Positions 1 through 64,000 of a stretch of DNA of 64,000 bases are shown piece after piece. A program made the translations under genes and the position numbers. Source of the DNA: Azolla caroliniana (Eukaryota > Plantae > Polypodiophyta); the NCBI GenBank assembly GCA_043228905.1, contig JBHGNT010000010.1, positions 13,392,001 to 13,456,000 on the forward strand. The letters are read 5' to 3'. The notes beneath the pieces were generated by a model. It saw nothing but the letters and a program-made list of their open reading frames with translations. It did no database searches and had not been told where the DNA came from. Numbering within the stretch: the first letter of the stretch is position 1; each line of letters begins with the position of its first letter.

Positions 1-980
1 CTGAATACAAATCACACATAGAATATATAGCTCTTCCTGCGAAAGCTTCTGCAATGGCATCTACAATCAGTCCAACACCGACGTTTTGAATAGTAACTCT
101 ATTGACAAGCTGTAAATCCTGAATGAACCTTAATGAACTGTTCTTTTTAGGTACAATAAACCACTTATTCGAGTAGGGGGCATTTAATGGCTCCAAGATA
201 CCCATTTCTAATTTTTCCTTAAGCAAAGCTATTACTTGCGGTATTTGAGCCCGAGGAATAGGGATAGGCCTTAAATTCCAAGGAATATGCGGAATTGTAA
301 ATATAATAATTGGTTCCACAATTGTTGAGTCTACACAACCAATTTCACTCGACTCAAATGCAAATCCTTTCCCATGACTAGCAATCATATTTTGAAAACA
401 TTGTATCTCAACAGGCAAAAGAAAATCATTCTCACCATTTTTTAGTTGATCTAGAGTAGCATTTGTAAACTTATGACCAATATCCTTAGAATCCCGCAAT
501 GTTGGCTCAAACACGACATTCTTTTTCATTTCAGTACTATCCATAGGTAGATGCATGGCCACGGGCTTGACCTTTTTGTCTATTGTTTTATATTTAGTGT
601 TAACTTTTATTACATAGTTATTTTTACTTGCTTTTTTAGCCATTTTATGATAGCTATTGCCAACTATTTCACTATTAGCTATACAACCATTTTTTTCAAT
701 AAAATCAGCAATATGAAGGTACATATCAACAGAATTTACATGAACAAATGTCTTGTCGCATTCTTTCTCATTCAAGCAATTTTCTAATATTTTGACTGTA
801 TCCACATCTGAATATTCAAGAAACATACCAAAAATTATGTCATCCCTGAAGTGCACAATGCATCCAACATATTCCTGGTCCCTTTATTTTGTGCATGACT
901 TTCAACACCAAAGTAATAGGTAAATCCATCCATTGTATTAGACAAAGTATTGATTGTTTTATTAATTGGAAAACATTTTT

Positions 981-1044
981 GCAAGGAAAGAAAAGCTTTG
1001 GGACCATTGTGTCCCTGCCCATCAATGATCCTATTTAAAAATCC
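981..1044 (-). promoter_or_regulatory. Predicted -1 ribosomal frameshift signal (G GAT TTT plus H-type pseudoknot), family A
   Basis: ORF ends TCG GAT TTT TAA; 6-nt spacer; stem 1 pairs 1031-1023 with 1009-1001 (9 bp); loop segment 1018-1012 pairs with 987-981 (7 bp). Confidence 0.75.
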
Positions 1045-3197
1045 GACTCATAAGATGACATATCATGCTCACATGAGTTAATTCGTAATTCTTCTTTATT
1101 TCTATCATGCTCTTGCCTAATAGTAAGAAATTGAACACTTTGTTTACCATCGGTACTTCGAATCCTAGCATATGTCGAACCATCTTCAAGCACCTTCGTC
1201 TCCATCCTAGAAGATGTGATGTATGGTTGACCAAGAATCACTGGGTATGACGAGGTCTTTTGGATAAAGAAATGTTGCTCCATTAGCACATCTCCAATGG
1301 TGACTTTGATGTTTGGGCAAGCTCCATGAAGTTGCTCGGTCGTTGAATTAGCCGACTTTACCCCTCCACCCATGATTCGTTTCCATTGGCCATTTGCCTT
1401 TCCTATAAATATCATAAGAAATTAGATTAATTTCTTAGCCATGGTCAATTAAGGCCACGATCGGATCTTCAAGGTTTTCAATCTTCACAGGTGTCTCGGT
1501 TGTTGCTCTTGCCCAATGTTTCTTAGCATAGTAGCTTTTTAGCCCTTTCAGCTTCTCTTCAAAAGTTGTCGGTGCAATAGCTTGTGTACCAACAATGGAA
1601 GAGCTTGGTTCACCTTTGAGGACTTCCACCGTTGCTTTCTTTACTTCACTTCCTGAGTTTTCAACGGCTTCAATACTTTGTCATTTTCTTTTAATTCCAT
1701 CTATTATTGCATCATGAAATTCTTTTTTCACTATGCCCAAAAGTTCCCTCAAGGAAAGTTCCACTTTGCTATCTAAAATTCTTTCTTCCAATACTTTTTT
1801 TAAATCAGTTGAAGATTCAATATCAGATAATAATTTGAACGAGGGACTCTTCTTATCCTTACCTTTTTCAATGTCAGGGCTTACCATTTTTGGACTTTCT
1901 GTCTCCCTCTTTTTAGCGCTTCTTAGCTCCCTCTTCTTGTTATCTTCATTTTCCGCCCATTTCCGTTTCTCTTCCATGATCACTTCATGGGCTTGGGTTG
2001 TTGCAACCTTTGCAAAAGCTGAGAGGCCATCCACTGGGTCTTCCCAACCAGTTTTGCTTCGGAGAGCATCACCTCCAGACTTCAACTTTTCAAATTCAGT
2101 TTTACCCTTTCTTGCAGCTTTCAAAATACACGGCCAAAATTTAGATTCAGATCCTCCTTCACCAACATGGATGATTGTAGTTGTTGGTTGATAGACAACT
2201 TGTGTCCTAGTAATTTCGGCGTCTTCGATGATCCTTCTCATACCACCTCTTCTAAAGTTAGTTTGGAGAGGTAATCGAGTTTTAGAAGAATGAATCTTAC
2301 CATCTTTGAAGAATAGTACCCCTCTTTCTATCGCTTCTTGATAGTTATCACAACCTCCTCTTGAATGGTCGACGCTATCACACCATATGCATCTCCTTTC
2401 ATAATCTTTTTGGGGTTGTGAGAATTTTTCTTCTTGTAGCTTTGCAACATGTAATGAAAGATCTTTTATACCTTTGATAAGATCGTCCATCACTGTTTCG
2501 GGTACCTTGGAAATAGTTGACGGACTCACAATATCCTCCCTGATGGTTGTCTTCACTTCATCTTTCATACCTCCGGCAATCAAAAGATCCTCACACCATT
2601 GGGCTCTTTTGCTTATTCTATTGCAAGCTTCATGTACTCGATTCCAATCAGACACTAGTCTAGTGGGTGTAGTCCGGTCTTCAAGGAATGCAACTAATTT
2701 TTCTCGATAGGATCAATCTGATGCCTTCAAGAATAATATGACCTTCTCTTGTTCCAAAAGATTCCTTTCAGTCGTCGTTAATTGATTATAACGAGCTTCA
2801 AACTCTTTCAACAACTCCATCACCGAAATCTTCTTGTCCTCTTTGTCCACCCAATCCAAGAAACTCCTCCTTGATGCTCAGATTGTATCACCAAGCATGT
2901 ATTCATTTAATAAAGCTTGCTCAAATGCAGCCCAATCATTAGAACTTGTTGTGAGTTCAGAAACTCTATTTCTCAAAGGAAGTTCAACCATCCTCACAAA
3001 ATTCATTTGAACATCATGTTGATTTAATCCTTTACTACCCATCTCAGTAACATATACTTGTAAGAATTTAGTTATATTTTTACCTTCAAAGAGACCTATT
3101 TTCTCTACAAGCTTGTCAATAACATGATCGATTCGTTGAAGAGCAGTTGCACATTCTTGGCTTTGCATCATTCTTTCAATCATTTGAAGCACCACGT

Positions 3198-3985
3198 TGT
3201 CGTAGTGTAGGTTGCACACTATGTGGAAATTATATTTTTGTCCCTCCGGATAGAGAATGGAGTGCTCGGTGAGAACCGGAAGAAAACGGCATAGCGGCAA
3301 GGAGGAAAACGGCATACCGGCAAGGAAGAAAACGGCATACCGGCAAGGAAGAGCCGGATAAAGAGACATAAATGTAAAAAAAGAAGGAAATACTCACTAC
3401 TGCGCAGGGCGTGATTCGAACTCTGCACCTCCACGTTGACAAACCCCAACCTTACCATTACATTAACTTATCTTAAGTGTTTTAAATATAGATTTAATAC
3501 GTATAAGACCTTTATTTATGCATACCTTTATTAAAAGGTAAATCGTGTATTTTTTTAATATATGAAAAAGACGAGACACTAAAAATAACTCATGCACATC
3601 TAGCGTGCATGAGCCCTATACTTAGGAAATAAAAAAGCATCACATGAACACTTTTTGTAAAAAAAAAAAAAGCATGAAGCCATGCTTAGCTCTTCTTTCC
3701 TTATATAAGGAGGAGAGAAATATGTAAAGGGTTGTTGGTTATTTGGATTAAGAATTAATCAATACAAAAATTATTCGTGGGATTCACGATTTATACATCT
3801 ACTTCTCTCTTAACACCCTAAGTACCAATTAATATAGTATATTCGTGTGATTCACGAGTTTCTTATCTTTCTCTTTGCTATTTACTCATAATTAATCTCT
3901 ATCTCACGAACTTCTTTCTCCTAGTCCAAGACCTCTGTGGTTCCCACCCGACTCACGCAACGATCCGGAGCCGAAAGGCACGACA
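3198..3985 (+). repeat. 5' LTR of family B (788 bp), with short ~24-bp tandem repeats at ~3275-3355
   Basis: TG..CA; 3' half duplicated at 7153-7576. Confidence 0.92.
3376..3465 (-). ncRNA. tRNA-like Pol III cassette inside the family B LTR (putative)
   Basis: Minus strand TAATGTAATGGTAAG...GAGTTCGAATC at tRNA-like spacing (~45 nt), followed by a T7 run; no clean cloverleaf. Confidence 0.45.
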
Positions 3986-3989
3986 CAGT

Positions 3990-4007
3990 TGGTGAACCCG
4001 ACGTGAA
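3990..4007 (+). other. Primer-binding site complementary to the tRNA-Trp 3' end
   Basis: TGGTGAACCCGACGTGAA, 4 nt after the LTR; reverse complement of the plant cytosolic tRNA-Trp 3' end (...TTCACGTCGGGTTCACCA) as I recall it. Confidence 0.85.
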
Positions 4008-4023
4008 GACGGGTGGCAAGGAG

Positions 4024-6063
4024 ATGGAGGCTCAACAAGCTAACAATATGATGGCGATGTTCGAACGGATGCTTCAAGAACAACGCACGATGTCGGAGAT
4101 TTCGGCATCAGTAGAGCGGCTCGTGCAACGCAACGGGCAATTTAATGGTAAGGATGTGTCGCGATATTTGCAGGACTACAAGGCGGAGATGCTCCGGTGC
4201 CGGGCTTCGGAAGGACTGCAAGTGACATCCTTTAACCGGGTGGCGACCGACGGGCTTCAAGGGAGTATCCACGGGTTGCAACAACAAAATCCGACGTGGG
4301 AAGCATTCGAAGAGGCGTTAAAGACCACGTTTGCCATCGAGGACTCCTCCAAGGCAACGCGGAGGGGATTCGAAGATTGGGTGGAAACGTCAGGTAAGGG
4401 GCTGAAGGTCCTCGAAGTGTTTTCGACATTCGAAAGTCGGTTCGGGAGGTTGTCCGCGAGAGATCAAACTATTCTTGCACCGGACAAAGTCATCATGTTT
4501 TTGCGAGCTGTGGACGTCCGGGACCGGAAAGATCTCGGAGTGCTTCTTGAGGACACGACCACCGAAAGCGGCCTCACCGAAACATGGGAAAGCGTGCGGG
4601 ATATCGTCGCGCGGTACACGAAGAGGGGGCAATGGCTTGCCAACGAAGAAAAGAGGGTTTCGGAACCGATTCCGAAACCGAGAACGGGACTGGAAGACCA
4701 TCAACCGAGGGCTCGGGAGATTACGGCCGAGAAGGGAGTCGACGCGTCTACGGTGGAGCAGCTGCTGAAGGAGATGGAGAATCTAAAGATCGCGATGGTG
4801 AAGAAGTCGGATGACCGCCCCACAAGCTCCAAATATACGGATCGACGGTGCATATGGTGCGATAGCGCCGAACACGATCGGAGGGATTGCGACGACCATA
4901 AGGAGGCGCTACGACGGGATCTCATCTACTACGAGGGAAACCGGATTCATTCGATGGACTCTCGGAAACCACTCCGACCGAACTTCCGGAAAGGCGGCAT
5001 GAAGAAGGTGCTCGAGGAGGAGTTAGCGGCAAGAAGCAACTATGCGACAACCGCGGGAATATGTGTCGGGGAGTCATCGGGAGCGAAGGCGTCTTTCTGG
5101 CCGGAGGTGCTAGGAAACACCGAGAAAACCGACTCCAACGATATCCGAAACACCGCGGAAGGCGTCCGGGAAGCTACGGGATGGGAGTGCCCTGTCGACA
5201 AGAATAGCATATACGCCCTGTGTCAATTACATGAGGTGTATGTGGACGAGAAACGACGGCGCACGGAGGATGCGGCCGGACCATCGAAGATACCGGAAAG
5301 CTGGAACTCCGGAGGTAAGGGAAAAGAAAAGGCGACTCCGGCATTCAAGCTCGCCTCGGACATAGAACAACAAACCGACTTGAAAAGAGTGTTCGAGGAA
5401 AGAATCTTGGATAGCCGGGTAGATTTTTCGCTGCGGGAACTACTCGGAATAGCGAAGAAGGAGTTTCACGATCTTCTCGTGGATCTCGTGAAAAGGAAGA
5501 GACAAAGTACGGAGGAAAATGCTCCAAGGGTGAATGCAAATACCGTTTCAATGAACGACACCGAAGTGGAAGGCGAAATTCCGAACTCCCACTATACAAG
5601 GCCACACTGGGCACGTGCAACTACGGAGACTCCGGTCCGAATCGGCAACATCAAAGAACCCGTGCTAGCATTGATTGATCACGGATCGGAGATCAACTTG
5701 ATGTCCAAGGAGTTCTACCGAAAGGGGAAGTGGCCTATAAACACCAACCATGGATGGAAGATTCGGGCAGCCACGAAAACGACAGAAGACCTATTTGCGG
5801 CTTGTCCGGATGTGACGGTAAAGATCGGGGATGTCGAAATTGACCAAAATTTCTTTGTGCAGGATGAGGTTTCACATTCTGTCATCCTCGGCCAACCCTT
5901 TATCACGGCTTCACGGATGGAGACGAAGGTGCTCGATAGTGGTGCGGCTTTTGCGCGAATTCGGAGCCAAAACGGAGGGAAATCCGTCCAATTCCTAACG
6001 GTGCCGGCAAATCACGGAAGGAACAAGAGGGAACTCTTGCCCCAAGTGAGAATGGATTTTTAA
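4024..6063 (+). CDS. Gag-protease polyprotein of family B (ORF track starts at 3937; first ATG after the PBS is 4024)
   Basis: Open frame with CIWCDSAEHDRRDC knuckle, aspartic protease ALIDHGSEINL and ILGQPF. Confidence 0.9.
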   Translation: MEAQQANNMMAMFERMLQEQRTMSEISASVERLVQRNGQFNGKDVSRYLQDYKAEMLRCRASEGLQVTSFNRVATDGLQGSIHGLQQQNPTWEAFEEALKTTFAIEDSSKATRRGFEDWVETSGKGLKVLEVFSTFESRFGRLSARDQTILAPDKVIMFLRAVDVRDRKDLGVLLEDTTTESGLTETWESVRDIVARYTKRGQWLANEEKRVSEPIPKPRTGLEDHQPRAREITAEKGVDASTVEQLLKEMENLKIAMVKKSDDRPTSSKYTDRRCIWCDSAEHDRRDCDDHKEALRRDLIYYEGNRIHSMDSRKPLRPNFRKGGMKKVLEEELAARSNYATTAGICVGESSGAKASFWPEVLGNTEKTDSNDIRNTAEGVREATGWECPVDKNSIYALCQLHEVYVDEKRRRTEDAAGPSKIPESWNSGGKGKEKATPAFKLASDIEQQTDLKRVFEERILDSRVDFSLRELLGIAKKEFHDLLVDLVKRKRQSTEENAPRVNANTVSMNDTEVEGEIPNSHYTRPHWARATTETPVRIGNIKEPVLALIDHGSEINLMSKEFYRKGKWPINTNHGWKIRAATKTTEDLFAACPDVTVKIGDVEIDQNFFVQDEVSHSVILGQPFITASRMETKVLDSGAAFARIRSQNGGKSVQFLTVPANHGRNKRELLPQVRMDF

Positions 6064-6117
6064 AGCGGACTGTTGCGGAGTGGGGAAGTGATAGTCCGAG
6101 AAGCCCTGATACCCCAC
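6054..6117 (+). promoter_or_regulatory. Predicted -1 ribosomal frameshift signal (G GAT TTT plus H-type pseudoknot), family B
   Basis: Heptamer 6054-6060, 5-nt spacer, stem 6066-6076/6088-6098, loop GTGGGG 6080-6085 pairs with CCCCAC 6112-6117; the -1 frame is open from 6060 into the RT ORF. Confidence 0.82.
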
Positions 6118-7157
6118 ACAGGAAGAAAACTCTCGGAGCAAAACAAGTACGAATCGGCCCGGATGGGGCATCTACGTATACGGCCGTAACCGGAGGAATG
6201 AAGAAACAATACCGACAAGTGGAGGATAAGTTACGGTCGGCATCAATAATAAAAGAAGACGAAGAAATCGTGGGAGTGATCGAGGAAGTGTTCTATGGGA
6301 ATACACTACAACGGCTTGAAGAGCTTGCGGAAGATAAAAGCCAAGGGAACCGGGTAGTCCCGGTGGAATCGGTCGAGATGTACGAGATCGTTGCGAAAAT
6401 GGGGCCGGATGCGCTCCGCAAAGAAGAAGCAATGGTAAGTACGAAATACAAGACCGTGGAGAAGAAGGTGAAACCGGCCGCGGGACCACTACCCGCCGAT
6501 AGCGAACAAAAGAGGAAAGAAGTCTCGGGAGATCCGACACTTCGGAAGACCGTGGATATCGGACATGCCTTCACAGATGAGACCCGGAAGAAACTTCGGA
6601 TCGGTGGAGGTGGGTTCCTCTTACAAGAAGAAGAAAAACGGTTTCGAGAGATGTTGGAGCAACACGGCAAAGCATTCGCGTTCACATCGAGGGAGATCGG
6701 ATGCATTGATCCAAAGATAGTGGAGCCGATGGTGATTTTCACGATTGATCATGTACCGTGGAACTTGAAGCCGATTCCGGTGCCACGGGCGCATATTCCG
6801 AAAGTCATCGACTTGCTCAAGGAGAAGGTGGCGATGGGGATTCTAGAGCCATCAAGTGCTCCGTACTCAAATCGATGGTTTACGGTTCTGAAGAAGAATG
6901 GGTCACTACGATTCATCCAAGACTTGCAACCGGTGAACAAGGTCACGATCCGGAACTCGGGAGTCAGTCCGATAGTGGACGAATTCGCGGAAGCTTTTGC
7001 CGGACGTGCGATATACTCCATCGGGGACCTATACTCGGGGTATGACCAATTCCAACTAGCCGTGGAGAGCCAAGACATCACCACCATGCGGACACCGATA
7101 GGACTAGTTCGAATGTGCACACTACCACAAGGAGCGACAAACTCGGTTGCACATATG
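6060..7157 (+). pseudogene. Truncated pol (RT N-terminal half), reached by -1 frameshift and cut by a deletion into the 3' LTR
   Basis: RT motifs KKNGSLRFIQDL, DLYSGYDQF, LPQGATNS; joins LTR sequence at ATATG 7153-7157, before the YxDD motif. Confidence 0.9.
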
Positions 7158-7576
7158 AAAAAGACGAGACACTAAAAATAACTCATGCACATCTAGCGTG
7201 CATGAGCCCTATACTTAGGAAATAAAAAAGCATCACATGAACACTTTTTGTAAAAAAAAAAAGCATGAAGCCATGCTTAGCTCTTCTTTCCTTATATAAG
7301 GAGGAGAGAAATATGTAAAGGGTTGTTGGTTATTTGGATTAAGAATTAATCAATACAAAAATTATTCGTGGGATTCACGATTTATACATCTACTTCTCTC
7401 TTAACACCCTAAGTACCAATTAATATAGTATATTCGTGTGATTCACGAGTTTCTTATCTTTCTCTTTGCTATTTACTCATAATTAATCTCTATCTCACGA
7501 ACTTCTTTCTCCTAGTCCAAGACCTCTGTGGTTCCCACCCGACTCACGCAACGATCCGGAGCCGAAAGGCACGACA
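7153..7576 (+). repeat. 5'-truncated 3' LTR of family B
   Basis: Matches 3560-3985; the only difference I saw is an A-run of 11 versus 13. Confidence 0.92.
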
Positions 7577-7683
7577 ACGTTGATTTGTGGCTCCACAACG
7601 ACTTATTGGTTGATTCATGGCTCCGAGACTACTTGTTGGTTCTCCATCTCTCTTAAGTTCCCGTTTCACATCGGGTTCACCAC

Positions 7684-8257
7684 TGTTGCGTTGATCTCGG
7701 CGTATGAGAGAAAACGAAAAGAAAATCGCGTATCTGGGAAGTAAGCACCGGGCTTCTTGTCAAAGAAAGGGGAGAAACAAAACTAACTTGTATTGATATC
7801 TGAAGATGATTACAAAATATTTCTTGTACAATAATATAGCTTGTCCCTCCTATTACAATAATATTCCTCATCTCCTGGTCTCCCCTTCACTCTTTTCCCT
7901 TTCCCTCTTTAAATAGGTGCCCCCATGCATATGATGCATGTGAGGGTAGAAGATATGCATGTAGTGCATAAGTACAAACATTGAAATATAGTTTTAAAAG
8001 AACAAATGTCCTAGCCTAATGGTATGTTCCTTGTGTTTGGTATGTGAGGTCGTGGTTTCCAGTCTCTCGAATGTTATTCAATACAATATTTTAGTTTATT
8101 TTTCTATCATGAAGCAAATCCTTCACGACACCTAAACCCCCACACACTCCTATTTATCGAGGCCTCGCACTTTATATAACCTTTTACAAACATTTGAATA
8201 AGCTCATATAAATTGGTAGAGGTTCTTTTCTCATCGTGGCATGGAAATGTCACGACA
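7684..8257 (-). repeat. 5' LTR of Gypsy family A
   Basis: TG..CA ends, directly followed on the minus strand by the PBS; homologous to 31988-32529 and 29142-29360. Confidence 0.85.
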
Positions 8258-11200
8258 ACGCTCTTCATCCGGAAATCTTCAGGGGGGGCTCCTTTCTCTC
8301 AAGGGGTATCTTCGGCCTCCATTCAGCACGGTCGGTTCTTCTTCGACTTCTTCGGTTGAATCAAATTCGGTTCCTCATTCGGCCGGTTCCCCTTGTTCTT
8401 TAGTTAGTTCTCAATTTTGCCGAGTATTAAATCGGTCGGCTAGCTCGGATTTGATTTCGATCGAATCGACTTCTACTCAATTTGGCCGAGCGTTGACTCG
8501 GCTCAATTTGGTAGTTGGAGACTTGTTCTCAATCTCCCAATCGACAATCGTCTTCTCTTCCATGAAGACGATGTCTTAGCTCTTAATCACCTTCTTCTCG
8601 GGTAAGTTCCATAGCCGATAGCCAAATTCATCATCGTTGTAGCCGAGAAATATACGTGGCCGAGATTTCAGATCCAACTTCCCCCTCTGATCCTTTGCAA
8701 CATGCACATAGGCAAGACAACTGAACACCCTTAGATGTCGGTAGGAGACATCTTTGCCACTCCACATCCTTTGTGGAATATCACCGTCCAAGGGTATTGA
8801 GGGTGATCGGTTTATCACATACGTTGTCGTCATCAACGCCATAGCCCAGAATGTCTTCGGTAACTTTGCATGTGCAAGCATAATTTGAACCCTCTCCATT
8901 ACGGTCCGGTTCTTTCTCTCGGCCAGCTCGTTTAGCTCTGGCATCTTCGGCATGGTATACTCGAGCCGGATTCCTTGATTTCAGCAATATTCCTAGAACG
9001 GTCCGCGGTACTCTTCGCCATTGTCCGCTCGGACTACCTTCAGTTTTCGATTGGTTTCTCTCTTGGCCCTCGCTTGGAACTCTTTGAAGACGGATAACAC
9101 TTGATCCTTCATCCTCAGCACGGAAGCCCACAACTTCCGACCACAGTCATCAATGAAGGTCACGAAATACTATGAACCACCATGTGACTTCGTATCGACA
9201 TAACATACGTCTGTATGCACGAGTTTTAACGGCATTTTCTTCCTCATTGGGGGCCTTGCTCGGAAGGATGTTCGATTCGGCTTGCCAACCAAGCAATCTA
9301 TGCACTTCTCAAGCTGCACATTCTTCACCTCCAGAATGAGGTTGTCCTCGGCAAGCTTTCGCATCCCCTTCTGGCTCATATGGCACAACCTCCTGTGCCA
9401 TAGTTCACTGACTGTGTCAACTACCACGTTTTCTTCCCCTCGACATATTCGAGCATTCATTATGTACAATGTGCTGGTTTTCCAGGCTCGAGCCACGATC
9501 GGGCTCCCCTTGTAGAACTTCATGACATCGCTCCGGATGCTACCCATGTAGCCTTCATCATCCAACCAACCGGCTGATATCAAGTTCAATCGAACTTCCG
9601 GAACCTGCCGAACATCTCTCAGCACTAGTCTGCACCCGGTCGATGTCATAAGACACACATCTCCTATGCCGACGATTCGGCATGCTCCCTCATTTCCCAT
9701 TTTTACAAGATCATCGTCTCCGACCATGTATGATGAGGAGCACTTTTGGTCGAGGGTAAGGTGAAACGACGCACCCAAATCGACCACCCATGTCAATTCT
9801 TTGCCGGCGAGGTTGACATCATTTTGTTCACTGATGAACAACAAATCCTCTTCACTCACGATGATTGCTGAGGTGTTCTTTCTGTCTAGTGTTTTCTTGG
9901 GCTCTACACCATTAGCTCCCTCTTTCTCCTTTCAAAAGTGTTGACAATTCTTTTTGAAATGCCCCGGGTTCCCACAATAGAAGCACATGGGCCTTCCCCT
10001 CAACTTCGACCTCGTCCCCGACTTATCTCGATTCTGGGGGCTTCAATTTCGGCCTCGTCCTCGAATCGTGTCACCGAGGGCCTTCGAGTCGGTATTGGAC
10101 TCTCGATCCTTCAGACGACCTTCCTCATTCAACAAGCTCGACTTCACCTGCTATAGGGATAAGTGTTTCCCTTCTGGCCCGACGTTGCCCAATGTGACAA
10201 CTAGCGCCTCCCAGCTGTCTGGAAGGAATCCCAGCAACAACAATACTAATACCTCGTCGGCAAGAGGTACTTCTAGAGAGGTGGTTTGGTTCATTAGTCC
10301 TTGGAAGGCATTGATGTGCTTTGCCATACTGGAGTCATCTTGATACCGGAGTCTCACAATTTTTCAGAATACTGAGACTCGATTCACGATGTTCTTAAGT
10401 GTTTCCCTTCTGGCCCGACGTTGCCCAATGTGACAACTAGCGCCTCCCAGCTGTCTGGAAGGAATCCCAGCAACAACAATACTAATACCTCGTCGGCAAG
10501 AGGTACTTCTAGAGAGGTGGTTTGGTTCATTAGTCCTTGGAAGGCATTGATGTGCTTTGCCATACTGGAGTCATCTTGATACCGGAGTCTCACAATTTTT
10601 CAGAATACTGAGACTCGATTCACGATGTTCTTAAGTGTTTCCCTTCTGGCCCGACGTTGCCCAATGTGACAACTAGCGCCTCCCAGCTGTCTGGAAGGAA
10701 TCCCAGCAACAACAATACTAATACCTCGTCGGCAAGAGGTACTTCTAGAGAGGTGGTTTGGTTCATTAGTCCTTGGAAGGCATTGATGTGCTTTGCCATA
10801 CTGGAGTCATCTTGATACCGGAGTCTCACAATTTTTCAGAATACTGAGACTCGATTCACGATGTTCTTATTCTCAAAGATTACACAGGACATTCACTTCT
10901 GTTTCTTCGCCGAAGTTGTTGTATAGACTCATGTCTATAAAACACTTATATATGCGGCCGCCTTCAAATGCAACACTTCCCAAGTTGCTGCATCGATCTT
11001 GTCTGGCCTTTTATCTACGAACTGCACCGGTAGCCAGAGGTCTTTGGACACAAGCATGTCTCTCATCTTCGACTTTGACACTGAGTGTTGGAGACGAGTA
11101 ACTTGAACATGTCGTCAAACGAGTCTTCTATCGTTTTGATACCACTTTGTTAAGAATCGACCGGGTGCAAAAGAAACAAGCAGGATAATGCACAGACAGA

Positions 11201-11677
11201 AAACGAGAGGGTAGAGAACGAGAAACAGAGACACAATGTTTAATGTGGAAAACCCAAAAGGGAAAAACCACAGGAGTCCTCGAACTCTGAACTAGATCAC
11301 TAATGATGAGGAGTACAATAAGATACTCAAAGGCAACAACCTCTAGATCTTCTTCGTCTAACAGGTGGCGACGGAGTTACAACTCTCACTCTCACTCTCA
11401 CTCTCACTCTCTATGACTCACAGTTACAGAGGCAACAACTTCTCTAATTATACAACAATAATGATCAACTACGTATATTTTAAAGTTTGCCCTAGTTGTT
11501 TATATACTAAAACAACTTTCTGGCTATTTACAAGTATAGCCCACAAGGGCACATTTCGACTATTTACAAATATTGTCTCCTAAGTTGGCTATATCCTCGA
11601 TTTTGGTTTCGGCCTCGGCCGAATTACTCATAAGCTCAGCTCTTCTCTTCCCATCTGGAGGGACCTATTTCCCAACA
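8258..11677 (-). mobile_element. Degenerate Ty1/Copia (Tnt1/Tork-like) 5' half: LTR 11148-11677, PBS, gag, protease, integrase; cut at 8257 by Gypsy family A
   Basis: PBS TGGTATCAAAA near 11134-11144 (iMet type); gag LLLLGFLPDSWEALVVTL; protease WVVDLGASFH; LWHRRLCHMS; integrase ERKNRT, FLGY..DEFGYRLW. Confidence 0.9.
10160..10869. repeat. Three tandem copies of a 236-bp gag segment
   Basis: Units start at 10160, 10396 and 10632; three near-identical ORFs in the track. Confidence 0.95.
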
Positions 11678-12639
11678 AATATTTTGGGCCAACCATCCCA
11701 TTTTGTATATGGTGGATTCTGTGTAATACAAATTTGTATCGATATCATAATTCTTGGCAACCAATCATCCAGGTGTATTTTGAAATCATGAGATGAAAAT
11801 GAAGTGTGTGATCAATATGGTGTCTAAGTGTATATATGGTGTGAAAGTATATGTTGAAATCATGACTAAGGAAGCTATTCAATGGCTCAAGCAAGGGTTA
11901 GGATCCTTTAATGGGGGTTGTTGTTAAGGATTGTTTGCAACAAATGGCAGATCTTAGGAAAAAGGTGTATGGTTAATTGCGACGAAATGAACCAACAAGG
12001 TAGGCATAGGATCCATAAGTCGGAAGTAACAAATTAGTGTGAAAAGAGGAGTGACTCTTGACATTTCACAAGAACTTATTAGCAACTCCCCAAACACTTC
12101 CATAATCCCACTCCATAAGACTACAACGAGGCGCAAGTCTGGTTAGGAGGTGGCTGCCAATATGTGAGACTGAGAAGGTTCGGTGTTTACATTGCAATGG
12201 CTTGACCTTGACTTCAAGGGACTCGAATGTTGATTGCTGCAAAAATTGTGAATGTATTTTGCTATCCTCCCAACATGAGCCATGATCTATGCTTGTATGG
12301 ATTCAAATTACATTTCTAAGATTTTAATATTTGATTTTGGAGGTTTTTGGTCTCGGAAATTTGAAGTGATATTTGAAAATTTTTGTGGCTGGAAATGTGT
12401 GTAATGTGAAGTTTCTAGTATATTCAAAACACATTGTTGATTTTTTTTGTGGTTAAAATTTTTATGTTGAGATGAAATCTGAGACGGAATAGTGTTTGGA
12501 ATGATCTCTAACTTATTGTTTTACATAGAGAAGAAGAAATGCATGCGTTTTAATTATAATGTCGGAAGTTTTATACATTTAAAACTTAGAGATTTTGACA
12601 TTAGGTTTTGTTTTTAGACTTAGAAGTTTTTGATGTCAG

Positions 12640-12810
12640 GCTTTGAGTCACGCTACTACGATGACTCAGTTGGGCTATTGTTTTGAGTCATGCTAAACTA
12701 CCATGAGTCGGTCGGGCTACTGGTGATAGAGGCTCTTAGAGTCGTCGGGCTATTAGAAACTTAGATGCTCTTTTAGATAAAGATCTGGTGGTGCAAATCG
12801 CACGTGCCCT
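12640..12810 (+). promoter_or_regulatory. Putative proximal promoter of the GlcNAc kinase gene
   Basis: Clustered TGAGTCA/TGAGTC and GGGCTA motifs and CACGTG (12801-12806), 550-700 bp upstream of the ATG; function not shown. Confidence 0.3.
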
Positions 12811-12924
12811 ACACCGTCCGTGGTCGCGATTCCCTCACCAAGAAGGAAGGCCTCATTATCATTTGGTGTCAAGTGCTGAGGGCAGGGGGCATTTATGTAT
12901 GTATGATGTTTTGGTTCGTTCCTC

Positions 12925-12939
12925 ACATACATACATACA

Positions 12940-12971
<32 letters not shown>

Positions 12972-13027
12972 CATACATACATACATATACATATATACAT
13001 ACATACATACATACATACATACATACA

Positions 13028-13059
<32 letters not shown>

Positions 13060-13101
13060 CATACATACATACATACATACATACATACATACATACATAC
13101 A

Positions 13102-13133
<32 letters not shown>

Positions 13134-13143
13134 CATACATACA
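12925..13143. repeat. (TACA)n microsatellite, ~220 bp
   Basis: Directly visible, with occasional TA interruptions. Confidence 0.97.
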
Positions 13144-13347
13144 TGGGGAAGAAAGAAAGAACTCAGGAACTCAGGAAGGAAGAAGAATCCTGGCTGCAGA
13201 CCTTGTAGATGAGAGAAGAATGTGTGTTCATGTGTTGGCCTAGGGTGCCTTCCTCCTTTCTCGATCCTTCTTCCAGGGCCCCTCTATTATCCACGATATA
13301 TCTGTGTTTTCTGGCATCAGAGAAAGTCAGAGCAGCAGACTGACAGG

Positions 13348-16300
13348 ATGGATATCTGCCGTGCGGAGCTATGGGATTACGAACAGGAGATAGGCACCTT
13401 CACCTCAGATAGCTGTGATGATGGTGATGGTGATGGTGATGGTGATGGTGACGTTTCCAGAGTGAGTGATGATGATGGAGTGATCCTGGGCGTTGATGGA
13501 GGGGCAACTTCTACCATCTGTGTCTGCATAGCTGTGCCAAGCCATGGCCATGGTACCTTCCACGAACCTCCTTCCATCCTCTCGCGTGCAGAAACGAGTG
13601 GATCCAACCATAATAGCGTCGGAGGTTTGCCATTCATTGCCTGGAAACAAAAAATATGATGCTTAGTTTGTAAGTTGAAAATATGTTTGAATTCGTTTCG
13701 GGGAAAGTAGACATTGGATTGGCGGGAAAACAATGTAAAAACAAAACGCTGGATTGTATTTTCACCTCCAAAAATACATCTTGATTGCTACTAATGCCAT
13801 CTGCCTTAATGTGTAATAGATGTGCATCTACCATTATACCTTATCTCTGCGTCACATCCTAAACTCATTTTGAATGCAAGAATAATGTTCCCAAAAGTCC
13901 CATATTATGTTCAACCTTGGTTAAAACTCGAATAATGGAGCACCCTCAAACAAAACCATTTATGTTTTTTCTTATTAGTTTGCAATAGTTATCCATTTGC
14001 ATACGCAGTATTTCACGAACCATAAAATTTTACTCCTCTAAATCAGATGCTGCTGCCAGATTGGCTGTCGAGAAGGTGCTTGCTGAGGCTTTGATGAAAG
14101 CACACCGGCATCGTTCTGTCGTGAGGGCTGTCTGCCTAGGAATGTCTGGGGTGGATTGCCCAGCTGATCAACAACTTATATTGCAATGGCTTCGGTTAGT
14201 TCTCTTTAAAACCAATGTGCATTGTAATTTCTTCTGGAATTATGTTACAGTATATCTGCTGGACAAGCTTATATTTTTTTTGCTAATTATAATAATTTCT
14301 TAGCTTGATAATTGTAGATTGTTTTGATAACTCATCTCCGGAAGTTCCAGACTTCTTTGGGATGTAACAGGAAACTTTAAATAGCTGGATAGGAATATCT
14401 ATGTAGATCTCGGGAAGCCAAAACAATGATATTATTGAAACGAGGGCTTCACTATGGTAAACACTTGGGTTTTGGTTGAAAATAGGACAACCAAACAACA
14501 TGCAAGTTGCGATGGGCACAAGATATACTCATTCAGGCAACCTCAACATGTTTGACTTGCAATAATATAGGTCTAGTTCGTAATATTTATGTTTGGTTGT
14601 GTTCGAAGATTCAAGTTTGAATTCACACCTGGGGTTATAATTGGTGTTTGATTGACTCTTGAAGGGGACATTTTAACCCACATAAGAAGAAACGCTTCAT
14701 TTTATATATGAAGAAAGACCCGTCGACTTACATAATTTTCCTTCCCATTGTATTCTGAGATGATCCAAGCATCTAACTCCAGTTGGAATGTTCAGGGAAA
14801 TTTTTGCAGAAGGTGTAATGCTTGTAGTGCACAATGATTCTGTGACAGCATTGGCTAGTGGCACCCTTGGGAGGCTATATGGTGGCTGTGTGCTTATTGC
14901 TGGTACAGGTTCGATTGCCTTTGGTGTGTCCGAGGCTGGACAAGAAGCTCGAGCAGCAGGGGTTGGGGCACTCCTTGGAGATCAAGGCAGGTGATTGGAT
15001 TTGGCAACCAGACTTTATTTTTTCCAAATTCAATGATTTCCTGGACCGTAAATCTCGTTTGTCCATATTACCTGTTGGTTTCAACAAGTTCATTAATAAT
15101 TGGATGTCCTTATTGCTGGTGGCATTACAGTGGTTATTTCATAGGACAACAAGCTTTGATTTCTGTGATGCATGCTCATGATGGTCGAGGCCCCCCAACA
15201 AATCTTGTAAATGCAATACTCAATAGACTTGGACTGACCTCCCCAGAAGACATAGTTAGGTATGGTTTCAAATGCTTTATTTCTATAATTTTTTCTTGCT
15301 ATTATGAAAATAACTTACTGTTCACGTTTATGAAAGCAGCCTTATTTATTTATTATCTCATTTATGAAGCTAAATGACATTGTAACTCACATAGATTTTA
15401 TTCATGTGTTTACTCTATGTAATGCTCTTAACTAAATAAAGTGTCCTAAGAGTTCCGTTGCCTCCTTGCATGCCTCAGTGGCAGTCACACATGCTTTCTT
15501 TGTAGTAGACAATGCAACACAGTCTTGTAGCCTTGATCCAAGCGACTGCTCCTCTTGTGAAGGTAAACACATACCCAGAAGTGAACTTTCTGCTGTCTGC
15601 ATGACCAGCATAGTTGGCATCCGGAAAACCAATGACAGAGGCCTTCTGCTTTCCAAAGCAGGTGCACAAAGTCTTTGTGCCTTTGAGGTATCTCATAATA
15701 CCTTCCACTGCTTTCCAATGCTTTTCTCCAGGGTTCATGTACCTGCTAACCACTCCTACAGCAAAAGCAATGTCAGAACATGCAGCAACCCTAGCATACA
15801 TCAAACTGCCAACAGACGAAGCATATGGAATCTTGGCCATTTCAACCTTTTTCTCATCAGATGTAAGGCAGTCTTCTGCACTGAGTTTTGCACATGGAGA
15901 CAAGAGTTTCGCATATGGAGACAATGGAACATTAATTCCTTCAGGCTGCTGCATATACATGTCTTCATGCAGATCAGCGTGTAAAAAGGCAGTTTTTATA
16001 TCCACCTCTATGAGCTCCGTATCTTCGGCTGCAGACAAGCCTAAACCTGGTTCTCAGTGTAGCCATTTTGACTACAAAAGAGAAAATCTCATCAAAAGCA
16101 ACTCCATATTCCTGTTTGTATCCCTTCAGAATCAATCTTGCTTCATGATGTTCATGAGATGACTGCTATTATTGCTGCCACCCGTAATTTTTAGCCAAAG
16201 GAAAATGTCAACAAAATAGCAAATGCAGACCCAAACCCTGCGAACTTTTGTTAGTGCATAGACTTGCTTGCAAAGAACCCATGCTGGCAAAACATGATGA

Positions 16301-18285
16301 AATGCAGCACATTGCCCATTTCTTGCCTGCACTGACCTGTGCTAACTGTTGCCTGCTCTGAAAATGTGACCTGTCATGTTGATGTATCGCTTGCGCTGAA
16401 AATGTGACCTGTTGTGCTGACTGTCACCTTTGCTGAAGACGTGACTTGTCATGCTGACTATCACCTGCTTTGAAAATGTGACATATCACACTGATTGTAA
16501 CCTGCTCTAATGCGATTTTAATAGGGCCTGAGAGCAGATCAAGTCACCGCTAGACCACACACTGACAGACAACTGTAGAGGCAGAAGCAGAGGCAGAGAC
16601 GTAGAGATCCAATCTTTCTTCTTTGGGTCCCTTTAGGTTTATATATATATCTATATATATATCGTGTGTTAAGGGTGGTGTGTACACACTTTACTGTCAA
16701 CTAATAAAAGGCACGATGGTCCTTTATTCCCAAGAAATAATAATAATAATAATTTCTTTCACTCGTAGTTTTATTATCGTTTTGAAATGCAAATATGCCA
16801 TTCCATTTCAATCTAGGGACAGTACCTTATTGAAACCATGCAATAGGTACTTACACAAGTATCTGGGAAAGCATAATACATGGACAAACACTACATGTAC
16901 CAAATGTTACACATATTTTAGTTAGTGAAAATATATCTATGTATTTGTCGTTACCAATTTAGTGTTTGTCGTAATGTTTCCTTATATTCTAAACAGAATC
17001 CAAAACTTCTTGGTACTATTGAGAGACCATTATATGTATATAAGCGATGTGCATTATTGTGTAATGTATAGAATCTCTGGGCTACTTTACTTTAATGTTA
17101 AAATGATTCAGGGGACAATAGGGGTATATCTTTTTAATCTTGAAGAATACTGTCCATCGTTCACATTCAGCTAATATAGCATAATGACAAATGTAAACAT
17201 GAATATTAGTCAAACCTTCATGCATGCACATTTTTGGATGACAAAGTAGTGGGTCTGTAAATTGAACTTAACTGTAAATTAAGCCATTATTGGGTCCAAT
17301 TATGGTAGGTGGGTTTATAAAGATACTTCTTGGGCCCGGATTGCTTCTGTAGTCCCTACTGTGAAGGCATGTGCTGCTGCTGGTGATGTAGAAGCTCAAA
17401 AGGTGCTGAAGCTTGCTGTAGAGGGGCTTGCTACAAGTGTAAAGGCTGTTGTCAAGAGGCTCAACCTTGCAGGGGAAGGTAAGATGACTTCAATAACTCT
17501 TTCATTTGATCTAAAAACATAATGCATTATTTATTATTTTCTTCCCTTTTACATGCTTGTTTTGGTTTTCTCTAGATGATAGAAAAACCTTTCCATTGGT
17601 TATAGTTGGTGGTGTTTTGGAGGTGGATAATGAATGGGACATTTATACAGAGCTTATATGTCGCATCATGCAAGATTTTCCAGGAGTACAACCTATTCAG
17701 CCGAAGGTACTGCCACTTTGTCTAGCATAGATGAATGTGAACTTGAGAGCTGTTGTCTTGGGGATCGTATTGTTAAGAACGTTCTTATCTTGTTGATTGT
17801 TTACATGTGAAAACAGTATAAATAACCCTTCAATGTTGCAAAAATGAAGTAGGAACCATGTCTTTTGAAAGTTGAATAACCTTGGACCAATGATTATTAA
17901 AATAAGGATCCATTAATGTTTCAATTTTGCCTCTACTATCAGGTGAACATTTGAAATTAGAATTCATATATTTATCGATCGAAACATATTGATGTAATTA
18001 AAATATTTGCTAAATCAAATCAAATTTTTTGATGGAAAATGGTTGAGGATTCAGATATTGGTGACAATAAAATAAATAAATGGAAGAGATTGTGGTGAGG
18101 TAAAAACAAGAACCAGCAAGAACAATGTCTGAGCTTTACTTTAGAGTTAATCTGTCCTTTTAATTGGTTTATTTGTAAACATAATCTACATAAATGATGT
18201 ACAGGTGGAACCTGCATTGGGAGCAGCAATGCTTGCATGGACTAATTATTGCAGTAAGATAAAAGACTCTGCTGGATTGCAATGA
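13348..18285 (+). CDS. GNK: N-acetyl-D-glucosamine kinase (BadF/BadG/BcrA/BcrD ATPase family), 7 exons, 376 aa
   Basis: Exons 13348-13624, 14047-14194, 14796-14990, 15131-15259, 17309-17478, 17576-17706, 18205-18285; all introns GT-AG; 1131 nt in frame. Motifs VILGVDGGATST, CLGMSGV, HNDSVTALASGT, LIAGTGSIA, LGDQGSGY, HDGRGP, SWARIA, VGGVL, KVEPALGAA match plant GNK. Confidence 0.93.
15430..16140 (-). pseudogene. Internally deleted Copia RT/RNase H remnant in GNK intron 4
   Basis: DIKTAFLH, PYASSVGSLMYA, HWKAVEGIMRYLKGT, DANYAG..DSRKFTSGYVF; ends approximate. Confidence 0.85.
16320..16510. repeat. Degenerate ~37-bp tandem repeat in GNK intron 4
   Basis: About five copies of GTGACCTGTCATGCTGACTGTCACCTGCTCTGAAAAT-like units. 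Confidence 0.7.
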
Positions 18286-18729
18286 AATCAATCCCTGATT
18301 ACATCCATCAAAGTCTTGTTTGACTGGGTTTTGTGTTCATGTCAATATCTTCTTCACACTCATCAGACATACAAAGTTACTGGCTAATAAGGAACCGACC
18401 ATCCATCTGATTGATCTTCACTACCATTTTATACATTGTAATCTAGAAAGCAAGGTGCTCCATTCAATTTATTATTTTTACTAACATATTTAATCATGAA
18501 CAAATAATTATGATGCTTTGAAGGCCTTAAACTCTACTATGTTCCACTAGAAGAAAAGAGCATGTGAATGGGTTGTGTATGCAAAAATAACATGGGATCA
18601 CGTGATTGTAGTATATACCAAGTGATACATGTTCTTAAACATAAATACCTTCATGTAAGATACACATTTCCAAGATTAAGATCTTGGGTATAGCATAAAG
18701 ATTAAGTAAGATCTTGGTTATTCCGCTAA

Positions 18730-20723
18730 TTGGTTTGCGCAAAATGGTCTCCGTGGGTTGGAAACATTCGAACAATTGACCAACAAAATTTTGCAGTTAT
18801 TTCATTGTTAGATACCTCAAAAGGATTTGATAGCCCAATTTTATGCGTTGTATTAGGAGCAACAGGAAACTGTGTCTTAATTCGTGATCCGTTTTTAGAA
18901 TTTACAACATCAAATTTCTAGGCCTATTTCAAACAATGAATTGAAGGATGTATTCCTTGAAGCAATTCGTGAACCATTACGAACAACACTGAAGGTGTTC
19001 GATTTCCGGAATCAGAATATTGAGCAAGTGATTGATAAGGCAATCGCTATGGGCCAACAGTTGATAAATGTACGGAGTATGGATATGTCAGCACTAAATC
19101 GTACACTGCCAACGATGGAGGAGTTGCAATTTTGACAAGCAATTTAGTGTACTACTTGTTTAAATACTGGTTATTTGGCGATTGAATGTAGTCTACGAAC
19201 GCACTGCACAATATGTCATTCTAAACTTCATTCGGTCGAGCAATGTGAGTATAACTTGCCCAATAAAACGATGGCTCCGGTAAAACAATTTTTTTCGGAA
19301 AATGGGTACCACAATAACTAGAATTCATTCAATAACGGGTACCAACAGAATAGTTTTCCACAAAAACAACATAATTTTCAACAAAATCAAGCCTTTCAGC
19401 AAAATAATTTTCTACAGAATCCAGCTTTTCAACAAAATAATCAGGCCTTTCAACAAAATAATTTTCAGCACAATCAAGATTTTCAACAAAATCAAGAATT
19501 CTCGGTAGTACCGAATATGAATTAGCAACAACAAAATGAAGGACGATTTAAGCAGAACCGGTATAAAAATAAAAAATTCTACAAGCTGGAAGGCTCACGA
19601 CAGTTTCAGCAATCGCCGAATTCCAATGGGAATGACGGTCAACAATTTGTGCAAAATGATGGGACTGGTAAGTTTGTGCAAGGCGAGGGAAGTGGAGCAT
19701 TTGTTCCTACTTGCTATATTTGCTGTCAAACTGGTCATTATGTTAATCAGTGTCTTGCTAAAGGAAAAGGATCGAGGGTTAATATGGTTATACCGGAAAT
19801 ACAACAAGTAACCACTAGAAGCAAAAGTAAACAATCTGAGTGGGAGATTCAGGAAGCAGTCCGTAAAGCAGCCAAGGAATGGGTGGAGGAAGCAAACCAA
19901 AATAATGTAAACCGGATGCTCCAAGACAATGAAATTAACCAAGCTACCGAATTACCAAGAGCTACGACTGTACTAGAACAAGAGGAAACTTGGAAAATCT
20001 TGGTAGATTGCCAAGTATCACTACCACTGACAGGATTACTTAAGTTGGTTCCTAGATTTACCGAAAAGGTGGCGACATTGATTGCCCAAAAAGGGCCAGA
20101 ACAAGTATCGGTACACTATAGTCAGCCGAGCACCAACCCTTCAATCATGGATGAGCAGAATCCATCGATTAAAGTGATAATTCATGGTCAGGAAATTGAA
20201 AATGCGATTGTCGATGGTGGCTCAAGAGTAAATGTCATTAATAAAACCACATGTGATAGGTTGGATATTACTAAATGGGAAGCTTGCCCATTTTGGCTAA
20301 GAATGGCAGATACCAGTATGGTACGACCAATTGGCTTACTCCGACAATTGGAGGTGGTGTCGAGCGGTCATAGTTTTCTAATATCGGCAGTAATACTTCA
20401 TTTGGAAGCTCCTGGTGCATATCCCTTGCTATTGGGCCAGCCATGGTTAAAGACCGCTAACATCAAGCAGAATTGGAATCAGAATCAATTGACATTTAGA
20501 AAAGGCAAAACGAAAATCCAAGTGTCTACACAGAACAAGGTTGCGATAAGCAAACAATGTTTGCCAGTGCATGCTGAGTCCGTCAATATGATGGAAGGAT
20601 TAGACGAGGTCGAAGAAAATCAGTATTTTGATGATAATCCGAAAATCATTCCTTTGTTCGAAGTGGATATTTTACAAGCCTTGACACCATATGTGGATTC
20701 CCAGGAGGAATCGTCAATAGAAG
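18730..20723 (+). mobile_element. Non-chromovirus Gypsy, family C, 5' part: degenerate gag and protease (3' part inverted at 37387-41180)
   Basis: Zinc knuckles (CYICCQTGHYVNQC), protease AIVDGGSRVNVI and LLLGQPWL; abrupt switch to GC-rich sequence at ~20723; left end approximate. Confidence 0.85.
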
Positions 20724-21657
20724 GGATCCTCCACACCGGTTCTGGAGGCCTTGGCAGTCCGAACCAACGTGGCAACGTAAGACCAAGGAGAAGGCAGGTG
20801 GCGGTGAGGGGATGAAGGCGATGGGTGACCGCACGGGGCGACCATCAGGATCACGCGGACAATTGACTGAGGCAAGCGGGCCACAACGGGTGTTCCTCAA
20901 GCGTAGAACACCAGGCGTACGACGGAGAGCGGAGCGTGCATACGGCCGAGCGAAGGGCCAACAATGAAGCACGCGCACTACGGGATCGTGGAGAATGACC
21001 TCTCGATAGTTCGAACGAGCCTACGGGAGGATGTCATAAAGATTCCGGGCCATGGTGAGAAACTGGGGGATATCAGAAGAATTGGTGAGGTGCACCATGT
21101 GCACTTACCCTTGTAAAAACGTGTGAATAGTAGGAGTCAAGTCGGGACAGAGAATCCCATGTAAGTTGGGATTTATCCCACATTGTAACACATCCCTCTC
21201 CTTGTTCTATAAAAGGAAGGGATGGTCCCTTGTAGAGGGGTTGCCCATTTTGAGTTAGGAAGGGTATACCACGTAGGTCTAGGGTTTGGTAGTTTTCTTA
21301 TTCTTCATCTCATTCTTATTCTTAGGGTTTCTACTTTGGTCTTCACACTATTCCATTTTAGGGTTTCGTCTTGGTTTTCTTCTGCTTCTTCTTTCCCTTC
21401 ATGTTTGTTTAGGGTTTGCTTCTACTCGGTCTCCTATGCAAGACCCCGTTCGGCACGACAAGCCCGTGAGCTCCCCGATCGACGGGATTGGCAGCAGACT
21501 GCTACTATAACCTACCTTGGTCCGGCCCGAAGCCGGGATGTATCGTTTCCTGTAATATATATATATATTCATGTTTGTTGTGCATATCGGTGTATTTGGT
21601 GGAGTCGGGAGCAGAGCCCCCTTGTTTCCTGTGTATAAGAGTCGGTGTAGCGCGCAT

Positions 21658-21709
<52 letters not shown>

Positions 21710-21822
21710 GTTCAGTTGCTTCCAGGACGTGTCCGGAATCGTCTTCTCGGCATCCCTTCCTCTCTCGTCCGAGACCCTCGTGGTCCCGCCCCTTCTACAT
21801 GCACGCGCGTAATAACGCGACA
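20724..21822 (+). mobile_element. 3' end of GC-rich Gypsy family D: internal repeat, PPT and 3' LTR (21032-21822)
   Basis: LTR TGTC...CGACA preceded by purine tract GGGAGGA; reverse complement of 43896-44638; flanked by ACGA (21823-21826), the reverse complement of TCGT at 44639-44642. Confidence 0.9.
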
Positions 21823-23365
21823 ACGAGCCTTCCAAGGAGAGGGGTTGAAGCACTTGTACCCCTTTTTCTCTAGTGAGTACCCCACGAGGATGCACTTCTC
21901 TGATTTTGGGTCAAGCTTCTGCCGCTTCTCATCGGGAATGTGCACGTATACAATGGAGCCGAATATCCTTATATGGGATAGATTTGGCTTCTTCCCATAG
22001 TATTTCTCGTGTGGGGTGACCTCATGCACTCCGGATGTTGTGGATTGGTTCAGGAGGTAGACGGCAGTATTTGCAGCTTCTGCCCAATATAACTTGGGCA
22101 TATGCTTCTCATTTAGCATAGCCAAAGTATCATATGAGAAGATACTTCGAGGATGTGTTGATTCTTGCGTTCGGCTACACCATTCTATTGCAGTGTGTGT
22201 TGGCAAGTGAATTCTCGCCGAATTCCTTCTTGTCGAAGATATGCCGTGAATGCATTGGAGAAGTATTCCTTTCCTCCGTCCGATCGAAGACATCATACAT
22301 GGCAGCCAGTTGTCTTTTCGACTTCGCTTTTGAATTTTTGGAAGTGTGTAAACACTTCGCTCTTCATCCTCGTGGGAAAGATCCATGTGTATCTAGAGAA
22401 GTCGTCGATGAAGGTAACATAGTACCGACATCCTCCGATTGTGGCCGTCTGTGCTGGTCCCCACACATCCGAGTGAACTACGTCCGATGGGCGTTTGCTC
22501 ACGTTCCTCTCCTTCGGGAACGGATGTCGATGTTGCTTGCCTAATTGGCATGCTTCACATACTCCTTCAATCTCTTTCTCTTTGAAGGTTGGGAGCCCAA
22601 TGACGACTCCTTTCGATTGCATTGCCTTGAGTTTGTTGAGATTGATATGGCCGATTCTTTTACGCCATAGCTCTATGTCGGTGTCGGGTTTGAGGCCCTT
22701 TGCAAACATGGCCGATTTTACCTCGTTCACTTCGAGGATAAACATTCAACCTTCCCTTCGACCACGAGCAATTAGTCGGCCTTCGTTCTCAATGCAGCAA
22801 CCACCTTGGTTGAATCGAACTTGCATCCTTTGCTCCACAATTTGGCCGACTGAGACCAAATTCTTCGTTATGGTGGGTACATGTAAGACATTTTTGATGC
22901 AAGTTTGTTCATCGTCTTTCCAGAATGGGACAGTGCTGACATGCCGAATCAGATGAGTGGTGTCGTCTCCGGTCTCGACATAACCGGGTCGGTTCGGTTC
23001 TCGTAAGTCTCGAAACCATTCTTGATGGAACGTCCTATGGTTCAAGGCACCAGATTCGACGAACCATACATCTTCCGGATTGGAGGCATTAGTCGAAGTA
23101 GAGGCCGACATAGAATTTTCTCTCTATCTCACCACGAACATTCCGCCATGGTCTTCATAATCGGAGTTAGTAGCGTAATTTGTGAGTTGTCGGCTTGTGG
23201 AAGCCGACTCATGCTTCTTCTTTCGGCACTCTTCTTCATGGTGGCCAATTTTTCCACAACAACCGCATTCGATCAAGGTTTTTCGGCTCGGACCGGAATG
23301 GAAGCTCCTCCTTCTTCCGAAGGTTCCTCGATGGCTTCCGCCAGTTATTTGTCTTTGACCCTATC
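21823..23365 (-). mobile_element. Ty1/Copia 5' part (gag knuckle, protease, GAG-pre-integrase, integrase) whose continuation lies at 44639 on the + strand
   Basis: WFVESGALNH, LWRKRIGHIN, VHSDVWGP, FIDDFSRYTW, KCILVGYS..KKGYKCFNP; stops at ..KAR and resumes as VSRDVVF after 44642. Confidence 0.88.
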
Positions 23366-25362
23366 TTTCCGGTCCTCCGTTCATTCTTCCATCTGTCCAT
23401 CTGGTTGCGTCTATCCTGTCCATTTTGGTCCATCCGATCGTTCGTTCCTTCTTTCTGATCGTCAAATCGTTTCGACCGTTTTTATGGGCGTATCTGTTCT
23501 GCCATCCTCCTAATCGTCATCTGTTGTTGTCCAGCCCATTCGGCTGTCTTCCTATTGCCGTTGTTTGGCCGATTCTCAGTTCTGTCGGTTGTTCGGCTGC
23601 TTGTCCCATCCGCGCTTCGGCTGCTTCGATCGTTGTCCATCTCCATCTGGCGCTCAGTCACCATTCGTCATTTTGGTTTATTCCGGCCCTATTGTTCTGC
23701 CAGTCTGGCCATCGTCGGTCTCCGTCCGGTTGCCGCAACTCTGTCGTCCTGTCTAGCCGTTCTTTTTTTTTCTATCTCACCCTGGTTGTGTCTCTTCATC
23801 CCACATGTGCGGTCATATATTTTCTGGCTATCTTTTCGGTCGTTATGTGTTTCTCCGGCCCGTCCAATTGTGTCTTTTTAGTTTTCTTTGTATGGTGCGC
23901 CCGATCCTGTCTTTCCGGCATTGTCTATTATTCTTGTCGTTGATGTATGTCGGTCTGCGTCTGTGTCTTCTTCTCTATTTGCCTCGACCCTTCTGTCTTA
24001 ACATACTGCTTTCTTTTGCCGGTTCCGGTTCCAGTTTCTCCACGTTACTTCTTCTAGAACCATCTCTCGTGCATTCTGAGCACTTCCTACCGACATCCAC
24101 TCCACACACTGCTTCTTCCTCCGTAGTCTACTGGTGGGCTTCTCTTTCTAGTCATGGTAGCACCGGTTCCCTCTATGTTACTTGTATCCAGAGTTTCTTT
24201 GCTGGTTCATTCATGTTGCATCTTGCACCCAGCTTTTTGAAACATGCATGTTGTCGCTAACCGTAGACTCACACAAACGTCATTGCCATTCTCACCCTCT
24301 TGCATAACGTCATCTTCCAAACATCTTCACCATTTCTTGCACACTCGTAGCCATAATGGCGCCATTACTCGTGCATCGCAACACCGCATATCATTTCGTG
24401 ACTTCCTCTCGCACATTTCTGCCGCATATATGGATTGACTTCGTTCAAAGAGGGATTCTTCGTTGTGGTCACCAAAAAGTGTTGTAGGTTTTAGGGTGAG
24501 GGATGACGATTATGATGATAATCAGGTAGCGATAGGGATGGAGATGGCGAAGATGTTGAGAAGCATTGTGGGGTGGGGGGTGGTGCCTAATACTAATAGG
24601 TTTCGGTTTGGTTTTGAATTTACCGGTTTAGTGGTTTATTGGCTTATTGGTTTTTGTTTATGTAGTTCGGTTTAAAGGTTTATAGGTTTATAGGTTAAAA
24701 AATACTCATAAATATTCTCTATAGGCGCTAACTTTCAACTTTTAATTTTAAATTCTTGTTTTAACTTATTAAATTTTATATGTATTATATGTAGAGTCTC
24801 CTTTTTATTTATGATGATCAAATATGATAAGTACGATGATCACAGTTATGATAAGTATAATGATCAAATTTATGATCAGTATGATGACCAAATTTATGAT
24901 AAGTATGATGACAAATTTTATGATAAGTATGATGACAAATTTTATGATAAGTATGATGAAGAAATTTATGATGAGTATGATGAATAAATTTATCATAATT
25001 TATAATAAGTATGATGATTAATATCAATAAAAAATGGTTTGGTTTGGTTTGGTTTTAAATTTTTTGTAAATGGTTTGGTTTCTCCTATTCTTAAAACGGT
25101 TCAGCTCTAAACGGTTCGGTTTAAATGGTTCAGTTTTTATTATTAATAAATGGTTCGGTTTGGTTTCAAGGCCAAGAAACCAAACCGGGCCCATTGCTAG
25201 CTCCAGCCCCCTCCCAAGGGGGTTCACACTCACAATTACACATACACATCAACAACATTATAACATTCCACCCTCGCTCATCACACTTGACTCTCCGTAC
25301 ATCTCGCCTTCTACCACATCTGGATTCCCCATTATGCACACATTGCCAAACCCTTCTATTGC
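23366..25362 (-). mobile_element. Probable further LTR-element fragment: PPT-like tract, LTR (24480-25265), PBS-like site and non-coding 5' internal region
   Basis: Minus strand GAGGGTGGAA-TGTTA at 25265; CAACA-CTTTT-TGGTGACCACAACG at 24480; no recognisable protein. Confidence 0.45.
24600..25205. mobile_element. MITE-like element rich in GGTTT/AAACC motifs with an internal 24-bp minisatellite (~24820-25020)
   Basis: Repeated GGTTCGGTTT-type motifs at both ends; AT-rich core; units like ATGATAAGTATGATGACAAATTTT; no TSD found. Confidence 0.55.
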
Positions 25363-28300
25363 TTGTTGAAGAAAGGGTGAAAATTCGACTAAAGGGAGGA
25401 GCATTCGGAGGCCGTTCGAACACTAAAGGGTATCGGCTTCCGCTACTTTCTTGTCCATTTGGCTTCCAATTGATTCGGCTCCTTCGAATCAAACCGCTCT
25501 CGCAAATCGGCTGGCTCTAATTCCTTCCAGCTCTTGTCCGAATTGGATATCTGCAATTCGTCTTCAACCTTCAGGCCCTCCACCATGTCTGGGTCTTGGC
25601 CTTCTCTTTCCGGTCGGCTCTGCCCTTCTTGACTCTGCCGCCATCACCGTTTGTTCCGACTTGATCGGATGTGGTGACTTCTTCAATCAACTCAGCTCCC
25701 TTTGTCTTCTTGTCTACCCCTATCATGGTTCTCTCTTTCTCTCCGGTTCCTTGTCTTGTGCCATTACCTGGCTCCATTCTCCCCCTCAAGTGCGGCACGT
25801 CGAGATGTTGGAGACCGAGCATCTCCGAGAAGTGGTCCAACTTATCCAATCCGAGCGGCTTGGTGAAGATATCAACAACCTGCTGATCCGTGCGAACATA
25901 CCGAAGTTCAACTTCACCACTTAGGACCTGCTCACGCACAAAGTGATAATATACTTCTATGTGCTTTGTCCAAGCATGAAATACGGGGTTCTTAGCGAGC
26001 TGTATGCTGCTTACGTTGTCACAAAAGATCAGGATCGGGGTCAGTACCTTGATCTGGAGCTCTTGCAACAGCCGCCTAAGCCATATAGCTTCATAGGTGG
26101 TAGTGGTGGCGCCCCGATACTCAGCTTCTGTGCTCGATAGAGCTATGGTTGGTTGTTTTTTGCTGCTCCATGCAACAACCTTGCTACCAAGAGAAAACAT
26201 GTATCCAGAGGTGGACCAGCGATCCGATGCATCACCAGCCCAGTCGGCATTTGTATATCAGACTAGCTTTTCAACTATACCATGTTGGTATAATAGACCC
26301 TTATCCTTAGTGCCACTAACATACCGGAGTATTCGGTGTGTGCACTGAAGGTGCTCCACGGTCGGCTTTTGCATGAATTGGCTAATCACTCTGGCCGGAT
26401 AACTAATGTCGGGTCGGGTGATAGTTGAGTAAATAAGGCTTCCGACAATCTGTCAAAACCGTTTCTCCTTCAAGGTCAGGCCAAAGTAAAGACATAGCTT
26501 CAGGTTCTGGTCCAAGGGTGTGGAGATCGGTCAGCACATAATGTCACTGTGAGAGCAATATGTCATCGAGGGTATGGATCACCTCGATCCCTAGAAAATA
26601 ATGAAGGTCCCCCATGTCCTTCATTTCAAATTCATCCTACAGCTGGGACTTCACTCGGCTAATTTCATCGAGGCTGGGTTAGGTGATCACAAGATCATCC
26701 ACGTATAGTAAAATTCAAATTGGACCATCCAGACCTTTCCGGATGAACAGTGAAGAGTCGGATTTTAAGGGACCCATTTTACGCAAAACTGGACCTCGCA
26801 AAACCCATTTTACGCAACCGGTGCGTGATTTTCACATTCCAAGCTCTGGGGGCTTGCTTCAGACTGCAAAGCGATTTCTTGAGTTGGCACACTGCCAACT
26901 TGTTCATCTCTGACTGAAATCTGGGGGGTTGGATCATATAAACTTGTTCTGATCACCTTGAAGAAATACATTCTTCACATCCATGTGATGAAGATGTCAC
27001 CCCCTTGCTGCAACAACTGCCAACACCACACAAACTGTTATCATCTTCGCTACCAAAGCGAAGGTTTCACCGTAGTCGATTCCATGGGTCAGTGCATATC
27101 CCTTCACCACTAATCCGGCCTTGTACCAGTTGACCGAACCGTCGGTGTTGTAGTTGACTTTGTACACCCACTTGCAACCAATTGGTTTGCAATGTCGGGG
27201 AGGGTCAACTAGGCCCCATGTGTCATTGGCATCTAATGCCTGCATTTCTTCCTTCATTGCGGCACGCCAATTCGCGTCTTTCACCGCTTCTGCGTAGCTC
27301 TCCGGCTCGCGCACTGCCGCCACCTTCATTATGTACACATAATGATGCACCATGTACCCATTATATCCGTACCTCTTGACGAGGTTCTTCTGGCGGTTTG
27401 ATCGTGCATAACTTCTTATTAGCCGATTTGAGGGCCCTCTTGGCCGACTCGGACTTCGTTCCTGAAGTTTTGTCTTTGTTCTTTCCAGAGTCGAATTCAC
27501 TCTGATTGAGTTGTCTCTGCTAGTGTCGTACTCTAGCATCTTCTTCTTCCCCTTTTCCTTGCGTGTGAGTCGTCTGCTTGGTTCCATACACAGGGAGAGC
27601 ACATCTGAGTCTTTTTTGCTCACCGACTCTTCATCTGAGTGGTCATTATGACTCAGTCATTCGTTTGGCCCACTCAGCCAGAACGAGATCAGACTCTCAT
27701 CTAGAGTGCCGAACCCTTCTTCATCTTCTGCCCGGACCGGTTCGGGCTCACTAGCCTCGTCCTCAAAAATTGGGTTGGAGTCGGAAAACGGAGTCGGTAG
27801 AGAGTACCATGATGTTCAAGGGTTATAACACTTATAACCCTTTTGTTCCTGCAAGTAGCCGACTAGGATGCACTTCTCCGACTTTGGGTCCAACTTTCTC
27901 CACTTCTCATCCGGTACATGCACATATGTTATGCTACTGAATATCTGAAGGTGCCTTAAATTTGGCTTCCGTCCGAAATACAGCTCGTGTGCTAACACCT
28001 TCTCCCCAATCCGGTTTTGGATGTACATGGCCGTCCTGACCGCCTCAACCCAACAGAATTTGGGCATGCTTTCCTCGTCAAGCATTGCCCTTGCCGCGTC
28101 GATAATTGACCGGTTCTTCCTCTCAACCACACCGTTTTGTTCCGGTGTGTACCTGCAGCTGATTTATCTTGTTACTCCTTTCTGTTGCAGATGACTATTG
28201 AATTGGCCGAAAAAATATTCTTTTCCGCCATTCGACCACAGGCATTTGATCTTCCTATCCGCTTCCCGTTCGACTAAACTTTGCAAGTTTTAGAAACAAT

Positions 28301-29141
28301 CGAAAATGTCGTTTTTCTTCTCGATGAGGTAGATCCACGTATGCTAACTATAGTCGTCGATGAAGGAGACGAAATATCGGCTCCCGCCAAGGCTAACATT
28401 CTCTGCCAGTCCCCATAAATCTGAATGTATTAGATCGAGCTTGTTATGGCTCCAGCTTCTTTCCGTGGGGAAGGGAAGTCGGTGTTGCTTCCCGAGTTGG
28501 CAGGCTTCACAAATTTGGACCTTGCGGCCACTAAATTTTTGCAATCCGAAAACAACTTGTTTCGATTGCAGATCTTGAAACCTCCAGTAGTTGTCGTGGC
28601 CAATCCGCTTCTGCCACAAGTCTATGTACGATTCAATCTTTTGTCCTTTGGCAAACAAGGCGATGCCTACGTCATTGTTGTCGAGGATAAACATCATCCC
28701 ATCCTTGCACCCCTTGCGCGATTATCTGGCCTTCTTCCTCAGTGAAGCACCCGAGGTGCGTGAACTGCACATGAATCCCCTAGTTGACGATCTGCCCAAT
28801 TTTCACCAGGTTCTCTGTGATTGTCGGAACATGTAGTGCATTCATCAATTTTCCCTTTTGTCCCACATGGCTTAAAGGTACTTCTTCGACATGCACAATT
28901 GGGTGGGGAGTGCCGTCTTTAGTTTCAACAACTCCTAATTGCTCCGGATTTTCCAAAAATGAGAACCACTCTTCGTGGGTCGTCATGTGGTTAGATGCTC
29001 CGGAGACAACATACCACACTTCCTCTGATTTGGAAGTGATCTTCTTCATTGAGTTCTCATTGTGCTTCATTACGAAGGCTGGCCCTTTTCCAGTCTTCCC
29101 GGTTCTGGATCCTTCTGATCCTTTAGCGTAGTGCGAGCTTT

Positions 29142-32100
29142 AAAACAACAAATGACCTAGCCTAGTCTCTCAAATGTTATTGAATACAATATTTTAGTTT
29201 ATTTTTCTATCGTGAAGCAAATCCTTCACGACACCTAAACCCTCACACGCTCCTACTCATCGAGGCCTCCCACTCTATATAACCTTGTACAAAGATTTGA
29301 ATAAGCTCATATAACTTGCTAGAGGTTATTTTCTCATTGTGGCATGGAAACGTCACGACATCCTCCCCCTCTAGACCCGCACATCCTCTGGCATGCGCCA
29401 ATGAATGTCTCCTTCTTTAGCTTCATGGATGTCATCTTCGTTGAGGTGGCCCAAACTCCACGATGACCTGCCCATAAAGTATCATGAACTTCAAATATTA
29501 GTTTTTGTTGCTCTTCCCTTCTTCCAACCACTCTTTACGGAATCCCTTTCACAACTTTTGGATGTCTCCAAAGATATCCCACATGAAGAAAAAATTTATA
29601 AGCTTTCTTTCTTATTTTATGAAATAGCTCCCTTGACCATGTTCCATCTTTCTCATGAGTACTCAAGTATTTTCGAATTTGTAACATCTCCCCCTTGTAC
29701 TCAGATTCACGAAGAATAACACGAACACCCAAATCAGATGACCCCTTCAAGTTACAATTTATGGAAAAGAAATCAAAACTCTCATCTTCTTCATCAGTCA
29801 TTACCATAGTATTTTTACCTTTAAACCTCGCTCTTGAGAGCATATCGGAAACTGGATTATCCGTTCCTACAATGTGCTTGATTTCAAGACATAGTGATTT
29901 TATGTAGGCTATCCATCTAAGCATAGCTATATCAAATGTTTCACAAAGTGAAATCATTCCTAGCAATGGACGACAATCTGTTTCAACCACAACTTCAACA
30001 CCAATTAAGTATTCACGATCTGTTTTAATAGCTGTTAACATACCCCCATAACTCTCTTTTAATATGTGGGTAAGCTCTTTAGCGTTCTATTAAGATTTTT
30101 GCACCAAATCGAACTGCATATCTCAACCCATCCTTCTTTTCTTGGCTAACAGCCCAACCGATCCCGATTGGACTTGTATCCACAGTAACAATGATGGGGT
30201 GTTCACTATCATACCTAGCCTTCCATAAAACAAGGGCATTCAACAACATTTCCTTTCGTTAGTGAATTGCATTTGTATGTACATTAGTCCAAAGGAAACT
30301 TGAATTCCTCTTAAGCAACCCATAAAGCGGATCAGCCACATGTGCGAAATGTGGAATCCAAATTCAGTAAAACACACAAACACCCAAAAACCTACGCACT
30401 TTTGTTAGAGATTTACAATCATCCTTTAGATTTTGAATTGCATTTACCTTAATTGGGGATGGATTTCATCCGTAGGGTCCACACATGTGCCCTACAATCA
30501 AAACTTCGGGAACCCCAAACATAGATTTCTTTCACAAGCATCAATGTGGTCGGCGACAAACTTTCTACATCCATTCGGCATGAGTTTTTCATCCTTCTTA
30601 TTCATCGAGCATCCTTTAATTGGAACATCATCTAGAAAAGGCATAGTTATTTTTGGCACAAAATCTCTTAAATTTTTATTCATAGCATTCACCATATGTG
30701 CTACTAAATTTGTAGCACCTTGAGGCAATGTACACATTCACATCAATCCAATTGGTGTTCTTATAGTAGTTATATCACTACTATCAATAGCAAACTGAAA
30801 TTGATCATATCTTGAATACAAATCACACATAGAATATATAGCTCTTCTTGCGAAAGCTTCTGCAAAGGTATCTACAATTAGTCCAACACCGACATCTCCA
30901 ATAGTAACTCTATTGACAGGCTATAAATCCTGAATGAACCTTAATGAACTGTTCTTTTTAGGTACAGTAAACCACTTATTCGAGTAGGGGGAATTTGATG
31001 GCTCCAAGATACCCATTTCTATTTTTTCCTTAAGCAAAGCTATTACTTGTAGTATTTGGGCCCGAGGAACAGGGATAGGCCTTAAATTCCAAGGAATATG
31101 CAGAACTGTAAATATAATCATTGGTTCCACAACTGTTGGGTCTACACAACCAATTTCACTCGGCTCAAATGCAAATGCTTTCCCATGACTAACAATCATA
31201 TTTCGAAAACATTGTATCTCAACAGGCAAAAGAAAATCATTCTCACCAATTTTTAGTTGATCTAGAGTAGCATTTGTAAACTTATGACCAATATCCTTAG
31301 AATCCCGCAATGTTGGCTCAAATGCGACATTCTTTTTCATTTCAATACTATCCATAGGTAGATGCATCGCCACGGGCTTGACCTTTTTGTCTATTCTTTT
31401 ATATTTATTATTAACTTTTATTGCATAGTTCTTTTTACTTGCTTTTTTTGCCATTTCATGATAGCTATTGCCAACTATTTCACTATTAGCTATACAACCA
31501 TTTCCATCACCAAAATCTTCTTGTCCTCTTTGTCCACCCAATCCAAGAAACTCCTCCTTGATGCTCAGATTGTATCACCCTGCATGTATTCATTTAATAA
31601 AGCTTGCTCAAATGCAACCCGATCATTAGAACTTGTTGCGAGTTCCAAGACTCTATTTCTCAAAGAGAGTTCAACCATCCTCACAAAATTCATTTGAACA
31701 TCATGTTGATTTAATCCTTTACTACCCATCTCAGTAACATATACTTGTAAGAATTTAGTTATATTTTTACCTTCAAAGAAACCTATTTTTTCTACAAGCT
31801 TGTCAATAGCATGATCGATTCGTTGAAGACCAGTTGCACGTTCTTGGCTTTACATCATTCTTTCAATCATTAGAAGCACCACGTTGATTTGTGGCTCCAC
31901 AACGACTTCTTGGTTGATTCGTGGCTCTGAGACTGCTTGTTGGTTCTCCATCTCTCTTAACTTCCCATTTCATGTCGGGTTCACCACTGACGCGTCAATC
32001 TCGCTGTACGAGAGCAAACGAAAAGAAAATTGCGAATCCAAAAAGAAAACGGAAATAACTTGTATTGATATTTGAAGATGATTACAAAATATTTATTGTA

Positions 32101-32529
32101 CAATGATATAGCTTGTCCCTCCTATTACAATAATATTGCTCGTCTCATGTTCCCCTCACTGTTTTCCCGTTCCCTCTTTAAATAGGTGCCCCCATGCATA
32201 TGATGCATGTGAGGGTACAAGACATGCATGACATTGATGCATGATCACCATTTGGTGTTCATGCATTACATGTGATGCATGATAGACATCCCACGCATTT
32301 GAGCTTTCATGTATGAAAATATACATGGCATAAGTACAAACATTAAAATATAGTTTTCAAAGAATAAATGACCTAGCTTAATGGTGTGTACCTTGTGTTT
32401 GGTATGTGAGGTTGTAGGTTCAATTCTCTCAAATGTTATTCAATACAATATTTAAGTTTATTTTTCTATCGTGAAGCAAATCCTTCAGGACACCTGAACC
32501 CCCACACGCTCCTATGCATCAATGCCTCG
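29142..32529 (-). mobile_element. Second, heavily deleted copy of Gypsy family A with both outer ends truncated
   Basis: Partial 3' LTR 29142-29360, PPT 29361-29370, RNase H (ETDCRPL, DMLSR), RT (LPQGATN, FLDDV), ~2.1-kb gag-PR deletion at ~31500, PBS ~31969-31986, partial 5' LTR 31988-32529. Confidence 0.88.
32374..32465 (+). ncRNA. tRNA-like Pol III cassette inside the family A LTR (putative; second copy at 8012-8103)
   Basis: A box TAGCTTAATGG 32374-32384, B box GGTTCAATTCT 32417-32427, T5 at 32461. Confidence 0.5.
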
Positions 32530-33782
32530 GTTCCCTTGTCTGGCCTTGCCGGATCCGGATTTATCCGAATCGGCGCGCTTCTTCCAACACTAGTTTTCCC
32601 AGTGGCCTTTCTTGCCACAATACCAGAATTCTGTGTCGGTTTTACCTTGCCAGTTTCAGGCACCGCCTCGACTCCTCCTACTAGTGGAGGGTTCGGAACT
32701 GCTGTCGACACTATCTTTGTGCCTCTGGTTCTGCTCTTCCGATTGAGTGGTCCTTGACCCACTCGCCTGGTTTTCTTCAACCATGAACATCGATCGCAGG
32801 TCGAAGAAGGACGGTGTTTTCTACCGGGTGAGGATAGCGGTTCGGATGGGCTCGTACCTTTGAGCAGGACCACCGAGGCAGATTTGCACCATTTCTTCCT
32901 TGTCTATCGTGACGTCAATGGACCCTAATGCGTCGCAAATCTTCTTTATCTTCACAGTGTAGTCTGAAACTAACATATCCTTTTGTCGGAGATTGTTTAG
33001 TTCTTGCCGAAGCTGTAGCTTGCGGGCTGAGAGACTTGCAGTGAAAATCTTTTTCAGATTTTCCCAGGCCTACTTCGACGTCTTAGCATTTCTAATGTAG
33101 CCGATCATCTGGTCGTGCACGAAGGACGCAAGGCAGTACAGAACTCATGCCGGCTCCGACGCTATTTCATTTGCACCCTCAACATAACTCCAGTATCCAT
33201 GTTCAAGTAGATACTAGTGCATCTTGTACAACCAAGATGCATGGTTGTGTCTGTCAAGCTTCTCTATCGGAAGCGAACTTGCCATACCTCTGTCCTTCTT
33301 TCGCTCTTTACCAGGTGTTAGGGTTTGTCTTCAGTAATTGCTTGTCGACTGCAGAGGTTCTCAACCCTCGCACTTTGATACCATGCAAAAGTTAATATGC
33401 GGAAGCTTATGACAAACCGGTTCAGCCAAATAGCAACAGAGAGAGTACAAGTTTAATGGAAACCTTACAAGACACAGATAGATAGTGGGAGAGATAGAGA
33501 GAGCAGAATAGCATAAACTATATTCAAAAAATAATGCTTTGTACATAGGATGTGCTAAGTGACCGCTCTTTATACAAGTCCACAAGGGACTAACAGAAGT
33601 ACTATGTACTTCAATGCTCATACGAGCGGCTGACACTAACTACGAGGACCATGACTATGTAGTAGTCTAGAAGCGTAGACCTCTAAACGGCCTACTGGAT
33701 ACTATCCAGACACCAATTCTGATACGATCCGGCTCTGGCTTATCTAGCCGATCCGGATCCGGTTGAGCTTTCTCGCTCGACA

Positions 33783-36335
33783 GTCTTAAATTCGGCTTTC
33801 GCCCGAAAAATAGCTCGTGCGCTGACACCTTATCCCCGATCCGGTTTTGGATGTCGACAACTGTCTGAACAGCTTCGGCCCAGTAAAACTTGGCCATGCT
33901 CTTCTCTTCCAGCATTGCTTGTGCCACCTCCACAATTGACATGTTCTTCCTTTTGGCCACATTGTTTTGTTCCGGTGTGTATCGGTAGCTGAATTCCCTC
34001 CGAACTCCTTTCTGCTATGAATAATTGTTGAATTGGCCTAAAAAATATTATTTTCCGCCATCCGACCATAGGCACTTGATCTTCCTCTTCGTTTCCCGTT
34101 CAACAAGACTTTGTAGGTTCCGGACACAGTCGAAAAGTTTGCTTTTTCCTTCCTATTAGGTAGATCCATGTGTGCCGACTATAGTCATCGCTGAAGGAGA
34201 CGAAATATCAGCTCCAGCCAAGACTAACATTTTGTGTTGATCCCCATACATCTGAATGTATTAGATCGAGCTTATTACGACTCTGGTTTCTTTCGGTGGG
34301 GAACGGAAGCCAGTGTTGCATCCCAAGCTAGCAGGCTTCACAAATTTGGGCCTTTTGGCCACTGAATTTTGGCAATCCGAAACTACATGTTCCGATTGCA
34401 AGTCTTGAAGCCGTTGATAGTTGATGTGGTCGATTCGCTTGTGCCACAAATCAATATCCGACTCGATCTTTTGACCCTTTGTGACAAAGCAGTGCCTATG
34501 TCGTTGGTGTTGAGGGTGAACATCCTCCCATCCCGGCACCCTCGCGCAATAATCTGGCCCTCTTCCTCAATGAAGCATCCCCTGGTCGATGATATGCCCG
34601 ACTAACACCAGGTTCTTTTTTATTGTCGGAATATGTAGTACGGTCATCAGCTTTCCCTTTTGTCCGACATGGCTTAAAGGGACTTCTCCGACATGCATAA
34701 TCGGGTGAGGAGTGTTGTCTCCGATTTCGACAACTCTTGGTTGCTCCAGCTTTTCCAAAAACGAGAACCACTCTCCATGGCTCGTCATGTGGTTTGATGT
34801 CCCGGAGTCAACGTAGCACACTTCCTCCGATCCGGAATTGATCTTCTTCATTGAGTTTGCCTTGTGCTTCATCACAAAGGCTGGCCCTTTTCTAGTCTTA
34901 CCGGTTCCGGATCCTTCTGATCCTTTAGTGTAGTGTGAGCTTTGTTGGCCCCCTTGTCCGGTCTTGCTGGATCCGGATTTATCCAAATTGGCACGCTTCT
35001 TCCATCACTCGCTTTCCCAGTGGCTTTTCTTGCCACGGTACCAACATTTCGTCTTGGCTTTCGATTGCCGATTTTCGGCACCGCCTTGACTCCTGCTTGT
35101 GGAGGGTCCGGAACTATTGTCAGCCCCATCATTGTGCTTCCGATTCTGCTCTTATCGGCTGCTACTATGGGGTGCCAACCCACCTCGTCCTCCACGCCCA
35201 CGGGGCTGATCCGCCTCTGTGTACAACATCCGGTTGTCTGATTGAGTGGTCCTTGACCCACTCGCGTGGTTTTCTTCGACCATGCACATTGATTGCAGGT
35301 GGAAGGACGGTGGCTTCTCCCAGGTGTAAATTGTTGACCGGATTGGCCCGTACCGTTGTGCTAGACCACCGAGGTAGATTTGGACCATCTCATTCTTGTC
35401 CACCATCACGTTGATGGTGTAGAGCGTGTCGCAGATATTATTGATCTTGGTGGTGTAGTCAGTGATCGACATGTCCTGTTGCCAGATACTATTGAGCTCT
35501 TGCCGGAGCTACAATTTCCAAGCCATGGTACTGGCCGCGAAAACCTTTCGGAAATTTTCCCAAGCCTCGTTCAACGTTTTTGCATCCCTAATATAGCCTA
35601 GCATCTGGTCGTGCACACAGGACACGAGGCAATACAACATTCTGCGCAATCCTTGCTCCCATGCCGGGAAGTCCTTGTGTGCCTAATACGGCACTACTAC
35701 ATTTGCTCCTTCCATGTAGCTCTTGTATCCGTGCCCCAACATGTACTGGTGCATTTTATACAACCAGGATGCATAGTTACTTCGGTCGAACTTTTCTATT
35801 GGAAGCGAGTCACCATGCTTCTATCCATACCTTCTCTTCTATATGTTCTTTACCGGGTGTTGGGTTTGTCTTCAGAAAACACTTGTCGACTGTTGAGGTT
35901 CTCAACCCTCACACTTTGATACCATGTAGAGAATAGCGTGCGGAAGCTTGTAGACAAACTGACTCAGCCGGATTACAACAATAAAATAGAGAATGAAGGT
36001 TTAATGGAAGCTTAAGAACAAAGAATACACAGGAGAGACAAAGAGAGCAGAAAGCATAAACTCAATTCTAAATAATAACACTCTATACATACAATGTGCT
36101 CAGAGAACACTTTTATACTAGTCCATGAAAGAACAGACAGAAGTATTGACAAGTACTTCAATGCTCATACGAGTGACTGACACTGATTCCTAGAAATATG
36201 CCCACGTACAAGGCTAGATTCATATGCCTCTAACGGCCTACCAGTTACAATCCGATTCGTCTCTCTGACCCGACTCTTGGTTCGGGATACCATTCGGACA
36301 CCGATCCGGATCCGGTTGAGCTTGTCCGCTCAACA
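33783..36335 (-). mobile_element. Degenerate Ty1/Copia of the same family as 25363-33782 (5' LTR 35925-36335, gag, PR, INT), cut within integrase by that element
   Basis: PBS TGGTATCAAAG at ~35914-35924; YVDSGTSNHMT; LWHKRIDHIN; integrase ends at GRKPNLR against the neighbouring LTR. Confidence 0.88.
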
Positions 36336-37387
36336 AAAAGTTATCCCACGTAAATATTCTAGTTAAGCATGATAAAAAGGGTTATTAATGCATATACACT
36401 CAAGTAAAAGAAAAGGCATCATAGAGAAAGTTATTCATGTACATCTAATGTGCATGAACACTTGAGTTAAAAGAAAAGTATGATAAAAAAAGCTAATGAT
36501 GCACATCTAGTGTGCATGAGCACTCGAGTTAGAGAAAAAGCATCATGCTTGCATGTAACAAGATATATTTCATATCTCCCATCACTAAAGAAGGATAGGG
36601 GGAAGCAAAATGTATGGATTGAGGATTTTTTTTTGGGTTTCTAAATATTGATCTAATACATTACACACATGTATTTCACGATTTTTCTTCTATCTATTCC
36701 ATTATACTATTAGATTCTAAGGATTGATTAACCTAACATAATACACTCAAGGGATTGATGAGGTGTCTATTTCTTTCTCTTCCAATCTCATATTCTTACT
36801 TGCCTTTGAATTCTCCTCCTCCTAGTCCAAAATGTCGGCGGTTCCCACCCGACTCATGCAACAATCCAGCGTCGAAAGGCACGACACATTTGATGAACCT
36901 AACGTGAAAAGGGGCCGCAAGGAGATGGAGAATCAACAAGAGGCTAACCACATGATGACGATGTTTGAGCGAATGCTACAAGAACAACACGCGATGTCGG
37001 AGATTGCGACGGCAGTAGAACGGCTCGTGCAACGAAACAAGAAATTCAACGGGAAGGATGTGTCACGTTATCTACGGGACTACAAGGTGGAGATGCTGTG
37101 ATGCAGAATATCAGAAGGATTGCAAGTGACATCTTTCAATCGGGTGGCTACGGATGGGCTTCAAGGGAGTATCCATAGGATACAACAACAAAGTCCAATG
37201 TGGGTGGTGTTTGAAGAAGCGTTGAAGACTACATTCGCTATCGGGGACTCCTCCAAGGCAACGCGAAGGGGATTTGAAGATTGGGTGGAAACACCAGACA
37301 AGGGGTTGACGGTCCTCGATGTGTTTTCGGCATTCAAAAGTCGATTCAGGAGGCTATCCACGAGAGATCAAGCTATCTTGGCACCGG
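36336..37387 (+). mobile_element. Older relative of Gypsy family B: partial LTR (to 36886), decayed PBS and gag fragment
   Basis: LTR end ...GAAAGGCACGACA; gag FNGKDVSRYLRDYK colinear with ~4024-4480, with a stop at 37099-37101. Confidence 0.88.
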
Positions 37388-38068
37388 CTCTGAAACCGGA
37401 AATAATACCAATAACCAATGAGTGAAAATTGGCTTCATTGGTTTTCCCTTCTGAACTCCGTTCAGTTGTTCTCTCAGAGCATCTGCCGACAGTAGCCCCC
37501 AATCGAAAGCTTCGCCTTCATAAGCGGCGATGATAAATCTAGCCCTCTTTTTGGGCATACAGTAGAATCTCGGACTAATAATAAACCCTACTTCCAATAA
37601 AAAAATTGCCACTTCATGAAAAAACACATCCCTACCTCCTAGTGTCTGATACGCTTTGGCGGAGGGCGAATACTCACCAAAATAGGACCGCAACCCCTCT
37701 TTTGTGACTTTGTTGACCGCGTCGAACCCGCCTCTTGGCATCTCCAATGCCGCTCTTACCTTCTTATTTGTGATTTTCGAGACATCGAGTTCTTCCATTA
37801 GAGCTTCAGCGTTTGGGTGCGGCTCTACTTCTACGACTTTCAAGAATCCTTGTAAATTATTGCGAACAAACCAGCGGCGCAAATTATCAGATACAGTAAT
37901 TGGCATATTGTCGTCGTCGACTGACAGATCGTCGCTCTGTGGTGATGGTGGAAAACGTTGTGGGCTATGGCGAAGAAGATCAAAAAACTTGTGAGCTCGA
38001 ATGCGTTTCTGCTTCTGTGGTGAAACAGACATTACAGAAATAGGTTTTAAGGAATTAATTTTTTGCAT
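37373..38068 (-). CDS. Extra ORF downstream of integrase in Gypsy family C, unknown function, 3'-truncated
   Basis: 231-aa ORF of globular-looking composition, same strand as pol, ~220 bp after the integrase end; cut at the ~37387 junction. Confidence 0.6.
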   Translation of the reverse strand: MQKINSLKPISVMSVSPQKQKRIRAHKFFDLLRHSPQRFPPSPQSDDLSVDDDNMPITVSDNLRRWFVRNNLQGFLKVVEVEPHPNAEALMEELDVSKITNKKVRAALEMPRGGFDAVNKVTKEGLRSYFGEYSPSAKAYQTLGGRDVFFHEVAIFLLEVGFIISPRFYCMPKKRARFIIAAYEGEAFDWGLLSADALREQLNGVQKGKPMKPIFTHWLLVLFPVSEPVPR

Positions 38069-38289
38069 GATGCCTAGGGAATAAAGGTACTATTAATGTA
38101 GGTAATGACTCGGTGTACTAGTGGAGTAAAAGCTAGAAATAGCAATCATGACTAATAAAAACATGCCTCCACTACTTCTTACTTATAGCCTTCTTAAGTC
38201 ATTCCAAGATTCTCTTCTTGACAGTTAGTTATGATTTGGCAAGAAAATTTTCGATAGTTAGTTTTCTTTTTTCTTTTTTCTTTTTCTTT

Positions 38290-41180
38290 TTACTTTTCTT
38301 CCGATTCAGCCTTAAATGGATTTTTTGGCATGTCTCCATGATATGGCTTAAGCCGGAAACCATTGACCCATTTCGGCAAAATCGCACCTGATAAGGTTCC
38401 CAGTTGATACGTACCATTGTTACTATTCCTGATCCAAACTGGTCCTATCCATCTATATCGAAGTTTACCTGGCATAGCCCCCATCCTGGTCTAAAAAATA
38501 GGTACCCGTTTCCCGATTCCGAATTGAGTTTCGGTTTTTGTCGGTGTCGATTTACAAATGCCTTCGTTTGCCTCTGTTTGTGCTCCAAAGCTGACATAGC
38601 TTGTATTTGGTCTTCTTCTAACAGCAATAAAGATTCCTTCCGAATTTGCTCCGACTATAGTTCATTTAATTTTTCGGTTGCTTGTATTCGGAGTGTCGGA
38701 ATCTGGAATTCGATTGGCATAACTGCCTCCAATCCGAAAGCCATTCGAAAAGGTGTTGATTTAATAGATGTTTTGTACGACATGTGATATGCCCATAAAG
38801 CACTATGCAACTTTTGATCCTAGTCCGTACGATTCTCATTTACTATCTTTTTGAGTATCGTCTAGAGGGTTTTGTTTATCGACTCCACCAAGCCATTCGC
38901 TTGTGGATAGTAAGGCATGCTTTTCTTATGAACAACTGCATAGTATGTAGACAATTCATGAACAAGCTTGTTAATGAAATGTGTACCTTGATCGCTCACT
39001 AATTCTATTGGGCAACCGAATCTACACCATATAGATTCGTACAAAAATTTTGTTGTTGAAACTGTCGTATTATCCCTAAGAGCTTTAGCTTCTACCCACT
39101 TCGTGCAGCAATCAGTGACAACTATAATATATCGATTGCCTGTCCGTACTGCTGCCGGTTTGAATGGGCCTACAAAATCCAAAACCCATTTCTGGAAAGG
39201 TTCAGGAGGTAACACCGGTTGAAACGACATCCGGTCCTTTTCTGTCGGTTGTCCCATACGTTGGCATAAATCACATTTTCGACAATATTCGACTGCATCC
39301 TTCATCATTGTCGGCCACCATAAGCCATTGTTCCATATTTTTCTAGCTGTGGTTTCTCCAGCATAATGCCCTCTTGCAATTCCACAGTGCGATTCCCAAA
39401 GAATGACCAATTTTTCGAATTGTCGTACTGCTCTTCTCCAAATACCATCTGCTCCTTTATGATACAGAGTGTCGTTCAAAAGACAAAAATTACGACTCCA
39501 TACCGCCAACCTTTTTCTTTTGTCTGCCGCTAGATGTTTGGGTGGTATCCCAGTTGTAAGAAAGATTTTCATCTCTGAGACCCAAGCATCCTCACTTTCT
39601 TCATTTATATCCTGTGCATTTACTGCTTCCACTCGAAAAAGCTGGGCATCCGGAAAATCATCCTTGACACTTGTGCCTTCTTCTCTTGACTCCAGTCGAC
39701 TGAGATAATCGGCCACTGCATGTTGTACTCCTGGCCGATGTAAAGTGTCGAATTCGAATTCTTGGAGTAGAAGAGTCCATCTTGCTAATTTACCAGTTAA
39801 CTCTTGTTTCGAGACCAAATAAAGAACAACCGAATGATCAACATGAAATGTAAACTTTTTCCCCAAAAGATAATGTCGAAATTTATTGACACTATAGATC
39901 ATTCCTAAAGCTTCCCTCTCAATTGTAGAATAGTTTCTTTCCGTTGTTGAGAGTTTCCAACTAGCATAGTACACTGGACTGTACCAATTCGGTTCGATCA
40001 ACTGCATTAATGCACTTCCGATTGCGATGTCCGATGCGTCGACAAAAACATGGAACGGCTTATTCCAGTCAGGTGGTTGTGCCACGAGAACTCTGGACAA
40101 CATTTTCTTGAGACAGTCATATGCATCCTGTTCCACACTTGTCCACTGAAAAGGAACTTTGTGTACTGTTGTATGTAAGAGAATGGCGATATCCACAAGA
40201 TATCTTATCATTCTGTTGTGCCATCTAATCTGACCTAAAAACCAACTAAGAGCTTTAGCATTTGTGGGTGTTGGTGCTTCCAGTATGGCTTTAACCTTGT
40301 CGGGCTCCACTGCAATTCCTTCTTGACTGACAATATGGCCTAATAATGTGCCAATAGTGACCCCGAATGCACATTTTTCCAGATTTAAACTAAGCCGACC
40401 TGTCCGACATTTCTCCAAACATAGTCGTAAATGCTCAAAATGCTCGTTTTTCCGACTATAAACCGCAAAATTATCCAAAAAGACTTGCATAAATGCAAGA
40501 ATATAATCCCCAAATATTTCCTGTATTACTCTTTGGAATGTTGCCGAAGCGGTCTTCAAGCCAAACATCATTACTACCACTACAAACACTCCCCCTTCTG
40601 TAACAAAAGTTGTCTTTTCTTGATCTTCCGGATTCATCCGAACCTTATTATAACCACTAAAACCATCTAGGAAACTATAAACTTCATGGCCAGCTACCGC
40701 ATCCAATATACTATCCATAAATGGTAATGGGAACACATCCGTAACGGTCGCCGCATTCAATTTTCGGTAGTCGACACATACCCGAATCTTGCCATTATTT
40801 TTCGCAACTACTACGATTGGGCTTAACCATGTCGATTTTTTCACCGGACGAATAAACCCTACTTTCAAAAGTTTATCTATTTCTTCCTTTACTTTAATAG
40901 CATAATTAGGATTTAATCGGTACCTGCGATGTTGAACTGGCTTTGCATCCTTATGCAAGTTGATCTGATGTTGACAGAAAGCTGGGTCAAGTCCCTTCAT
41001 ATCTTCAAAAGACCATGCAAAGACATCCTTATATTGCTTTAATAATGTCGTTAACCGTTGTTTGTCAGCTTCTATCATATCTTTAGCAATGAGTATTGTT
41101 TTCAACTCATTGTCCTTTTCTTCTTCTACCAAATTTATTTCCTCCAGTGTTGAAGCTTGAACTCGTTGGGACACCTTCAT
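38290..41180 (-). pseudogene. pol (RT, RNase H, integrase with GPY/F-type tail) of Gypsy family C
   Basis: RVCVDYRKLN, LDGFSGY, FVDASD, ADYLSR, H..GH...C..C, LDFVGP, PQANGLVE, RWIGP; frameshifts in the C-terminal part. Confidence 0.92.
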
Positions 41181-41189
41181 CTCTCTATC

Positions 41190-44100
41190 GGTAGCTTCTT
41201 GCTAGAGTCGTATTTCCTTCATTGTTTGCTCATCTGGCAACCATCCGCCGTGCATGTACTTTCTTTTCGACACCTCCTTGTCAGGCACCGTCTGTACCGG
41301 ACATCGTCGCGTACCCGTGCTTTGCTTTGGCCCTCGATGGCCACACGCACGTCTTCTGTTCCGCTTTCGGGTGTGCCCTTTCCAGCTCGACACACCGCTC
41401 CTTAACCGGGTGTCCCCGATAGCTCATCGGAAGATCACCCTTGCTGCGTCCTATTCTCCTGCCGCCACCCTCAGTTTCTTGGTCTTACGTCGGATCTGAT
41501 GCCGACCGCCGAAGTCTCTAGATCCGGTGTGAGGTGACCATAGGATTGGTCTTAGCCGGTTCCTGTTTCGTGCCGCCACCATCCTTCTCACTCGGTCTCA
41601 CGTTGCCACGTCGGCTTGAACTGCCAGTGTCTCCGGATTGGTGTGAGGAACTCATAGGACCGTCGTATCCTTGCCTTCCACCCTCGTCCCCTCGCCGCCA
41701 CCTTCAGTCTCTTGGTCTTATGTCGGATCCAATGTCGACTACCAAAGTCTCTAGAACCGGTGTGAAGGATCCTCCTTGGGCTCTTCGTATCTCGGACCCT
41801 TACCCCGGGTCGTCTCTCTCCGCATGTAGAGAGGGTGGCTCGCTCCACACCCTCTCCCGTGGTACCGACGTACCATGTTCCTGGCCTCTTCGTAGGCCTG
41901 CTCTCTTCCTCCCTTCCGGATCGGTTATCCGGAAGTCCGCTCTGCCGGTTCTCATTCGGGTTCGTCCGTTATTCCGCATTGCTCGGTCGCGTTCTCCTGC
42001 CGCCACCGTCAGTATCTTGGTCTTACGTCGGATCCGATGCGGACCGCCGAAGTCTCTAGCCCGGTGTGAGGTGACCCATAGGATCGGGTCTTCGTTTTCC
42101 GCATCTGTCCCTTGTACTTCTCCCAAACTTGTCGTCGCTCTCCTTGTTGCATTCCTGCCTCCATCTTCCATCTCTTTCGGTCTGACGTTGCCACGCCGGC
42201 CGAACTGTCGAAGTCTCCGGTCAAGATGTGGGGACACCGATTTCGTAACGTCTCCTGACAACTCATACCGGGCTACCGACCCCTTTAGTGGTGTCGGTGG
42301 ATAGCATCCTCCCTATGATCGATGAAACCCCGCCTGGGCTTCATTCTCCAATGTCCGGAGTTTTGGCTCCGATGCCGATCTTGCCGGACTCATTCCATAC
42401 CCTCGATCATCTTATTCCCGATTCTCGACCTTCACCCGGTCGGTCTTTCTCCCCATGTAAAAGAGGGCCGCTCGTTTCCCACCCTCTCTCGTATCGGCAC
42501 CCTCATGTCGATTCTGGCCCCGGTCAGACAATCCACGACAGGATTGCTCTCCAACGGAATCAGAGTGTCGCATTGTTCGGTCCCTGGTCGGGTCGTTTCT
42601 TGGTCTCTTCGTCGACCGTCTCGCGGGCCACCTCCCATCCTTCTTCGTTGGCATCGTGCCAGGACTCCTTGATACCGTCATCCATCTCCTCGGTCTGACA
42701 TGGGCATAAGGGCCCGAATGCCGAGTTCTCCGGAATCGGTCCCGAGGGCTCTTGTCCGTTCCTTCCCGATATCGTCTCGCCGGTGATTCTTGGTCTCACG
42801 CTGTCGCCTTCCTCCTCTTGGGACTCACGTGGGCACTTGGGCCCGACTGCCATCGTCTCGGGAGCAAGTGTGGGAAGATGCGAAGAATCGCCCGTCCCTT
42901 TTACGCCCTTGTCCGTAGCCACCGGCTCTTCGTGGCCGGTGGTTGTCTCCTAACCGATCGCGCAAGCCCCTCCTGGGCTTGCTTCTCATATGTCCGGAGC
43001 CTCAGGCTGATGTGCCCGAAACCACTGGTTCCAATGTTCCGATCCCGTGCTCGGTATCCCAGCCTTGTCCTCGGCTGCTCTATCTCCGCAATTCGAGAGG
43101 GCGTATTGTTCCGCACCCTCTCCCGTGGTACCGTTGTACCGATCTTCTGCCATCTCGTGGGGCAAGTTCGTCTCCTTGGCGTCGGCTTGTGGCCTCGATC
43201 TTTCCTCTTCCTCGAGCATTGCCTCGAGAGCTGCGTACGCCTCTGCAATCCTGGCCCCGAAGTCGAGCCTTGCCGACTCTCTTTGGCATACCCTTCCGAC
43301 CTTCGACTAGTCCTCGGTAAGGCCATTCGCTCCGTCCTCGTCTTCGAGCTCAATCCCGATGGTCTCTTGTTCCGCTCGGTCGATCGACATAATGAACAAC
43401 AGGACTTTGTCCGCCCCCACCAAACCTTGTTCCCGCTCCGGGAGCCAAGCAAGCCGTCGCTCGAACTCTCGGAACGCCTTCGTTGCGCCCCGGTGGTTCT
43501 TCGCCGATGCAACCCACTGGTCGAAGTCGCGTCATCCCCGACTCTTCTGCCATCCCCCATATGCCTGCATGAGCGCCTCTTCGAAGGCCTCCCACGAACT
43601 ATGAGCTTCTCAGAGCTCCTTCACTTCCACATGCATATGGACGACGACGACCCGACAAAAGAACTCTAGCCTCAACGCCTCGTCTACGTCTCGCTCCTCC
43701 ATTTCTGCGTTGTAGGCTTCCAAGTAGAATGGGACTTTGTCCTCGTTGAAACGACCGACTCTTTCGACCACTCGCTGAACTGCTTGCTGCGCCGTCTCTC
43801 GTCTTGTTGTTGCTCGTCCAAACTCCCTCACCGCTTCGACAAAAGGTTACGCAAAGTCGTCTTCCGCCAGCTACATTCTCCCTTGCGCCATATGATGTCG
43901 CGTTATTACGCGCGTGCATGTAGAAGGGGCGGGACCACGGGGGTCTCGGACGAGAGAGGAAGGAATGCCGAGAAGACGATTCCGGACGCGTCCCGGAAGC
44001 AACCGAACACGAGAGAGAGAGAGGGGGGGGACTCTTATACACAAGAAACAAGGGGGCTATGCTCCCGACTCCACCAAATACACCGATATGCACAACAAAC

Positions 44101-44638
44101 ACGAATATATATATATATATTACAGGAAAAGATACAACCCCGGCTTCGGGCCGGACCAAGGTACAACAACAGTCTGCTGCCAAGCGGCCAATCGGGGAGC
44201 TCACGGGCTTGGCGCGCCGATCGGGGTCTTGCACAGGAGACCGAGCAGAAGCAAACCTTAAACAAACATGAAGGGGAAGAAGAAGCAGAAGAAAACCAAG
44301 AAGAAACCCTAAAACGGAATAGGGTGAAGACCAAAGTAGAAACCCTAATAATAAGAATGAGATGAAAACAAAGAAAACTACCAAACCCTAGACCTACGTG
44401 GTATACCCTTCCTAACTCAAAATGGGCAACCCCTCTTCAAGGGACCATCCCTTCCTTTTATAGAACGAGGAGAGGGATGCATTACAATGTGGGTTAAATC
44501 CCAACTTACATGGGATTCTCTGTCCCGACTTGACTCCTACTATTCACACGTTTTTACAAGGGTAAGTGCACATGGTGCACCCCGCTGATTCTTCCGATAT
44601 CCCCCGGTTTCTCACCATGGCCCGGAATCTTCACGACA
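41190..44638 (-). mobile_element. 5' part of GC-rich Gypsy family D: 5' LTR 43896-44638, PBS, decayed gag, repetitive internal region with no pol seen
   Basis: LTR followed by TCATA-TGGCGCAAGG; gag FNEDKVPFYLEAYNAEM related to families A and B; recurring GGTCTTACGTCGGATC units near 41480, 41715 and 42020; TSD TCGT 44639-44642. Confidence 0.88.
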
Positions 44639-46990
44639 TCGTGTAAGTCGGGATGTCGTCTTTGGCGAATCGACATCATGGTACAAACCTGAGCCGACTC
44701 CTCTCAAACCATCTACGAACGACCTTGACAACACAGAAGACGATGATCAACTAAGGTCAATACTCAAAGAGAGTCCAATCTCAACCAAATTGAGCGAACC
44801 ACATGAGCCTCTGAGTAATCAAAGCATATCTCGATCAAGTCCTAAGATGGACAAAGAGAAGGCTAAACTGCTGGAATATGAAGATGATCACTTCGACGGC
44901 AACGAATCGACTCACTCACTCGATAGTGATTTCAATGGCTTTGATGTGTCTCTAATGAGGTCACCCAGAGTAACGAAAGCTCTCACATCGGCAAATGAGA
45001 AACTCCGTCGCTCCACTTGAGAGAAGAATCTGGCTAGCCGATTCGGCTACAACGACTATATGACATACCACTATGCCTTTATGATGAAGGTGGCAGCAGT
45101 TCGAGAACCAGAGAGCTTTGCCAAAGCCACCAAAGATCCACGATGGGTTAAAGCGATGAACAAGGAAATGCAAGCTCTCAGCAAGAATGAGACATGGGAT
45201 CTCGTCCCTCACTCACCACACAAGAAGGCAATCGGCTGCAGATGGATATACAAAGTGAAGTATAATGTCGACGGTTCTGACAACCGCTACAAATCTCGAC
45301 TAGTAGCAAAGGGCTATGCACAAACATAGGGAGTCGACTATGAAGAGACCTTTGCCCCGATGGCAAAGATGAAAACCATGTGGACCGTGATAGTGCTTGC
45401 TGCAGCGAAAGGGTCGCACCTCCACCAGATGGATGTCAAGAATGCCTTTCTTCAAGGTGAACTAGAAGAGAAGGTTTACATGATATAACCACCCGGCTTT
45501 GAATCCAATATTCATCTGAAAGTCGTTTGCCGACTCAAGAAGCCTATCTACGGCCTTAAGCAAGCACCATGTGCTTGGCCCTCAAAGATAACACAATATC
45601 CTCATTGAATCAGCTTCTGAATGTCAAAATCTGACAATTCTCTCTATGTAAGAAGCGATTCCGAAAGTCAAATTGTCATCATCCTATACGTGGGGGTGAG
45701 CATCTAGTCGACATCAACAAGGTCAAGTTCCTCCTCTCCAGCAAATTCGAGATGATGGACATGAAAGAGCTCCATTACTTCCTTGGCATTGAGGTAATCC
45801 GGACTCCAACTGGAGTAATGATCTCTCAACGATACTACATCCTTAACTTGTTATACAAGTTTGGGATGACTGAATGCAAATCTGTGGCAACCCCTTTCAA
45901 TCGAAATCTCAGACTGGATGTCGACTCCGGCACCACAAACTGCGAGTCAACTCAATGTCGAAAACTGATTGGGAGCCTCATCTACCTCATGATCACTCAA
46001 CCTGACCTGAGCTACCTGGTTGGCCTCCTTAGCTAATTCATGCAAACTCCACGAGATATCCATTCGGATTGTGCTAAGCAAGTGGTACGATACGTGAGTG
46101 GTACGATGGACTATGGCATTCTCTATAAGCCGGCCACACCAATTCAACTCGGAGGGTACATAGATGCTGATTGGGCCGACTACAAAGCCGATCGACAATC
46201 AACGTCTGGTTTTGTCTTCTCCCTCCGAAGTGGAGCATGGAGTAGCAAGAAGCAACCAATCCTAGCTCTTTTGACCACAGAGGCAGAATATAGGGGCGTA
46301 GCGGTGGCTGCATCTGAAGTCGTATGACTCAAGAGAATATTGAAGGATCTAGGCGCTCCCATCAAATATCTGATTCCCCTTTACTTTGACAACATGAGCA
46401 GTATTCATCTGGCTTGGAACTCGTTGTTCCACGCACGCACGAAGCATATCAAAGTGCACTATCACTTCATTTGTGAGAACGTTCAGGATGGAGATGTCGA
46501 ACTTCAACACATGAGCAGAAATCTTTAGACAACCGACATCTTTACCAAAGCCCTAGGAGCCACCAAGCATCGGCAATTCATGTCAAACCGTGGATTGATG
46601 ATCCATCTCTTTCCAAGCTTGAGGGGGACTACGTCCGAACCAGGTACCAACCAAAGCGGAAAAAGCGGACCAAAGTTGAGCTTGAGGGGTGTGTTGAGAA
46701 TCAAGCTCAGCCTAATCTGATGTGTGAACACACCCTAGAGAGTGTATGAACACTCAAAGGTCAAAAGTCACACCGCTACTCTCTACACATTAACTATGTG
46801 TCATAGAATCATATTCTATGACACATAACTAATGAGTTTCCCCATTCCCCATGACTCATGATCTTTGGTAGTTAATGAAGAGAGAGAGTGACTATATAAA
46901 GCACTCTCCTCCTACTTTGTTATACGTCGGTTAATCTCCTTTGTAATATACAATCTTCCTGAGTATTTCCAATATATCTATCTTGTGTTT

Positions 46991-47028
<38 letters not shown>

Positions 47029-47052
47029 TACACATAACACACATCTCTAACC
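44639..47052 (+). mobile_element. 3' part of Ty1/Copia: integrase tail, RT, RNase H, PPT and 3' LTR (46692-~47052)
   Basis: [41 protein letters not shown]; TTGAGGGG directly before TGTTG. Confidence 0.9.
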
Positions 47053-47217
47053 TATTCCGCTACACAAGAATCACCATCGATTCTTTCCATGAGTATTTGG
47101 TGCACGCACTGAACGTGCTCCACGGTTGGATGCGCCATGAATTGACTAATCAATCCGATCAGATAGCTGAGGTCTGACCGAGTGATGGTCAAATATATAA
47201 GGCTTCTAACTATGTAT
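47053..47217 (-). pseudogene. Copia RT fragment, left half of the target of the Sola2-like element
   Basis: YIVRSLIYLTITRSDLSY; continues in frame from 63143. Confidence 0.8.
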
Positions 47218-49299
47218 CGGAGGGTAAAAGCATGCAAGTGGAAACACTATTATAGCTAATTAGCTACTAAAATGGCCACAACTAATTAGCTATTTGTTTA
47301 GCTAGTTTTTTGTGGGAAAATCATAAGGATGGTTTACAATTTTTTATGTTTTATTAGTTAAATACATGTCATTTAAATTTATGAGAATACTCAAATATTT
47401 GAACTTTGGTTTTTATCGTAGTGGAACATGGGGAATAGTGCCATCATCTAAGGTGGACTTGAATGTCATCAAATTCTTGATAATCCTGAGTTCGAGTTCG
47501 AACTCCAAACAGATGGAGTACTCTAAGCATGAACGCAGACGAAGCCCCCATAGCAACACAAAAACTCTGAGATCGACATTGCACCTTCAAAGCTACAACA
47601 CACGAGCAAGTCGTTCCTCGTCCAGGTATGTATCAGTTACATATTAAAAAAACTTTTTTTTTCCTTTCTGAAACTTTTTTTTTCCTTTCTGATAACTGTC
47701 TGTAACTTTGGTGCTTATTCATCTTTCCCAAAAAATCGAATAGGGCGAAGTCGTTGGAGTCCCAAACAAAGATGTCTTGAAGATCAGGGTGTAGTAGCAT
47801 GTGTGTTTTTTATTGACAGAATTTCGTAGTACGGTTGATTTCTACCTTTAGTGATGATTAGGGTTTGTGTTTCCCTTAAGTGGTTTATGGTTTCAGATTA
47901 CAAATTTTAGATTACAAGTTTCTAATTACAAATTTCATATTACTGTCGCAATCGGTTGTAATTTTGCACCAATTCTCATGACAAATTCTGATTAAGGTTT
48001 CTGATTTTTTAAGTGGTTGATTTCTGATACATGTTGAAAAGGACAGATTACAAATTTTAGATTACTATCTCAAAGTGTTGTAATTTTGCACCAAATACAC
48101 ATTAAAAATTCTGTTTTTGCACCAATTATGATTACTGTTTTGCTATTTCAGGTGGCTCGTTGCTCCCTATCCTAGAGTGCTGAATTTCGAAAAATTTTGC
48201 GACACAAAGGAGGACTTTCACAACATATATGGTCTGTCGCTCGAGGGTATTGACCCTGCTGTTCTAACAGATAGATTGATTAGTGATGTAGACTGGATGT
48301 CAGTATATAAAGTGCCCAGAGTGAAAGGCAAGGTCAAGCTCAAGCATGTACGACCGGACCTATACGACGACTGCATGATATTGCACCAGAAAGTACATAA
48401 AGAGATCCCGGTCAACAACGATTTGTCCGTTTCATTGTGTGTCCACACCGACACACAATGAAAGCCAATGTCAATGATACAGGTGAGACATTGATTAGCT
48501 ATATGCTAAAAAATGTCCATGAAGCTTGTGAGACATTGGAGTTGTTTAAGATTGATTTAGAGAAAACAACATTGGTTGTTGCGATGGAGAGCAAAGTCAC
48601 TTTGGCAGTTACAACAATCAGAAATAAGATTCAGGTACCTATTTTTTGCTAGTATGCAATATGTTATAAATAACTTGTACATGAAAATGTGCTACTGAGG
48701 CATTATCTCGAACAAGTTGCTCAACATGAACTTGAAATTGAGGGGTCGTTGGATCCCCAACGTAAAATTTAACTGCAAACAGAGATCCAAGTTCTTTCAA
48801 TGAACCTGGACCTTCTAGGTGTAAATATTGTCGTTGATTACAATTTGGAAAAGCTACAAGTAAGTTAATGATTCTTGTTTCTTGTTGTTGTATCTTCCTC
48901 ATTAAGGAATATTAATCGTTAACTTTCTCGGTTGTGTTGAAGGAACAATACTCCCGTCAAGAACAGGTTGTTAGCTGCCTTACGAAGCAGCAACATTTTG
49001 CAAAGGGGATGGTAAGGAGTAGACAAGAATTGGACCTGAACATTCTTACTCCCTTACCAAATGAAGGAGAACTAGGAAACGATATATTGATTGTTCAAGC
49101 ACATTGCATCGCTTGTGGATTACGTGTAGAGGACAAATATGCTACTCTCTTGATTCACCTACAACCATGCCAACCCACATACCATATCGTTTGTTTTCAA
49201 TATGCATGTCGCATTGCTGCATTCTGCTTGGGGGATTGTAGTACAGCTCTCCGAGATGTGTGGTGAAAACACACAGGTAAAATTGCAGCTTGTGACCAT

Positions 49300-50185
49300 A
49301 GTGTAGCTAATTACTTTCATCTTTGCTAATTAGGTAAGTTGTATAAAGTGTGGAAACTATTTAGCTATTATGGTTGTAGTGTAGTAGCTAATTACCTAAC
49401 ATGTAGTTAATTAGCTAAGTGGTAGCTAAATAGCACTTACCATAGTTTAGTACAGTAGCTAATTAGCTAAGTGGTGGCTAATTAGCTACTACCATAGTTT
49501 AGTCCACTTACCTAATTTCCTACTACCATAGTTTAATACAATAGCTAAGTACCTACTACCATACTTTGGCAGAGTAGATAATTATGTAAGTGGTAGCCAA
49601 TTAGCTACTACCATAGTTTAGTACAGTAGCTAATTAGCTACTAGCATCAGTTAGCTTAGCTAATTAGCTACTACCATACTTTAGCAGAGTAGCTAATTAT
49701 GTAAGTGGTAGCTAATTAGCTACTACCATAGTTTAATACAGTAGCTAATTAGCTACTACCATAGTTTAATACAATAGCTAATTAGCTACTACCATAGTTT
49801 AATACAGTAGCTAATTAGCTACTACCATAGTTTAATACAATAGCTAATTAGCTACTACCATAGTTTAATACAGTAGCTAATTAGCTAATTAGCTACTACC
49901 ATAGTTTAGTACAATAGCTAATTAGCTAAGTGGTAGTTAAATATCTACTACCATAGTTTAGTACAATAGCTAATTAGCTAAGTGGTAGCTAATTAACTAC
50001 TACCATAGTTTAATACAATAACTAATTAGCTAAGTGATAGCTAATTAGCTAGTACAATACTTTAGTTGAGTAGGTAATTAGCTAGTACTATACCTAAGCA
50101 AAGTAGCTAATTAGCTAAGTGGTAGCTAATTAGCTACTATCATAGTCTAGAAGAATAGGTAGTTAGCTAAGATGTAGCTAAGTAG
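49300..50185. repeat. Satellite array, ~33-bp unit with palindromic core TAGCTAATTAGCTA
   Basis: Unit starts at 49742, 49775 and 49808; fills intron 49277-50202. Confidence 0.92.
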
Positions 50186-50432
50186 CGACCATGTTGTTGT
50201 AGAATCTTGTGGATTAAGGAGGGCGCATGAGCTGTCTGTTGCTGATGACGTTGTAACTGATGAGGAGATAATTGCCAACGTGGCTGAAAGTAAGAGTCCT
50301 ACTATCACATCTCCTTTAGATCAGCTCCACCCTATTCTTTTGGAAGATGGTAATGAATTAGGCAACGATGTGAAAAGTCATGAAATATTGGAAACAACAT
50401 GTAAATCTGAGGTTCACAACAATAGTGATTTT

Positions 50433-51065
50433 TGTTAGAAATATTGAGAATCGAGTAGATAGGTATATAGAGTTACAACTGCAGAGATGGATATATGAAA
50501 ACAGAATTTCTATTACATATGAGAGTAGTTCAAAATGGTAGTTTTCCCATGCGCTCACACCTTAGAACTTAGATAGGATATGGACCGGCTCACTACAAAA
50601 TTAGTGGGGACTCATGATCAATCTGACCACTGTGTGAGAAAAGTGACTTATAATCTATGTTTGGTCTTAGTATAAATGTGCAAGTCAGTTGACAGTAGTG
50701 GAGATATTCCTTTTCTGTCAACTGACTTGTCATTTAATATGACCCAACTCCCTAGGTACAGGCTAGTGCTAGATAATACTTATCTTGAAGTCAATGACAC
50801 ATACTTCAAGACTAAGTACATCGTAACTTGCCCACAAAATATTCTAGCTGACTTGATTAGACAATCCTTTTATCTATTTCTCTCTTTCCTAAATGTATTG
50901 TGTCCTACGCATCTACGGTTTCCTAGATTAACACCTTATCGACCCATATGGTCGAGTTGCACACTAGCCGCTCCTCATTTGGGGCGCTATCACAAAATGT
51001 GCACTCTAAGAGCACATATGGGGATAGATTTACAACTTGGGGCTGATCATTGATTATATCTAACA
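50433..51065 (-). repeat. 3' LTR of the young Copia
   Basis: Direct repeat of 55262-55894, TG..CA. Confidence 0.97.
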
Positions 51066-52691
51066 CGCCCCCTCAATGATCAACCCATTGAGTTCACTTG
51101 GAATTGGGCCAACACCTAATCGTCGAAGGTGTTGTTGCAACTGTTCTGCTCCAAGCGCCTTTGTGAAGATATCTGCAGCATTTTCTGATGTTGGACAGTA
51201 CTCAAGCTCCACAATCTCATCATTTATTAGCTCCCGCACATAGTGATACTGAATCTCTATGTGTTTAGTACGTGCATGAAATACGGGGTTCTTGGCAATG
51301 GCCATGCAACTCTGATTGTCACACCTCAATACCGTTGCCGTCCTTATTGGGACTGCCACATCCATAAGGATTCTTCTTAGCCAAACTACCTCGCATGCCG
51401 CTATGCATGTTGCTTTGTATTCTGCCTCCGTTGAAGATAGTGCCACTGTTGGTTGTTTTTTACTACTCCATGAAACAGCTCCAGATCCTATTGAAAAACA
51501 ATATCCAGAAACTGATTTTCTGGAATCACTATCTCCAGCCCAATCGGAGTCGCAATATCCACTAAGTTGGTCAATTGTTGGCTTGTAGAAGATTCCATAA
51601 TTTAAAGTACCCACAATGTACTTTAATACACGTAGAGCAGCTTTCCAATGAGTCTCCTTCGGCTTGTTGCTGAATCGACTCACCACATTGACTGCAAAAC
51701 AAATATCCGGCCTAGTGTTGCATAGGAAAATTAGACTTCCTACTAGTTGTCTATACTTCCTTATGTCAACCATTGGTGATGAGTCTTCTTGGGATAGCTT
51801 GCAGTTTGACTCCATTGGAGTCGACTTCGACTTGCTGTCCATCATCCCGAAGGTCTTCAAGATCTCTGTTGCATACTTTCTTTGTGACATGAAGATGCCG
51901 ACCGAGGTTTGCCAAACCTCAATTCCAAGGAAGTAGTGTAGAATCCCCAAGTCTGTCATTTCAAACTCAGTTTTCAAACACTCTTGTGTTTGGCCAATGC
52001 ACTCTTCATGGTCACCAGTAAGTACTAGATCATCCACGTAAATGATAATGATGACTTGTTTCCCGTCCTTCATTTTGACATACATACTTGCATCCGAAGC
52101 ACATTGCTTAAAGTCGATTGATCGTAAGAAGCTGTCTATCCTCTTGTTCCAAGCTCTTGGTGCTTGCTTTAGACCATATAGTGCCTTCTTCAGCTTGCAA
52201 ACTTTGTTTTCTGAATTCGGTATCTCAAACCCCGGTGGTTGTGTCACATATACCTCCTCCTTGAGATGCCCATTCAGAAATGCTGATTTGACATCCATTT
52301 GATAAATCGGCCATCCTCTTGAAGCAGCCAACGCTATGACCATTCGAATTGTTGTCATGCGAGCTGTCGGGGCAAATGTTTCTTGTACATCGAACCCTTC
52401 AATTTGGGAGTATCCTTGCGCTACTAGCCTGGCCTTGAATTTCTCCAAAGAGCCATCAGCTTTATACTTTACTTTCCATACCCACTTCGTGCCTATCACC
52501 TTCTTCTTTGTTGGCCTCTCTACCAACTCCCATGTGTCATTTTTCATGATGCTATCATATTCTGATATCATCGCCTCTTTCCACTTCGGGTCGGCCATAG
52601 CTTCCTCCACCGAGGTCGGCTCACTCACTGAGCCTATGATGTCCACCATCAGAGCCATGTTGACAATGTGGTCAGAGGTTCTTCCTTGCTC
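51060..52691 (-). CDS. Copia RT-RNase H, same frame as the upstream ORF
   Basis: [39 protein letters not shown]. Confidence 0.95.
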
Positions 52692-55154
52692 CTATATTCT
52701 TCTTGATCTTCGTAATCCATCAGTTGAAGTTTCAGGAAACTCAACTTTAGGAGTATGATCATTGAAGAGTTGTTGAGCCCACTTAGGTATTTTCTTTACA
52801 TGTGGGACTGGCATAGGCTGAACTAGTGAACCATTACCATCAGATGGTTCAGCTTCCTTTTTTGGATAATGGGTCGGGATTGGGTAAAATACTTCTTCAG
52901 TTGATGAGATAACTTGAGAATCGTTGTTCTCAGCTAGCTGTGGTTGTTCCTCATCGAACACCACATCGCGGCTTGTCAATATCTTTCTTGCCTCTGGATC
53001 GTAGAGTCGATAGGCCTTTGACTCTTCACTATATCCGAGAAAGATACACTTTTTGCTTTTAGCATCCAACTTCTTTCTGCTCACATCTGGAATATGTGCG
53101 TAGCACATACACCCAAAGGTTCTGAAGTGCAGTACTGAAGGTTTCTTGCCTGAATAAGCTTCTTGGGGTGTTTTCCCTTGAAGTGCCTTCGTGTAGCTCC
53201 GATTGAGGATGTAAACTGCTGTGTTCACTGCTTCAGCCCAGAATGGGTCGGGCAGCGCTTGTGCCTTCAACATACACCTAGCCATCTCGACAACTGTTCG
53301 ATTTCGACGTTCGACAACGCCATTTTGTTGTGGGGTGTAGGCAGTTGTAAGTTGGCGCTTAATTCCATGCTCTTTGCAATACTCACAGAATTCTATTGAT
53401 AAGAATTCTCCACCTCGATCAGAGCGTAGCTCCTTCACTAACTTTCCAGACTCTCGCTCGACAAACTTATGCCATCTTTTGAAGATTTTAAAAGCTTCAG
53501 CCTTCTCCCGAAGGAAGTAAACCCACATCTTTCTGCTGAAGTCGTCGACTATTAGCATATAGTAGAGAGATCCACCCATTGCAGGAATCACCATTTTTCC
53601 AGAGAGGTCAATGTGTATTAGCTGTAGAGGAGTCTTTGCCCGATTTTGACTCTCTTTTGGAATGGCTGATCTTTGATGCTTGCCCATCATACAAGCATCA
53701 CAAACATGACTTAAGTCAGATAGGGTTGGCAACCCAACTACCATATTCGACTTCTTCATCTCCTTCAACACAGCAACGTTGAGATGCCCAAATCTCTCAT
53801 GCCATTGCTTTGTGTTGGTACTTGTGCTGTGGTCAGTAGAAATGGTAAACGCGCTTAGCTCATAGAGATTGTTGAGCCTCACCCCTATTCCTACAACCTT
53901 GCCAGCAGAATCTGTTATTTCTGCACCCGACTTCTTGAATCGAACATCAAGACCCTTGTCAGTCAGTGCAGAAATGGACAGTAGATTCTTCTTCAGATCT
54001 GGCACGTACAACACTTGAGAGAGATGCTTTGTCCCACCGGTCGTTGCTTTGAGGGAGACGGTTCCGGTTCCTTTGGCCGGACATCGAGCATTGTTCCCGA
54101 CCACAACATTGATGGGCTCTTGTAGAGGTGTCCAAGAACTGTACCAGTCACGATTACTAGTCATATGTCGGGATGCTCCACTATCGAGAATCCAAGACTC
54201 ATCAACAACTTGAGTGTCAACTGAAGAACACACTTCTTCAGTTGCGACCCATAACTCAAGTTCATCTACGACATTGTTAGCGGACTCGGGCTCTCTCCAA
54301 GAAGTCTTATTAGAACCATTCTTCTCATCCGCCATCTTCTTTCGACAATCCTTGATTGTGTGACCCTTCTTGTCACAGTAGAAACACGATCCATTGAACT
54401 TCTTCTTCTTCGGTATCCTATTCGCATTGTTTGAATTGGATGCCCCTTCACCCTTAGTCCTAGAGACAAATGCTGAATCTTCCCTTTCTTCTCTTGTCTT
54501 CAGCCGAAGCTCCTCTTCAAGCAGCATTGCACTTAGTTCATCAAAATTTAAAGGAGTGGGTCGAACCTGAGTGTTCAATGCTGTCACAATGCCATCATAC
54601 TTGAAAGGAAGTACTCGAATGCACCGACGAGCCATATCCTCTTGAGAGACGACTACTCCAACAGCCGCCAGCTGATCTTGAAGATCCTTAATCCTTTTTA
54701 CAAAGGATCCTACTTTCTCTCCATCAGCGAGCTTCTCTACAGCAAGCTGATTTTCGAGGTTTTGTATCCTTGTATAGTTTCTGGTCTCATACTGGCTGGC
54801 CAATATGCTCCAAGCTTCATGTGCCCTAGTTGTATGTTGCACTAGTGTTAGTACGGAGTCACATACACCAGTGACTATGGTACATAGCGCATCAGCATTC
54901 CTTCTCTTCCAGGCTCGAAGTAGATCAGCATTTGGAGGAATTGATGTGGTAGGCTGTGCAGGGTCAAAGGTTGCCATGGGCTCAGGGTCTCCCCCTGTGG
55001 GTCCCATGATTGTTTCCAACAACTCGTAGGAATCCAAAATGGCAGACATTTTGAACTTCCATAGAGTGTAGTTAGTTCCATCTAGCTTTCCATCAGACAA
55101 TGGAGGTGGGCGAATGCGCAATGGAGCAGCTGCAACATTCGTGGACAAGGCCAT
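52692..55154 (-). CDS. Copia gag-protease-integrase (820 aa), ending at an in-frame TAG
   Basis: CFYCDKKGHTIKDC, WILDSGASRHMT, WHERFGHLN, LRSDRGGEF, PQQNGVVERRNRT. Confidence 0.95.
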   Translation of the reverse strand: MALSTNVAAAPLRIRPPPLSDGKLDGTNYTLWKFKMSAILDSYELLETIMGPTGGDPEPMATFDPAQPTTSIPPNADLLRAWKRRNADALCTIVTGVCDSVLTLVQHTTRAHEAWSILASQYETRNYTRIQNLENQLAVEKLADGEKVGSFVKRIKDLQDQLAAVGVVVSQEDMARRCIRVLPFKYDGIVTALNTQVRPTPLNFDELSAMLLEEELRLKTREEREDSAFVSRTKGEGASNSNNANRIPKKKKFNGSCFYCDKKGHTIKDCRKKMADEKNGSNKTSWREPESANNVVDELELWVATEEVCSSVDTQVVDESWILDSGASRHMTSNRDWYSSWTPLQEPINVVVGNNARCPAKGTGTVSLKATTGGTKHLSQVLYVPDLKKNLLSISALTDKGLDVRFKKSGAEITDSAGKVVGIGVRLNNLYELSAFTISTDHSTSTNTKQWHERFGHLNVAVLKEMKKSNMVVGLPTLSDLSHVCDACMMGKHQRSAIPKESQNRAKTPLQLIHIDLSGKMVIPAMGGSLYYMLIVDDFSRKMWVYFLREKAEAFKIFKRWHKFVERESGKLVKELRSDRGGEFLSIEFCEYCKEHGIKRQLTTAYTPQQNGVVERRNRTVVEMARCMLKAQALPDPFWAEAVNTAVYILNRSYTKALQGKTPQEAYSGKKPSVLHFRTFGCMCYAHIPDVSRKKLDAKSKKCIFLGYSEESKAYRLYDPEARKILTSRDVVFDEEQPQLAENNDSQVISSTEEVFYPIPTHYPKKEAEPSDGNGSLVQPMPVPHVKKIPKWAQQLFNDHTPKVEFPETSTDGLRRSRRI

Positions 55155-55261
55155 TGATACTCTGTCTCTCTATCTCTCTCTCTCTCTCTATTTCTCTCTG
55201 TTGCTAGACAGCAACTACCCGTATATACCTAATCTAGATCAACCTCTTCGCTCTGATACCA

Positions 55262-55894
55262 TGTTAGAAATATTGAGAATCGAGTAGATAGGTATATAGA
55301 GTTACAACTGCAGAGATGGATATATGAAAACAGAATTTCTATTACATATGAGAGTAGTTCAAAATGGTAGTTTTCCCATGCGCTCACACCTTAGAGCTTA
55401 GATAGGATATGGACCGGCTCACTACAAAATTAGTGGGGACTCATGATCAATCTGACCACTGTGTGAGAAAAGTGACTTATAATCTATGTTTGGTCTTAGT
55501 ATAAATGTGCAAGTCAGTTGACAGTAGTGGAGATATTCCTTTTCTGTCAACTGACTTGTCATTTAATATGACCCAACTCCCTAGGTACAGGCTAGTGCTA
55601 GATAATACTTATCTTGAAGTCAATGACACATACTTCAAGACTAAGTACATCGTAACTTGCCCACAAAATATTCTAGCTGACTTGATTAGACAATCCTTTT
55701 ATCTATTTCTCTCTTTCCTAAATGTATTGTGTCCTACGCATCTACGGTTTCCTAGATTAACACCTTATCGACCCATATGGTCGAGTTGCACACTAGCCGC
55801 TCCTCATTTGGGGCGCTATCACAAAATGTGCACTCTAAGAGCACATATGGGGATAGATTTACAACTTGGGGCTGATCATTGATTATATCTAACA
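55262..55894 (-). repeat. 5' LTR of the young Copia
   Basis: Direct repeat of 50433-51065, adjacent to the iMet PBS. Confidence 0.97.
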
Positions 55895-56849
55895 ATTTTG
55901 AACACTTGATGCAACATTTCTTCGAATCTCAAAACCTTGATTCCACCCCACTGAGCCCAACTACTGATAATGTCCAAATAGATCCCACTCTACTGGAAAA
56001 GCTAGTGCAAGACGCGACTGACCTGCAAGCCGCTGCTGAGGTGTTGGAAAGGTTATTAGAGGAGGACACACTTGCGCAATGGGTCAAAGAAGCAAGGCTA
56101 AATGGGCAACCGCCTAGAAAAAGGCTGAAGAAGGGGCCACGATCAGGGACAAGACCAGTTACTCGGTCAAGGGGCTCTTGATTTGGAGCGAAATACTTAT
56201 TAGTGGGATATGATTATTAGCTATTTTCCTAGGGTTTTATGAAGTTTTACTATGATCTATTTGGACAAGTAAAACCTTAGATTGGTTGTTGTTTGATCCA
56301 CATTATGTAATGGAACTCTATGATGTTTCTCCAAGATAATTATGTTCATGTTGTTCTATGATGGAAAATATTTCATGTTCATTATGTTGTTTTGTGAGAC
56401 TGTTAGTTACTTTGTGAGTGTGAATATGTTGGTGTTTTTTGATGTTGCAGAGTCTAAAGGGTTTGAATCTATTGCTCCTAAGGCCAATGGCAATGTGGAA
56501 ACTGTTGATGTTGCTGCGTGTTTAGAGGGCCACATCTTGAAAGTAGATGTAGCAACTAACACAAATGATCTGGTCACGCAAGTTGATGAAGCATGTTGCA
56601 CAGATGATCTGATTTTGCAGGTAGATGGAGCATGTGATACCGTGGGCTGATATCGACTAGATTAGTATCTACATGCACTGAGCCAATGACTAAGTCGACA
56701 ACACAAGAGCACCAGAATGTGAAGCCAGGCCCAACATAGTCGACTAGGGGTTTAAAGAGGAAAAGGATAGCAATTGTGCTGACAAAACTTGAGTTGATTG
56801 AAATTGATCGTGTGCTACCAGTAATTGGTGTAACAGATGCGCAGTTATA

Positions 56850-57240
56850 GGAATGGAAACCTAAACCATTAGAAGTCGAAAGAAGAGCCTTGATCTTGGA
56901 GCTTGATAAAGTCCTGATGAGTGTGCGATATATGATACCAAGGAGGGACACAAATCAATTTCTAGAGTGGGTTGTGCAATACTTTGATCTGTTTATTTGG
57001 AGTGAAAAACCACGTACAGATGTGTGGAAGTGTGTAGAAAGATTCTTCCCGAAGTGGCGACAACATTTCAAGGGTCAGTGGACACGAGAGAATTGTGAGA
57101 AGAATGATGTTGCAAGATTCAAAAGACTGTTTTATTTTTAGGACACTTGGCCAAATTATAATGCTGACAATACATTGATTCTGGATACAGAACATTTCCG
57201 ACATTAACTTCAACATTCGCAGATGCTGTCTCATTATACC
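56850..57240 (+). pseudogene. FCP1/NIF (HAD superfamily, CTD-phosphatase-like) domain remnant carried in the transposon
   Basis: RALILELDKVL..PRRDTNQFLEW...FDLFIWS...WTRENC...WP..NTLILD follows the NIF domain pattern; in-frame stops; ExD instead of DxD. Confidence 0.6.
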
Positions 57241-57800
57241 CGATGAAATGCCTGAACACTATTTGCTAAAAAATTGAGCCGCCAACTAGTTACATGGTTG
57301 GGGACTCCATACTGAGCTCGGTATGCAGATCATATATGTAGAGAAGTTCCATTGACCAGTAAGAGCTTAAGTGTTCATAGGCAATTTCAAGACATTGGTA
57401 ATGGGATGTTATAAATATATAATTTGATGACAGATTAATCAATGAAGAATTAAATTGCTTGTTTTGAGTAACTTATCTACTGTGTAATTTTAAGAGTGTG
57501 TTCAGGATTGTTGATTTCATGATAGTACTTTTTCTTAAAATTATGTAAACTATTTTAACTTGTACATGGTTCACTTGAGTAAATCTGTATATTAGAAAGA
57601 AGAACCCTAAACGATATTATTAAACTGGTTTTTAAGAAAGAAGAATAGAACGAAGACTGTATATAAAAAAGACACACGATTTTGTTGAGAAAGAAGCACA
57701 AAAAGTAGACTGTATATAAAAAAAAACTCCTTTCAATTGTTTATTTGCAATACATGTGCTTTGTTTGTTTTACAAGAAAACTGGTAATTGCTACTTGTAG

Positions 57801-60800
57801 CTACAAATTCCATGGCATACTGTTGTAAATACATTCATACACATTAGCAGTAACTGTGTATAAACCTGAGTAGCTATTGTATTGGGACATTAGGACATTG
57901 ATGCACCTGACGAAATGAGAGTACATGTACGCCATTGATTTGTCTTCTAATAGCCTATACACATAATCGTAATCATCTAGTCTTGCATAAAAAATACCTT
58001 CAATGTAGAATGTCCCGGTAGATACAACATTTTCCCAAGCATGTAATATATTCTGCGTTGCACACTGTTTACTAACCGTGCACTTCAATATATAGAAATC
58101 AACACCCTCTGAATTGTCTTCTTCTGCATTTACAACGAAATTATCCCCAACATTTAAGACGTCACTCAGAGTATCTCCACGTCCTTAATATGTGAAGTCA
58201 GCATTCTTTTCTGTTTCTCCATCAACTGCTTCCTTATCGTTCAATGTATGATACTCCCAATTTTGAATCTATGCTTTGTTTAAACAATACCTCCAGTTTC
58301 CTTGCACAAAATGGAAGCAAAAACAAGTTAATTCTCTAACCGCAATACAATGACCATCCAACCTAGAATAACCGCGAACAACATGGAGAGATCGCAATTC
58401 GGGAATTTCTTGGCACTAGCAGGTCTTCTCCCTATTTACTTCATCTATATTCACTTCCCAAAATTCACGTTTGATATCTCGGACCTACGAGGAATAAACA
58501 CCAGTTACACTCGTTGACATATTAGCTCTTAAAAATTCAACTACATGTGCTTGCACAATTCATCTGCACACCATCTGCCTTTAGTTGTTCATGGGTAAGT
58601 GCCCGCTTTATAACAACACCTACACCATTATGTTCACCTTTACCATGGCCAGACCCAAAAAAAAACCATCTCATCTCCAAAGCTGTTATAGTAGGATACC
58701 TCCCCACAAAATAAAATGGACGTCTAGCCTTGATTTGTGACGCAACTCCATCAGACCACACCCAATGTTGAGTAACCTCCAAACGTTTAGCTAATAACCA
58801 TTGCCAATGTAAGTTAAAACAACGTTGGACGAACAAGGTACCATGCTTCTTATCATTAGAAATAAAATAATGAATTACTTTTTTAACATCACCTGAAACT
58901 CGAAAATATGTTATGTGCACAAAAATGGTTACCTATGCTGAACACCAATGCATAGATTAAATTTCATTTTGCTGCTTGAAAGTATAATTCTCTACGAAAT
59001 CTACTGCTGAGACTACTACATCATTTGGAAAATCAGATATGCAAGTCTTAAACTGATGGGCTTGCCATGAATAAATGAAGTTGTGTTTAATGAACTTTCC
59101 TAGAGATGCCAAATCCCTTGGTTTAAGCGACTTCCTAACTAGATCCATTCTTTTACACACCTTTCCTTCGAAATTGGTGTCAACTGACTCAAATCACTTG
59201 ACAGAGATTAGTATTTCACTACTCAATTCATTTGGACACCACTTAAATCTACTAGGACCACAATCTTGACATAAACCCATGACACATTTATGACTATGGA
59301 AGATGGTCTCAGTTTCTATCGGACACAATACTGAATCTAAAAGACAACTCATGGAAGAGATAACATGCTCAGATGATTTACAGTGCTCATGCGGGCTCGA
59401 TCGACAAATTGGGCACACACAAGTGCAAATTGCATTTGTTAGGGAGGCGCTATGGTGACGTAGTAGATTAACAGAGTCCTTGAGAAAACCCATCTGTACA
59501 TTGTAAAGCAACAACATGTGTATCGATCCTTCAAGTGTCTCACAAAGTGTGGCTTAAGAGACTCGAATGTTCGTAGTTCAACTTTGATATTTGTATGCAT
59601 TCGCCTGAACCTAATAAATAAATCGACATGCGTAATAAAATGGACATACTGATTAGCTATATGGCTAAGTTGTAGCTAATTAGCTACTACTATAGTTTAG
59701 TAAAGTAGCTAATTATCTAAGTGGTAGCTAATTAGTTACTACCATAGTTTAGTACAGTAGCGAATTAGCTAAACCCTAGCTAATTAGCTACTACCATAGT
59801 TTAGTATAGTAGCTAATTAGCTACTACCATACATTAGTTGAGTAGCTAATTAGCTAAGTGGCAGCTAATTAGCTACTACCATACATTAGTTGAGTAGCTA
59901 ATTAGCTAAGTGGCAGCTAATTAGCTACTACCATACATTAGTTGAGTAGCTAATTAGCTAAGTGGCAGCTAATTAGCTACTACCATAGTTTAATACATTA
60001 GCTAAGTGGTAGCTAATTAGCGACTACCATAGTTTAGTATAATAGCTAATTAGCTACTACCATAGTTTAATACAATACCTAATTAGCTACTACCATAGTT
60101 TAGTATGATAGCTAATTAGCTAACTAGCTACTACCATAGTTTAGCACAGTAGCTAATTATCTACTACCATAGTTTAGTACAATAGCTAAATAGTTAAGTG
60201 GTAGCTAATTAGCTACTACCATACTTTAGTTATAGTGGCTAATTAGCTACTACCATACTTTAGTTATAGTGGCTAATTAGCTACTACCATCCTTTAGCTC
60301 AGTCGCTAATTATCTAACTAGTAGCTAATTAGCTACTACCATACTTTAGCTGAGTAGCTAATTAGCTACCACTTAGCTAGTTATAGTGGCTAATTAGCTA
60401 CTACTATACTTTAGTTGAGTCGCTAATTAGCTAACTGACAGCTAATTAGCTACTACCATACTTTAGCTAAGTAGCTAATTAGCTACCATAGCTAATTAGC
60501 TACTACCATACTTTAGCTGAGTAGCTAATTAGCTAAGTGGTAGGTAATTAGCTACTACCATAGTTTAGTACAGTAGCTATTCCAATAGGGGATTAGCAAT
60601 TCTGGTAGCTAATTAGCTACTATGGTAGCTAATTAACTATTGTTAAAGGCAGCTAATTAGCTATTGTGGTAGCTAAATAACTATGAATGGTAGCTAATTA
60701 GTTATTCTGGTAGCTAAATAGCTATGTTCGATATACTTAGGAAGCTAATTAGCTATTTTGGTAGTTAATTAGCTATTACTGGTAGCTAGTTAGCTATGGT

Positions 60801-61570
60801 CATATTTTGAGGTAGGTAATTAGCTATTTGGGTCATATTCAGAGGTAGCTAATAAGCTAACTAACTAAGCTCTAAAGTCAAAACAAATGTTGAGATAAAT
60901 GTAAATACCTGAGGTACATCAAGAAGATGAATGGGATGCTCCTCGTATTGACTCTTTCCAACACGTTTCCTGCATAAATCCTTCTTATTGGGTGAAACCC
61001 TACTCTCATTAGTCCAAAATATTGTGATTATATCCTTGATTTTCTGATGTTATGGGTGTCATTGGCTTACATCTTGTTGTTAGCTTTAGTAGACTAGTTC
61101 CTTCACCCGAGGAAACTATCCGGTTAAATGTATTGTACACACTTTTTCTACTAACACCAATTACCTTAGATAGCACACTGATGTTAATATCGTCAACATC
61201 ACTATTAAGTAACATCATTAGCTAGACCTTTTTAAGCCAAGATCATCTTCTGACCTGCTCATGGATACGAAACTATTACGAAGATTATTTACTAGTACAG
61301 ATGTTATGTTTGCATTAAGACCATCACAATAAACTAACATGGATCATTTAATATTCCATAAAGTACTGCCTTCTTGTCTTCATTGTTGATATGCTTGGTT
61401 TGAACATTGAAATAGTCTACAACCTTTCTCTCTATGATAGTAGTCTCATTACTTCCATTCTCGGTGATATTTAGACCTATATCCCAACCAATACTATCTT
61501 TACCTTTAGTGAGTGTGACTTTCATATCCTTCAACAATTGACGATGTTTTCTTCTTCTTTTTCTCCCCAA
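57801..61570 (-). pseudogene. Decayed intron-containing Sola2-like transposase
   Basis: FWTNESRVSPNKKD, FESLKPHFV..TCCC, DFVENYTFKQQNEI-SMHW, WSDGVASQIK, FFGSGHGKGEHNG, RELTCFC; intron ~59628-60908; several stops and frameshifts. Confidence 0.8.
59655..60870. repeat. Second TAGCTAATTAGCTA satellite array, inside the transposase intron
   Basis: Same unit as 49300-50185; orientation of the flanking sequence flips near 60590. Confidence 0.92.
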
Positions 61571-61814
61571 TACTTTCGTATCGCTTGTTGTGTCCTAATA
61601 GTGTCATCCCTATCCTGATGATCAATGAGGGGTAATTCTAAACACCCTCATTCCCCTTCCATTTGGCTTGACGAGTTTAAACCCTAATTTTCCCGAAAAA
61701 AAGACACATATTAAAGATGGCTATGGGCAACAACAATACACAAAAATATTCCGCAATACACAAGATTATATACAACAATACACAAGATAATCAATAGACA
61801 AAATAGTTATTCAA

Positions 61815-62810
61815 ATCCAAGACCGAACAATTGCGGTAATCTAGGGCCGAATAGTGGCGGCAATTGAGTGTAGAATGGCGGCAGTGGAGGAGTGAACTCC
61901 GTTTGATCGAACAGTTTTGACAATCCAGGACCGAACAATGGGGACAACTGAGTGTAGAATGATGGCAATGGAGGAGTGAATTCCGCTGGATCGAACAATG
62001 GCAGATGATTCTTGGAACGCACAGTGACGACAATTGAGAGTAGAATGGTAGTAGTGGAGAAGGAGTGAACTCCTTCGGATCGAAAAGTGGCAGCAATACA
62101 CCACCGAATAGTAGCGGCAACTAAGTGTAGATTGATGACAATGGATGAGTGAATTCCGTCAAATCGAAAAGTGGCAGCAATCTAGGACTGAGCAGTAGCG
62201 GCAACTAACTGTAGAATGATGACAATGGAGGAGTGAACTCCGTCAGATCGAATAGTGGCAGATGATGCTTGGAACGTACAGTGACGACAATTGAGAGTAG
62301 AATGGTAGCAGTGGAGAAGGAATGAACTCCTTTGGATCGAAAAGTGGCAGCAATACACCACCGAATAGTAGCGGCAACTAAGTGTAGAATGATGACAATG
62401 CATGAGTGAACTCCGTCAAATCGAAAAGTGGCAACAATCTAGGACTGAGCAGTAGCGGCAACTAACTGTAGAATGATGACAATGGAGGAGTGAACTCCGT
62501 CAGATCGAACAATGGCAGATGATGCTTGGAACGCACAATGATGGCAATTGAGAGTAGAATGGCGGCATTGGAGAAGGAGTTAACTCCATAAGAGTGAAAA
62601 GTGACAACAATATACGACCTTCACAGTAGTGGCAACTGAGTGTATAGTGGTGGCAATGGAGGAGTGAACTTGGTAGATGATGCTTGGACTGAATAGTGGT
62701 GGCTATTGAGTGCAAAATGACGACAATGGAGGAATGAACTTCGTCGGATTGAACTGTGGTAGATGATACTTGGACCACACAGTGCCGGTAACTGAGTGTA
62801 GAATGGCGGC
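61815..62810. repeat. ~85-bp tandem repeat with a 257-bp (three-monomer) higher-order period
   Basis: Monomers at ~61861, 61946, 62031, 62118, 62202, 62288, 62375, 62459, 62545; closest matches lie 257 bp apart. Confidence 0.85.
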
Positions 62811-63142
62811 TTAGCAATGTGGTAGTAATCTAAGCTAGAATACTAAACCAAAGATGGCCCACATGATGTGGCAAAGGATCATGCATAATGGACCTAGGAA
62901 TTCGGTATATAATTTATGGTGCACATATCAATTTATGTTGCATGTTTATGTTGCACATTTATGGTGCTCATTTATATAATTAAAACTCTCTACTATTTTC
63001 AATGGTAGCTTTTTGCATAGCTATTTTATCAATGGTGACATTTTGCCAACATGACTATTTATCAATGGTAGCTTTTTGCATAGCTAATTAGCTATGTCAA
63101 GGACATAGCTAATTGTTTCCACTCGCATGCTTTCACCCCAGA

Positions 63143-63350
63143 ACATTTTCGGGTCACATGTCATTTCACATTCCGGTTTAGAGGAATTGAAACGGAATTG
63201 CATTCCATCATACTGAATTTGAAAAGCATACTCAACACATAGTGACATTGAGTAATCAGTATGCCTTCCGTGATGCAGATCACTTTGATCCTAAGGAAGT
63301 AATCACGGTTCCCAAGATCGTTCATGTCAAACGATGCCGAGAGTTTGGAT
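63143..63350 (-). pseudogene. Copia RT fragment, right half of the target of the Sola2-like element
   Basis: FDMNDLG..YFLRIKV, VLSMLFKFSMMEC, CDPKMF. Confidence 0.8.
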
Positions 63351-64000
63351 TGTCAGCACACAAACAAGAGAAAAGGATAGGGATATGTAGAAGAAGTAGA
63401 ATAGAGATATTATGATTATAAAGAGAGAATATGCAACTAACAGTTAACACACGAACAAGAGAAAAGATACAGTTTCTTGTCAAAGCAGAATGCTCAGATA
63501 TTTATTATTATAAAGAGAAAATGTTACAACTAGAGAATTAAGAGAATGACTGATAATGTAGGCTAGAGGGCTTGAGACTAGTGTTGAACTGGAATAACTT
63601 GAAAATAGTGAGGGGCTTCAATTTAGTAGGAGATTACGCATGCAGGAGCAAGCAATGCCACGTGTCATCCCTTCATGAGTTTCCTTAAATGTTCTAGAGT
63701 GTTCCATAATGTTCTAAAGTGTTCTATAATGTTGTATGCATACATATCTTAATAATGACCCATAATCACATAATCTAAATGACCCAACGGGTAAGGTGCT
63801 ATGAGATGAGTGATAGGGGTCGAGGGTTCGAGCTTTGGCATGACCAATATTCATGATACTATCCCCCTCTTAAAACGACGAGTGCCACGAGTCGCCAATG
63901 ACGAAAGGCTAGGTTTTTTGGATACTTGCGATGGAAGGCATTTGAGCATTAGTAACATTGTCAACAGGCTCCCAAGTACGATCATTGGGACCGTATCCAA
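63351..64000 (-). mobile_element. 3' end of a chromovirus (Tcn1-like) Gypsy: chromodomain, PPT and 3' LTR (63351-~63858)
   Basis: Minus-strand GYGPNDRTWEPVDNVTNA chromodomain at the window edge; PPT AGAGGGGGATAG 63859-63870; LTR ends ...CTGACA at 63351. Confidence 0.82.
63780..63835 (+). ncRNA. tRNA-like A/B-box cassette inside the chromovirus LTR (putative)
   Basis: TGACCCAACGG 63780-63790 and GGTTCGAGCTT 63825-63835 at tRNA-like spacing. Confidence 0.4.

What the first reader, a model, noticed from the sequence alone, without database searches (positions are those of the whole stretch)
47222..63138. Giant Sola2-like transposon in a plant, carrying spliced accessory genes
Seen: 25-bp TIRs with GGG...CCC ends; TSD CGGA/CAGA, one CpG-type transition apart; excision restores an in-frame Copia RT. 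The element is ~10.4 kb without the nested Copia and holds a minus-strand transposase (DFxENY..Q.EI..HW, SDG..SQ.K, GHGKG..G, CFC) converging on plus-strand cargo. Known, from memory: Sola elements make 4-bp TSDs, Sola2 has GRG termini, and it is described mainly from animals and protists. Inference: a multi-gene plant Sola2 lineage whose extra genes may aid transposition or counter silencing.
Basis: partly seen in the sequence, partly recalled or inferred. Interest (0 to 1): 0.85.

Follow-up and report, generated by a model that had tools for sequence, protein, structure and literature searches.

The report
Plant Sola2 transposon with regulator cargo
This is a broken copy of a multi-copy 10.4-kb cut-and-paste transposon family from a plant that carries a predicted RING-finger gene, a likely dead RNA-polymerase-tail phosphatase and arrays of one palindrome, which together likely help the element keep itself switched on.

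Summary
The element is real. 25-bp inverted repeats (47222-47246, 63114-63138; 2 mismatches) and a 4-bp duplication bound it. It sits in a decayed Copia reverse transcriptase and is 10,450 bp without a younger nested Copia. The minus-strand transposase has every Sola2 motif of a published Repbase alignment, but this copy is dead; an unbroken relative is 85% identical. The same end occurs at 21 different junctions elsewhere. The closest named relatives come from Klebsormidium, a liverwort and a moss.

New here: the cargo is a RING-H2-like zinc finger gene and an FCP1/NIF phosphatase-like gene whose first catalytic aspartate is glutamate in 11 of 11 relatives covering it. A 14-bp palindrome occurs 76 times, only inside the element: beside both ends and in two predicted introns. 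This layout matches the VANDAL/VANC anti-silencing layout, so self-activation is my best reading, but it is untested (about 0.35).

Sola2 is already reported in cypress, and cargo-bearing Sola elements in Ectocarpus and slime moulds. Splicing and expression are not shown. Verdict: new variant of a known kind.

The parts
47055..47217 (-). Host Copia RT fragment, downstream part (not part of the element)
   Evidence: tblastn to RT residues 314-356, E 6e-6
47218..47221 (.). Left target-site duplication CGGA
47222..47246 (+). Left 25-bp TIR
   Evidence: same end at 9 distinct other junctions
47253..47292 (.). Two subterminal copies of the 14-bp palindrome TAGCTAATTAGCTA (one exact, one with 2 mismatches)
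   Evidence: also in L007, L016
47513..47625 (+). Cargo gene 1, predicted exon 1 (ATG to GT donor)
   Evidence: open frame and donor kept in L007 and L016; L016 differs by an in-frame 9-nt length change
48152..48859 (+). Cargo gene 1, predicted exons 2-3: domain of no known family, broken in this copy; internal boundaries unresolved
   Evidence: no Pfam or PDB match
48943..49276 (+). Cargo gene 1, predicted exon 4: RING-H2-like zinc finger (one histidine ligand lost in this copy)
   Evidence: Atlas 0.96, RING clan; 7 relatives; all 8 ligands in 4 of the 6 full-length relatives; Pfam only E about 0.05
49277..50202 (+). Predicted intron holding palindrome array 1 (27 copies, up to 2 mismatches)
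50203..50432 (+). Cargo gene 1, predicted exon 5, first part
   Evidence: joined to 55899 in other copies (table 5)
50433..55894 (-). Nested young Copia LTR retrotransposon (not part of the family)
   Evidence: LTRs 632 of 633 identical, TSD ATTTT; gag, integrase, RT Pfam hits
55900..56178 (+). Cargo gene 1, predicted exon 5, second part; basic end resembling a nuclear localisation signal (by eye)
56451..57414 (+). Cargo gene 2 (or last exon of gene 1): FCP1/NIF phosphatase-like domain with ExDxV in place of DxDx(T/V); broken in this copy
   Evidence: PF03031 E 4.7e-6, above cut-off; 13 relatives; Atlas 0.96; P0237 maps to 56932-57411 at 73%; motif count
57801..59627 (-). Transposase exon B: zinc-binding region, DDD core, C-terminal region; 7 stops and 2 frameshifts in this copy
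   Evidence: 85-87% identical to unbroken P0001 in three pieces; stop count
59628..60908 (-). Predicted transposase intron holding palindrome array 2 (46 copies); acceptor AG not intact in this copy
   Evidence: P0028 aligns on both sides of it, residues 124-166 and 168-213
60909..61662 (-). Transposase exon A (N-terminal part, weak helix-turn-helix signal), frameshifted; start codon inferred
   Evidence: HTH_29 E 4.6e-4, below cut-off
61838..62830 (.). Tandem repeat of 84-bp / 257-bp units upstream of the transposase gene
63081..63094 (.). Subterminal palindrome, exact
63114..63138 (-). Right 25-bp TIR
   Evidence: same end at 12 other junctions
63139..63142 (.). Right target-site duplication CAGA
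63143..63352 (-). Host Copia RT fragment, upstream part (not part of the element)
   Evidence: RVT_2 E 3.8e-9; RT residues 236-298

Best explanation
This is a dead copy of a multi-copy, 10.4-kb Sola2-type DNA transposon family of a plant whose members carry a predicted RING-finger gene, a likely inactive FCP1-type phosphatase gene and arrays of one 14-bp palindrome, and an element-encoded protein likely binds those palindromes so that the cargo would keep the element's own genes active. Shown: ends, TSD, Sola2 motifs, many insertion sites, cargo sequence present in other copies, palindrome confined to the element. From family knowledge: the DDD transposase cuts at the TIRs and inserts with a 4-bp stagger, here mostly at AT-rich sites. 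Inferred: the palindrome is a site for a dimeric element-encoded binder (cargo protein 1's unassigned N-terminal domain, or the transposase N-terminus); the RING finger would ubiquitinate a host chromatin or silencing factor at the arrays; the D-to-E NIF domain would hold a phosphoprotein such as the Pol II tail without removing the phosphate. I put the identity at about 0.9 and the self-activation mechanism at about 0.35.
For: Identity. All four motif blocks of the Repbase Sola2 alignment recur in the 22-row clade holding P0001, and in full in P0001-P0009. Family-wide cargo: contigs of 5 DNA-type runs from 4 coded organisms cover all 30 of 30 bins. The Copia-free join 50427-55899 is seen in other copies. 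Left TIR is linked to cargo exon 1 in L007 (89% DNA identity) and L016 (74%). 13 NIF and 7 RING relatives. Palindrome: 76 of 76 window matches at up to 2 mismatches lie in the element, 73 in two predicted introns and 3 beside the TIRs. VANC binds a short motif in tandem repeats in introns and terminal regions of VANDAL (PMC5735166). A giant Sola1 with a proposed self-marking cargo is published (PMC12477816).
Against: No RNA evidence of splicing or expression: no spliced joint in the 3 RNA-or-unknown runs laid. No copy was seen whole, so linkage of all cargo to both ends in other copies rests on pieces. No DNA-binding domain could be assigned in the cargo. The RING call is weak by Pfam (best E 0.048) and the Atlas recognition value was below its threshold; its last cysteine pair is spaced by three residues. 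No dN/dS could be computed. Transposases can activate their own copies without accessory genes (abstract). The tree has no named Sola1 or Sola3 rows.
Confidence: 0.5

Rival explanations
1. Same element, but the cargo is captured host gene material that hitchhikes without benefit, as in Pack-type elements. The palindrome is only a transposase-binding subterminal motif that spread into introns by slippage.
For: The motif sits 6-32 bp inside both TIRs, where transposase sites are expected (general knowledge of hAT/CACTA, recalled). The NIF domain lacks its first catalytic aspartate. Many fetched cargo relatives are truncated or frameshifted.
Against: Exon 1 frame and donor survive at 74% DNA identity. 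ExDKV is fixed in 11 of 11 relatives that cover it, including P0235, which is 59% identical to the window's piece. All 8 RING ligands are kept in 4 of 6. Two separate arrays of 27 and 46 copies lie far from the ends.
Confidence: 0.22
2. The cargo is a transposition cofactor rather than an anti-silencing factor: it binds the palindromes to bring the ends together, or sets transposase level through ubiquitination.
For: Palindromes flank both TIRs. Two-gene tail-to-tail layouts are known for Harbinger (passage).
Against: Sola2-1_Ec32 is listed as complete and autonomous at 4.6 kb with no extra gene noted, so Sola2 transposases seem not to need a partner. 73 of 76 palindromes are internal.
Confidence: 0.15
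3. The arrays are read in trans by a protein of another element, such as the ParB-methyltransferase of Sola1 families that earlier AI notes report in the same genome.
For: The eight notes listed for this genome describe Sola-type elements with a DNA methyltransferase gene, most of them also with palindromes (unchecked). No ParB or methyltransferase hit among the element's own frames.
Against: The notes do not show the palindrome's letters, so I could not test whether it is the same word (one search dropped the motif). No match lies outside this element in the window.
Confidence: 0.08
4. The transposase belongs to a sister group that would be classed outside Sola2 (another Sola subgroup or an unnamed lineage).
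For: No tree with named Sola1/2/3 could be built; the defining paper was not held.
Against: Motif-by-motif match to 14 named Sola2 transposases. AWWT, the Sola1 hallmark, fits only 1 of 21 junctions.
Confidence: 0.05

Closest known systems
Sola2 group of the Sola superfamily (Repbase Sola2-n_HM, _AAe, _SP, _BM; alignment in additional file 10 of PMC3627910, read in full)
   Same: DF(A/S)ENY..Q.EIQS.HW, SDD..HD, SDG..(S/A)Q(F/Y)K and HGK..DG motifs; upstream 'F..LRP...TC.C..H' block; 4-bp TSD; short TIRs starting with G; predicted length about 850 aa
   Different: Plant-associated clade; palindrome array inside a predicted transposase intron; two converging cargo units
Sola2-Fanzor1 chimeric elements of Dictyostelium fasciculatum and Polysphondylium pallidum (PMC3627910, passages and additional files 10, 11)
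   Same: Sola2 transposase plus a passenger gene; short TIRs; AT-rich 4-bp TSDs
   Different: Cargo there is a TnpB-like nuclease that varies between families; here RING-like and NIF-like genes
Sola1-1_Ec32 of Ectocarpus (PMC12477816, passages and supplement rows)
   Same: Large Sola element with an accessory gene on the strand opposite the transposase, proposed to act on the element's own chromatin; 4-bp TSD
   Different: Sola1, 21.5 kb, 282-bp TIR, ParB-methyltransferase cargo; none of these here
Sola2-1_Ec32 of Ectocarpus (supplement row of PMC12477816)
   Same: Sola2, 26-bp imperfect TIR, GG start, 4-bp TSD
   Different: 4.6 kb, no extra gene noted
VANDAL/VANC anti-silencing system of Arabidopsis (PMC5735166, passages)
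   Same: Works-like comparison only: a DNA transposon with accessory genes and a short motif amplified as tandem repeats in introns and terminal regions
   Different: VANDAL is a Mutator-like element (recalled); no VANC similarity was detected (no Pfam hit); binding and demethylation are shown there and untested here
FCP1/SCP (NIF, PF03031) phosphatases (PMC9426563, passages)
   Same: Pfam and Atlas assignment of cargo 2
   Different: DxDx(T/V) is ExDxV in the whole family; TIM50 is the named NIF member that also lacks the motif

Membership tests
Sola superfamily | DDD-type transposase | tested here: met
   Three aspartates in DFAENY, SDG and HDG in P0001-P0009; in the window copy the third reads N. 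Feature from PMC10741241. Which aspartates are catalytic is inferred from conservation.
Sola superfamily | 4-bp TSD | tested here: met
   CGGA/CAGA, 3 of 4 identical, length fixed by the host RT register. One copy only: none of the 22 other loci holds both ends.
Sola superfamily | Terminal inverted repeats that bound many copies | tested here: met
   22 loci, 21 distinct flanks, 10 left-type and 12 right-type ends
Sola2 | Transposase similarity to named Sola2 proteins | tested here: met
Sola2 | Phylogenetic placement among Repbase Sola1/2/3 | not testable with these tools
   Tree of 109 of 160 hits has no named Sola rows; Pfam has no Sola model
Sola2 | GRG termini | tested here: inconclusive
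   Ends are GGG in all 22 loci, but the pattern searched demanded that. The GRG rule is recalled; Bao et al. 2009 not held. Published Sola2 ends seen: GGCGG, GAA/GAG and others.
Sola1 | AWWT target preference | tested here: not met
   1 of 21 junctions; hallmark stated in PMC3845634. Targets are AT-rich: 67 of 84 bases against 59% background, p 4e-5.
Sola3 | TTAA target (recalled, no call) | tested here: not met
   1 of 21 junctions
ParB-methyltransferase Sola (Sola1-1_Ec32 type) | ParB-like plus amino-methyltransferase accessory gene | tested here: not met
   No such Pfam hit in 20 frame pieces of the element (13, 5, 2; some overlap)
FCP1/SCP (NIF) phosphatases | PF03031 domain | tested here: met
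   Above Pfam cut-off for the window piece, P0235 and P0237
FCP1/SCP (NIF) phosphatases | DxDx(T/V) catalytic motif | tested here: not met
   ExDKV in the window and in 11 of 11 relatives that cover it; 5 of 16 examined do not cover it. Register inferred from the Pfam match; the fold model was unusable.
RING-H2 E3 ligases | C3H2C3 ligand pattern | tested here: inconclusive
   C-x2-C-x17-C-x-H-x2-H-x2-C-x10-C-x3-C complete in 4 of 6 full-length relatives; Pfam below cut-off; Atlas neighbours all RING clan
VANDAL/VANC-type anti-silencing | Element-encoded protein binds the repeated motif and removes silencing | not testable with these tools
   Only the layout of the arrays could be compared

The most novel reading that the evidence does not exclude
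A streptophyte Sola2 lineage has evolved its own sequence-specific anti-silencing kit, unrelated to VANC and to the ParB-methyltransferase of Sola1: a palindrome-binding RING E3 ligase that removes host silencing proteins from the element, plus a dead FCP1-type phosphatase that grips the phosphorylated RNA polymerase II tail to keep the element transcribed.
Probability: 0.2. Interest if true: 0.8.

Novelty: new variant of a known kind. Interest (0 to 1): 0.52.

Why it matters
Few transposon-encoded counter-silencing systems are understood. VANC is the best-studied plant case. This family offers a testable candidate built from different parts (a ubiquitin-ligase finger and a pseudo-phosphatase) with a ready-made candidate target, a 14-bp palindrome. 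If the mechanism holds, intronic motif arrays plus an accessory protein would be a design that Mutator-like, Sola1 and Sola2 elements reached independently, and a new tool for site-specific epigenome editing. If it fails, the finding still documents a widespread, structurally undescribed Sola2 lineage of seedless plants and streptophyte algae, which matters for annotation: its pieces appear in databases as unnamed host proteins.

Tried and rejected
No whole genome is held, so copies could not be collected directly. Transposase scans of viral contigs and genome contigs found no relative. A 20-base TIR scan of genome contigs gave one hit, L023, with no similarity to the window beyond the pattern; rejected as chance. 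Expression: no RNA holder listed. Of three RNA-or-unknown runs laid, one gave nothing and two gave short unspliced contigs; this says nothing either way. Summed contig depth was not used as a copy number, as the tool warns. Both structure predictions were too poor to search with (mean pLDDT 43 and 40), so no fold search was run. PDB sequence searches gave nothing useful: none for P0237, chance-level for A1 and exon 2. For the RING alignment the top hit was a repeat-inflated carbonic anhydrase match that I reject; a RING E3 (DTX2) came at E 0.68. No phage match for the NIF protein. My recollection that the Physcomitrium paper PMC7466625 describes Sola families was wrong: no mention. Bao et al. 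2009 is not held. A search for a published D-to-E SCP1 mutant found nothing, so 'D-to-E is likely inactive' rests on the motif's stated role and recall. Searches for a published RING/CTD-phosphatase transposon cargo or a plant Sola2 description found none; subscription journals and Repbase Reports are not covered, and the cypress preprint's Table 3 and supplements were not seen and may describe its Sola2 families. The cargo N-terminal domain stayed unassigned.
Full report
1. Observation. The ends are real. The left end at 47222 and the reverse complement of the right end at 63138 agree at 23 of 25 bases and then diverge. Allowing 3 mismatches, these are the only two matches in the window, against 0 in 100 shuffles. 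The flanks are CGGA and CAGA. Both flanks encode Copia reverse transcriptase on the minus strand in the right order: residues 236-298 on the right, 314-356 on the left, measured against the nested Copia's RT. The residues next to the junction fall in register with that RT only if the element plus 4 bp is discounted, which supports a 4-bp TSD independently. The host is not an intact frame: it is 22 nt short and has a stop just upstream of the junction. A Copia is nested at 50433-55894, with 633-bp LTRs differing at one base and a perfect ATTTT duplication. Without it the element is 10,450 bp. Order of events: host Copia, then this element, then the young Copia.

2. It is a family. An exact TIR scan of metagenome contigs gave 22 loci: 10 left-type and 12 right-type ends, 21 distinct flanks (L012 and L019 are the same). 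None holds both ends, so the TSD length is tested in one copy only. The four bases outside the TIR are AT-rich (67 of 84, background 59%, p 4e-5); AWWT fits 1 of 21 and TTAA 1 of 21. Contigs of four DNA-type runs (coded organisms A, B, B, C) cover 30 of 30 bins of the element, cargo included; so does a fifth, organism D. The join 50427-55899, the form without the nested Copia, appears in three of the first four runs, and a near-identical join in all four. No contig spans the element, and depth is not a copy number.

3. Transposase. It lies on the minus strand in two predicted exons. Exon B (59627-57801) is 85-87% identical to the unbroken 604-aa protein P0001. This copy has 7 stops, 2 frameshifts, a 5-residue deletion and N at the third conserved aspartate, so it is dead. 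Exon A (about 61662-60909) has a weak helix-turn-helix signal. A liverwort protein, P0028, aligns on both sides of the 1,281-bp gap between the exons. Pfam has no model for it, as reported for Sola (PMC5751038, passages). Its motifs match, block by block, the 14 named Sola2 transposases in additional file 10 of PMC3627910 (read in full; motif table). This is a by-eye comparison. P0001 has 6,093 relatives at E up to 0.001 among 50%-identity representatives. I built a quick tree from 109 of 160 hits; 51 were dropped for covering under 80% of the core. P0001 falls in a 22-row group with SH-aLRT 100 whose named members are Klebsormidium subtile and K. nitens. Calypogeia fissa and Ceratodon purpureus proteins are also top hits but were among the dropped rows. 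The nearest named animal hit, Lineus, lies outside. Of 20 representatives looked up, 5 carry an organism name. The tree holds no named Sola1 or Sola3, so it does not test the subgroup.

4. Cargo. Gene 1 has five predicted exons on the plus strand with GT-AG sites, in matching phase for introns 1, 3 and 4; the exon 2-3 boundaries are unresolved. Exon 1 keeps its frame and donor in L007 and L016, the latter only 74% identical in DNA. Exons 2-3 match nothing. Exon 4 holds a RING-H2-like finger: the Atlas neighbours are all RING clan (top 0.96, recognition below threshold), and all eight ligands are present in 4 of 6 full-length relatives among 7 found, but Pfam gives only E about 0.05. Cargo 2 (56451-57414) is an FCP1/NIF phosphatase-like domain: PF03031 above cut-off, Atlas top cluster 'FCP1 homology domain', mostly Streptophyta among the few with a record. 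FCP1/SCP enzymes rely on DxDx(T/V) to dephosphorylate the Pol II tail (PMC9426563, passages). Here it reads ExDKV in the window and in 11 of 11 relatives that cover the motif (16 examined), so the change is a family trait and not decay. Whether cargo 2 is a separate gene or a last exon is open. Whether the more distant NIF relatives sit in Sola2 elements is unknown. No ParB or methyltransferase was found.

5. TAGCTAATTAGCTA occurs 32 times exactly and 76 times with up to 2 mismatches, always inside the element: 27 in the predicted intron after the RING exon, 46 in the predicted transposase intron, 3 just inside the TIRs. Spacing is mostly 33 and 19 bp. The two arrays are 71-79% alike and point the same way although their genes face each other.

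6. How it likely works. Shown: a TIR-bounded, multi-copy, cargo-bearing element. From family knowledge: cut-and-paste by a DDD transposase with a 4-bp stagger (PMC10741241, passage). Inferred: the palindrome is a protein-binding site, and the cargo acts on the element's own chromatin. The closest working model is VANDAL/VANC, where the accessory protein binds a short motif amplified as tandem repeats in introns and terminal regions and removes methylation (PMC5735166, passages). I put this at about 0.35. Hitchhiking cargo with a transposase-bound motif is the main rival; transposases can themselves activate cognate copies (bioRxiv 10.64898/2026.08.24.746577, abstract only). No binding, enzyme activity, splicing or expression was shown.

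7. What is known. Sola is reported from Physcomitrella as Sola1 (PMC9033089, table passage) and as 'SOLA' from Azolla (PMC6786969, passage). Sola2 is named the most abundant DNA transposon group of Cupressus sempervirens (bioRxiv 10.64898/2026.07.23.736688, one passage). Most Sola elements are 2-9 kb and some exceed 15 kb. Sola2 with Fanzor cargo is known from slime moulds. A 21.5-kb Sola1 with a ParB-methyltransferase gene, and a 4.6-kb Sola2 with 26-bp TIRs, are known from Ectocarpus (PMC12477816, passages and supplement rows). Also seen as passages, without changing the reading: PMC4455052, PMC3985635, bioRxiv 2021.09.26.461848. The defining paper was not held. My searches found no description of a RING plus FCP1-like cargo or of palindrome arrays in a Sola2 element. 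Earlier AI notes report similar Sola elements with FCP1-like or ubiquitin-type cargo and palindromes in other genomes; these are leads, not support.

8. Verdict. Observation confirmed, with one correction. A Sola2 member by every test I could run, phylogenetic placement excepted. Plant Sola2 and cargo-bearing Sola are not new; this cargo set and the array layout appear to be undescribed. New variant of a known kind; interest 0.52.

Noticed in passing
L006:2700-2860 against window 63090-63160: A right end of this family sits at the same codon position and orientation in the RT of a different Copia subfamily as the window's insertion (flank only 16 of 25 bases alike). One such coincidence among 21 junctions; may be chance, a chimeric low-coverage contig or a weak site preference.
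   Followed up: partly
window 50433-55894: The nested Copia is very young (1 difference in 633-bp LTRs) and has two long open frames. Contigs of run X18 (RNA is only a guess) match it at 99-100%.
   Followed up: partly
window 61838-62830: 84-bp / 257-bp tandem repeat upstream of the transposase gene; copy number differs in other runs (joints at 61829-61888 in X11 and X13). It may be a promoter repeat; untested.
   Followed up: no
window 49300-50200 and 59640-60880: The two palindrome arrays have the same orientation on the plus strand although their host genes converge. Some contigs join one array to the other, which could be internal deletion derivatives or mapping artefacts of the repeat.
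   Followed up: partly
P0184 cluster: An unbroken family transposase is recorded on 15 contigs, the longest 10,576 bp, close to the 10,450-bp element length; possibly whole elements. They could not be fetched.
   Followed up: no
window 1-47000 and 63400-64000: The rest of the window is a nest of mostly decayed Gypsy- and Copia-like LTR retrotransposon pieces (a further Copia RT fragment at 45021-46525). I saw no host gene among frames of 150 aa or more, by eye.
   Followed up: partly
L007, L009, L011, L014, L015, L018: 6 of 22 loci carry Copia coding sequence in the flank, consistent with insertion into retrotransposon-rich DNA.
   Followed up: partly
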